DNA of 64,000 nucleotides from Camelus ferus (Eukaryota): NCBI RefSeq assembly GCF_009834535.1, contig NC_045701.1:32426001-32490000 (forward strand), read 5' to 3'. Position numbers and translations under genes: made by a program. Below the pieces are notes generated by a model. The model was given only the letters and a program-made list of their open reading frames with translations, made no database searches and had not been told where the DNA came from. This document shows positions 1-64,000 of this stretch, piece by piece; positions within the stretch are counted from its first letter, which is position 1; the number at the start of each line of letters is the position of its first letter.

Positions 1-169
1 TGCTCAGCTTGTAGCTATTATGATTAATAAGTATATCCGCAAAATGCCTCAAAAAAGTAATACAAAAATTTCTGTGTGCTCTTGACTGTACTCAAGACAT
101 GCGCACATGAAAACACAAGTAGTGGAATGTGGGCTCCTTTTCGCAGGTACGAGGGGCATCGACGCAAAC

Positions 170-365
170 TTTCACCGTCTCCTGCCTCCACGCCTTTGCT
201 CTTTATTCCCTTTGACTAATGTTGCTCATCCTTCAAGCTTCGTCTTAAGTGTCCCTCTTTCATGAAGCTTTTCCAGACTACCCCAACTAAAACTACTCTC
301 TCCCGCCTCTAAATCACCATGCTGTTCTGTTTGAAATTATTTTATGGAACTTATTCCACTTTCCT
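170..365. mobile_element. Degenerate L2 LINE fragment
   Basis: L2-like phrases such as gctcatccttcaagct...ctttcatgaagcttttccagactacccc. Confidence 0.5.
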
Positions 366-389
366 TTTTCCTTTTTGCAATGTTTATTA

Positions 390-2345
390 AAATCCTGACT
401 TGGGAACAGATAGACGAATCAATAGAATGAAATAGAATCCAGAAATAGGCCCAAATACCATATGGGAGCAATAAAAATAATCAAGGCATTGGGGGGGATA
501 ACACAGATAGTGCTGAGATAACTGATTAATCATTTGGGAAAAACACTAACCTGGATCTCTATCTCACTTCCCATAAAGGGCAAATATTAGATGGCCCAAA
601 GATTTTCACATACACACACACACACATACACAAACCTACATTGAATAACTACACAAAAACATGAGTGAATTATTTATATTCTTGGAGTAAGAAAGGCCTT
701 TCTCAGCATGACATGTAACTCAGATGCCATAAGAGAAAAGATAAATAAATTTGATTCTGTAAAAATTTAAAACATCTATGTGGCATTAAAAAGATATAAA
801 CTCAAAAGTCGAACTGGGAAAAACACTTGCCACACGTGACAGTCAAATGGTTAACTTCCTTTCATAAAGAGTTTAGAAGAATAAATCCTAACATAAATAA
901 TCAACCCAATAAAAGTGAGACAGGAGGGAAGGGGGCAGAGCACAACCATTCAAAGAATGACACAGCAATTAGCACCAAGAAGGCAGAAAATTCAACTCCC
1001 AGTAGACTTTGAGCTTAATATACGCTCATTGAAACGCAATAGCTGCTAAGTGGCACTCTCACAGGTGCTGAGACAGTTTCACGGTTGACCATAAGAGGTC
1101 AAAAAGTGGGTGATGGCTGGTTCCTGGGAATCCCAGCCCCTCCCCAAAATTAATTGGAACAATCCTCCCACTTGTTAGCATATGAAGTTACCGAGCCCAT
1201 AAAAACTAACAGCGCTGCATGGCCGATCTCACTTTCCTAAATGACCCCATGCTCTGGGGCCACCTCTCACCTCTCGAGATGGCCTGAATTCTGCCTGTGG
1301 AATGTGTGTCTCCTAGGCCTCTGTCGCTCTCTCCCACCTGCTGAGACAGCCCGCACTCTGTCTATGGAGTGTGCCTCTCTCTGAATAAATGTACCTCCAC
1401 TCTCCTGTGGCTCACTCTTGAATTCCTTCCTGCACCAAACCAAGGACACTCACTTTGCCGGGCACATCCCAGAGGCTCAGCCGAGACCTGAGACATGACC
1501 ACCCTCTCGTGCCCCGTTTTCCTGCAGCAGAAGTGAAGAGAAGACATAAACAAGCAGTTTATGAAACAAACACAGATACCTGCGAACATATGAAAAACTA
1601 ATCATCTTAATAGAGAAATATAAATCAAAAATACGTCTTTTACACAGATTGGCAAAAATTAAAATGTTTGGTGAAACTGAGTGCTATGAGGGGGTGATGA
1701 AATGGACACCATCACACAGAACTGCCTTTTCAGGAAGAGTCCCTAAGATGGGAAAAGGGCACAGCTTTTCTGGAGGGCAGCTGGCAATTTCTCTCAAAAT
1801 GTCAAAGGCACATACCCTTTGCCCTGTGGCTTCCAGTATTTACCTTGGTCCGCTACAAACAAGTTCTCCTAAATGTACAAATATGCTATTGAAACATCCT
1901 AAATGTCAGAGAAAAAATAAACAACTGAAGTAGACTTTAGTGGGTGGTCGATGAATGATCGTCCATCCAGATAATGAAAGAAGGAATAAGGATGAAGCAG
2001 ATCTGTCCGGTCCCACTCACAAAACATATAGCAACAAGCTAGAGAGTGTGTGTACACTGACACACACAAATGTGTCAAACATAAAAATGATGAACGCTGA
2101 GTAAAGTCTTTAGTCTGGTTAACAGTGTTGCACCCCTGCCAGCGTCCTGGTCTTGACATGGTACTACAGATATCGCCACTGTGAGACGCCACCATGGGGG
2201 AAGTGGGGGGAAAGAAGGGTACATGGGGACTCTGTGTACTACTTTTGAGTTCATAATTACTGTGAGGCTATAATACTTTCGAAATAAAAATTTTAAAAAG
2301 AAAAAAAACAACAAGATGCAGAAGGTGTGTATTGTATGATCTCCT
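390..2345 (+). mobile_element. Old L1M LINE (ORF2 end and 3'UTR), split by an LTR at 916-1529
   Basis: L1-like phrases aatagaatgaaatagaatccagaaataggccc, ggatctctatctcacttc, attggcaaaaattaaaatgtttgg, cttttctggagggcagctggcaat. The L1 reads on after the LTR. Confidence 0.75.
916..1529 (+). mobile_element. ERV1 solo LTR, MER41-like
   Basis: TG...CA ends (tgagacagga...cctgcagca), AATAAA at 1384-1389, near-perfect 4-bp flanks aaag/gaag, colinear similarity to the LTR at 14891-15371. Confidence 0.8.
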
Positions 2346-3935
2346 GGTTTTTCACAAGCATCAAAGGGTAAGAACAATCCCTATGTCATTAAATTTAATC
2401 TGAGTGAAAAAAGCTTATGTTACCGGAAAGACAAACCCACCCGCCCCCTTCGCTCCTGAGGGGTTGCTTGAGGCAGGAGGATAATAAGTTCTTAAACTAG
2501 CCCCACTCCCTTTGCAGAGATTAGAAAAGAGTGAGTTTCTGCTCAAGAACTGGATCTGGCCCAACAAAGAGAGAGCCCTCGGAAGCAGACCACTCTGTCG
2601 TTTTGGCAAGTCTCATGACAGTCCTCACTCATTTCATACCGAAGGCCTCTGATGCTGTTCTGAAACCAGGACAGGGCGCCTGAACCTGCTCTGCATAATA
2701 ATGGTAAATATTATCTCCACCCTGGGGCGGGCTGGCACCTCCAGGGAAATGGTTTGCTTTCTTTTGTGGCTTTAGGTCGCATTGTCTCTCAGAATTGCTG
2801 TTGGTTCTTGGAAGGAGTGTGGGTGAGTGGGGTGTATGTGTGTGCGCGGGCTCGTGCGCGCGCGCTCCCTGGATCCAAAAATTCACAGAAAAATAAAATA
2901 CTTTTGGAGGGGCGAGGGAACATTTCATCTCATACCAGCAGAGAAGTCTCAAGGAAAACACACAGAGCTCCAGCGCTGGCCTCGCATGCTTGTACTAGCC
3001 TGAGACTGTCAAAGCCCACTCTGCAATTTTCTGCTCAAGCCCCCATCATAAAACGCTAACTGGCAGGAATTGCAGCTACAGAGTGCCCTTGACATTGTAC
3101 AGCGTCCTGATGCTCTGATTCGGGGGGAAAGGACAGATCCTCAGGGAGAACACCCGCTGTGTGTTGGGAGGGGGTTCTTGTGTTTAAAAGATTCTGAAGA
3201 AAAGAGACTGTCAGTGAGTCCCCAGCAAAGCAGATGCCTGGTTGAAGTTAGGAGCCCAAAGGGTTTAGTTACAGTAACACTGTAAAAGAAAAAGGGAGGA
3301 AGCAGGGTTAAGAAGGGGGAGTAATAAAAAATTCAAAGACCTTAATTTGAAACTAGTAATTTTTCTGATTTAAGCATTTGGGGCATCATACTGATTTCTC
3401 TCCATTTTCTTAGAGTTTGTTTTTGTTTTTTAAACAGATTTTCCCTATTCTAGATCTAATTTTGGGGGGATATAAGGTAATTTTGCACCATCAACTCTAA
3501 TTATTATAATTAAATAAAGGCAGTTAATGTGCACCAGGAAAAAAAAAGGAGGAGCTGTTGGACCCCAAGATGCAGATCTGACCAACGCCAGCCCTACAGG
3601 AAGCCCCAGAGCAAAGATGCCCCTGAGAGGAGCCCCATGTTAGGCAGAAATGGTGAGGTCCTTGTACTATGTCCTGCTCAGTCACTAGCTTGGCCACCCT
3701 CAGAAGGCGTTAACTGTCAGCTGGAGGTGACAGCTAATCAGACTCCCAGCAGCCAAAGTGGGTCCTTTCTAGAAGGTGGATCTGAGCTGTTATCTGCATC
3801 TCCATGTCTGCCACAGGGACTGTCTCTGAGGGAGGCGGTGGAGGAAACCACGATTTTGAGAACAGGGCTAGGAATTTGGTTGTGCCCATAAAAGATCCAG
3901 TGTGAAGTCATATTAGGCATCCTGTCTGGGGAATT

Positions 3936-4938
3936 TGTCCTCCTAAAAAGATGCACAACGTGAGAGCTGTGAGTTCAGTTTTATTTGGAGTTTACTGAAC
4001 ACTATAGCCCGGGAGACAGCCTCTCAGGCAGCTCTGAGGAACTGCTCTGAAAAGATGAGGGGGAGGTCAGTATATATGTGATTTTGGTGAAGGGAGTACG
4101 TGCAACCAAGTACACGTCTCGGTAGAAGGTTGCTGCTAGTCATGAGGAGACGGAAATATGTCTCCATTCATGACTTTGGTATTTTTCTTTTTTTTTCTTT
4201 TTCAGATTTATTAGGTAAAATTATTACAGTTTGAATGCACATACACATTATGTTGCATGTAAATACATATATACAGTATACTGCACTTTTTTTTAGTTTA
4301 CATATATGTACTGATCATTGTTTCTAAGAACAGATTAGAGCTTTAGCTTTTAAAACTTACATAGATATCAAAGGAATAAAGCCAACTACAAAATAAGAAT
4401 CAGCAGAATGTGTTTCTCCAACCATAATGGACAGTCAAATTTGTTTACATGTATTCAAGAAATCAATCGTCTAAATTATAAATAAATGGTAGTTCATTTT
4501 TGTCCTTATTATTTTTAGATTCCTTATATAAGTGATGTCATATGGCATTTTTCTTTCTCTTTTTGGCCCACTTCACTTAGAATAATGATCTTCAGGTCCA
4601 TCCTCATTGCTGCAAATGGCATTATTTTATTCTTTTTTATGGCTGAGCAGTGTTCCATTGCATATATGTACACTTTCTTTATCAAGTCATCTGTTGATGG
4701 ACATTTGGGTTGTTTCCATGTCTTGTTGACTTCAGTGTTTTTCTAGGTATGAGAAGATGCAAGAAATTGCATTCCTAAAATTTTCTCTTGAAAATATTTA
4801 ACTATCTGAAGGGCTATTCTTCCATATTTTCCCAGAGCACAGAGTGCCTCATTCCTGATCCCCACCCTGAACTCCTTAAGGGTCAGGAACTTCAGTGGCT
4901 AATGACTCAATCCTTGTAGAGCTGAATGGTGAGTGACA
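3936..4938 (-). mobile_element. ERV1 solo LTR interrupted by a retroposed insert (4189-4726)
   Basis: Minus strand begins TGTCACTCACC and ends ...GGACA. Minus-strand AATAAA at 3984-3979 and a TATA-like box near 4071-4078. Confidence 0.7.
4189..4726 (-). mobile_element. 5'-truncated retroposed insert: L1 3' segment (about 4490-4726) plus non-L1 AT-rich segment plus poly(A), with an 18-bp TSD
   Basis: T tract at 4189-4202. Flanks tgactttggtatttttct (4171-4188) and tgacttcagtgtttttct (4727-4744) match 15/18. Typical L1 text catctgttgatggacatttgggttgtttccatgtcttg. Confidence 0.75.
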
Positions 4939-5293
4939 TTCTTTAGTTTGCAATTGTAACTCACTCTACCCCCAACTCTTCATTAATTTTTTGGTGCAAT
5001 GGCACTGTGAGGGAAAGAGGGTAAGGCAGCTGTGGAAATGTGGCCTTCCTCATCTGCCCTTGCCCTAAGCCTGTGTCCCAGCAGCCATTTGAAACCACGC
5101 AAGGGCTAGAATCCTGGAGTTCCCAGGAGGGACGAGAGCAGAGAGCACGGAGGCCCAAGATGAAACCAACTGCTCCTTGAAAATAAACACCCTTCACCAT
5201 TAGCACCCCTTTTCAAGTACAGCAGAAGAAAGCAGTCCTGGGCAGGAGGAACAAGAGAAACTGATGCCTGTCTTGTAAGAATCTTTGACTGCT

Positions 5294-5411
5294 AGTGGGA
5301 GGGGATAGCTCAGCGGTAGAGTGCATGCTTAAAATGCAGGAGGTCCTGGGTTCAATCCCCAGTACCTCCATCAAAAGTAAATAAATAAACCTAACTATCT
5401 ACCCCCGACGG

Positions 5412-5442
<31 letters not shown>

Positions 5443-5444
5443 AG
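5294..5444 (+). mobile_element. tRNA-Ala-derived SINE (camelid vic-1-like)
   Basis: A box tagctcagcggtaga, B box gggttcaatcccc, A-rich linker, long poly(A). TSD agaatctttgactgct (5278-5293) / agaacctttgcctgct (5445-5460). Confidence 0.9.
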
Positions 5445-6380
5445 AGAACCTTTGCCTGCTGCTGTATAGCATTTCTGAAAAGAACCTGTACACACACTGA
5501 GTGGATGATTTCTGAATAGAGTTTGTGAACAACTGCCTAAATACAGGGAAATCAGTTAAAAACTGAAAAACCAGAAACTGAATAAGCTCTATGACAGAGT
5601 TATGAGATTCTAGATAGAGCAGTATCTCACAAAATTAATACACCATCACATGGAAATAGGCAAAGACCAGGTCAGTCCCTGGCACCTACAGACACAGTCA
5701 CTGCTTTCATTTTATCTTGTTGTTTTGGTTGTTTTGTGGGGTTTTTTTTTAGTAAATTTGTTGCCAACATTTAAGAATCAAATATTTCGTAGTAAAATCC
5801 AGATTTCTACCTTCTGTTTAAAATTCCTAAGATTTGGCAACGGCCTTGTCAATGCCAAATATGATAAAACTGAATGAGCCTTAGGTCTGCAAGCTGCAGG
5901 TCAAAGGAATCCACCAGTCCCCATTGGCTCCCAGCCACTGAGGCTAAGGCATGCTGCCTCTTGTCACACTTACACCACCCACCAAAAGTTTAAACCATTC
6001 TACATACGATGTAGAAGAGGGTAGGGCAGCAGGTAAATTCACTTTAGAAAAACAAATCCATCAAAACTCGTTATATCTTTCTTAAGGTCATTTGACCATA
6101 GCCATCAATTTAAAACATTTGACCCAGGATACAAATGTACTTGCACCAATACAAAATATACATACATCCAAGGTTGTTCATTGTAGCGTTGTTTGAAACA
6201 GCAAAACACTGGAAGCTACTTAAACGTTCATCAGTAGGAGACTAACTAAAGTTATGGAATATCTACATAATAGAATACTGTACAGCTATTTTTAAAAGGG
6301 AGACAGAGAATAAAGTAGATCTATTGTGTACCACTCAGAACAGTCTCCAAGAAAGTATTTTAAGAAACAAAAGAAAACAC

Positions 6381-6525
6381 GGGGAGGGGATAGCTCACGT
6401 GGTAGAGTGCATGCTTCCCATGCACAAGGTCCTGGGTTCAATCCCCAGTACCTCCTCTAAATATAAAATAAATAAAACTAATTACCTCCCTCCCCCAAAA
6501 AAACACCAAAAATAAAAGAAAGAAA
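6381..6525 (+). mobile_element. tRNA-Ala-derived SINE (vic-1-like)
   Basis: ggggaggggatagctcacgtggtagagtgcatgc...gggttcaatccccagtacctcc plus the same aaataaa..ctaattacctccc linker seen in the 5294 copy. Confidence 0.9.
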
Positions 6526-6690
6526 ACAACAAGGTCCTAATGTATAGCACAGGAAACTACATTCAATATCTTGCAATAACCTATAATGAAAAAGAATATG
6601 AAAAGAATATACATATATATATATATAGAACTGAATCACTATGCTGTACAGCAGAAACTAACACAACATTGTAAATCAACTACTAAAGAA
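6526..6690 (+). mobile_element. Cetartiodactyl-type L1 extreme 3' end
   Basis: aacaacaaggtcctaatgtatagcacaggaaactacattcaatatc...ctgaatcactatgctgtacagcagaaactaacacaacattgtaaatcaactac. Confidence 0.85.
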
Positions 6691-9589
6691 AAAATGAAAG
6701 AGAGAAATGGGGAAAAGGAAGAAAGAAAAGAATCAAGCAATTTATAGGACAGTATGTGTAGTGTCATTCCATTCATGGGAAACATTTTTAAGGGAAAAAT
6801 GCATATAAATGCATAGGAAGCTTCTGGAAGGATATATAAGACCAAGAGCTATATGGGGAGCAAGTAGAAGAAGCATAGGGTCGAGTGACTTTTTTACTTT
6901 TCACTTTGTAACCCTCTGTCTCTTTTAAAAATCATAAAAATGTATTTTCTGTAATTTAAAGGATACTTTAATGATTACACAAAAATGCACTAATGCTGAA
7001 AGTAAAATTCCACTTCAGAGAAAATTAATTTCCCAGAAAACTGTCATTCTCCAACAATGTCAGAAAAATTAAGTGTAGCTATTCAACATTGACAATAGGT
7101 CAGGTTGTCATGACTCACTCTGATTTCACATATGGAAATAAAACTGTCTACCTCACTGGCTTAGACGTCTTCAATAAAATTTATAAAAAGCAGCCAAGAG
7201 TCCCTGGTGCTTAGTAAGTGTTCAATAAAATTCACTATTATCACACAGCCCTCCCACACCAACCAATCCTGACTTGTGTCAGTGATGCATGAGTCAATGA
7301 CCAATGCGGAATGGCCACTGCAAAATGCAAGACCTAAATTCCATCCCAGGTGACTTTCCCTCCACACTGCACTCAGCCCTTGAAGAAGATGGAAGTCTAG
7401 TCCTCAGTCATGGAGGCCTTTCCACAAACACCGCAGATGGTGCCACCTCCACACAAGAACAATCCCATTACCTATTAAAGTTCCCATTTCGAAAAGACTC
7501 CTACACGCATATGTATTTCCCCCAAAGATTTCCTACCCCCGTCTCCAATAAGCCAGCCTGGAGTGGGAACTAGAGATTCCCACACTTCTTGCCTTCCTTC
7601 TAGCCTTTTCCATTCACAGATGCCTTCCCTAATGCCCCCTGTGCTCTCCCAAAAGAAATGGTGCTGGAGACCAAATATTGACGCTGCCCAGACAAGGAGG
7701 GGTCATGAGATGTTCACGAGCTCTCAGGCCAGAATTCTCTTTTCCCAAAACCCTTTGCTCTTGTGGGTGTGGTCTCCCTCAGCCTTCCTACCCCAAAACT
7801 CAGCCCCTGGATCCTGCTGCCCACCTCTGGGCAGGAGGTGAAGAGAGATCAGATAGGCCCTGCAGGCCTGTCCCTTTGAACCAAAAGCCAGAGAGGCTCT
7901 GCTTGGGTCCTTCTACATCCCCTCCCCCAGCCCCGCACACAGGTGGGGAACGCTGGGAAGGGTTCCCACAGTGCATTAGCTTTGAGCCGGTCAGGAGGAA
8001 GAGTGTCATGCTATCCAGCCTCTGTTGTCAATAATTCATGAGGTTCAGACTGAGGGGCACCAGTCAGAGAGTCAGTTTTCCCCAGACATGGGGAAATTTA
8101 GACTCAAGCTTTCTTATCTCATCGGGATGTGCTGAGTCCTGCAGCTGTAACATCTCATTTGAGAAATAAACTATAAATCCAGTGCATGCTTGTTCTATCA
8201 CTCACTATTCATACACCCCCTTCTGAATGCTGAAATCCTTTTTAGCTGCTCAGCTGTCCTACACATACACTAAATGAATCTTTAGCAAGTCTGAATTTTA
8301 TTAAACAGCAATTCCCAGAACTGAATTTCACAGATCAGGATTCTCTCTCCTAATTGTAGGGACTGACATCGAGTTGCCAGACGGGTGATTTCACGAACTA
8401 ACAACACTTTTCTCAACCTACCCGTCTGCTTCCATCATCTTCTCTTAACAAAAAGACTAGCACCAAAAAAAAAAAAAAAAAAAAAGGAGCAATAGCATGT
8501 CCCAGAATAAAGGACTATCTGTTAAGTTAAATATGCTCAGCTTTATGAAACTGACTATGTTGTCTTTATTTTTCTCTTTTTGCCTTGAACTAGTGAAAAC
8601 TTTGCCAGAGATCAGCACAACTTCTCAGTCCAGCATTTGGAGACCACTGGGTTAAACCAGTTCAGGCTGGCACTGGGTCTGGTGGGGCCTTTCTACAGTA
8701 TACCATAAGCCATCTAGATTTATTAATTCTCCCAGAAACCCAGGAGGCAGATCATTTCAGTCCACTTGGCGGAAGTAGAGGCTGAAGTCTTGGATGCAGA
8801 ATTTATAGCTGGAGAGGACCTTATCCATCATCTACTCCAGCATCCTCAGTTTGGAGACGAAGAGCCTGGCCTATGGCGGCAATAATAATTACTCTAAGGT
8901 GGCAATAATTACTAAGTGTTTAGTAGTTTACAGCTTATAAAGTGCTTTTATATCCAACCAATATTTTTGAACTAGGATGGAGGCTAAGACCTGGGGACAT
9001 AGTGATTACAGAGAACTTGAGTGCTCCTGAGTTCTCCATATTTCTACCACTGACTGGGGGACACTCTAGCCTCCCTGCCACCACTCAGGCCTGAAAAAGG
9101 AGATGTCCTCTTGGGATGGAGGGTATAAGAGATCCTGTCCAGTCAGGATCTTTATCTCCACACACTGGTTCCCACTGGTGGTGGGAGTCTGCCCTCCAGG
9201 CCTGTGGAAATGGAGGAGATCTTGAGCCAGAGTGAAGGGCAGTGCCGGCCTAGCCCAGCTGCTCCCCAAAACATCTCTTAGGCTCCTCCACCCTCACCTG
9301 AGACCCTCATGTGGTGGATTCCGTGGGGACCACGGGCCTCACGCCCAAGGGCAATCTCAAAATATTCACCCTTCTGTGGCTTGTTTCATAGGTAGACCTG
9401 AACTTTCATGGAAAACGAAGTCCATCTTGACGTTCTGGAAAGTAAAAGCAACCCACTCAAAGTCTTCTCTCCCCCAAGAAAAGAAGTGGGCAAGCAGATG
9501 TAGAAGGAGGGGTGGGGGGACAGGGGATTCTGCGGGTTCCCGAAGATGGGGGCAGCCCTACTGGAAACCTGAACCTACAGCACTGTCCC

Positions 9590-10060
9590 ACACAGGCTGG
9601 GGAGGCCGAGGCGCCGCGGTCACAGCCGGCAGGGGGCGCCCGCGGCCACAACTGGCCCCCGGCGCAACGGGCCGGTGCCGAGGGGGACGAGCCGTCCAGA
9701 CCTCCGGCTGGTGGGGGGGGGGGGGGGGGGGAGGGAGAGGAGCCGGAAGCTGAGAGGGAGCGGGCAGCTGCGAGGGGAGCGGGCAGCTGCGAGGGGACCG
9801 CGCAGCGGGGCGGGGTGGCGGCACGCCCCTCGCCCTGCCCCTTGCCCTACTCTGCTGACGCCACCCCTGCGCGCTGGAGAACCCTGAACCCGGCCGGCGC
9901 CATGCAGAAGACGGGGCTGGTGCTGAGTGCTTGTGCCCGGACGTGGAAATCGGTGCGGATGGCCAGCTCCGGGGTGGCGCGCCTGAACCCGCTTGAGAAT
10001 AAGGTGGCCCTAGTCACGGCCTCCACTGATGGGTGAGTGCCCAGGCCGGTGTCTCTGAGG
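9590..10060. promoter_or_regulatory. DHRS4: CpG-island promoter of DHRS4
   Basis: CpG-dense. ETS-type CCGGAAG at about 9743-9749, GC box GGGGCGGGG at about 9807-9815, G19 run at 9713-9731, overlaps exon 1. Confidence 0.8.
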
Positions 10061-13000
10061 CCCCTGAGGCCCCCGCTGTCTGCAAACAATTACTAACCCC
10101 TTGTCCTTGGTCTCCTCTGCCCCGTCCTCAGGCCTCACACGTGGCCAGAATCCTGCCCAAAAAGAAAGGAACCACGTGGTCGGCCTGCAGCCCCTCAGAA
10201 TCCCCTGAGCCTGGCTCCTCCATTGCCAGCGCTTTTGTCCCTGCTGCCTCTGGCTCAACCGCGCCACTTGGGTGTTGCCCCCACCCATCCAATCTCCCAG
10301 GGTTCTGGGCTGCCCCAATCAGCCGGCCCTATCTAGGGTCTGGGTAAACCAGACCAGAAATCCAAGACAGTCAGATTTTAAAAATCCCATCCACTGCCTC
10401 CTCTGACTGTGGAAATATTCCAGACACCCCATTTTAGCACCCGCCCCCACAAGTCTTGCAGAACTGCACCCCTTACCTAGAGGGGACACAAGACCCATGT
10501 GTCCAGGTTTTGGGTTAATTTAGTACCTTTTAGCCTCCCTTACCCAGCCTGTTTCTCACTGTCTCTGGGGTCTACCCTGTGTCTCATTCCCACAGAACTT
10601 TGCTAGGTGCCAGCTCTTCACAAATCTAAAATATAAATGGAAGGGCAATGCTAATGGCTAACAAGTGCAAAATGTGTAAGTCTTTCTCCCAGGGGAGTAT
10701 GTAAAAAATCTACATTTGTAACTGGAGACCCACAGTTTCACATGTACCCCCAAAATGTAACTAACAATAGAATACTGAAATGATGTAGACTAGTAAGGAA
10801 GCTATTTGGGGGTATGAGCTTTTCCAAGTGAGACCCTCGAATCATGGAAGTAGCCTCTGCTACACCCCTATTTCATCTCTCTCCTCTTGGTCCCCACAGT
10901 GTATGTCCCCTGTGACCCATGGTGACACCTGTGGAAGGTGATGTCACTGCCTGGGAATTTACCCTGAGGACCAAAACCATAAGAAAAATAAGTAAACAAG
11001 TACCAAAAATGTGCTAACCACGTCTGTCTGTGTGGTAATGGCTGTGCCATCAATCCTGTCTAACACATGGAGGTCCTGTTGCTGAAAGATTGGCCCCCAC
11101 CCCTGACAAGCCGAAATGAAACTCAGAGACAGGGTCTTAGGGCATAGAAGAAAGGAGATAGCTTTATTACTTTGCCGGGCAAAAGGGGACTCACAGCAGG
11201 CTAGTGCCTTCAAAACTGTGAACCCATCTTGGGGATGGGGCGGGGTGATTATATAGCCATAGCTCAAACAATAAATCATCTATAACAATCAACAGAATCA
11301 TTTTCTTCTCGAGTGGTGTCATGGTGTCTCCAGGTGACCAATTCTGTAGATGCTAGTGGTTGTCGCTCTTTTGATCTCTTTATCTTATAAGCACCCAATG
11401 CATGGTCTTCTTGGTAATTCAGGCTATTTTGTGAGGTTACAGTCCCGTGAATTTCTCCCTGGAGAATGACTCAGAGACCAAGCATGATTACTACTTTCGA
11501 TTACTGGCATAAAGCAGAAACAGTAAAATTAATAACTTTATTTTAACAATGGGCCTGGAGCTGTGAGTAGCAACCGGTCAGTCAGGTTAGTTGACCGTTT
11601 TAAGGACAAGCATAAGAATAAGCAATCTGTTAGCCTAAGTATGGCCATCTTATTAATTCTCTTTCAGTCCTACAGAAAGAGAGAGAGCTGGAATTCAAAG
11701 CCCGGGCAGTCTGACTCAGGAGCTCATGCTCACCCTCTCTTCCTGTTCTGGACTTGACATTCCTCTCTCTCTCTGCCCACAGGATCGGCTTGGCCATCGC
11801 CCAGCGTCTGGCCCAGGACGGGGCCCGCGTGGTGCTCAGCAGCCGGAAGCAGGAGAACGTGGACCGGGCGGTGGCAGCACTGCAGGGGGAGGGGCTGAGC
11901 GTGACGGGCACCGTGTGCCACGTGGGGAAGGCTGAGGACCGAGAGCGGCTGGTGGCCACGGTGAGCAGCAAGGATATGGGCGCAGAGCCAGGAGGTGGCA
12001 GAAGGAAGCCAGCCTGAGCTGGCTTTCCTGGACAACAGGAGTGTAAGCCAAGCCAGCACTGTTAACTAAAACATAACAGTGCATTCTGCATACCCACACC
12101 GGTCCACTAGCATATTCTTATTGTGTGTCTTTGTGTTCTGCTTTCAAGAATCATCCCATATCAGTCAGAGAATCAAAAACCACTATAATACTTCAACCCT
12201 GCATCATCCTTTGGAGCACCACACCCCAAAGAAAAAAAACTGGTCCTAGTTCTCCAGCAATTTCCAATCTAAATACAGTCGCAAAATAGGTATTCCCACT
12301 TGTGAGCTAATAAACCATCAATCCCTTATTCTTCAGTTTATAAAGTCAAGTCCCTGGGAACAGACACGAGGTAGTCCACCATGATTCAACCACCTGCTGT
12401 GTGCCATTAACTTTGTTCCAAGCCTTACTCGGGTTATCTCTAAACCTGACAACAGCCCAAGCAAGGCAAGGACTATTCTCCCTGAATAGAGAGACTGGTT
12501 CAGAAAGCTGGAGCAACCGCCCACTGTCCCACAGCTAGTAAGAGAAGAGCTGTGAGCCAACCCAGACTTGCCAAGCTGCCTACAGACTACCGGCCATTTC
12601 CCCGTTAGCATTTCCCCATCAGGTCAGGCCTTGGGTGCCCACGAGGACTTTAGTCTCAAAGAAAGTGTCTAAGCCAGTGTCAGAGTTGGTACTTGGCACC
12701 AGCCTTCCAGCTGCACAAGAAAATATGAACATCTGGCAAAGGAGGCTGCTCTCCCTAGGCTCAGGGCACACACTTTATATCTTGGAGTGGGAGGGAGAAG
12801 CTAGCCAAGAATGAGAAGTAAAAGATTGTGCTAACAGAATGGAAAGTGGCGGAAATAATTGGAGTAATCGTCTTAGACAAGGAGGATGTGAAATGATGGT
12901 AGACAGTGGTATAGACGACAGCATAAGGTTATTCCATTTGTAGGGAACCATTTGGCAGAGGCTCAAATGTGCACTGGCTCCAAGAAAGTCACCTTGCCTG

Positions 13001-16000
13001 GCACAGGCTGCTGCACAGTGCCTGAGACTGAGACCTTGATCCTCAGAATGAAGAGAGCCATCTGGGATCCTGGGCCGACTAATAAGCTACATGGAAATGT
13101 GTGTAGCTACTTAATGTCAAAATCCTGCCAGAAAAATGACCTCTGGTCCCTCACCAGTTCCACTTCACCCATCCTGCAGCCCTGGCCCAGAAGTGGGGTC
13201 TGAGCTAGACCTTGAGGAGTAGGTGGGACTGGGCAGATGGCATAGGGCCGGGATTCCGGATGACCCTGCAAAATGAGCAGACAGCCAAGGAGGGACGGAA
13301 GGGGAGAGGAGAGCGCTGTGAAGCCACAGCAGAGAGTGCAGGTGCCGGAGCGCTGGTGGGAAATGTGCCAGGTAGGACGGATGGGGGACAGGGGCCTCCG
13401 TGGCCTCCCAAAGGAGTTTAGACACGTTCTTGGAGGAAATAAGGAACCATGTGAGGTTTTGAGCGAGATGAAAATGGTTATTAGAGAAAGATAATCTAGC
13501 ACTGGTAGGAAGGTTGTATTGGACTAAAGATTCCAAGCCAAGGACATCAGCGAGGAAGCTGATGCTGTCACTTAGGTCTAGAGCAGTGGTTGTAGGACCA
13601 GAACAGATAGGCCCAAGAGACATTTAGTGGGAACCAACCAAGATTTTTTTTTCCCTAACCTTATGTCAGGAAATGGGAAGTATAGCAATGAATCAAAAAT
13701 GACCCTCAGGTAGTTTGAATGACCAGTGTCAGTGGTGAATGATAGGATACTTGTTAGTAGTTTGAGATGTGTTCTGCCTCTTGCCAGCTGTTACCCTGTG
13801 ATGAGGAAAGCTGCTGCCCTGAGGATGGTTACTCCCCAGTGGCCTCCTAATCTGCACTTCGAAGCTTGTCAAAGGCATCGTGAGCTGAAACCAGATTAGC
13901 CGCTGCTCCACTGGATTCTTCTTTTTCTTAAAAATAGACCTGTCAGAACACAGAGCAAGCAACTCTTAACTATTTTAGGGTAGCAATCACGCAATCTAGA
14001 GCAAGACTTAGAAGACACCTGGATGGTCAGAGTACCCTTGCCATTAATCTTCCATGGTTCTCTGTCTCTGTTCAGTCCAAAGCCAGTCTTCTCTCCTCTC
14101 CACGCTCTTAGGCCTAGAAAGAGAAGGGAACGGCAGCAGTGGAAAAGGGCTCCAGGTGGTTCGGCTGCGGTCCACCATCTTCCCACCCCCCAAAGACACA
14201 CGCACGGAGCCCAGCACACTTCGCTTTCTAATGCATTCTGCACTTTCCGCATCAGAATTCCGTGAGACTTAGAGCCAAGGCAGGTGTCGGGGGCTTTGTG
14301 CTGGGACACTAAAATTTAGAGAGTGCAAGACAGTATTGATACAGGTTTTAAGAGATTATGTGATTTTAAATTTTCTTAAATTTACATGTTGATAGCCCAG
14401 GCATTCCCTCAGTAGTGTGGAAGCAACTGAGCTTAGCACCTAGTTAGCAAGAATAATTAGTTAAAAATCGGGAGCTAGCAGATGGTACACATTGTTAATA
14501 ACACCCCTCCGTGTGCCAAATCGCGAAGCACAAAGTTGATGGAGGGCCCATTTACTGTTGCTTGCCCAAGGCATCAAAATTGCCAGTTCTGGGCAAATGT
14601 GAAGTCTGGTTTCAGGGTGGAGTGTATTGTTGGCAGGTTCTGTTTGGCTACTCATTACTCCAGCACATGCCTTCACCACCTACTTACAATGTATTAAGGA
14701 GGTGAGATGTTGCCTTTCTTAGTTTTCCCAGCTTAATCTCAGTTTCTGCCTTGAATCTTCCATACCTCCAGGCCCCCCCCCCCCACCCAAGAAAAGCAAG
14801 TGGAGGAGGGGAGAAAATGACATCCTCACTGGGTGTGGAGCTGCTTTAAGTCTCCTCCATCATGGCTCTCCTGGGTAGTCAGTTTCATAGTGTTGCAGGA
14901 AAATGGGACACAAGAGGATGGCAAGTCCCTGGGACACTCCCCATCAAGTGAGCATCCTTGGCTTTGCACATTAAAGAATCCAAAAGCAAGCCAGAGTGAA
15001 GTGAAAGCAAGTGTATTTAGAGAGATACTCCATAGACAGAACGTGGTCTGTCTCACTCATAAGGGAGAGTGGCCACAAGGTATGCGGGTGATTAGCTTTT
15101 ATGGTCTGGGTGATTTCATATGCTAATGAAGGAAAGGATTATTCCAGCTATGTTGGGGAAAGGGAGAGGATTTCCAGGAACTGGGCCCCGCCTACTTTTT
15201 GGCCTTTTTCCGTCAGCCTGGGTGCTGTCATGGCACCTGTAGGTGTGCCATGAGCCTCAAGGTCTACTGGAAGTGGAATCTTCCACCATCTTGGTTCTTA
15301 ACCGTTGACCTATCCTCAGTTGCTGCGTCATTCTTTTAATGGTTGTGCCCTGCCCCATCCCTCCTGTCTCAATAGTGGCCCTGACTCTCTCTTGAGGACT
15401 CTTATATTAGCTCTGGGTTGGAAAGTAAGTTCTGCCACCACTAACTAGCCTTGTGCCCTGGGCAAATCACTTCACTTCTCCCGAATACTGAATGACCAGG
15501 CCTCCTGTTCTTAGTCGGCGCTAATGGATCATTACTGGGCCATATGACCTTGAGAAATTAACTTCCCTGGACCTCAGTTTTGTCACCTTCATAATGACTT
15601 TGGGGTAGATGATCTCAAAGGCCCCTCCCAGTAGCAATTTCCTATGGGTCTATTTAAACTCATTTCTCCATTCAGGTACATGTGGACAGGCTGAGTTTGA
15701 GATAATGGTAACTCATTCAAGGAGAACTTGACAGTAAGCATTTGGAGAAATGGGGCGGGACTCAGTGTGAAAAGAGGAAGGGTCTAGAAATGGATTTTGA
15801 GGTGAGACCTGAAGCCATGAGAATAAAGGTACTCCCAAAAGGGAAAGTCTAAAAAGTCAAGGGTCAGCGACAGCCTTAGAAAAAGCAGGGGCAGAAAGAA
15901 AAGACTGCAAAAGAAATTAGATGACTTTAAATGTTTTAGCAGCAGAACTTTGGGTACCTTTGGAGAAAAAATGTTTTAAGGAAAAGAGGTCATTTTGACA

Positions 16001-19000
16001 ACTGTTCCTAAGAAGGAGTTCGTTATCGACATTGATAAATGCACACCCCCTCTTTCTGGCCATGCAGCCCTAATTCAGACCTTACTCCTCTCTAGGCTGT
16101 GAAACTTCATGGGGGCGTGGACATCCTGATCTCCAATGCAGCCGTCAACCCTGTCTTTGGAAACATAATGGATGTCACGGAGGAGGTGTGGGACAAGGTG
16201 AGAGGGGATGGAAGTATCAGGGGGCAGGCCTCAGAAGACAGCACACACCCAGTCTGCTTTTAGAATGCATTTGTCAAGTACAGTGTAAATGTGAGGAATC
16301 CTTGCAATTTGCCACACACCTGGAGTGCACCTGGTAAAGGGGGAATCAGGGGAGGGCTGGCTTCCTCTGTCCCTGCCCTTCTCTTTCATTTCTGCTTCTC
16401 CTCAGTTCTGTCTTCTTCATTTTCTCCTTGTTTCTTTGCCTCCCTCCCCCAGCTCTCTTCCTGCAGCGGGCTTATCCAGGCTCTTCCTGATTTATTTCCA
16501 GCAGACATGGCAGCTAATATGCCCATACCTAAGACACTCAGACTTATACACCATCCCTCCTCCTTTCAGCTGCCAAAAAAGAATGATCTTTCATTAGTTG
16601 GAAAACTTTAATAACTGCTAGTTAAGTGAAATATCAGTTCTGGTGAAATGTGCTAAGTTGCCACTTTATAATATACAGCCTTTGAAAAAGACCTGCTCTC
16701 TTTTCTTTGTAACTCTTATGTCAAGAAAATCTGACATCCAAGTGTTCAGGGGCCAGAATACTGGTTTTTGTGTGAGCGTGTATAATTACTTTATATTTAT
16801 AATATATTTCACACACCTACATTCTTTAATTATAAGGTCTTAATTAAAATATTTGTCTTTTTTACTAAGGTTAATATTCCTACATGATTTGGAAATGCTT
16901 AATTTTTTATGATCTCCCATAGTTTTGCTTTTTTACCCTGATGTCATCAATAATTTCTCGACGCTAAAGTTTAAAGATACTAAAATATTCTAGTTCGTTT
17001 ATCAGTGTTTCACAGACAGAGAGACCAAAGTGCCAAAATGCTCTTCAATGAGTCAGTTCCTGATTGATATTCTTTAAAGCAGAGAAACATCTTTCATGAG
17101 GAGGTTGAATAGAGACCACGTGAAAATCAGTTATAAACCAAGTCATTTTTCTTTTTACTTGGCTTTTTTAAAAATATCACAGTCTATCAAATCTAAAGGC
17201 AATGGTTGATCCTTGATTGAACCTGGGACTTTTAAAATAAGGACACTTGGGGGACAATTGGGGAAATTATATTATGGACAGTAAAATCTTTATCAACGGT
17301 AGGTTCCTTGGGTGTAATGATAGACGGTGGTGTGTAAGAATGTCCTTATTCTTTGGAAATAATGCTAAAATATTTAGGGCTAAAGCATTAGAATGTCTGC
17401 AACTCACCTTCAAAGGGGAAGGAAAATCTGCATAGATACATAGGGCAAATGCAACAAAATGTGAACAACTGGTGAATGCAGGTAAAGGCTATCTAGATAT
17501 TCATTGTCATTCTATTTCCACTTTTCTGTACGAGTGAAATTTTCCAAAATAAGAAGTTGCATGGGAAGTGTAGGAGGGGACTCTCCCAGCAGTACCTAGA
17601 GCAATGTAATCAAGGGTCATGCATTTGTTTTAAATTATGGATGTGGGGTTTTGATTGTAGCCTATATCCCAGCTCTCCCAAAAATACTTCCTCTCAATTC
17701 CACTTGTCAATAAATGTCCAGCCAGATAGTCCATCCCGGAGGGCCGAGAGCATCTTGCTCCCTGAACTCAAAAGCCAGAAAAGTGCTGGAACAACCCCAA
17801 GGGCCTGAGGTCAGGCCATGTTTTTTCTGAGAAACACAGCCCGCTCTGGGGCAGATCCAGGCAGCCAGCCCAGTTCCAGGGTCTCCCTAGTTGGAAGACA
17901 TGCAGAAAATCCAGCTCAAAATCAAGGCAGCCCTGAGCATTCAGGTCCATTCTGGGCCAAATCATACTTAGCTGGTTAGGAAACAAAAGGAACCAGGCTC
18001 CGTTCTCTCTCCCTTGAAACCTAATGTGTCATCTTCTAGCCGAATAAGCTGGGGAAAGCCACCTCTCCCCGGGCCTTGGTTTCTTCACTCGTAAGGTCGG
18101 GTAAACCATCTCTAAGACCTCCACTGGCCCTATGAAGAGAAGCCTATGACCCCCACTGCACCTCCCCATCGCCCTGCCTTCTCCAGCTCCCTCCCCTCAT
18201 GCTGTTCCTGCTCTTCCCTCCATTTCAGGTTCTGGACATTAACGTGAAGGCCACGGCCCTGCTGATAAAGGCAGTGGTGCCAGAGATGGAGAAACGAGGG
18301 TACAGAGTGAGAGGGAGCTTGGGTGTAAGGGGCCCCTGTGGGCTGAGGGGAGGGGTCTCCACTGGGAAGAGCGTCATTCTGTTCTTTTTCCAGAGGTGGC
18401 TCAGTGGTGATCGTGGCCTCCATAGGCGCCTACAGCCCATTTCCTGTAAGAACCTCCTCTGCTACCTTCATCCCTTCCTCTATCTTGTACCTCCCGCCCT
18501 TCCGGTCACCCTAAGAAGTTTGTGTCCCCTTTGGGAAATCACACCACCAAGTACCTTCCCCCAAAATAGAGGCCTTGCCTCCACAAACCCTAACCAAGGG
18601 AGGTTTCATCACAAGACAGTTTTCTCACTGGGACCCTCCCTTCCAAGAGATACTCTATTATCTGTTGCCCTTTATATCTTGTTAAGAACCAAGAATGAAC
18701 TGGAGTTGAAAAGACTAACCCATTCTCTCCTTTCCCCAGGGCCTGGGCCCTTACAATGTTAGTAAAACAGCCCTGCTGGGCCTCACCAAGAACCTGGCCA
18801 GAGAGCTGGCCCAAAGGAACATTAGGGTGAACTGCCTGGCACCTGGACTCATCAAGACTAGCTTCAGCCAGTTGGTGAGAGAGGGGAGGCCTGCTTCCTG
18901 CTGGGACCCTAAGGGGTACCTTCTCAGATGGGGAAGCCCAGCACCTGGGTCCTGAGCTCCCAACCACTTCCGCCCCCCTCCCCAGGCTTTTCCACATCCA

Positions 19001-20984
19001 TGCTGCATACGTGTCCAGACTAGACCCCCACATGACCCTTTCTTGAGGTGCACAGTGAAACTGGGGAATTCAGACTTGACTCAGGCCATTTCATATCTCC
19101 TTAAGTGGATGAGACCTGGGGTCACCCAGCAAAATGCCTCCTTAGAACCTGAAGAGAATGAAGCAAAAGAGGGCGGTGGACAGAGGCTGGGAGCTGGGAA
19201 GGACCAGGGAGTGAAGTGGGCAGCTCTCCATCCTTCCTCCCCATAGAAGGCTGGCAGTTTCTCCCCACACTGTCCCTCACAGGAAGAGATTTCTCTTTTT
19301 CCTGCAGTTGTGGATGGGCAAGGAAAGAGAGGAGAGCATAAAAGAAACCATGCAGATCAGAAGGTAAGGCTTCACAGGGGAGGGCTGGGAGGGATAAAGA
19401 AAGGGCTGGTCCCTCACAGCTCACAGCTCACCGTCTCTCGGGCCCGCAGACAACACAGGCATGCTTTCCTCTACTTCAAACACACAGACCTCACAAGTTC
19501 GCAAACACTGCAGCACTACAGTGAGGGAGCAGGGAGTCTGCTTCCATTGCCAAAACTAAACACAGAGGCATCCAGGGTTAGCAGAGCAGAGCCCTGGGGG
19601 AGACCCTGACTCTTCTCTCCACCTGGGTGTCTGCCTCCACCTCTGGGCATCCCAGCCATAAGGGACAAAAACCAAAACCAAAACATGCTTTTTTAGTCCC
19701 CTTGAATAAAGAGTCATGTTTCCAACACTCAGGCTAATGATCCTACAATCCAAAGAAATGGAATGAAGAGCTTTACTAAGTCCCCAAACCCCCCTTGCCT
19801 AAGAAAACTAGCTTCTTCTCCAAAGGGTGGGCTGAACTGTTCAGGCACCTTTGTCTGGCTCCCTTTCCTCCTCTAAGTTCCCTGCCTTCCTCCAGCTTCT
19901 GGCTACTGGGAACTCTCTTGTCTTTAGCTCCTCCACCTTGTCCCCTCAAGGACATATGTCAGCAATGCCTCCTCAGGAAGGGAGACCCCAACAAGGGCTC
20001 CCAAAGCCATTCTGATGTCAAGCATGAGCTGCAGGCCTAGTTCACAACTCATTAATAAGTTGGGGAATCCTAGACCCCCAACTAATGATCGATCTCCGTG
20101 CTTCTCAGTCTTGGATGCACATTAGAATCAGCTGGAGCGCTTATGAAACCACAGATGCTCAGGCCCCACTCGCAGAGATTCTTTTTCAATTGGTCCAGGG
20201 TAGGATCTGGACATCTTTTGGAGGGTATGGGGCAGTGCTGAGGGGAGAAGTGAAGCCTCCGGGATGACTACCGTGTGCAGTTTGGAGGGAGACCCACTAA
20301 TCCAGGCCTTCTAGGTTTGAGGTGCCCACTCTACCCACCTCTAAGCATTCCATGGCAGTCAGGTTAAAGTGTTCCCTAACTATGCCATCACTGGTACAAA
20401 CACTGAGAATTAGCAAATCTCACAAAATGAACCTGACTTTAAGGGACAAAAATAGATTCCTGGAAAAGTTGTCTGTGAATTGAAGCTGTACAAATGGAAT
20501 CATTTGAAACAAACCATTGACTGTCTCGCAGACTCCCTGACACTTGAATAGTATGCATACATGTCAAGCAGATTCTTTGGAGAATGAAATAGCTACTCAC
20601 CAGTTTATCATGTATAACTTTGGATTTTGATGTCCTGAATTCTCTAAAAAACAAAGCATTTCTATATTGTATGAATATAATATGTAGTGTTTTTTGCAAA
20701 GTATTTATGTTTATACTAGATTATAAATAACAGCTTATCCTCATGGTAACCCTATTTGATGGGCAGTAGCTTGTACACTAGTCCTGAAAAATCATCTGAT
20801 ACTTTCTGATTAAGCAAATTTCATTACCTGTTTGACTTTTAGTCTCTTCCTTGTTTCCCCTCCTGCCAGGTTAGGCAAGCCGGAAGACTGTGCAGGCATC
20901 GTGTCTTTCCTGTGCTCTGAAGACGCCAGCTACATCACTGGGGAGACGGTGGTGGTGAGTGGAGGGACCCCTTCCCGCCTCTGA
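9902..20984 (+). CDS. DHRS4: Dehydrogenase/reductase SDR family member 4 (peroxisomal NADPH-dependent carbonyl/retinal reductase), 8 coding exons, 279 aa
   Basis: Exons 9902-10032, 11783-11960, 16096-16197, 18229-18299, 18394-18445, 18740-18874, 19308-19363, 20870-20984, all GT-AG. Total 840 nt in frame. [24 protein letters not shown]...[13 protein letters not shown], catalytic S170 and YNVSK (Y183/K187), C-terminal PTS1 SRL then TGA at 20982-20984. Confidence 0.98.
11077..11666 (-). mobile_element. ERV1 solo LTR in DHRS4 intron 1, antisense to DHRS4
   Basis: Minus strand TGAAAGAG...CAGCAACA. Perfect 4-bp TSD GTCC (11073-11076 / 11667-11670). Minus-strand TATATAA at 11255-11249 and AATAAA at 11168-11163. 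Confidence 0.85.
13430..13640. mobile_element. L2 fragment
   Basis: ggaaccatgtgaggttttgagcgagatgaaaatgg...gaggaagctgatgctg, a typical L2 body. Confidence 0.5.
14891..15371 (-). mobile_element. ERV1 solo LTR, MER41-like, in DHRS4 intron 2
   Basis: Minus strand TGAGACAGGAGGGA...TTCCTGCAACA. Perfect 4-bp TSD ATAG (14887-14890 / 15372-15375). Same family as 916-1529. Confidence 0.88.
17200..17560 (+). mobile_element. Old L1 (L1MC/L1ME-type) 3' fragment
   Basis: ggacaattggggaaatt...ttccttgggtgtaatgat...gaatgtccttattctttggaaataatgctaaaatatttaggg. Confidence 0.6.
20097..20290. mobile_element. MER5-type hAT-Charlie MITE
   Basis: gtgcttctcagtcttggatgcacattagaatcagctggagcgctt...gatgctcaggccccac...cagagattct. 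Confidence 0.7.
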
Positions 20985-21375
20985 GAACCTGGAGAGCATC
21001 CACCAGGGCAGAGATTGGGCTCCAACTCCTGGGTCCTGTTCCAGTATTCATCAACTGGCCTTTCCCACCTCTGCCTAGCATACTGCTGACCTTACACCAT
21101 ACTCCCCAAAGTCAATTCTGCCTTGTAAAAAGATCCAGTGTTCTCTGTGGTCAAGGTGTGGCCTTATGAGGATTCCCACTGTTGCTGTAGTCTTGGATAA
21201 AGGCTTCCCCTGAGAGCACAGGACAGGCCTGCTGTGAGGGCGGAGTCTGCCTTGTCGAAACCAACTAATTTTTTTTTTTTTCTGGGCATCAGGGAATTGA
21301 GGACTATGAGAGAGAAGGAATCAGGAGTAGATGAAACAGGGTTGAAAATTAACAACTTGCTGCAAATGAGGTGCA

Positions 21376-21381
21376 AATAAA
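21376..21381 (+). terminator. DHRS4: DHRS4 polyadenylation signal (AATAAA)
   Basis: AATAAA about 390 nt after the stop, followed by GT/T-rich sequence near 21410-21425. Confidence 0.7.
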
Positions 21382-21939
21382 AATGCAAATGATCACATTG
21401 CTTTGAATCAGTGTGGTTTTTTTCAGTGTAGGGTGCATAGATGTGGTAGCCCAGCAGAGAGCACTGAGTGGACTGGATCCCTCTAAGATCCCCTGAGATC
21501 CTAAGTCTGGATCTTCCTGACCCTCCTCCCTGTCTCCAGGACCTAAGCGTAATGCTCAGGTGTGGAGGTGTTTGCAGAGCTGCCAGCTGGAAGGGGGTGG
21601 CAAGGGAATTCCCAGGTGCTACTCTCGGCCTCATACCCGCAGGGATGGTGCCAAGGACGCCGCAGGGATCTCCCAGGCTGGGCAAGCGGGAAAGGAAGGA
21701 CGAACTCCCCCAGATTCTGCCAGGTCCTCTCCCGGCATTGCCCTTGGCCGCGAGTTCCTTCCTTCGCGGGTCAGTGAGGACAAACTGGACGGTCCCGGGC
21801 AAGCAGTGAAAAGGGAGGATCCTTGCAAGGGTGACCCGGCGAGGGGTACCCAGGCCCACAAACAAAAGAAATGGGTTCTGCTCACAGTGCCTGAGGAGTA
21901 GGTGACACGGAAAGTGGGGACGCTGCCCCCCACCCGGGA

Positions 21940-22780
21940 GATGGCCCAGGCTCCAGGAGACACGCACAGGGCGTCGCACGCGGGAGCCGGCGGGAGGGGT
22001 GGGCGCGAGCGCGCGCGGGGTCTCACGCGGCTGGGAGGCGCGGCGCGCATGCTCAGTCCGGCACTTCTCCGGGCGGGGCGGGAGACCCGGCGCTCAGAGG
22101 CTGGGGGGGAGGAGCGCTCGCGCAGCCGCCCCTGACTGGAGCGGGCTCCGCGGCTGCTGCAGCGCTCAGCGCCCGGGCCCTGCCGGAGCCGGGTCTAGCA
22201 TGTGCCGCGGCTCCCCGGCGGCGGCGGCGGCGGCTCCTCTGCAGCAACAGCGGCAGCAACGGCCGCCATGGCCAAGTCCAGCGCGGAGCTCACCCGCGAG
22301 CTGCAAGGTACGAGGCTGCGGTGGTCTCCGGGACGCCCCGTCCGGGAGCCTCCCAGACCCAGTGCGTTCCTCCGCGCGGTACACCCTAGTCCCGGTGCCT
22401 CCCGCCCCTCATGCATCCCGGTTCCAAGGCAGCCCCCTGCCCCCTGCATCCCAGCTCAGGGCATCGCTGTCCCCAGAGCATCCTCCGTTGCCCCGCTAGC
22501 CTCACCCCGTCAGGATCTACCTGTCCCAGAGCCTCCTGTCCCGATCATCAGTAGCAGGTGCAGTCCCCTTATGCTCCCCGGGGCTGACTCTCAGCGATCC
22601 TGGCCCACCCATCGGCGAAGCACCCAGTGTCCCCTCCGGAGAGTCCCCGTTTCCCTGCCGGGCGGGGCCAGGCCCGCCCCGCCGGGTGATGGGAGCTGCC
22701 CCAGGTCCTGACGCCTCTGGGCTCAACACCCTCCCTCCTCCGGGCCCCGCCCCGGAACTGGCTCCGGAGTCCGGAGCCCT
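21940..22780. promoter_or_regulatory. CARMIL3: CpG island / promoter and exon 1 of CARMIL3
   Basis: Very CpG-rich, GC boxes (GGGCGGGGCGGG at about 22071-22082), short GGC repeat in the 5'UTR, GCCGCCATGG Kozak at 22268. Confidence 0.85.
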
Positions 22781-25700
22781 TCTAGCAGCCAGGCTGTGCC
22801 CAGGCCAGTGGGGCAAAGAAGGGAGTCAGGGAAGACGGCCTGGATTGGAGCTAAAAGCAAGAGCAGAGTCTCTGTAGCTTACCTAGCACAGTCCTGTCCT
22901 AGCCTGCCCTCTTCTCCCTACCCCACACCCACACCCACACCTCAAGGGCTCTCCTGTTTGCGTGGTTCTCAGACTCAGTCCAAACCAAGGCTCAACTCCC
23001 CAGTACTGCCACAACCCTGACCCCCAGAGGCGGGAGCACAGGCTAGCCCACGCAGAGACCAGGACGCTCAAGGATACTCAGAGGCATGCTGCACCGTCGC
23101 GATTTCCCACACCACACACACACACATAAGCACAATCATGAGATATGTGTACACATCTTTACAGGAATTGTGTGCACACACACAGGGATATCTGGATGGT
23201 TCTGCCAGCAGATGGGTTTGGGACTCCTTTAAACACTAACTCCTTACTACCCCCCCTACCCCCACCCACACCAGGACTGTCTGGCTCTGTGCCCCTTTCA
23301 CAACTGCAGGCACAGCATACTCATTCACACTTACCCATCCCCACCAATGCCACACACGGGCTCCCTGGCATCTTCTTTCCATACGTAGTAGAAGGCAGAC
23401 ACTCACACCCGGACCACATAGAACATAGTCAAAGGGACACCCCCGCACACTGACTCACTGTGTATGTGTTGATGGCTGCTGGAGTGCACAGGTTGGAAAA
23501 ATCCTTCACACTCTCCCACAGTGTCACTCAGCTACTGTCCCCTGATTTAGGGACATCAGGAGCTGGAGTTTTCTCCACACCCCTCTGCTGCTCTAATAGG
23601 AAGAGACAAGTCACCCAAGAAGGAAAAGTCTCAGTCCCTGTCCTTCTGTGTCTCTCTCTGATTCTCTCTCCTCCCCTCTGACCTGCCCCTGGAGACCCTT
23701 GGGTAGGTGGGGGGTGGCCAGGGTAAGGGGAACTCTGAGCAGCCCACTGCCCACCTGCAGACAGCATCCGGAGGTGCCTGAGCCAAGGGGCAGTGCTCCA
23801 ACAGCATCGCGTGAAACTGGAGACGAAGCCCAAGAAGTTCGAGGACCGAGTGCTGGTGAAGGGCACTGGGCTTGGGGAAGGGAGAGAGGATCGAGGACAC
23901 CTGAGCTGATGAGGGCAAGGAGCCTGGGGGGTGGGGGAGGCAGAGGTGGGGGACAGCTGAGGAAACATAGCCTGGGGGAGGGGAAGTCTGGACTGAGTGG
24001 ATGATCAGGAGCCCCGGGTAGGGCATGAGAGGGGGGACTTCCACAGCAGAAGGCCAGCTGGCAGGGGGTGCTCATAGGCTGAAGGGGCTAACGGAGGGCA
24101 GGGTGATGAGGGCCCAGGAAGCTGCCATTTGCTGCTGACACTCTTCCCCTCTCTCTGAAGGCCCTGACCTCCTGGCGCCTCCACCTCTTTCCCTTGAAGG
24201 TCCCAGCCAAGGTGAGTTGGGCTGATGAGTGGGAGAGCACCTGGCATGCTCCCCCCCAGCCTGGAAGCCAGGCCCTGACCATGAGCTGGGCATCCCCATG
24301 CCCCCTCCCCCCAGGTGGAGAGCTCCTTCAATGTCCTGGAGATCCGCGCCTTCAACACACTCAGTCAGAACCAGGTGAGCACCAGGGCTTGGGCCCCACT
24401 GCTGGGCCAGCAGCAGGAGGGAGTTGGCATCTGAGGCCCTGCTGCTCCCCCACCCCCAGATCCTAGTGGAGACGGAGCGCGGCATGGTGAGCATGCGGCT
24501 GCCGTCGGCTGAGAGCGTGGACCAGGTGACACGACACGTGAGCTCTGCCCTCTCCAAGGTCTGCCCAGGCCCTGGGTGAGTGGCAAAGGAGGAGTCTCTC
24601 AAAGGGTTAGGCAACAAGGAGACCTCCCTTCCTTCCCTCTCTCCTTCCCCTGGACCTGGTCCCCCAGGACACCAAGGAGAAGAGCTCTCATGTCCCCACT
24701 CCTGCCTTTCCTGGGGATCCAGAAGCTATAACAGGGGAAGAATTGAGAGCGTCATTCCACCCCTCTTGGGATGGATATGTTTACTTTCCAGGAGTCTAAT
24801 CCGACGTGGAAATGCAGACACCCCAGAAGGGCCTCGAGACACGTCCCCCAACTCTGAGACTTCCACATCCACCACTCACAGTGTCTGCGGTGAGTAGGGG
24901 CAGACTTGAGGAACGTGGGGCCTACACCACCCTGCCCCTTGCTCAGAGTCCTCTCTGTAGGAGGCTTTGCCTGCCCTGAGACTCCACAGTTCCCACACCT
25001 CAGAGGTTCATGATGTAGCAGGAACCCAGGACCCTGGCACATAAAATGACCTTGACCTGTCCTTGAACTCCAAGCCTGTTCCCCATCCCCTTCCCTCTCA
25101 AGGAGTCAGCCCATCTCCTGCCCCACAGGTGGCTTCTCCGAGACCTACGCTGCCCTGTGTGACTACAATGGGCTGCACTGTCGTGAGGAGGTGCAATGGG
25201 TGCGTTGGGCAGGGACCCAGCCTGAGGGCAGGTGGGACCCGGAGGGAGTGGGCAGAGGAGGCGGAGGGGAGCAGGTGTGAGCCAGTTCCATCTCTCCAAG
25301 GATGTGGACACCATCTATCATGCTGAGGATAACCGGGAGTTCAATCTTTTGGATTTCAGCCACTTGGAGAGCCGGTAAGCGGATGGGGTAGAGACTCGAC
25401 CCCCCAGCCCAGTATCATTCCAACCCTGGCCCTTCTTCGCCTCTCCCTTCTGGTCCCATCCATAGCCCCAGCTCTGTCTCTCACTCCCCACCCCCCACTG
25501 CCTTCTACCTATTTAGGCTCTCCCCAGCCCAACCACCCCATCCCTTGTTTCTTCTTTCCTGCCCCAGCCACCTGCTCACTGCTTTCCTGCCCTCTTCTTC
25601 TCCCCCCAGAGACTTGGCCCTAATGGTGGCAGCCCTGGCCTATAACCAATGGTTCACCAAACTCTACTGCAAGGACCTGCGGCTGGTAGGGTCTAGAGGG

Positions 25701-28700
25701 GTGGGGGGAGGGGAGAATTGTGCCTTCTCTGGCTCTGAACACATGACCCCCTCTGTTCTCAGGGCTCTGAAGTGCTAGAACAGGTGCTACACACCCTGAG
25801 CAAGTCAGGGAGCCTCGAGGAGCTGGTGCTGGACAACGCTGGGCTTAAGACGTGAGGCCAGCCTCCTCCTTGGGCAGTGGTACCCCCTCGATGTAGTCTT
25901 AGGGTCCCCAGAACCTTAGAGCATGATGTGGGCCTCTGAACTATTTCACCCAGCTCCTCACTTTACAGAAGAGGAGACTGAGGACCAAAGAGGGCACAAA
26001 GCAAGTCACACCTAAGCCTCTTGACCCCCAGCTCCATGGCCTTCCCCAGTCTGCCCCACCCCCTCCTGCCATCAGCCACTGAGCAGAATGCGCTGCTCCA
26101 GCCTCAAGGACCTGAAGCTGGGCTTTGTCTCAGCACAACTTCCCAGGTACTCCAGAGTGATGAGAAGCTCCCTGGCAGGCCCCGAGCTGCTTCCCACCTG
26201 TGGGGGCCTCTGGCCACTGCAGCCCCAGCCAGGCAGGCAGGTGGAGGAGGAGGGGCAGCCCAGGGGCTGGGANNNNNNNNNNNNNNNNNNNNNNNNNNNN
26301 NNNNNNNNNNNNNNNNNNNNNNNNNNNNNNNNNNNNNNNNNNNNNNNNNNNNNNNNNNNNNNNNNNNNNNNNNNNNNNNNNNNNNNNNNNNNNNNNNNNN
26401 NNNNNNNNNNNNNNNNNNNNNNNNNNNNTCAATGCAGACCCCTGTCCCAGCCCAGAGTCCAACCTGGGTCTGAATAGGAGCTCTCTGACCTATGACAGCC
26501 CCTACCCCAACACCGCCATCCTTGACCCCAGGCCTGTACTCCACTCAAGCCCCCAGTCTGACTCTGCACCACCTGTCCCCACCCCCCACCTCTCAGTGGG
26601 CCCATTTCTGTCTCCACTTCCCAGGTTTCTTCAGTCTGAGCCAGCAGCTCCTCTGCTTCCCCACTGGCCTCACCAAACTGTGCCTGGCCAAGACTGCCAT
26701 TTCCCCTCGAGGTACTTTCCCCAGGACCCCCCGACTTCTGACTCTGCCCCTCCCCCAGTGCTGCCTGGGTGTGGAGCCCCAGAGATACAGTCACACACTC
26801 ACACAGCATCCCAGGGACCAAGGAAGGGAAAGAAAACACGTGTCGGGAGCAGGGAAGAGCTGTGTACAAGGGAAAGAAGTGGGGATGGGGGCCAACCCAG
26901 CCCAGTGCCCGCTGTGCTCAGGGCTCCAGGCGCTGGGCCAGACCTTCGGGGCCAACCCGGCCTTTGCCAGCTCCCTTCGATACCTGGACCTGAGCAAGAA
27001 CCCTGGGCTGCTTGCCACCGATGAAGCCAATGTGAGTCCATAGTCCATGAACGTAGCCTCAAGCCCCTGCCTGCAGAAGCAAGCTCAGGCTTCAGGGCCT
27101 GAAGTCTCTGCCCTTAGCCCCAGTGAGGGGAGGGGGTCTGCCACCCTTCCCCCTGCAGCACCTCTGTCCTTCCTTCCCAGGCCCTCTACAGCTTCCTGGC
27201 CCAGCCCAATGCCCTGGTGCACCTGGACCTGGCGGGGACTGACTGCGCCATCGACTCGGTGAGGGGTTGGCAATGGGGGAGCTGGCCTGCGGTGATTTGG
27301 GGAAGCCAGAGTGGGCCTCTGCCTCACCCGCTCCTTGAGTACAGAAGTGGGCAGCGCTGGTGAATAGCTTGAGGTCCAGCCGAATTACAAAGCAACGCCA
27401 GAGCTCACACCTTCATGGCACTTTATCCCGGTGCTGCCCAAGGTTGTGCCTAAAAGCCAGCTCCAACCCATTCCCAGGCCGTGAACCCAGGTGCAGGGCT
27501 GAGTCCACAGGGAGGAAAGGACTCCTTCCTTAACTTGAACAAGGCACCTTATGAGTCTGTGATGGTCCTGGCCGTACCCATCCACTGCCTGTGAACCTCT
27601 CCAAACTACTGGGGGCCAGGCCGGTGGGAGCAGACAACCTACTTTGCATAGAGGGAACACTGAGGCTTGAAGAGGCTAAGATAGTGGGGCTGGCACAGAC
27701 TGACTGCAGAGGGTGAAGTGCCAGGTCCTTGATGAGGAGGGAGGAGGGAGTCCGTTCCAGCCCCGTGAGACACACTGGGTCTCTCCCCATAGCTTCTGGG
27801 TGCCCTGCTCCACGGCTGCTGCTCCCACCTCACCTACCTCAACCTGGCGCGCAACAGCTGCTCCCACAGGTGGGAGCACAGGGGTGCAGGGAGGGGTGGG
27901 ACACAGGCTGTGGGCGCCCCTTCCCTTGCTGACCCCAGGCATCTCTGCAGGAAGGGCCGGGAGGCCCCACCGGCCTTCAAGCAGTTCTTTAGCAGCGCCT
28001 ACACCCTGAGCCACATCAACCTGTCAGCCACGAGGCTGCCCTTGGAGGCCCTCAGGTCGGGTGGGTGCAGGGTTGGGGGGCGTCCGAGGGGGATCCTTGG
28101 GAGAAGGGGGGCGAGGGGTAAAGGTGGGCCTGCTGACCTTCCTCCCACAGGGCGCTGCTCCAGGGCCTCTCCCTCAACAGTCACCTCAGCGATCTGCACC
28201 TGGACCTCAGCAGCTGTGAGGTGAGCCCTCTGACCCCCACCCATCACCCCACCCTCCATTTCTCTGACCTAAGTCCAGCTCTGGCTCCATCTTGGCTCTG
28301 CACTGCCCCTCTGCAACCCCTGCCCCAAGCTGACCACATCCCCACTTTCCCTTCTCAGTCTCTGGTCTGCAGCCCTCTTTCCAGAGGTCATTTTCAGGCT
28401 CTGGATATCTCCTCCTTTAATGCTCTGGGGTGGGAGATACCAGGCTTTCCCACTAGAGGGCAGGAGCAAGCTGTCTCCGGAGCAGCAGCCTGGAAATTTT
28501 TCTGGCTGAAGGGAGGGGAGAGAGCCCTTGGGAAGGATCTGGTGTAAAGAAGGGTCCTTCTGATTTTAAACCTGAGACCCAGTATGACCTTGAATCCCGG
28601 CCTGACTACTCTTATCTCTAAGCATTAAAGGTGCCCTATCCTCTACCCTGACCCCTGCCTCCCCCGCCCTACCCCCACCACATCCCTGCAGCTCCGCTCA

Positions 28701-31700
28701 GCTGGAGCCCAGGCTTTGCAGGAGCAGCTGGGGGCTGTCACCTGTGTGGGCAGCCTGGATCTGTCTGACAATGGTGAGTGGGGGCACTTCCCTTCCTGGG
28801 ACTAGATGGGGACAGGGGCCTGGAACGTGGGAGAGAAGCTCTAAGGAGACTCCAGTGGGCCTCAGGCCTCATGGCCACGCCTCTCCTATCTACTGACCAG
28901 GGTTTGACTCGGACCTCCTGACACTGGTGCCCGCCCTTGGCAAGAACAAGTCCCTCAAGCACCTGTTCCTGGGCAAGAACTTCAACGTCAAGGCCAAGTG
29001 AGACCCCCTCCCTAGATCCACAGACCCTCACTCCATCATCCACCTGTCCTTCTGGCTGACTGTATTACCTCCGGCTGCCTGCTGCTCTAATAGCAAGACC
29101 CCAGCCCCCTCCCCTCCTGCTCTGAGCCCCACCTCCCCACAGGACCCTGGAGGAGATCCTCCACAAGCTGGTGCAGCTGATCCAGGAAGAGGACTGTGTG
29201 AGTGCCTGGGTCCGGGAGGGCGCCTGAGGGGTCAGGGCTGCAGGGACTGCGCCCAACCCCCCGCTTGCGCACGCAGTCCTTGCAGTCCCTGNNNNNNNNN
29301 NNNNNNNNNNNNNNNNNNNNNNNNNNNNNNNNNNNNNNNNNNNNNNNNNNNNNNNNNNNNNNNNNNNNNNNNNNNNNNNNNNNNNNNNNNNNNNNNNNNN
29401 NNNNNNNNNNNNNNNNNNNNNNNNNNNNNNNNNNNNNNNNNNNNNNNNNNNNNNNNNNNNNNNNNNNNNNNCTGGCCTGGAGTCCCAGCCCCGCCCCACC
29501 CCCCTACACACACACACATAGGCGCCCTCCCTGCTGTCTCGCTGCTCTGTTCCCCAGTTTTCAGGAGACCCTCAGTCCGAGAGCCATGTTGCAGTCAGCC
29601 TCATTACCCAGGAAAGGAGGGAGGGCCCTCCGGGGGTGTGTCCCTGTCCCCTAAGAGAGATCCAGACGGAGGGGTAACAAGTTGGTGCTGACCCTCTCCC
29701 CAGAACTATCCTATGGGATCGGAACAATACGTCCGCCCTGGGCTTTCTGGATATTGCAAGGGCCTTGGAGAGGTGAGTAGACCAGGGCCCTGCCCTGACC
29801 CAAGCCTTCAGCCTCTCTGTATCTGGACCAGGCCTGAGCTACACTAGCCCCACCCCAGCCCGCTTGACCTCATTGTATAGAAATGTTAGGAAGAACCACA
29901 GGAGAGGGAAATGGTCAGCCAGAGGAGGGGTTTGGGGAGCGGGGGCCTCTCCTGCCCACCTCTTCCCACGCAGCTGTGCTGCTCTGTCCCACAGCAACCA
30001 CACGCTGCGTTTCATGTCCTTCCCTGTGAGCGACATCTCCCAAGCCTACCGCAGTGCCCCGGAGCGCACCGAGGACGTCTGGCAGAAGGTGGTGGTCTGA
30101 GCAGGGTGGAACGCGAGGGGCAGGGACCAGCCCACATCCCCTGGCCCTGACCCCACCCCCACCCGCTTTCCTCTCCAGATCCAGTGGTGCTTGGTGAGGA
30201 ACAACCACTCCCAGACGTGCCCCCAGGAACAGGCCTTCAGGCTGCAGCAGGGCCTGGTGACCAGCAGCGCCGAGCAAGTAAATGTTTCCCTCTGGGACAC
30301 GGGGCACGTGTGGCGCATGCAGGGCCCGGGTGTGATATGATGGAGCACAGGGCGGGGCGGGGAGAGGGCAGGGAAGAGGCATCATGTGGCGTCCACAACA
30401 AGGTTGAGCACGTGGGAGAGCAAAAAGACAGGACATGCAGAATGTGAACCCCAAATATGAGAGAACATGTAGGCAGACATCAGAGGGTCCCAGACAAGGG
30501 ATGCACAAGCCTGTGGGAGCTCCACTGAGCATTCAAGAAGGGCACCCCAAGAGGAAGAGGAAACAGGCCCTCCAGAGACATCACTATTACCCCTGTCAGC
30601 GCTGGCACCAGCAGCACTGCACAAAGGGGCCCAGAAACAGGGCACCTGGGGGCCTACCTGGGAAAGTGAAGATTCAGCGGTCCCCTGACCTTCCTGCCAC
30701 CTGTGCTACAGATGCTGCAGCGGCTGTGTGGACGGGTGCAGGAGGAGGTTCGGGCCCTGAGGCTGTGCCCCCTGGAGCCTGTGCAGGATGAGCTGCTCTA
30801 TGCTCGGGACCTCATCAAGGATGCCAAGAATTCCCGGGCGGTGAGCCCTCCACAGCCCCACCCTCCCCTCACAGCCTGGAGAGCCCAAGAAGGCCAGCAT
30901 ATGAACCCAGGAGTGGCCCGGCCCTGTGCCATGCATCTGCCCCCCGCCACTGCCCAGGGCCCCCAGGGACCTAGCGAGGCCTGATTCTGGCCTTCTGACC
31001 AGAACCCCTTCCTTCCAGCTGTTTCCCAGCCTCTATGAGCTGGGCCACATGCTGGCCAACGATGGGCCTGTGCGGCAGAGGCTGGAGTCAGTAGCCAGTG
31101 AGGTGTCCAAGGCTGTGGACAAGGAGCTACAGGCAAGTCCTGGGGAGGGAGCCCAGGGCTGACCAAGGCCCTAAGCTGAGGGCCAAGGTCAGCTTGGGGA
31201 GATTCCTGTGGGCAAAAAGGAAATGCAGACTTGAGACCACCTACACCCACATTGTGCCGAACGCATTGCTAGAAAACTGGGTTTGGATTTTTGCTGCTAG
31301 CTTCAATCTTAGCCCTCAAACTCTGACCTCTCCCTCTAGACTCTGATCTTTGGACTGACTCGCCCCTGCCCACATGGCCATGTAGTAGGATGGAAGGGAC
31401 ACTGACCAGAATGGGGGAAGCCTGAGTGTCCAGACTCTGCTGCTAACCAGCCCCATGACCTTGGCGAGCCCCTCAGTCTCAGGGGAGCTGGAATAGACAG
31501 GCTGGAGTCTGTTCCACTGTGCTGCCAGCCCTGACCCTGCCTTCCTTGGGGCTCTGGCCTCACTTCCCCCCATACTAGGTTATCCTGGAGTCCATGGTCA
31601 GCCTAACGCAGGAGTTATGCCCCGTGGCCATGCGGGTGGCCGAGGGGCACAACAAGATGCTGAGCAACGTGGCGGAGCGTGTCACTGTGCCCCGGAACTT

Positions 31701-34700
31701 CATCCGAGGGGCGCTGCTGGAGCAGGCGGGGCAGGACATTCAGAACAAGCTGGAGTGAGAGGCAGGGGTGGGGCTGGGGTGGGCTGGACTTGGCTGGGAG
31801 CACCTAGGGACTTGGGGCCCAGCTATCAGAAATGAATAATTAATGACACAATGTCCATTACAAGGGATGAATCTTTAACCAACTGCAGCCTTGCTATTTA
31901 GGGTCTGACTGGTCTTTGCCCTAGAAGTCTAAATGCTGAGCTAGGGTTTAGGAACCTGGGCAGTGTACACAGATGTATACACACACGCAGAGACACCCAT
32001 GTAGCTGCACACATACCCCAGGAATTGACCCCTAGAAACAGCACAGCTTCCTCAGAGGCACGGACGAAGAAAAATGACGTGAATAGGGGTGCATGGACTG
32101 CACTGTCTCTCCCCACCAAGTTTCCATGGCCCCTAGAGCTCTTTCATTCCAGTCTGGGTGCCACCACTCACCAAAGCAAAGGAAAATTATTACAGAAACC
32201 CATGAAGCAGCCAGGCTCCCAAAGTACTGGTTTCTGCTCTTACAACAGAGACCAGCAGAGCTCACTCAGCACTCCAGCTTACCTCGCCCTGTTCCACTGG
32301 AGCTCCAGGGGCCCGACCCAGAGCCCCCTGCTCCTCCTCCTCCTCAGTTCCTCATTGTCCACTCTCCCCATCCACACCCACCTAGGCTGGAGAGGCAGCG
32401 GGTAGAACTGGGGAGTAGACCCAAGGGGCTTCCTGCAGCAGCGGTGTTGTCTGAGGGCAGCCAGGGCCGCTGGCCCACTCCCTCGGGCATCTGGGGGAGG
32501 GTGGGGCCAAGGCTCAGGGGTGGGAGCAGGGAGCTGAGCAGCCCTGCCTATGCCCACAGTGAAGTGAAGCTCTCAGTTGTCACCTACTTGACCAACTCCA
32601 TAGTGGACGAGATCCTGCAGGAGCTGTACCACTCCCACAAGAGCCTGGTAAGGCCCCTGAGCCCCAACCAGGCCCCTGGCATGCCCTCCACCTCACATCA
32701 CCCCATCTCCCTCCACCACCCCTCCCCATCAAGGTCCTGGGAGGAAGGCAGCTTCTTTGGGATCCTGTTCATACCTGTCCTTCCCCAGGCCCGACACCTG
32801 GCCCAGCTAAGGACGCTATCAGATCCACCAGGGGGGCCAGGCCAAGGACAAGATCTGTCTTCCCGGGGCCGAGGCCAGAACCATGACCATGAGGAGACCA
32901 CAGATGATGAACTTGGGACCAACATCGTGAGCACCCTCCTGCCCACTCCGATCCTTAACCTAGGTCCTGTCCCTGAACCTGCAAAACCCCATCCCATTCC
33001 AATTCCCCGGACTCCCACTCTCTGCTCCTAACTGGGTCTCATCCCCTCACCCTGATCCCACCCAGCCTCTTCCCTCCTCCCAGTGCCTTGACCACCTGAG
33101 GACAGGGAGGCAAGATGGACTCTAAAGAGAAGGCTTTATGAGGAATGGGAGGCTCCAGGTGAGGCTCCTGGGACTTGCCACCTGGCCCCACCATTCATCT
33201 CCATCCCTGTAGGACACCATGGCCATCAAAAAACAGAAACGCTGCCGCAAGATCCGGCCGGTGTCTGCCTTCATCAGTGAGTCTTCCAGTCTCTATGCTA
33301 ATGCCCCCATTTCCCTTTCTCTTTTCTCCCTCTTGGCAGCCTGCTTTCTCCTTGCCCCTCCTGCTAATCCCTCTAACACTGCTGTCCCCACAGGTGGGAG
33401 CCCTCAGGACATGGAAAGCCAGCTGGGGAGCCTGGGGATCCCCCCTGGCTGGTTCTCAGGACTTGGAAGCAGTCAGCCCACAGCTAGTGGCTCCTGGGAA
33501 GGTCTATCCGAGCTGCCCACTCATGGCTATAAACTAAGGCATCAAACACAAGGGAGGCCCCGGCCCCCCAGGACCACCCCTCCAGGACCTGGTCGGCCCA
33601 GCGTGAGTCCCTAAGGCCTCACAAGAGGACTGACTTCACTTAGCAATGCCAGAGCCAGGGTTTCTAGCTTTGGGATACCAATACCAAAGGTACTAACCTT
33701 AGGGGATCGGGCAGGAGCCCAGACAGGCCATGGAACTGGAGAAGGATTATCCAGATTGGATGGAGCTAGACCTTGTCACAGACTGGAAATCTCTGCCTGG
33801 TAGACAGTTGGCAGTTCTCATTTTGGTGAGAAAGTCAAGAGCTGCCAAGCTTAGGAAATGCCCAGGTGGCTTGAAGTCTAAGTTTCCATGGGTCAAGAAG
33901 AGGCAAGTCCAAGTTCAAAGGGGAAGGCCCTGAGTGCATGGGGGGTGGGGGGTGGAGGGGATTGTTCCTCCCCTAGATGATATATCCCACAGGACTTTCC
34001 TTCCAGCAGGTGCCAGTACCTGGGACTCGTCAGGAGAATGGGATGGCCACCCGTCTGGATGAGGGGCTAGAGGACTTCTTCAGCCGAAGGGTCATGGACG
34101 AGAGCTCCAGGTGTGACGCCCAGGGACATCCCCAAATTCAGCAGGCCCTAAGGCCCTGGAAGGGCTCCTGTGTCCACCCAGCTCCCCTGGAGGCCCCTCC
34201 AATGGCAGTGCCCCAAAGCCTCTGGGACCTTCCCCCACATTCTCATCCTTCCCCACCCAGCCTGTAGCTCCCATGTTCTCTGAATCTCTTCAGGACAGCT
34301 AGAAGGAATGGAGCCAGAGTGAACCACCCCAGTGGAATGGGGTGGGGGAACAACAGGCCCTGGGATGGGATGATAGTTAGACCTGGAGGGTATGTTCTGT
34401 CACTGTCCTGCACAGACTCCCCAGAAGGAACTGGATCACTTGGAGAGGCTGAAAGGAGATGGGCGAGGGCTGCTTGGGAGGAAAGAGGCTGCTGGAGGGT
34501 TATGACAGGGAAGGTGAGGACACCATTCCCTGAGAGTAAGTAGAAAGGGTTACACAGTGGCAGGAAAGACTAGATAAGAGAGGAGGGAGAGGAGGTTCCT
34601 GAATCAGGACTGGCCTATCACCAGCACCACCCTGGGCCCTGAACACCCTCAGCATCTGACATTGGCATCTCCCCACGTCCCCACGGCTTTGTCACTAACT

Positions 34701-37700
34701 CACCCCGACCTTGCCCAGCTACCCCCGGACTCTGAGGACCCTGCGGCCAGGCCTCTTGGAGCCGCCACTGCCTCCGCTCCAGAAGAAGAGGCGCCGAGGC
34801 CTGTTTCACTTTCGCCGGCCTCGGAGCTTCAAGGGGGACAGGGGGCCAGGGTCCCCCACTACCGGCCTCCTCCTCCCTCCACCCCCGCCCCCACCCCCGA
34901 CTCAGGAGAGTCCCCCCAGCCCAGATCCCCCCAGCCTCGGCAATAACTCCTCCCCCTGCTGGAGCCCAGAGGAGGAGAGCGGCCTCCTCCCTGCATTTGG
35001 CGGGGGCCGGGGGCCTTCCTTCCACAGGAAGACGGTAAGTGAGGCCGGGGGTGCTGAGTCTTCCTGGTTTTGCTGTCCCACACATAGCCCATCCGCCCAC
35101 CCCACCCCAGGCCATTGATGGGAGAATGCTAGGACTTGGGGTTCAGGGGAACTTCGTCATCCCAAATCCCTGCTTCTTGAGAGTTCCTTGGGCTAAGCCT
35201 GCCCACCCAGAGCAGAGCATGCTGGGAGTCCAGCATGCACATGAGGGCAGCGGAAAGACTCCTCAGAGGGTCTGGGTAGGGCTTCCCCCAGGGAAGGGGG
35301 AAGGGCTTGGGTGGGGGGCACTCCCCATCCCTTGCTGCCTGTGGAGCCCCTTCTTCATCAGGACCTGCTTCCAAACCTGAAACTTTGTTCCAGGGCACCG
35401 AGGGGGCGGAGCCTGGGGAGGGGGGCCAGGCCCCTGGGGCAGCACAGCAGCCAAGGGTCCACGGCATTGCCCTTCCTGGATTGGGAAGAGCCAAGGGTTG
35501 GAGCTTCGACGGGAAACGAGAGGTGAGGGGAGTCACGGCAGTGAACTGAGGGTCCTGTGAGTCCCTGCCCACCACGCTTTCCTTCCCGCGGCCCTGCAGC
35601 GGGTCGATCAGGGGAGAGAGTTATGCTCTGGCATTAGATGATGTGAGCTGCAGTTCTGTCCCCACACTTGCCAGACAAGTCACTTAACCTTCTGGAGCTT
35701 CTGCTTCCTTGTAAAGTGGGTGTCCTAAAAACACTTACCTCTAGAGCTGTTTCCTAAACTCAGGTGACTCGATTACCACCTTTATGACTGCTTTTGAACT
35801 TCTCCACATACCACGGCATCATTTACATAGTATTTTTATTTAAGTCAACTCACCTTTTTAAACTTAGACTGGACTGAAGCATCTTCAAAACCACAGGCTG
35901 GCTGTGCTAGTCATGTCTTTGCTACCCCATATAAAATAAACACATAACTATTAAATAACAGTATGTTCATTCGGGTAAACCATTTCTCATGCCCCTAGGG
36001 GTGGTATGGGTGCCACTCTTTTGGGAAAAAGTGTCCAAGTGTCTAGGGACTAATGATATGAGATGCTAGAGCAGAAGCCCCTTGCTAACTGCGGTCCCCA
36101 CACAGAGGGGACTTTTTTTATGACCTGACTCAGCTGTCCTTTCAGGGCACAGGCCCAGACCTGGAGGGCAGTGTCCAGGCTTGGCAGAAACGGCGCTCTT
36201 CAGATGATGCAGGTGAGAATGGTTGCCTCTCACTTTCTTCCTTTGACTCCGCTGTCCAGACCTCTCCTAACATGCTTTTTCCCCTTTCCCCTTTCCCCCT
36301 ACCTCCACTCCAGGCCCTGGAGCCTGGAAGCCCCCACCACCACCCCAAAGCACCAAGCCAAGCTTCAGTGCCATGCGCCGAGCAGAGGCCACGTGGCACA
36401 TAGGTATGGAGAGCCTCTTCTCAGGCAGCAGCTCTGAAGGCCCGGGGTGTGTCCAAAGAGACGGAAGCCATGACCCTGCACTGGGGAATTTACAACCCAG
36501 GTGGGGCTGTAAGAAGTCAACACAGTGAAACTGCTTCAGGATATTTACAAAGCTGCACCCAAAAGAAACAACTTAATCCAAAGAGAGGTCCCGCAGAACA
36601 AAAGTGGCTTTGCCAGGCTTAGCAGACAGGAGCAATGCTTTGTGAATGCTTCTGGGGAATTCTCTAGGTCAGGGGCCATCAGCAGAATGGTGCCTCTATA
36701 AAGAAGGCCTCTCTCTGCACCCCAGCTGGGGAAAGGGTGGGCAGTACTAGCCATGCCAGGCCCACCTCAAACATTCCAGTCTCCTCCAAGAAGAGTTCAC
36801 CATCCTCCATTCACTCTGAAAATGCCACCCAGAAGAGGCAAGAACCTCGCCTTGGTGGCCAGAAACCCCAGGTGTTAGTCCTCAGCCACCACCCGCGGTA
36901 TTGACCTCAAACAAGTCATTTACCTTCCGGAATAACGGATGACAGGGATCAGAGTAAGACGCGTCCTCTCTGCTGGGTTCAGAGCACCTTTCACTTAGGG
37001 AGCTGCTAAAGGAAAGCTGGTCAGCTTGGCATCAGCCTCAGTTTCCACAGGCCTGGAATGTGATCTTCCACCAAGACTGACAGGGACAAATTTCCCCAGA
37101 GAGGTAGACACTCCCTTCCCTCCTCCACCCCCACCACACAGCTAGGGCATAAGGACTGGGTGAGAGCAGGGCTGGCCCGGGGCTTGGCAATGCCTGTGCT
37201 TCTGCCCCATCCTACAAGGCCTACCCAGCGCTGCAGGCATCTTCTCTGATTATCCCATCTCACACATTGACTAGTTAAGACACCTGAAGCGGGGCTCCAT
37301 CCTTCACTGAGGAGATCACAGTAGTCAGGTCTCCCAGTGCACACACCTCCGGCCGGCGCCTTCCACATCTTCCTCCCCCGCACCTCACAGATACACATGC
37401 AGACAACCCCTTCCACGTGGCACATTCTCAGGCTCAGGTTGTGTAAAGCCACAGAGGCGGGGTGGTGGGGGTGGGGTGAGGGCGCCAGGCACCTCTCCTC
37501 CAGATTCACCATCTAAATCAGACTGGCAGAGGGTCCCAGGAATGCCAGGCTGCAGCCATACCCTTCAACCCAGCAGGCCCAGGCAGGCCCTGGCTCTGTC
37601 CCTGCTCTCCAAGAGGGTCAGCCTGACCCAGGCCCCCTCCAGAGGTGACAGGCTCAGGAGGATACTGGGGACCAAGGGCTAAGGAAACAGTGGGAGCAGA

Positions 37701-38643
37701 AGGGGACAGCCAAGGCAGAGACAGGAGCAAATGGGTGTGGAGGGGGAGAGCCCTGGCCTCCACAGCTTCAGGGGCCAGGGAGGGTTATGCAAGAATGCCC
37801 TTTCCTGCAGTTTCTCCTCTCTTCCCATTCCCCAGCTGAGGAGAGCGCGCCCAACCACAGCTGCCAGAGCCCCAGCCCAGCCTGCCAAGACGGGGAGGAA
37901 GAGAAAGATGGGGCCATATTCCCGGAGAGGACAGTTTCTGCTAGGAATGCCAAGGTGAGGGCCAGCAGGGCTGTGGGGAAGACACTGTGACAAGGCCAAA
38001 GAGCTAACTAACTGACCCAGCATCTTCCTTCTTCTGCCAGCTGCAGGACCCCCCTTTAGCCCCACGGCCCCCCAGGCCAGTGGCTGTGCCCAGGGGCCGT
38101 CGCCCTCCCCAGGAACCAGGGGGCCAGGAGGAGACTGAGGCTGGGGGTGCAGCCCCAGGAGTGAACAAACCCCGCCTGAGGCTGGGCTCACAACAGGACC
38201 AAGAGGAGCCTGAGGTCCAAGGTCTGCCATCTGGCAGGAGTGGGGCACGGGGCACATCTGGGGCCTTGCTGCACACATTGGGCACAGGATGAGTGACAGA
38301 CAGCCAGGAGTCACAGCCTGGATGAGTACCCAGCCTGTGAGCCCCACTCATTTGCCAGGCCTACCTTGATTGTCATTTCAGGGCCCCCGGATCCGGGCCG
38401 CCGGACCGCCCCCCTGAAGCCCAAGAGGACACGGCGGGCACAGTCCTGTGACAAGCTGGAGCCTGATAGAAGACGGCCCCCTGACCCCACAGGTGCCACA
38501 GGGGTGGGCAAGAGGGTGATCCCCCTTCCCACTCATTCAGCTGACAGAGCAGCCCCCAGCGGGGCGGCTGACTCTCCCTGCCCAGAAAACAGGGCTCCCT
38601 GGATCTATCCCCAGCAGGAACCAGTGAGCCAGGAACAGACTGA
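22268..38643 (+). CDS. CARMIL3: Capping protein regulator and myosin 1 linker 3 (LRRC16B), 40 exons, about 1372-1373 aa
   Basis: Exons 22268-22307, 23761-23855, 24161-24211, 24315-24374, 24460-24575, 24792-24889, 25129-25199, 25301-25374, 25610-25685, 25763-25851, [exon 11 inferred in gap 26273-26428], 26625-26711, 26922-27031, 27181-27258, 27793-27869, 27951-28055, 28151-28220, 28692-28773, 28901-28997, 29143-29197, 29277-(gap), 29704-29772, 29995-30088, 30179-30277, 30712-30840, 31019-31132, 31579-31754, 32560-32647, 32789-32926, 33213-33276, 33394-33602, 34007/34010-34110, 34719-35034, 35394-35522, 36146-36212, 36314-36403, 37836-37954, 38041-38221, 38382-38492, 38618-38643. PH-like N-terminus, LRRs, CPI motif ([13 protein letters not shown]), basic membrane-binding patch [18 protein letters not shown]-terminus TSEPGTD*. 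Confidence 0.97.
26273..26428. other. CARMIL3: Assembly gap (156 N) hiding CARMIL3 exon 11
   Basis: Exon 10 ends in phase 2 and exon 12 starts in phase 1, so an intervening exon is needed. None is visible outside the gap. Confidence 0.85.
29292..29471. other. CARMIL3: Assembly gap (180 N) hiding most of CARMIL3 exon 21
   Basis: The exon begins SLQSL at 29277 and runs into Ns. Confidence 0.9.
35745..36033. mobile_element. Non-autonomous hAT-type DNA transposon remnant in a CARMIL3 intron
   Basis: AT-rich block bounded by Charlie-like termini ctgtttcctaaac ... tttgggaaaaagtg. Confidence 0.45.
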
Positions 38644-38925
38644 CAGCCGCTGCGGCACCCTCCCCAGCCCTCCTCTCGACATGTGCCTCACAAGGACTCG
38701 GACCCCCTCCCCTCCAGGCCCCTCTGCCAGCCCTTGTCCCACAGGATGGCAGGATGAGGCACGGGGGACAGGAGGCGGGGGACAGGAAGGGAGGGAGCAA
38801 CCTGGAGAGACGGAGGCTCTCAATGCCTTGCTCCCTCTGCAGAGCTTAGGAGTGGGGGCTGTCTCCTCTCCTGGGAGGGTGGATCTGTCCCTCTATCCCC
38901 AGGGGCTCTCTCTCCACTTGTATAG

Positions 38926-38931
38926 AATAAA
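38926..38931 (+). terminator. CARMIL3: CARMIL3 polyadenylation signal (AATAAA)
   Basis: AATAAA about 280 nt after the TGA, with downstream U/GU-rich sequence. Confidence 0.75.
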
Positions 38932-40766
38932 AAACCAAAATCACTGCCTGCCTGAGTCTTTGCTGTCTTCCCTGTTCACTGCTCCCACTCCCCAGCTGCT
39001 GCTCCCCTTCCCTGAAACCCCCACAGTGGGGAAAAGTGGGGAACACCCCCCAGGGATGGGGCTGGGGCTCTGAGGGGAGAAGCAGGAAAAACCAGAGAGC
39101 TGCTGGACAGGAGGGGTCTGAGAAGAGCCGGGTGGGTGTTGCATGCAGGATGTGAGCTGAGCTCAGCTGGAGAAGGGGCCAAAATGGCAGAAACCAACAC
39201 AAGTGTGTGTCTGGCTTTAGGGGGTGCTGTGGGATTGGGAAGATCCCAGTATACCAGAAGGAGATTGGGGACCACTGTGTGTGTGTGTGGGTGTGTGTGT
39301 GTGTGTTACGCACAGGCAGGCTCACTAATGGTGGAATTAAATGGTGGTGTGTCATCCTGGGGGCACCATCAATAGTCAGAAATCTCAACAGTAGGGTAGC
39401 CTGCAGGTGAGCAGAAGTGCCTATGGCGGGAGATCAATGACTCAAATTAATGGTTTCCCATTGATAAATACTAACAAATCCTAGCTCGGCATTCAGGTCT
39501 CCGCCCAAGAGCCTCTTCCTCTGTGAAGCCCTTCCTGATGCTTCCCTAGACTCATCCAAATTGAGTCCTTCCTCTTTGTGGCCCACCAAATCCTGAATAG
39601 GTCCATACTTTACCACTGTCATACCTCACCTGTGTATTGGCTGATCATCTCTGTGAGGCTTTTGTTCTATATACATGCACCTGCCCCAGGGGCAGGAGCA
39701 GTGTCTTAATCACCTGTGTAGCCCCAGCCCCTGGCACAGTGCCTGGCACCCAGGAGATGCTCAATAAATGGCTGCTACCTTAATACACGAGCAGCTTCGG
39801 GGATGGAGGGTGAAGATGTCTTGGTGACCCCCCCCCCCTTGCGTACTCACCGTGTACCCAAATGCCTTCACATGTGATGTGCAGCTCCCTGGGCAACTTC
39901 TTACTTCTCCTAGTCTCACTAGGGAATGACTAACGTCTTGTTTCCTCCAGATCTGTGTGTGGCACAGCCCCTCCCACAAGGATGTCACCATATGGGTTGA
40001 ATCTGGGGTGGAGGGGTCAGTCGTGGGCACCCGGAAAGTACCTCGGAAACCAGTTCTTCAGCACATCTTCGCACTGGGAAGCCCCTGTCCTTCAGGATGT
40101 GGCACTGTGTGCCGTTAAGCCATCGTGTCCATTTCCTTGGATCTCTCTGTTAAAAGGTGATTAGGAAACTTTGAAGTCTCAAAGCTATGAGGATCAGTGA
40201 GGTACATGATGGTTTTTAAGGAGCACGTGAAGATCTCCATTCTGTTGTATTCGGGTTGGTTCTAGTGAGTGAGTGAATGTATGTGTGTGTGACAAGTATA
40301 GCCCAGTGTTCTTTTACACGTGACTGCAACTGTCCTTAACAAATGCGGTATGGAGAGTGTTGTGAGACTGGGTGTGTTTCCCTGTGTGTATCCGTAGGGC
40401 TGTAACTGTCATGGTGTCACAGTGAGTTTATGCGCTGGCACCTGCACGTGTCAAGATATGTGTGAGCCTGTGAGCCGTGGGTGCATGTGTCTCCATCATT
40501 TCCCGGCATGAAAGTATGTGTGCGCACGCACCACCGCAATGTGTGCATCTCAGTGATGCTGGGTGTGGGTGTGGCATGAAGGGGAAGATGTGTGTCACTG
40601 TGTCTGCAGGGGTCCAGCCTCTGAGCCATCCCTAGCCTGCCCTCCTCCCCCGGCTCTGTGGCTCCCTCCTAAGCAGTGGCCCTGCCCCTCCCCTCTTCTC
40701 CCTCCTAACTGGTCTATGAAGGGGGAGCTGGTGCTGCGGCCCCCCCACCCCTCCCCATCCAGGCCC

Positions 40767-40882
40767 CATAAATAGCAGCAGAGTCGGAGCCGGAGCCAGA
40801 GCCAGCGCCAGCGGCTGGAGCAGCAAAGGAGTCAGGGCCAGGGGCAGAGAGCCGGAGAGAGGAGCCCCCGACTAGAGCCCAG
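40767..40882 (+). promoter_or_regulatory. CPNE6: CPNE6 TATA-like box and non-coding exon 1
   Basis: CATAAATA at 40767-40774. Strong donor CAG|GTGAGC after 40882. The next exon (from 42150) carries the ATG. Confidence 0.7.
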
Positions 40883-42153
40883 GTGAGCACCCCTTCCTCC
40901 CTAGCCCAGCCCCAGCCCAGCCCAGCCTGGCCCAGTCTCCATAACAACATCTCCCCCAGCCTCCAGAGAGGTCACCAGTCCTGCCCGATACCCTCACAAT
41001 CACATGCCCCTACCCAGTTCAGGGGACCTGTGAGAGCTGGGAGACTTGTGGTCGGAAGGCAGAATCCCCCCAACCCAGACCCTCCCTCACTCATCCAGAA
41101 AGGCACATGATGCGGGGAGGGGGTACCCAGCCAGGGAAGGGTCCGGGTTCTGAGGGAGGTACGGGAACTGTCATACCCTCCTGGAGACGGACACCCAACT
41201 AGGGGACAGACACAGGAGTGGGGGCATTCAGACACACACACTCCGGGGAAGCACAACACAGGATCAGACAGCCTCACCCTGAGATGTGGGCAGACACAGA
41301 TAGATGAACGGACCAGCCATGAGCTTGGGCCAGAGGACCCCTGCCTGCTGCTGCCCGAGGCTTGTTACCACTGCTTGGGGGAGGGTGGCGTGCGTGCATC
41401 CCACGGGCAGCATGGAGGGGGCTGCAGCTCCCCAAAAATCCTGTCGCTAAGAGACAGTGCCAGTGTTGCCAAGAAGTGTGAGAACAGGGGAGGTGGGGAG
41501 GGAAACCAGAGTTGTCATAGTGGGAGCCACTGCCAGGAACCGGGAACAGATTTCATCAGCGACCAGGCTCTGCTTCTAACTCTGCAAGCCCACCACCTCC
41601 CCTTTTCTATCAGCCAACCAGAAGGTGAGTCAGAGGAGGTAGACGGGGACAGCCCTGCAGGGCACCTTCCCACCTGCCTCCTCTGCCCACCACAGTCTCC
41701 ATTCCTGACCTCTTCAGACTTCCAGGGGCCCCTCCACCCCCTTCCCCACCCCCTTGCCCCAGTTCAGCTCCCTTGAGCCAAGGCTGAGTGCAGCGCTGGC
41801 TCAAACATCAGCCGGGAAATAGCAGAAGATGCTGAGATAGCAGAAAATGTGGATCAATCGATGGTCTGGGAGCCAAGGCTGCCAGGAACCCCCCCAGCCA
41901 TACAGCCCTCTCCAGCCCCATCCACACATACTAGGCCATCAGGGATGACAGGAGCACTGAGCTGTGCAGGAGTGGGAGGCTCATGTCCTCCACTCTCCCT
42001 GGCTCAGAGCTCCAGGGTCAGAGCGAAGCCAGTCCACGGGATGCCAGGGCCTCAGGAAGCAGGGCAAGGGCTTGGGGCCCAGAGACAGACCCTCTCTCCT
42101 GACAGGTAGTCCCCTTCCAGTGTCCAGGCCATCTGCTCTGTCCCCACAGTGAC

Positions 42154-47249
<5,096 letters not shown>

Positions 47250-47559
47250 CTGCCACCCACTGGGCCAACACTCCCTCGGCCTCTGGGTGAGTCCTGGGAC
47301 ACTAGGGGATGCAAGGGGGGACTTGGTAGAGTCCGTCTCGGCTGGATGTAGTGTAGATGAGGGTGCTTACGACTCTCCCGCACTCTCGCAGGTGCCTGCT
47401 CTGACCCTTGTGATTCAAGTGACCAGTGCCTCTCCCTCTTGGACCAGCTGTGCCCCCTGAGTGAGTGGTGAGCCCTGCCCCATCTCTCCAGGCCCCTCAG
47501 CCTCTCGGCCTTGTCACCCCTCAGTGACTTTCTTCAGTGATCCTGACTTTCTGACCATT

Positions 47560-47565
47560 AATAAA
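47560..47565 (+). terminator. CPNE6: CPNE6 polyadenylation signal (AATAAA)
   Basis: AATAAA about 310 nt downstream of the stop. Confidence 0.75.
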
Positions 47566-48017
47566 GGGAACCACTCCTAGCACCTCAGCCTCTATCCATC
47601 ATGCCTCAGATGCCCACTGGGTGGTCCATAGCACCCCACACACACCATTAAGATATGAGGACCAGCACGTTTCCAATTCTGGGCCAGAGCTCCCCAGGCT
47701 GCCTGATGTCTCTGCAGTTTCACCGCAACCGTGTGCCAATGAGATCTAAGGAGTCCCTACCCTCACCTCCCAACCCCAGGAGGCCCAGGCTCCCTGGGGG
47801 TTAATTACCAGAGATGGAGGGGTAATAAGTGGCTGTCAAGGGGCCAAGTTGATGCCCTCTTAAGCTGTCTCCAAAGGGGCTGAACTCCAGCCCCCACACA
47901 GCTGTGGGGCAGGCTGAGAAGGGGCGGGGAGGGCGGAACTGAAGGGGGACAACACGTCTGCTAGTGAATTATGAATACAGAAGGGGTATCTAAGGCCTGT
48001 GCAGCCTGGTTTTCCTG

Positions 48018-48069
48018 GTGTGTATGTGTGTATGCGTGTGTGTGTGTGCACGCGTGCGTGCATGCGTAT
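48018..48069. repeat. 52-bp alternating purine-pyrimidine tract
   Basis: gtgtgtatgtgtgtatgcgtgtgtgtgtgtgcacgcgtgcgtgcatgcgtat. Confidence 0.85.
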
Positions 48070-49376
48070 TCATGCACTACATATCTCTGACTCTCTAGGA
48101 TTGTGGCCTTAGTGGTTCAGGAAGACCAGCTGTGTACTCTTAAGAGCATTAACAAGAGCAAATATTACCGTTTAGCATGTGTGAAGCTTTGTGCTTAGTG
48201 CTTTAAACATATCCACTCTTAGTAGGTAATTACCATTATTTTCCCCATTTTTTTAACAAAGCAAATGAGGCTTCACTGAAGCTCACCCGTGATTAAAGAA
48301 GAACTGGTAGCCCTGGAACTTGAGCCCAGGCCCATCTGACTAAAAGCCCTCTGTCTTAATCATAAGTGTGCAACTTCTGTTGGAGGTGTATCTATGTGAC
48401 CCTCATCATGTGACCTGAGTGTGTGTAAACATGGCCCAATTGTGGGTATGGGTGTAGGTGCCTGTGGATGGGTGTGTCTCTGCGTGTGTGTGCGGGGCCT
48501 CAACCAGTTAAGAAAGGTGGGTACAGTAGTGGGTCTGGATCACAGCTCCAGAGAGCAGGTGAGGATCGGGGAGCTGTCAGAGAGAGAGAAGAAGAATTGG
48601 GCTCCTGGAGGGACCTTCCCAGCCCCAGCCTCTCCCTTCAATGATGTGATTCATGTGGAAAGGGTTGGAGGAGAGGCTAAAGGTGCTAGAGAGAGGAGCC
48701 AGAGCCAAAGAGGATGGCCAGTGGTGGGAAAGGGAGAGGAGAAGAAAAAGAAATCCTGGGGAGATGGAGGAGAGGACTCCCTGAGTGGAGGAGGGACAAG
48801 CTTGGCTAGGGGAGGGGGAGGAGGGAACAAGAACTGGCATGGGAAAAGACAGCTGGGGAGGGGGCGGGTAGAGGGAGTAGAAAGGAAGAGAGACATATGG
48901 GAGCCTCTCCCCCCACACCCAACTGCTTCTCCTCATTTATTATGTCCCTTAGAGGACCTATGACAGTGGCTGCTGAGGTAACTACTCTCAGCCCAGTGCC
49001 TCTGCTCTGCCCAGAGCCCCTGCCCACTCTCTCCATAGGCTGCTGAACTGGAAGCCTGGGTTCCCATGGCAACTGTGAGCCCTCAAGATAGCCATAAGCA
49101 GGCCTGGCCCGGTCACTACTGCTCCTGGGCTCCTTTGCAGTGGAGGTGGGAGGAGGAGGCACCATCTGGCCCAGTCCCCGCCCTTCCACCCCATTTTCAT
49201 TGTGCTTCCAAAACTGAGAGGTTCCACTCAGCCTAAGTGGGGGCTATCCAGTCTCTCTCTCTTCTCTCCCCCGCCCCCACAGGCCTGGAATAAGGGTAAA
49301 GAATGAACAAGAATGAACACTTCTTAAATTGCAAGAACATCTAGCCAGTAGCATAGAGTTCTGCCTGGACTTCAAG

Positions 49377-49382
49377 TTTAAT
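49377..49382 (-). terminator. NRL: Candidate NRL polyadenylation signal (ATTAAA; alternative AATAAA at 48941-48936)
   Basis: Minus-strand hexamers about 0.9 kb and 1.4 kb after the stop. The sequence alone cannot decide between them. Confidence 0.4.
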
Positions 49383-50315
49383 TCACAAAAGCTGCATTCT
49401 CTCAGCTCCTTGTCAGACTAGGGAAAGTCTCACCTCAGCCCGCAGAGAGGCAGGAGGTAGCAGGGGCACCCTATGCAGGTCTGGAGGCCAAGGCAGCATG
49501 GAGGGAGCAACAGAGGACCAGTGCATGGGCTCATCCACCACCTAGGCTGCAGTCAGGAAGCTGGAGTTGGGGGCTTCTCGGGGACACCATTAGGGATCCC
49601 ACCCTGAGATGCCAGAACTGAAAAAGTGTCAGAAGTCATCCAATCCAAATGAGGATTAGATGAGGCAATCAAGACCAGGGAGCAAATGGTTTGCTCAAGG
49701 TGACAGAGGCATCCTGTGGCAGAGCTGAGACTAGGGCCGAGGTCTTCAGACTCCTGTTCGGTGTTCTCTCTGAGCCCACACCCACCACAGGTCTTGTTGC
49801 ATTGGGCCCTGGAGGCCACTGGGTTGGACAGGAAGAGAGCCTCTTGAATAGAGCTCCTGGTCTGCCTTGATATTGGGAATTGAAATGAAAATGCAGTAGT
49901 CCTAAAATGGGGAGGCTACAAGTCTTGGAATGAAAACACAGCCTCATTGCTAATTACCACCTTAATGCACTACAGGTTGAAAACCTTGAATTAAAATCTA
50001 AACTGAGGGAGGAGCTGCACCACTCCCTCACCTCCCATTCACTGTGTCACCCAGCCATCATCCACGCTCCCTTCCCTCGCCCCCATACGCACAGTGCCTG
50101 GCACTGACTCCTGCGGATTTCAGTGTCCTGGTCATGTAGAATGGGGCAGGAGGTGGAAGGTTTCTGTGCACATCCTGTGTGAGGGGACGGGACCCCTTTC
50201 CCAGAAAATGACCAGCATGTAACCCCGGAGTATGCCTTGAGGGTCCAGGAAATTGGGGGATAGTTGTGTGGTCATTCAAAGGAGTGTCTAGCACCAGAAA
50301 GAGCTCAGTAACCAT

Positions 50316-52024
50316 CTAGTGAATGGTACAGCCGCCTCCGGGGTGGGGGGCCCCGCCCGCCCACCGACTCCACCACTCCGCGGCCAGCGGCTCAGAAGAA
50401 GTGGGAATGGCCTCTGGCTCCGAGCAGCTCGGGGCCAGCCGGTCACAGCGAGCCTTGTAGAGGTCGCGCTCCCTGGCCAGGCGGGCNNNNNNNNNNNNNN
50501 NNNNNNNNNNNNNNNNNNNNNNNNNNNNNNNNNNNNNNNNNNNNNNNNNNNNNNNNNNNNNNNNNNNNNNNNNNNNNNNNNNNNNNNNNNNNNNNNNNNN
50601 NNNNNNNNNNNNNNNNNNNNNNNNNNNNNNNNNNNNNNNNNNNNNNNNNNNNNNNNNNNNNNNNNNNNNNNNNNNNNNNNNNNNNNNNNNNNNNNNNNGC
50701 GTCCGAAAACCGCTCCGCCAGCTGCAGAGGGAACGGGCAGGGCCCCCGGTCAGCGCCGGCATTTTGGGGACTCCACGCTAGTGTCGCGTTGCCCTCTGGC
50801 CCCGCCCTCGGGAAGGCTCCGCCTCCGGCTGCCACCTTCACCTGAACGCCCGCCTTCCCCTGAATCCAACCAGCGGTCTAGATCCCGCCCCAGGTCCCAA
50901 CACGCCTCCCCTGCCCCACCCCAACCTCCGCCACGGGTCCTTGCCCTGGGACACGTATCCCCGTACCCTCTCCTAACCACCGTCGGTGGAGCCAATCGCG
51001 CGCCTGAAACCCGCGCCGCCCTGCGCGGTCCTCAGCACCCGCTCCAGGCCCACATGCGTCCAGTGGGCCCGGGCCCAACAGACCCTGACCCTCCGACGCA
51101 CCTCGCTTCTCTGTCCTAAAGGCCGCAACCCTGTGACCCTCAAAGGATTTAGATTACATCTTAATACCCTCAACACCCCCATCTGTGTCTATAACTAATA
51201 GGATGAGTCCCAATCCTTTCTGAGAAGGTTGAGGGCTGGGGAAGCACGGAGTCTTGAAAAGTCTAACCTCATCCTGGTTCCCACAGTCTCAGCTTCGCTC
51301 CATTCCACGCACAACCCTTTCCCCGGTTTCCACAGACAGACTATCTATTTACCACCCGGTAATCAACTGTTCCTGATGCCCTTTAAGTCTCAACTCTCCC
51401 CTTTCTAACCTTATCTTCTCCCCCTCCCTCCTGGTTCAGCCTACTCATTTCTCTCCATTTGGGGGAAAAAAAGGAGGGGCCAGAACATAGTTTTCTCTAT
51501 CTGATATTTTTCAAGGCCCTTCTTCCCTTCCCCTGAACTCTGGCCCTTTCCCAGTCAGAACCCTCTCCAGGGTCTCTCCTTCCTCTCTGGGCTGGCCTCC
51601 TCCTTCACCTGCACTGCCTCAGATCAGCTCACTGATCACTCACCTGGGCATGTTGGGCTCCTGTCTCTTCTGGGCTCCCTGGATAGTAGGTGTGGGAGCC
51701 CTCAACAGGGACTGGGCCCTGACCCTGCAGCAGCTCCACGGCCTCCTCAGGACTCAGCCCCAGTGCCTCCCCAGCCCCCAGCTGCTGCTGCAGGGTGGCC
51801 AGCCAGTACAGCTCCTCCAGGCCTGGCCGGCTGCTGTCGGTGGCCCCCGCCATGCCTGGATCACTGAAGGTAGGTGAAGGAGGCACTGAGCTGTAGGGTG
51901 TGGAGCCCAGTGAGGCTGTGGCGGGGCCAGATCGCCCCTCAGAGGGTTCCCTCTTTACCTCAAACTTCATCAGGTCAAAGTCATTGACATACTCCATGGC
52001 CAGGGGACTGGGAGGGAGTGCCAT
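50316..52024 (-). CDS. NRL: Neural retina leucine zipper (large Maf bZIP, rod photoreceptor determinant), 2 coding exons, bZIP core in an N gap
   Basis: Coding exon 52024-51644 (381 nt): [27 protein letters not shown]...[12 protein letters not shown]...GAQHAQ. Last exon starts at 50721 (LAERFSD), gap 50487-50698, then [17 protein letters not shown]. As sequenced the frame ends at TAG 50318-50316. The ancestral-position TGA (50394-50392) is out of frame. Confidence 0.95.
50320..51110. other. NRL: CpG island over the NRL last exon and intron end
   Basis: CpG-dense on both sides of gap 50487-50698. Confidence 0.6.
50487..50698. other. NRL: Assembly gap (212 N) hiding the NRL basic region/leucine zipper
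   Basis: LAERFSD precedes the gap and [10 protein letters not shown] follows it. Confidence 0.95.
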
Positions 52025-53671
52025 TCTGGGGCTGGAATGGGAGGGGTGCACCTGTGAAAAAGAGGAGAGGGTTGGAGCACCGGGAGGCTGCCTGCCAGCC
52101 TCCTTCACCAATACCTGCTTCCCCCAAAGCCCAAGTGCCCTGGAGCCAGAGTTCTGGAAAGCCGGGGTGATGCTGAGGGACAACTTCTCAGATGGCAGGG
52201 GCTCCTGACCAGGGGGCAAGCAGCTTAAAGTTCTGAATGAGGAAGAGGAGAGCACAGCCTCTGGCCCCCTGGTGCCTCTGGGATCTACAAAAAATAAGAA
52301 GACTATAGCAGTACTTCCAACTCTAGTGCTGGAAACTGCTGAGCGGCTCTATCATCTCAAGAGGCATCATTCCATTTCCAAGCAATTAAAAAACATGGCT
52401 TAATTAACTGTGACACAGTATGTGTATATTTCAGGGCAATGGGAAGGCACATATGCCATGAATTTTAATATACGTAGATAACATACTGTTACACCTCTCT
52501 ATCTCTCAGAAATAGATGGAGAGGTATAACATTCTATGCCAATGCCTTGCACAAAGAAGACCCTCAGTGCACATTCATTCTGTGGATTAATCAATCAATG
52601 AATCTCTTTTCTAGGAAAAGAGAAAGGAAAGGAAAAAAGAAAGGTCCCAGAATCAGTTCTAGAAAAATCAGGACTGAGTGGTGACCATCTTCTGCCATTT
52701 TCTCCAAAGTCAGCGTCTCCAAGGGGAACCAACGAAAACTAGTTTTCCTCCTTCTATCCAGGACCTGCCACATTGTGTGAACTTGAGCAGATCACTTTCC
52801 CCTTCCTGACCCCAGTTTCCTCTTCTGTTCAAGGAAGGTAGTTAGACATTAACATATCCCAAAGCGTGTTCTGTGAAACACAAAGTCTGAGAAATATACA
52901 AGGAGGGGGTCTGTGCTCAGATAATTTTGACAAATGCTACCTCCCATCCCCACCTCTTGCAAATTCACAAGGCACGGCAGCATAGTTCTCTGGAGGTCCT
53001 TCAGTAAACCACTTCAGCAGTGTCCCAAACTTATGTCACCCAGGAACTCTCCTCCCTGTTATCAACTGTGGAGCATGTGCCCACTAGAGAAACCTCTGGC
53101 TGGGTGACCTTGGGGATCCTTCCCAGTTTGGGAGTCCCAAGCTGGAACCCAACTCCCAGTTCTAACAGCCTCAGGTGGGGCAAGGCAGGAGGTGCTCATC
53201 CCCAGGGCTTAGAGTTGGCTCCATCTTGATGCCCCAAGACTGAGTAGTCCACTTTCCAACCACATCTCAGGCCCCCAGGTTCTGCCCAGAGAGGCAGGGA
53301 GAAGGGCAAGGCCTCTCTTCCAGTCCCAGCGAAAGGTTATTGCCCTATCTATTGTGCCCCTCACTCTTGAGAGGACAGAGGGGATGAGAACAAAAACACA
53401 GTTAGAAGGGACTGATCTTTGGCAGGGAAGAGATAGTGAGACACAGAGAGAGCTGTCCAGAAAGAATTGGATGAAGAGATAAGTGAGGAGGGCTGTTTAT
53501 CTTCCTGATGTGATAAAAGCGAGGGACAGAAAGCCAGTCAGGGTGGGAGTACAGCAGGAGCAGAAGTGTGAAAATTCCTGAAAACAGATACCAGAAAGCA
53601 GACAGCAGGTGTGGAAGGAAGGAGCTCTAGGTGAGAGGCCCGGCACCCAGATAGGCCTCAGACATACTCAC

Positions 53672-53817
53672 TTTAGGGATAGCAGAGATGATGTGTCCGT
53701 GTCAGAGCCAGGCAGGCACAGCTTCCCCAGAGACTGGAGGCCCCATTGAGCAGGGCCTGGTGCCTCTGTGTTCAGAACAAGGGGCTATGGGCACAGAGCC
53801 CATTCCACACTCTTAAA
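53672..53817 (-). promoter_or_regulatory. NRL: NRL proximal promoter (TTTAAGA) and non-coding exon 1
   Basis: Minus-strand TTTAAGA at 53817-53811 and donor GTGAGT at 53671-53666. Acceptor at 52052 leaves 27 nt of UTR before the ATG. The sequence resembles the human NRL 5'UTR as recalled. TSS is approximate (about 53785). Confidence 0.7.
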
Positions 53818-54470
53818 GGGCCAGCTCTCTGCGGTCATCTGTGGTTCTCAGGCCTCCAGCCAATGAGGTAAGGGGATCATTTGCATATCTCATTGACGGG
53901 TTTGAGGGTAGTGAGAGGAGAGGACAAGTATACGGTTCTCAAGGAAGGGAACAGGGCATCTTCCCCAACAAAGCTCCTCCCTGATTATCTGACTCATTGT
54001 GTTCAGTTCCCCAGTACCGAGAGCTGCATTGGCCCCCACTGTCACCCTCATGTGGACACAACCCTCAGCCACTGGTGACTGAAAGCCTGGGACTGGAAAA
54101 GAGGGCCAGACAAGCTCCCAGAGCCCTTACCCTCCAAGGCTCTGCAGCGCCGTGTCAGTGTTTTGGGGGAGTACAAGTTCTCCCAAGCCCACTTCCACCT
54201 GGCCTCTTGGGTCAGCAAGAATGGGAGAGGCTGAGAACTGGATGGCCCGGCCCCAGGACAGGCAGGCCAGCTCAGGAGCAGAAGGGTGAATGAGGAACCC
54301 TTGCTTCCAAGCCACCTCGGGACACTGAAATCCAATCACCACCAATCCATCCGAGACACTTTTGTACCTGCCCTCATATGCCCTCTGCTTCCCCTCACCT
54401 TTTCCTTGTGTGTGTCTCTGTCCCTCTCTTTTCCTCTCTCACTCATTCTGGTTCCCAGATGGCTGGGGGA

Positions 54471-54495
54471 TGACCTACATTTTCAGCCTAATCCC
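54471..54495. promoter_or_regulatory. NRL: NRL upstream rod enhancer core: RORE next to an OTX2/CRX site
   Basis: TGACCTACATTTT (AAAATGTAGGTCA on the minus strand, ROR element) at 54471-54483 and CTAATCCC (K50 homeodomain consensus) at 54488-54495, about 0.7 kb upstream of the NRL TSS. Confidence 0.75.
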
Positions 54496-54808
54496 CTAAC
54501 ACCTCTTAGAGCTATCAGCCCCAAGTAGAAGTTGGAACAGGGATACTAGGAATTAGCCAAGGAGATGTTTAAACCTGTCTGAAGCTGTTTAAATAAGGTC
54601 TGTACTAGAATAGAACTCCAGGAGTTAAAAGCTATTCCCTTACCTTCTAAGGACATCCAAACACTCCCACGAGGTTAACAGGTCCTCTTTTCCAATTCAG
54701 AGAGAGACTTGGATGTCCATCAGCCCCAAGGAGCATCAGTTGCAGAAATTAACCTGGTCCTAGCCTTAGGTGTTAGTTGAAGAGTTAGTAGATTCAGATG
54801 ATCTAAGA

Positions 54809-54992
54809 CAGTGACCCTCAAACTGTGGTCCCCAGACCAGCAGCATCACCTGGGGATGTGTTAAAAATGCAAATCCCCCAGCCTTACTTCAGTACTACTG
54901 AATCAGTCACTCTGGGGGTGGGACCCCCAATATCTGAGTTTTAATAAGCCCTCCAAGCATTTTTGATGAACACTAAAGTTGGAGGACCCCTG
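54809..54992. mobile_element. MER5A hAT-Charlie MITE
   Basis: cagtgaccctcaaactgtggtccccagaccagcagcatcacctgggg...aaatgcaaat...ttaataagccctccaag...aagttggaggacccctg. Confidence 0.8.
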
Positions 54993-55086
54993 GTCTACAG
55001 AGTGCCTATAGTCAACTCAGCTTCCTTTGTCGATGGGTGGGGGGTAGTCCGTGTACTCTCTCCTACCATGCTCTCTTCACACATAT

Positions 55087-55184
55087 AAGGAGATGTGGGG
55101 GGAGTGGGGTATAGCTTAACGGTAGGGAGTGTGCTTAGTATGTGTGAGGTTCTGGGTTCAATCCCTAGTACCTCCTTAAAAAAA
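55087..55184 (+). mobile_element. tRNA-Ala-derived SINE (older, shorter copy)
   Basis: ggggtatagcttaacggtagggagtgtgcttagtatgtgtgaggttctgggttcaatccctagtacctcc plus A tail. Confidence 0.85.
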
Positions 55185-57302
55185 AATCTAGATCTGAGGC
55201 TATCTCTCTTCCCACACCTAGCCTCCATTTTGTACAGAGGAGACCATTGTCATTATTCAAGTGGAAAGGCTTCTCGGTATGATTGCCTGGATCTAGTGCT
55301 GTTTTGGCAGAAGAATCAAAAACCCCGAGGCCTGAGAACAAGGCCACAAAATGGGACTGTGGATCATGGAGACCGGGAACCCCATACACATGCCCACAGA
55401 ATGTAGTTCTAAGGTAAATACCCAGGAAAGAGATCCCAGAATTTCCCTGGTTGAAGGAAGAGTAACAAGTGTTGACTGCCACCCCTTTCACAGGCCTGGT
55501 CTGGTCTAGCCAGACACCTGCCCCCCAGAAGCTGTCAGGTCTGCGCTGATCCTCTTGTTTACTGGAGCGCTCAGAGGAGAGGTGGGAGGGCTAAGCTGCT
55601 AACGGGCTCAAGGAGTCAGACTAAACAAGCTCAGGGGAGCTGAGCCGCTTGGGGCTCAGACCAGGCGCCACTGACCAGGGAAAGGAGTCTAGGAGGTGAG
55701 GGCTGGGCCAGAGGAAAGGACCAAGGGCACAGAGAGGAGAGACTGCAGCATCAGTGGGGACCCAGGAGGTGGTTAATGGGTTCTCTTGGCAGGAGAGGGG
55801 AGACACACTGAGACTGACTGGCCCATGGACATCTGGGGACAGGGAAATGGGGATGAAAAAGATGAAACCAGGTGGACCCTGGGGAGGACAGAACAGAGAA
55901 AGGGAGGCAGAAGACTTAGCTAAGGAGGCAGTAGGTGTAAACCTAGGGGAGAGGGCAGAACTAGTCAGGGGGTCCCCAGGGATTTGGCCTGAAGGAGACA
56001 GAGGCACATAAGCATGTGGAAGAGACAGGCAAAAGCCCATAGGGAGCTAAGAGTGAGGGGAAGGGGACCAAGCAGGGAGGAAGGGGTGATGAGAGGAAGG
56101 GATTAGAAGAGCAAATGTGGTAGAAGAAGGGACAGAGGAAAGTAAGACTGGGGACTGAGAACTAGAAACAAATACAGAGGAACAGGCAGATGATCAGGCC
56201 ACAGAGAAAGAGCAGTGGACAAAGGACAAAAAGGTAGAAAGATACGGACAGAGGGATGTTGGACCATGGGGAGAGAGGGCCAGGCAGGCAAATAGCCTGG
56301 AGAAGTGCAGTAGAAAACAAAGAGGAAGGAGAGGAGGGGAGTCAGAGTCGATAATCCAGGATTCTGCTCCCCATCTCCTCTGTCCTGTACCCCAATTTTT
56401 GCAGCCCTGTAAGACCCATACTCATCCCTAGTTCTGACTTCTGGTATCTAGATCTTCAGTGATGGATCCAAATTCTCAAACTTCTTCCTGGTCTACCTCG
56501 TATATTCATTTGACAAATATTTATTAAACACCAACTCTGCACTAGACACTATGCTAGGCACTAGGGACACCTTAGTAAATCAGACTGACACCAGCCCTGC
56601 CTTCATGGAGCTTATAGACTGATGAAACAGAAACATGGCCCCTGCCCTGGGCCCTGTGCTTTGGAAGGCTCCACTCTGGCCAGCTGGCTGTGTCCCTTGG
56701 AGTGAGAAGTCCCAGCCTCCTCTGCCTGCACTCCAATCCCCTTCTACACCACACTCCAGACATATAGGAATTCCCTGTCCGAAGGCCTCCCCAGCCTACT
56801 CCTAAGGTCCACTTGGACCTCTCTCCTGGGTTTTCCCTCCCAAGGTTAGATCACACTACTTATATACATACACATCCTTACATCCTTGGCCATCCTTAGG
56901 GTGGCTGTCTTCAGGAGGCTGTGCACAGAATTGGGATGTGTAGACAAGAAGGTCTATATGCATACACATGAGACTCCTCAGAGCAGAAGGTGGTGTCAGA
57001 GGTGGGAAAAGACGTGGGTCCGAGGGCCCGTGGCTGAAAGCTGCCACTCCCTGCATCACCACATTCTGCTGTGGAATCCTGAGGATTCCAAATAAAATCC
57101 AAATCTGAATCCAAGCTTGAACCAAATTCGAGACCATTATGTGTGTATTTGTCAAGGTAGAAGAATAGAACATATATTATTTAATAGTTTGTTAGCTTGA
57201 GTCATACATTTTAAATACTTAAACATAAGGTTTGTAAGCCTCTATTTGTGCTCTTGCCCCGGGCCCTACATATATTAGGGATGGGCTTACATAAAAACAG
57301 AC

Positions 57303-57485
57303 NNNNNNNNNNNNNNNNNNNNNNNNNNNNNNNNNNNNNNNNNNNNNNNNNNNNNNNNNNNNNNNNNNNNNNNNNNNNNNNNNNNNNNNNNNNNNNNNNN
57401 NNNNNNNNNNNNNNNNNNNNNNNNNNNNNNNNNNNNNNNNNNNNNNNNNNNNNNNNNNNNNNNNNNNNNNNNNNNNNNNNNNNNN
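57303..57485. other. Assembly gap (183 N), intergenic
   Basis: Run of N. Confidence 0.95.
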
Positions 57486-57489
57486 CAGA

Positions 57490-58030
57490 CCATTATAAGA
57501 GATGAGTCTTTGAAGGAGAGGGACAGGGTGCTGTGAGACTTTATTTCATGAAGACCTCATCTGATGTGGGGGCAGGGGAGAGGGTGGCATTGCAGCGACA
57601 GCTTGCCTAAGAAAGTTACATTAAACTGAGATTGGTCAGGGGAGTAAGAAGTGACCATGCCTGGAGGTATGGAGAAGATGAGGATTCCAAGCCACAGGAA
57701 TCATACACAAAGGCTCTGGGCAGGGAAGCGGTAGATGTCTTCACGAAACTGAAAAAAAGACCAACATAGCCAGAGAGTAGAAATCAAGGAAAGCGGGAAG
57801 AAAGGCGGTAGGTGAGGGCGGTGAAGTCAGCAGGGGCCAGGTCATGCAGAGCCTCAGAGGCCAAGTTTAGGATGTGGGGTCTACTCTGAGAGCAGGGAGA
57901 AGCTACTGAAGGATTTTCAGCAGGGATGTGGAATTATCAGATTGTGTTTGAAGACACCACTTTGGATCTAGTGAGGAGGGCCAAAATGGAATCAGAGTCA
58001 TATTAGGGGCTTAATGCAGTATCCAAGTTG
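57490..58030. mobile_element. L2 fragment
   Basis: ggccaggtcatgcagagcctc...ctctgagagcagggagaagctactgaaggattttcagcagggatg. Confidence 0.6.
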
Positions 58031-58041
58031 AGTTGGGAAGA

Positions 58042-58453
58042 TATCTTAAGCCGGAAACAAACTCCGAGAGGATAACTTGTGTATGGGTGGTTTGTTGAGG
58101 GGAGTTTTCAAAGTCAGTGAAAGAAGCAGGACTCTGCAGAAGGAAGAACTGAAAAGCATTACAGCTGAAACAGAGGATTCCACTGACCCCATAGAAGCTC
58201 TGGAGCTGGGATGGACCTTCAGAGTGTCCCAAATGGGGGAAAGGGGCCAGGCCTTTGGACTCCTGCATCAACCTGTCATTGGATACAAACTGCCCCGGGA
58301 AAGGGGGGCTGCCTTTGGCAAGACAACACCCTTCAGCTCCAGGTGGTTCTCAGGGAAGTGCTTAGCTGTGAGCCATCAGCAGCCAAACTCAGCAGCTGGG
58401 ACCATGAGTGCTATGATTGTGAAGGGGAATCTGCGGTCACAGCATCCACTGCA
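58042..58453 (-). mobile_element. ERVL LTR (LTR16-like)
   Basis: gaagctctggagctgggatggaccttcagagtgtccc...gctgtgagccatcagcagccaa...acagcatccactgca resembles the reverse complement of LTR16 as recalled. Confidence 0.65.
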
Positions 58454-59249
58454 GAGGGTCTGCAAGACATCCCAGGCCCAGACCCAGAGGGCCCTGGGGA
58501 GGAGAAAATGCAGACCTGGGTGACGCTGGTCACACCCTGCCCCTCTTACTGAATGCAAGTTCATGTGCCTGAAACACAGTGAGGCCAAACAAACCAAAAC
58601 GTCAGAGTGTGAAGCAGAGAAAGTTAAGCAGGGCCAAGCAAAGAGAACAGGTGGCTTGTGCTCAAAGACCCCAAACTCCCCAATGGTTTTCAGGGAGAAG
58701 ATTTTATAGGCAAAATGTGGGATGAGGCTGCAGGGCATGTGAGTTTCTTCTGATTGGTTGGTGAGGTCACAGGACAGTGTTCTAGGAATCTTGCGTTCAG
58801 CCTGAAGTTGCCATCCTCCACCTGGGTGGGGGCCTTAGTTCCCGCAGAACTCAAAGATACCGTGATGTAGATCCCTTGAGGAGGAAGCAGGACCCTGCTT
58901 TATAGCTGCACTGTTGTTTCTTGACTGTTCCTCCTTTGTTTCTGCCTTACCTCCCCTCCCTGATTACTAACTGAATCTGCCCTTTGTGCCCCAGGGGAGG
59001 TCTAGGAGGCTGAAGCCTTTTCTAACAAACAAGAAACAAGAAACGGGGGACACGGAAAGGATCTGTACCTGGGAGGGTCCCACAGGGTTCTGCTCAGTTT
59101 CAATCAGCATCATGATCCTGAAGGGGACATCTGGGCAGCGCACCACGATATCCACCGCAGGAGGTCTGCAAGACATCCAAGGACAGGACCCAGAGGCCCT
59201 GGGGGAGGAGAAAATGCAGACTTAGGCAAGGCTGGTCACACCCTGCCCC
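58413..59249 (+). repeat. Diverged direct repeat of about 135 bp (58413-58543 and 59112-59249) flanking the LTR
   Basis: Shared text ...ggtctgcaagacatcc..gg.c..gacccagagg.ccctggggaggagaaaatgcagac.t.gg...gctggtcacaccctgcccc. Confidence 0.9.
58544..59102 (-). mobile_element. ERV1 solo LTR
   Basis: Minus strand begins TGAAACTGAGCAGAACCCTGTGGG, with CCAAT box at about 58753-58757 and a TATA-like box at about 58703-58708. The other terminus is degenerate (tcttactgaa) and there is no 4-bp TSD. Confidence 0.75.
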
Positions 59250-59429
59250 CTGGTGGTGTGCCTCTGACACTGGGCCAGCTGGTGGGCCAGGCTGCGAGGA
59301 GGGCCAGGGATCTAAACAAAACTATGGGGCAGATAAAGGGAATCAGCAGGGCAAGGAAACCCTCACAGAGCCCCTTGTTCAGTCTGCCTAAAGTTAAGGA
59401 AGAAACGGGGGGGATGGATTAGAAATGAG

Positions 59430-60770
59430 GGATTCATTCATTCTTTCATTCAACCAATGTTGAATAAGTACCTATTAATGGCCAGAGGCTGCTAGGAGCT
59501 CGAATGAAAAGAAGACTAAAATTGGGGTCCTTTTCCCAAGTAGCTAACAAACTAGTGAAGATCACAGAGATACAAAAACAACTATAATAAAGTGTGATTA
59601 ATTCAAAACTATAGGTATGTACACAGTATAGAACTGACACAGATGAGACAGCTGTTAATTCTAAGGGGCACTCTTGACTTTCACATAGGAGGTGATGTTT
59701 GATTTAAATCTGAAGGGCAAAAAAGATTACAGAAGTGCTCTGGAAACTGCAGAGTTTGGTATGTAGGACAGAAGGCAGCAAGTAGGCAAGTGGGGGTGAC
59801 ACCTTGGGGTAAGTAGGAGCCAGATTATGAAGGACATCAGTTGCCACATATGATAGGAAGCCCTGAAGGAATTTTAAGCCTCGGAGTGAAATGATCTAAT
59901 TTTTTTCTTAATGATAAATCAAGGAAACAGTATAGGATTGCAGAGGGGAAAAAAACGTTGGTAATTAGAGTCAGAAAGACTTGGATTCAGATTCCATTTC
60001 TCCTGCTGACCAGCTGTGTGACTTTGAGCACCTCTAAGCCACAGTGTCCACATTGGTAAAATGGCGCTTTTGTGAAACTGAAAGAGATTATGCGTGTAAA
60101 GCTGCTGGCTCAGAGCCTGGCACTTAGTGTCCACACAATAAACATTATCCCTCTCTCTGAATTTTCCAAAGTAAACTTATGTGCAAAGTTCGGAGAATAG
60201 CTTTGTGGGAGGGAGAGGGGGTGGCATTTGGAGAGGTGGGAAGCCAAGACGTTTCTTGGAAGCTATTGCCTGAAGCCAAGTGAGAGCTAAGCCCTGAACT
60301 ATGGCAGTGGCCATTGGGTCAGACACCAATTTAAGAGCTAATTATGAAGTACAAATCCAAAGGTCCTAGTGTCTGATTGTCTATGGAAGATAAGAAAGGA
60401 ATAGTCTAGAGATTCGGGTTCCTCTGGGACAGCTGGCTAGATAGTGGTGCCATTTGCTGAGATAGGGAAACTTGAGAGCAGGTGCAGGATCACAGAAGAA
60501 ATGATGACCTTCGATAGATGGAACAGGATGACACTAGTGTGCACATCTTTAGGCCCAGATGGTGACCAAAGAGGCAGCTGTTTGCAGTAGAGTAGATATG
60601 GACAGAGTCTGGATGTAGGGACTAGAGAGAAGAGTCCCAAATACATACACATGAAGTTGAGCCCAGGATGGAGCCTGGGTGGAAGAGATGAGGGCCAGCA
60701 GCAAGCCCAAGGCTGGAGGCCAGCTCTCCTTTTCCCGTTACGTTCCAGCACAGAACTCTGAGAAGTCTGA
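59430..60770. mobile_element. L2 and MIR fragments
   Basis: attcattcattctttcattcaaccaatgttgaataagtacc (L2 3' end) and ttagagtcagaaagacttggattcagattcc...gctgtgtgactttgagca (MIR). Confidence 0.6.
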
Positions 60771-60779
60771 GAAGTGGGA

Positions 60780-61235
60780 TTGTTTCTGTTACCAATGGCA
60801 GAAATTCACTTAAATTAGCTTCAGCAAAAGAAGAAATTTATTGACTCCTATGCCCAGAATCAGGCATCTGTCACTCTCCAATCCCTCTGCTGGCTTCCTC
60901 TAGTCTGACTTCCGTCTCAGGCAGGTTCCTGCTTTGCAGGACCAAGCTGACACCCAGCAGCATCAGATTTACATTCTACCAGCCCAGCAACCCCTGCAGA
61001 AAGAGAGCTCATTTTGAAAGTTGACAGAAAAAGCCCCAGAGAGGGACTTCATGCCCAATCCTGAATATTCCCAATAGCCATGGCCAGAGCGAAGAACACA
61101 CAAATTGGCCAAGCTGAGAGCCTACCCCAGGAGACCCACACGACCACACAGACTGAGGAGGTGGTTCTCCAAAGAAACATCAGGGTGCAATTACCAGAAA
61201 TGGGAAGCAGATGCTGGGCCAGTGCATACCATAGT
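60780..61235. mobile_element. MaLR LTR (MLT1-like)
   Basis: tgttaccaatggcagaaattcacttaaattagcttcagcaaaagaagaaatttattg...gcagatgctgggc. Confidence 0.55.
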
Positions 61236-61689
61236 CATGTTGAGTCTGAGATGCTATGGCATTTGGGGTGACACCAGTGGTGTTCAGCTTAAGAGAGATG
61301 TCTGGATGGAGACATAACTTGAGAAATTACCTAAGGACGTTAAGGTGGTGGTTGAGTGGGGCAGATGACTTCTTCAGGGGAATATGGAGAGAATGACCAC
61401 AGCAGAGGCCCAAAGAAGACATGCTGGGGTGGAGAGACACCACCACTTCACGGTAAGGCAGAAAATAGCCTTCATCACTAGGAGAAGAAACAAGGATTTG
61501 GGGTTGGGAACTCAGGGGACCTTAGCACTGGGCCCTGGGAAACAGAAGGGCCTGGGCTCACAGTACTCAGGCCCCAGGCAGAAGGGGAAAGGCAATAACC
61601 AGGCCCTGGCTTTTAGGGCCCCTGGCTTTGCGCCTAGTTCCTAGCCTGTTTGCCACCCCAATGTCAGTCGCTATCTCCAGGAGCAAGAG

Positions 61690-62300
61690 TCCTCGAAGTT
61701 ACATCATGTGCAGGGGGCGAGGCGGAGCGGTGGGGCGGGGCCTCGGGGAGGGGGAACCTAGGAGAGGACCCAGTCCTCCAATGGGAGACAGGGGTTTGGG
61801 GGCTAGGACGCAGGGGGTGGGGCGGCGGCTGGGCGGACCTGGGGCAGGAACCCCAGGGCGGAGAGAGGGTCCTGCCGGCCCTGCTAGATCCCGCCCCTGT
61901 GCCCGCCCGCCTCCTTTTTAAGCGCCTCCCGCCTAGCCTGAGCTCCGGCTGGCTGCGCCACGCTCCCTCCTTCCCCGCCTTCCACATCTCCCCGGCTCCG
62001 TTCCTTCTCGTGGCCACCCCGCAGCCCCTGCCCAGGTGCCATGGCTGCTGTGTACCGCCCCGGCCTGCGGTGAGTGACCCCCAGTCCGGGGCGGACCCTC
62101 ACCTTTCGACGCGCTCACCCTTCGGGGCTGCCAGTTGCACTCTCCTGCTCGCCCGCCCCCATCTGGTTTCTCACCCGAGGAGGAGGTGGGCAGGGGGCGA
62201 GTGTGTCTGGATCCCCTGCCTCTCGGGTCGTGCGTCTCGCCGGAGATCAGGGCGACCTCAGCCGCCCCAGGTCTCTCTGTTTCTGTCCCCTCCTCCCTCT
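61690..62300. promoter_or_regulatory. PCK2: PCK2 CpG-island promoter with a C/EBP-ATF (AARE) element
   Basis: GTTACATCAT at 61698-61707 (TGATGTAAC on the minus strand), GC boxes, TTTTTAA at about 61915-61921, CpG-rich. Confidence 0.8.
62041..62069 (+). CDS. PCK2: Mitochondrial phosphoenolpyruvate carboxykinase, coding exon 1 (gene continues beyond the window)
   Basis: ATG GCT GCT GTG TAC CGC CCC GGC CTG CG|GTGAGT gives MAAVYRPGL(R), matching the PCK2 N-terminus (human MAALYRPGLR), with the expected synteny after NRL. No exon 2 is recognisable before 64000. Confidence 0.9.
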
Positions 62301-63766
62301 CCCTGTTGTGCTGGTCCCTGACCATACCGTCTCTATCTGCCACTCTCAGAACTTCCTTCCCCCTCCTTGCTCGTCCCCGCTGGGCCCAGTCTCCGTGTCT
62401 CCTCCTTTGCTTTACAGATGTAACCCCCTCGTGCCCCAGGTTGCGGTGAGGAGCAGTAGGGCCCTGGGGTCAAGGGTGCACGACCCCCTGGGGATGGAGC
62501 TCAGAGCTCCCTAAAGAAGGTAGAAGGTAAACAGCCTTTCCCTGGTTTCCCCCGACTGGAACCTGGCCAACTGGGACCTGGCGGGAAGCCCCGGGGGCCG
62601 CCAGAGGGACCAGGGACCTGGGCCCCCGCGGGGAAGGGAGGGAGGCAAGGTGGAGGTGGGGGCTAGGTTGCCTTTATTCTCATAAGGCTGGCTTTGTCCC
62701 CTGACAGGATGGGAGCCCCTAGGTGCTGCTTGTCTGCCCTCTCCTCCTTTTCACAGCTTCCTGTCTTCCCTCTGTGGCCTCCCTTTTCCTCAGCTTTGGT
62801 CCCAGAGTCTGAGGGAACCCCCGTCTCTCCCACAGCTGGTTTCACTTGGCCAGCCCTTGTGGGGGTCACTGGAGCAGACAAAAAGGAGAAGGTCCCACTC
62901 AGGGGACTGAAGGAGAATGAGGGAACTTCACAAGAGACTCCCTGAGCCCATCTCCCCCACGGAGAGAAGTTCTCCCCAAGACTGTGTGCCTTTAAAATTA
63001 ATTCTAGAGGGGAACTTCTTTCCCAGGCAGGAACAGACCCAGGTCCCAGGAGCCTTCCTCCTCTGCCCCAGGGCCATATTGGATTTCTACCCTGCTCTAC
63101 CCAGTGGAAGCCACACCAGTTCCCCCTCCAGCCAGGCTCCAGCTCCCACATCTATGGCCTGAGCTTCCCCTCTTCCCCAGGCTTACTCCCTCTGAGTTGA
63201 GCGTCCTGCAGGCTGATGGTCCACCCTGCCACCAACAGCCAAGCTCTCTAAGCATGTGTTCTCCAGGAAGGAGAGCCAGGGAGGGACAGAGTCATGTGGC
63301 TCTGGGCGTGTGGGGCACAGTTTGGTGGGCGAGGCCCTGACATAGGAGGAGGGCAACTTCCCTCTCTTGGCCTTTGCTCTCTCTGGGCCACTCCACCCTG
63401 GGTCCAGGCCAATCAGAGCAGACCCTACCTTTCCCTCTCCTAGGAGTATGAAGGGACAGACTATAGGGACCCTGCTCTCCTACAGATTGGGGCATGAACC
63501 CCAGCCAGTGACATTCCCCAATAGTAAGCCTTCCACACAGTTCAAAAATATCTACCCCAGTGGCAACATTTTATGCAATCCTTATTGGCTCAAGGGGGCA
63601 GCTGCAGATTCAATGCCTGGAACCCCCACATCCAGTCACCCACTCTCTGTACAAGGGCCCTAATCTAGAAACCTGAGACTTACCATCTCAAAGACCAGGT
63701 CCTTTGCTTGAGGCTTTCACAGGCTCACAGCATGCACACCAGAAGAAAAGAATAAAAACAGCTGCC

Positions 63767-63902
63767 CCCTTTTTTTGTTATTGAAGTATAGTTGATTTAC
63801 AATGTTGTGTTAGTTTCAGGTATACAGCAAAATGATTCAGTTTTAATATATATATATATATATATATATTCTTTTTCAGATTCTTTTCCATTATAGGTTA
63901 TT
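63767..63902 (-). mobile_element. 5'-truncated L1 3' tail in PCK2 intron 1 with an AT microsatellite
   Basis: ttgaagtatagttgatttacaatgttgtgttagtttcagg...(at)n...ttccattataggtt. TSD aaaacagctgcc (63755-63766) / aaaacatctgcc (63903-63914). Confidence 0.8.
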
Positions 63903-64000
63903 AAAACATCTGCCTTTTTAACTTATAAAAACTATACTTGAGAAAGAACAGGGATGAGAGCTTCAAACATCAGACACATGAAGCTATCACCTAGGCACCA

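What the first reader, a model, noticed from the sequence alone, without database searches (positions are those of the whole stretch)
50316..50440. NRL C-terminal frameshift bypasses the ancestral stop and creates a novel, Trp-rich tail (about 261 aa versus 237)
Seen (minus strand): after ...YKARCDRL the frame reads [39 protein letters not shown] (TAG 50318-50316). Shifting by one base near 50420 gives GGA GCC AGA GGC CAT TCC CAC TTC TTC TGA GCCG (GARGHSHFF*), which parallels the human tail GSGDPSHLFL* TGA GCCG as recalled. The segment is 47 nt versus 51 nt. The leucine zipper itself is unaffected and the stop is in the last exon, so NMD is not expected. Inference: a lineage-specific new tail on the master rod-fate transcription factor, built from former 3'UTR. 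Many neighbouring substitutions suggest an old, real change, but the site is only about 65 nt from an N gap in GC-rich DNA, so a base-calling error is a serious alternative.
Basis: partly seen in the sequence, partly recalled or inferred. Interest (0 to 1): 0.7.

Follow-up and report, generated by a model that had tools for sequence, protein, structure and literature searches.

The report
Old frameshift tail on camel NRL
The odd, longer end of the camel's rod-cell master regulator NRL is real, but it comes from a one-base deletion shared by camels, cattle, deer and whales; it is not a camel novelty or a sequencing error, and the new tail has since been kept by natural selection.

Summary
Observation confirmed. 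On the minus strand, after ...YKARCDRL the frame runs 39 codons to TAG 50318-50316. The old stop (TGA 50394-50392) is out of frame.

The interpretation needs correcting. The same tail is annotated in NRL of three Camelus species, vicuña, cattle, deer, musk deer, muntjac and about ten cetaceans (261-262 aa). All other mammals sampled end ...GDHxHFFL at 237 aa.

A DNA alignment shows three deletions:
- a 1-nt deletion in a C/G run (about 50421-50426), shared by all seven cetartiodactyl sequences and absent from bat, rhinoceros, pangolin and bear;
- a shared 3-nt deletion;
- a camelid-only 3-nt deletion.

So this is neither a base-calling error nor camelid-specific. It arose on the Cetartiodactyla stem.

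The former 3'UTR now evolves as coding sequence. Omega is 0.20 (likelihood-ratio P = 3e-6). Changes fall 7/9/23 by codon position, against 13/12/9 in the outgroups' UTR. There are no frame-breaking indels.

The tail replaces the FF[LM] end that most large Mafs in the sample carry. AlphaFold2 models it with low confidence. I found no paper describing it. Moderate interest.

Caveat: the 212-N run hiding the bZIP is 1 nt longer than the 211-nt spacing seen in eight other mammals.

The parts
51644..52024 (-). NRL first coding exon: 127 codons, ATG at 52024-52022, GT donor at 51643-51642.
   Evidence: sequence and splice signals. Pfam Maf_N E=4.5e-18. The protein is identical over these 127 residues to NRL of all three Camelus species.
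50699..50721 (-). Start of the last exon (LAERFSDA...), after the acceptor AG at 50723-50722.
   Evidence: This frame matches the exon-3 start of other mammals' NRL (consensus).
50487..50698 (.). N run of 212 nt that hides the extended-homology, basic and zipper region. Left untouched.
   Evidence: The frames on its two sides differ by 1 nt. The same two flanks are 211 nt apart in 8 other mammals (lengths only).
50436..50486 (-). Last conserved residues in the ancestral frame, [17 protein letters not shown] (end of the bZIP helix).
   Evidence: Conserved in all mammals sampled. In the AlphaFold2 model of bovine NRL the helix ends at residue 222.
50421..50426 (-). Site of the 1-nt deletion (ancestral AGC GGC CCC GGG run). 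MAFFT places it between 50425 and 50424. This is the frameshift.
   Evidence: the gap is present in all 7 cetartiodactyl sequences and absent in Myotis, Ceratotherium, Manis and Ursus.
50319..50435 (-). The 39-codon tail (APSC...CTIH). From about 50423 downstream it is read in the new frame, and from 50391 downstream it is former 3'UTR.
   Evidence: Omega 0.20, likelihood-ratio P=3e-6. Changes by codon position 7/9/23.
50394..50400 (-). Site of the camelid-only 3-nt deletion within TTCTTC[CTC]TGA. It is in frame in the new reading frame and removes one Ser.
   Evidence: the gap is in the window and in vicuña only.
50392..50394 (-). Relic of the ancestral stop TGA, now out of frame and read as part of TCT GAG.
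50385..50386 (-). Junction of a 3-nt deletion shared by all cetartiodactyls (outgroups GCT TGG GGCC; here GCT GGCC).
50361..50378 (-). Trp-rich core EWWSRW. It is invariant at protein level in all cetartiodactyl tails seen. The corresponding DNA is already present in the outgroups' 3'UTR.
   Evidence: AlphaFold2 gives a weak helix at bovine residues 241-249, pLDDT below 60.
50316..50318 (-). New stop TAG, within ATTCACTAGATGG.
   Evidence: conserved in all 7 cetartiodactyl sequences. It is CAG in rhinoceros and pangolin.

Best explanation
The window carries the NRL gene (large-Maf bZIP factor that specifies rods) of a Bactrian-type camel. In the common ancestor of Cetartiodactyla, one base was lost from a C/G run 4-5 codons after the end of the bZIP helix (window about 50421-50426). 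Ribosomes therefore pass the ancestral TGA (50394-50392) out of frame and read about 75 nt of former 3'UTR up to a TAG (50318-50316). The last 9-10 ancestral residues, including the ...HFFL end that nearly all the other large Mafs in the sample keep in some form, are replaced by 33-34 new residues (Pro/Ser/Gly-rich, then EWWSRWAGG...CTIH). Shown here: the shared deletion, its distribution across species, the homology of the tail to the outgroups' UTR, and coding-type purifying selection on the new frame in cetartiodactyls only. Inferred: the tail is translated in the retina and has become useful, or at least constrained. One possibility is a short aromatic motif on a flexible linker that stands in for the lost aromatic FFL end. 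The bZIP, dimerisation and DNA binding would be unchanged, and no NMD is expected because the stop is in the last exon. Camelids later lost one more codon in frame.
For: Sequence: searches give the frame and both stops. Distribution: NRL proteins with the same tail are annotated in Camelus bactrianus, C. ferus and C. dromedarius, Vicugna, Bos, Cervus, Moschus, Muntiacus, Rangifer and about 10 cetaceans. About 30 other mammal, monotreme, marsupial and reptile NRLs end in FFL, LFL or LLL. DNA alignment: a 1-nt gap and a 3-nt gap are shared by all 7 cetartiodactyl sequences, and an extra 3-nt gap is in camelids only. Four outgroups lack all three gaps and keep TTCTTCCTCTGA in frame. Selection: pairwise pN/pS is 0.12-0.36 in the new frame against 0.7-5 in the other two sense frames. 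Parsimony changes by codon position are 7/9/23, P=9e-4. For the same columns the counts are 5/4/17 in cetartiodactyls and 13/12/9 in outgroups, Fisher P=0.004. By maximum likelihood omega is 0.20, and the test against omega=1 gives 2dlnL=22, P=3e-6. For comparison, exon 2 has pN/pS 0.10-0.18. Indels: none break the frame in the cetartiodactyl tails, while rhinoceros (-4), pangolin (-1) and bear (-16) carry frame-breaking indels in the homologous UTR. Tolerance of changes at this end: human tail variants S225N and L235F are classed non-pathogenic (PMC4812529), and NRL with a fluorescent protein fused to its C-terminus is nuclear and gives the strongest NRL-NRL FRET signal of the constructs tested (PMC9050680).
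Against: No transcript or peptide evidence could be consulted, so translation of the tail is inferred from the gene structure. The selection tests rest on 36 codons and 7 sequences, two of which are unnamed contigs from public sequencing runs. An antisense frame that shares third codon positions scores almost as low (pN/pS 0.31) and is open apart from one TGA at its 5' end. An open frame alone means little here, because one other sense frame is also stop-free in this G+C-rich DNA. The NRL 3'UTR is itself strongly conserved (0.245 changes per site, equal to tail positions 1+2), so part of the constraint could act at RNA level. No named pig or hippopotamus sequence was available. AlphaFold2 gives the tail low confidence (pLDDT 42-59), so no structural role is shown. 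In the window as given, the N run puts the two visible exon parts 1 nt out of phase.
Confidence: 0.88

Rival explanations
1. Assembly or base-calling error: a base was dropped in G+C-rich DNA about 65 nt from an N gap, and the real camel protein ends ...HFF(L) at the TGA.
For: The site lies in a C/G run close to an N run. The N run itself is 1 nt out of phase with the spacing conserved in other mammals. The C. ferus RefSeq model is flagged LOW QUALITY PROTEIN.
Against: The identical tail is annotated in C. bactrianus and C. ferus. Near-identical tails are in two dromedary assemblies and in vicuña. The same 1-nt gap is present in cattle, dolphin, baleen whale and two other contigs. Restoring one base would not restore the ancestral end in camelids, which have also lost the Leu codon. 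Substitutions show codon periodicity in the new frame.
Confidence: 0.02
2. Camelid-specific innovation: the frameshift arose within Camelidae.
For: Camelids do have private changes: a 3-nt deletion (261 versus 262 aa), SEPEAI instead of GPEAT, and Cys for Gly in Bactrian-type camels.
Against: The frame-shifting 1-nt deletion and the whole downstream tail, including the same TAG, are shared with ruminants and cetaceans. Independent identical deletions followed by the same 3-nt deletion in three or more lineages would be far less parsimonious.
Confidence: 0.03
3. The frameshift is real and old, but the tail is a tolerated, functionless appendage. The apparent coding constraint would come from something else: RNA-level constraint on the 3'UTR, an antisense ORF (window 50323-50460, plus strand), or sampling noise.
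For: The UTR downstream is as conserved as tail codon positions 1+2. The antisense frame sharing third positions gives pN/pS 0.31. AlphaFold2 models the tail with low confidence. Human tail variants are benign.
Against: The three-base periodicity is absent from the same columns in outgroups, where the region is plain UTR (13/12/9 against 5/4/17, Fisher P=0.004). It appears only where the NRL frame runs through the region. An antisense gene has no reason to arise together with the frameshift. Third-position changes run 2.6 times faster than in the UTR, which RNA-level constraint does not predict. Omega=1 is rejected at P=3e-6. Frame-breaking indels occur in 3 of 4 outgroups and in 0 of 7 cetartiodactyls.
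Confidence: 0.1
4. NRL is decaying in this animal: the extra base implied by the 212-N run is real and breaks the bZIP frame, so the tail is moot.
For: The N run is 212 nt against 211 nt in 8 other mammals, leaving the visible exon parts out of phase.
Against: N-run lengths need not be true to the base. Exon 2 is intact and identical in three Camelus species, with pN/pS 0.11-0.18. The C. bactrianus and dromedary models are not flagged low quality and span the bZIP. From general knowledge, camels have rod-dominated retinas.
Confidence: 0.02

Closest known systems
Canonical mammalian NRL (237 aa, e.g. bat, rhinoceros, pangolin, bear, rodent, marsupial and monotreme orthologues)
   Same: Same gene and two-coding-exon layout. 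Same Maf_N activation region: exon 2 is identical within Camelus and at least 74% identical over the full length to bovine NRL across the mammals aligned. Same end of the bZIP helix...[13 protein letters not shown].
   Different: The last 9-10 residues (...SGDHxHFFL) are replaced by 33-34 residues read from former 3'UTR. The protein is 261-262 aa. The ancestral stop is out of frame.
Large Maf paralogues (MAF, MAFA, MAFB) and non-mammalian NRL
   Same: bZIP_Maf plus Maf_N architecture. A short tail follows the zipper.
   Different: Most of those sampled end in an aromatic FF[LM]-type motif (EFFM, DFFL, HFFL, QFFL and others). A few sequences have other ends such as TSVM or TTVM. Cetartiodactyl NRL is the one clade in the sample that has lost this end. 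The function of the motif is unknown to me.
Frameshift-derived new C-termini in protein evolution (a general phenomenon described in the molecular-evolution literature; recalled from memory, not checked here)
   Same: An indel that is not a multiple of three near the 3' end, read-through into the UTR, no NMD because the stop is in the last exon, and later purifying selection on the new frame.
   Different: Here it sits in a cell-fate master regulator, is fixed across a whole mammalian order, and can be dated by outgroups that still hold the homologous UTR.
Human NRL variants in the C-terminal tail (S225N, L235F)
   Same: They affect the same post-zipper tail.
   Different: They are single substitutions in a 237-aa protein, classed as non-pathogenic (PMC4812529). 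The cetartiodactyl change replaces the whole tail.

Membership tests
NRL orthologue (large Maf bZIP family) | N-terminal Maf activation region (Pfam Maf_N, PF08383) | tested here: met
   Exon-2 product 51644-52024(-): Maf_N E=4.5e-18, 65 bits against a cut-off of 27.
NRL orthologue (large Maf bZIP family) | Closest relatives are NRL, not MAF, MAFA or MAFB | tested here: met
   The best hits are NRL: BLASTP gives 99% to the Camelus cluster representative, and a direct comparison finds no mismatch in the 127 exon-2 residues. Other mammals score 78-94%. MAF, MAFA and MAFB score about 45-58%.
NRL orthologue (large Maf bZIP family) | Extended homology region, basic region and leucine zipper (Pfam bZIP_Maf, PF03131) | not testable with these tools
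   In the window this part is the N run 50487-50698, left unread by rule. Only its flanks LAERFSDA and [17 protein letters not shown] are visible. RefSeq Camelus NRL models carry PF03131.
NRL orthologue (large Maf bZIP family) | Two coding exons with the intron after Gln127 and before LAERFSD | tested here: met
   Donor CAG|GTGAGT at 51644/51643 and acceptor CAG|CTGGCG at 50722/50721.
NRL orthologue (large Maf bZIP family) | Short post-zipper tail ending in the aromatic FF[LM]-type motif | tested here: not met
   The tail ends ...GGGCTIH after 39 residues. FFL-type ends are seen in about 30 other NRLs and in most large Mafs sampled. This is the variant feature. It does not affect orthology.
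Frameshift-born coding extension from 3'UTR | An indel that is not a multiple of three relative to outgroups, upstream of the old stop | tested here: met
   A 1-nt gap in all 7 cetartiodactyl sequences and in none of 4 outgroups.
Frameshift-born coding extension from 3'UTR | The new residues align to the outgroups' untranslated sequence | tested here: met
   Tail codons 25-48 align to the 3'UTR of Myotis, Ceratotherium, Manis and Ursus.
Frameshift-born coding extension from 3'UTR | Purifying selection on the new frame after the event | tested here: met
   Omega 0.20, likelihood-ratio P=3e-6. Third-position excess in cetartiodactyls only. Caveat: the antisense frame sharing third positions scores 0.31.
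Frameshift-born coding extension from 3'UTR | The extension is actually translated | not testable with these tools
   No RNA-seq, Ribo-seq or proteome data could be consulted. It is inferred from continuity with the NRL reading frame.

The most novel reading that the evidence does not exclude
After the frameshift removed the FFL end typical of large Mafs, cetartiodactyl NRL recruited a piece of conserved 3'UTR as a new functional module: a flexible Pro/Ser/Gly linker followed by an invariant Trp-rich motif (EWWSRWAGG). This module is now needed for normal NRL stability, partner binding or transactivation. It would be a dated (roughly 60-80 million years, from general knowledge of the clade's age) case of de novo functional peptide birth in a photoreceptor fate regulator, and it would also show what the unexplained large-Maf C-terminal motif does.
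Probability: 0.3. Interest if true: 0.6.

Novelty: new variant of a known kind. Interest (0 to 1): 0.4.

Why it matters
NRL decides rod versus cone fate and is a human retinal-disease gene. A whole mammalian order, including cattle and probably pigs (no named pig sequence was available) and so the usual sources of retina for biochemistry and large-animal models, carries an NRL whose C-terminus differs entirely from the human and mouse one. The new part is under selection. Three things follow. First, antibodies or constructs aimed at the C-terminus will not transfer between these species. Second, the FFL-type end shared by most large Mafs can evidently be lost without losing rods. Third, the locus is a clean natural experiment, datable with outgroups, on how untranslated RNA becomes constrained protein. 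For this scan, it also shows that a frameshift next to an N gap can be genuine.

Tried and rejected
1. Base-calling error: rejected by independent assemblies and the shared indel.
2. Camelid-only origin: rejected.
3. Open frame as evidence of coding: rejected as uninformative, because another sense frame and two antisense frames are also stop-free in this G+C-rich stretch.
4. Antisense ORF as the source of the periodicity: considered. It is not excluded by stops (one TGA at its 5' end only) or by pN/pS (0.31). It is disfavoured because the periodicity is absent in outgroups.
No named pig or hippopotamus NRL turned up in the tail search.
6. Literature: four searches found no paper on this tail. 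A 2026 preprint on MAF/OTX evolution does not mention artiodactyls, cetaceans, frameshift or extension.
7. AlphaFold2 of bovine NRL: the tail has low confidence, so no fold search was attempted.
8. Earlier notes of this scan: none on this locus.
9. I did not read the letters under the N run from any source. I measured only the spacing of its flanks in other species. A 29-species consensus printed by the aligner was not used to fill the run.

Full report
**What is in the window.** The minus strand of 50316-52024 carries the two coding exons of NRL.
- The first coding exon runs 51644-52024: ATG at 52024, 127 codons, donor CAG|GTGAGT. It has a Pfam Maf_N match at E=4.5e-18.
- At protein level it is identical to NRL of Camelus bactrianus, C. 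ferus and C. dromedarius. It differs at 2 residues from vicuña and at 9-10 from cattle and killer whale.
- The last exon starts at 50721 (LAERFSDA). It is then hidden by 212 N (50487-50698) and reappears at 50486 as [17 protein letters not shown].

**The observation.** After ...CDRL the frame continues for 39 codons ([39 protein letters not shown]) to TAG 50318-50316. The frame one base over reads GARGHSHFF and then TGA at 50394-50392.

**Distribution across species.**
- A protein search with the exon-2 product returned NRL from many vertebrates.
- I printed only the parts from the YKARC motif onward.
- About 30 NRLs from primates, rodents, bats, carnivores, a mole, shrews, afrotherians, xenarthrans, marsupials, monotremes, turtles and alligators end in a short tail closing with FFL, LFL or LLL. 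Typical length is 237 aa.
- Every cetartiodactyl NRL carries the long tail. Examples are Camelus bactrianus and C. ferus (identical to the window, including 'APSC'), C. dromedarius and Vicugna ('APSG', 261 aa core), and Bos, Cervus, Moschus and Muntiacus (262 aa, ...[40 protein letters not shown]).
- Rangifer has a 237-aa partial model cut inside the tail.
- About ten cetaceans also carry it (262 aa).
- A search with the whale tail alone found only these clusters plus two unnamed families of contigs from public sequencing runs.
- The 'APSC' variant places the window in a Bactrian or wild Bactrian camel.

**The mutations.** I fetched the last exon and 3' flank of vicuña, cattle, a dolphin, a baleen whale, two unnamed contig families (one ruminant-like, one pig-like), and four outgroups: Myotis, Ceratotherium, Manis and Ursus. 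I aligned them from YKARC onward.
- Deletion 1: all seven cetartiodactyl sequences lack one base in the ancestral run AGC GGC CCC GGG. In the window this maps between 50425 and 50424, and is ambiguous within 50421-50426.
- Deletion 2: all seven also lack three bases just 3' of the old stop (window junction 50386/50385).
- Deletion 3: the two camelids alone lack three more bases in TTCTTC[CTC]TGA (window 50394-50400). This is in frame in the new reading frame and explains 261 versus 262 aa.
- The four outgroups have none of these gaps and read ...GDHxHFFL then stop.
- The new TAG sits in ATTCACTAGATGG in all seven. It is CAG in rhinoceros and pangolin.
- By parsimony the frameshift arose once, on the stem of Cetartiodactyla. 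Camelids, ruminants and cetaceans span the crown group (established phylogeny, not tested here).
- The error hypothesis fails, because these are independent assemblies of different species.

**Is the new tail evolving as protein?** Conservation alone says little, because the NRL 3'UTR is very conserved in all eleven species. An open frame alone also says little, because another sense frame is stop-free too. Five tests address the question.
1. Pairwise Nei-Gojobori pN/pS over the 36 new-frame codons is 0.12-0.36 for deep pairs. It is 0.7-5 in the other two sense frames.
2. Fitch parsimony on the accepted tree gives 7/9/23 changes at codon positions 1/2/3 (binomial P=9e-4). Positions 1+2 change at 0.22 per site, the UTR beyond the TAG at 0.245, and position 3 at 0.64.
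3. For the columns that lie 3' of the old stop, cetartiodactyls give 5/4/17 and the four outgroups give 13/12/9 (Fisher P=0.004). The periodicity exists only where the NRL frame reads through.
4. A codon model (GY+F1X4, fixed tree) gives omega 0.20 and kappa 4.4. Fixing omega at 1 costs 2dlnL=22.05, P=3e-6.
5. There are no frame-breaking indels in the seven tails. Rhinoceros (-4), pangolin (-1) and bear (-16) have them in the homologous UTR.

For scale, exon 2 has pN/pS 0.10-0.18, so the tail is constrained, though less tightly.

Caveat: the antisense frame that shares third positions gives 0.31 and is open except for a TGA at its 5' end. Such mirror signals are expected opposite real coding DNA, and an antisense gene would not explain why the signal is missing in outgroups.

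**Where the Trp-rich sequence came from.** Read in the cetartiodactyl frame, the outgroups' UTR gives the following.
- Myotis: EPLGATEWWWNRLGW..., by chance open to the same TAG.
- Rhinoceros: [15 protein letters not shown]...
- Pangolin: ESLGATEWWTGW...

So the GAGTGGTGG... element existed as conserved UTR before it became codons.

**What the change does to the protein.**
- The bZIP helix of bovine NRL is modelled with high confidence up to residue 222. The tail has pLDDT 42-59, with a weak helix over LATEWWSRW.
- The tail is therefore probably a flexible appendage with a short aromatic segment. This is a low-confidence reading.
- It replaces an aromatic C-terminal motif that is shared by most large Mafs in the sample: EFFM, DFFL, HFFL, QFFL and others.
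- Two published observations fit a tolerant C-terminus. Human S225N and L235F are regarded as non-pathogenic (PMC4812529). NRL with a fluorescent protein fused at its C-terminus is nuclear and gives the strongest NRL-NRL FRET signal of the constructs tested (PMC9050680).
- Whether the new tail has gained a role is not known. The selection signal argues that it is not free to vary.

**Novelty.** The extended proteins are in RefSeq and UniProt, so the sequence fact is public. Four literature searches and a look at a 2026 preprint on MAF evolution found no description of the frameshift, its age, or selection on the tail. I class it as a new variant of a known kind, of moderate interest.

**A loose end.** The N run is 212 nt, but the same two flanks are 211 nt apart in vicuña, cattle, dolphin, bat, rhinoceros, bear and both unnamed contig families (lengths only). 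As given, the two visible parts of the last exon are therefore 1 nt out of phase. The C. ferus RefSeq model is labelled LOW QUALITY PROTEIN. I did not look at the hidden letters. This does not bear on the tail, whose frame is fixed by the visible [17 protein letters not shown].

Noticed in passing
window 50487-50698: The N run over the NRL bZIP is 212 nt, while the same flanks are 211 nt apart in 8 other mammals. The visible exon parts are therefore 1 nt out of phase. The C. ferus RefSeq NRL is flagged LOW QUALITY PROTEIN. The letters were not looked up.
   Followed up: partly
window 26273-26428, 29292-29471, 57303-57485: Three more N runs (156, 180 and 183 nt). Their flanks show no obvious coding frame, and all three lengths are multiples of three.
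   Followed up: no
window 50100-50315 (minus strand): The NRL 3'UTR just beyond the new TAG is strikingly conserved across camel, ruminants, whales, bat, rhinoceros, pangolin and bear (long identical blocks). This suggests a regulatory RNA element.
   Followed up: no
L012 (Myotis daubentonii), 3' of the NRL stop: In this bat the 3'UTR, read in the cetartiodactyl frame, is open all the way to the same TAG (EPLGATEWWWNRLGWAHHPEGSCLIH). A single-base loss there would recreate a similar tail. The other three outgroups are broken by indels.
   Followed up: partly
P0121, P0122, P0128, P0147 (ruminant NRL): Ruminants changed the otherwise near-invariant ...YKARCDRL to ...YKARCELL at the very end of the bZIP helix, just before the new tail.
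   Followed up: no
P0124 (Bos taurus TPA model, 264 aa) and P0134 (Capra hircus model, 262 aa): Two database models give the bovine and goat protein different ends by splicing out of the tail (after ...EWW and after ...GPE). They disagree with each other and with RefSeq. They are probably prediction artefacts, but alternative 3' splicing was not excluded.
   Followed up: no
P0001, P0126 (306 aa), P0129 (285 aa), P0127 (344 aa): Camelus RefSeq isoforms add 24-83 residues upstream of the canonical Met (window 52024). These are predicted N-terminal extensions from upstream exons, which vicuña, cattle and whale models lack.
   Followed up: no
window 50323-50460 (plus strand): A 45-codon antisense ORF overlaps the tail in the phase that shares third codon positions. 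It is open in all seven cetartiodactyls apart from a TGA at its 5' end, and it mirrors the low pN/pS (0.31).
   Followed up: partly
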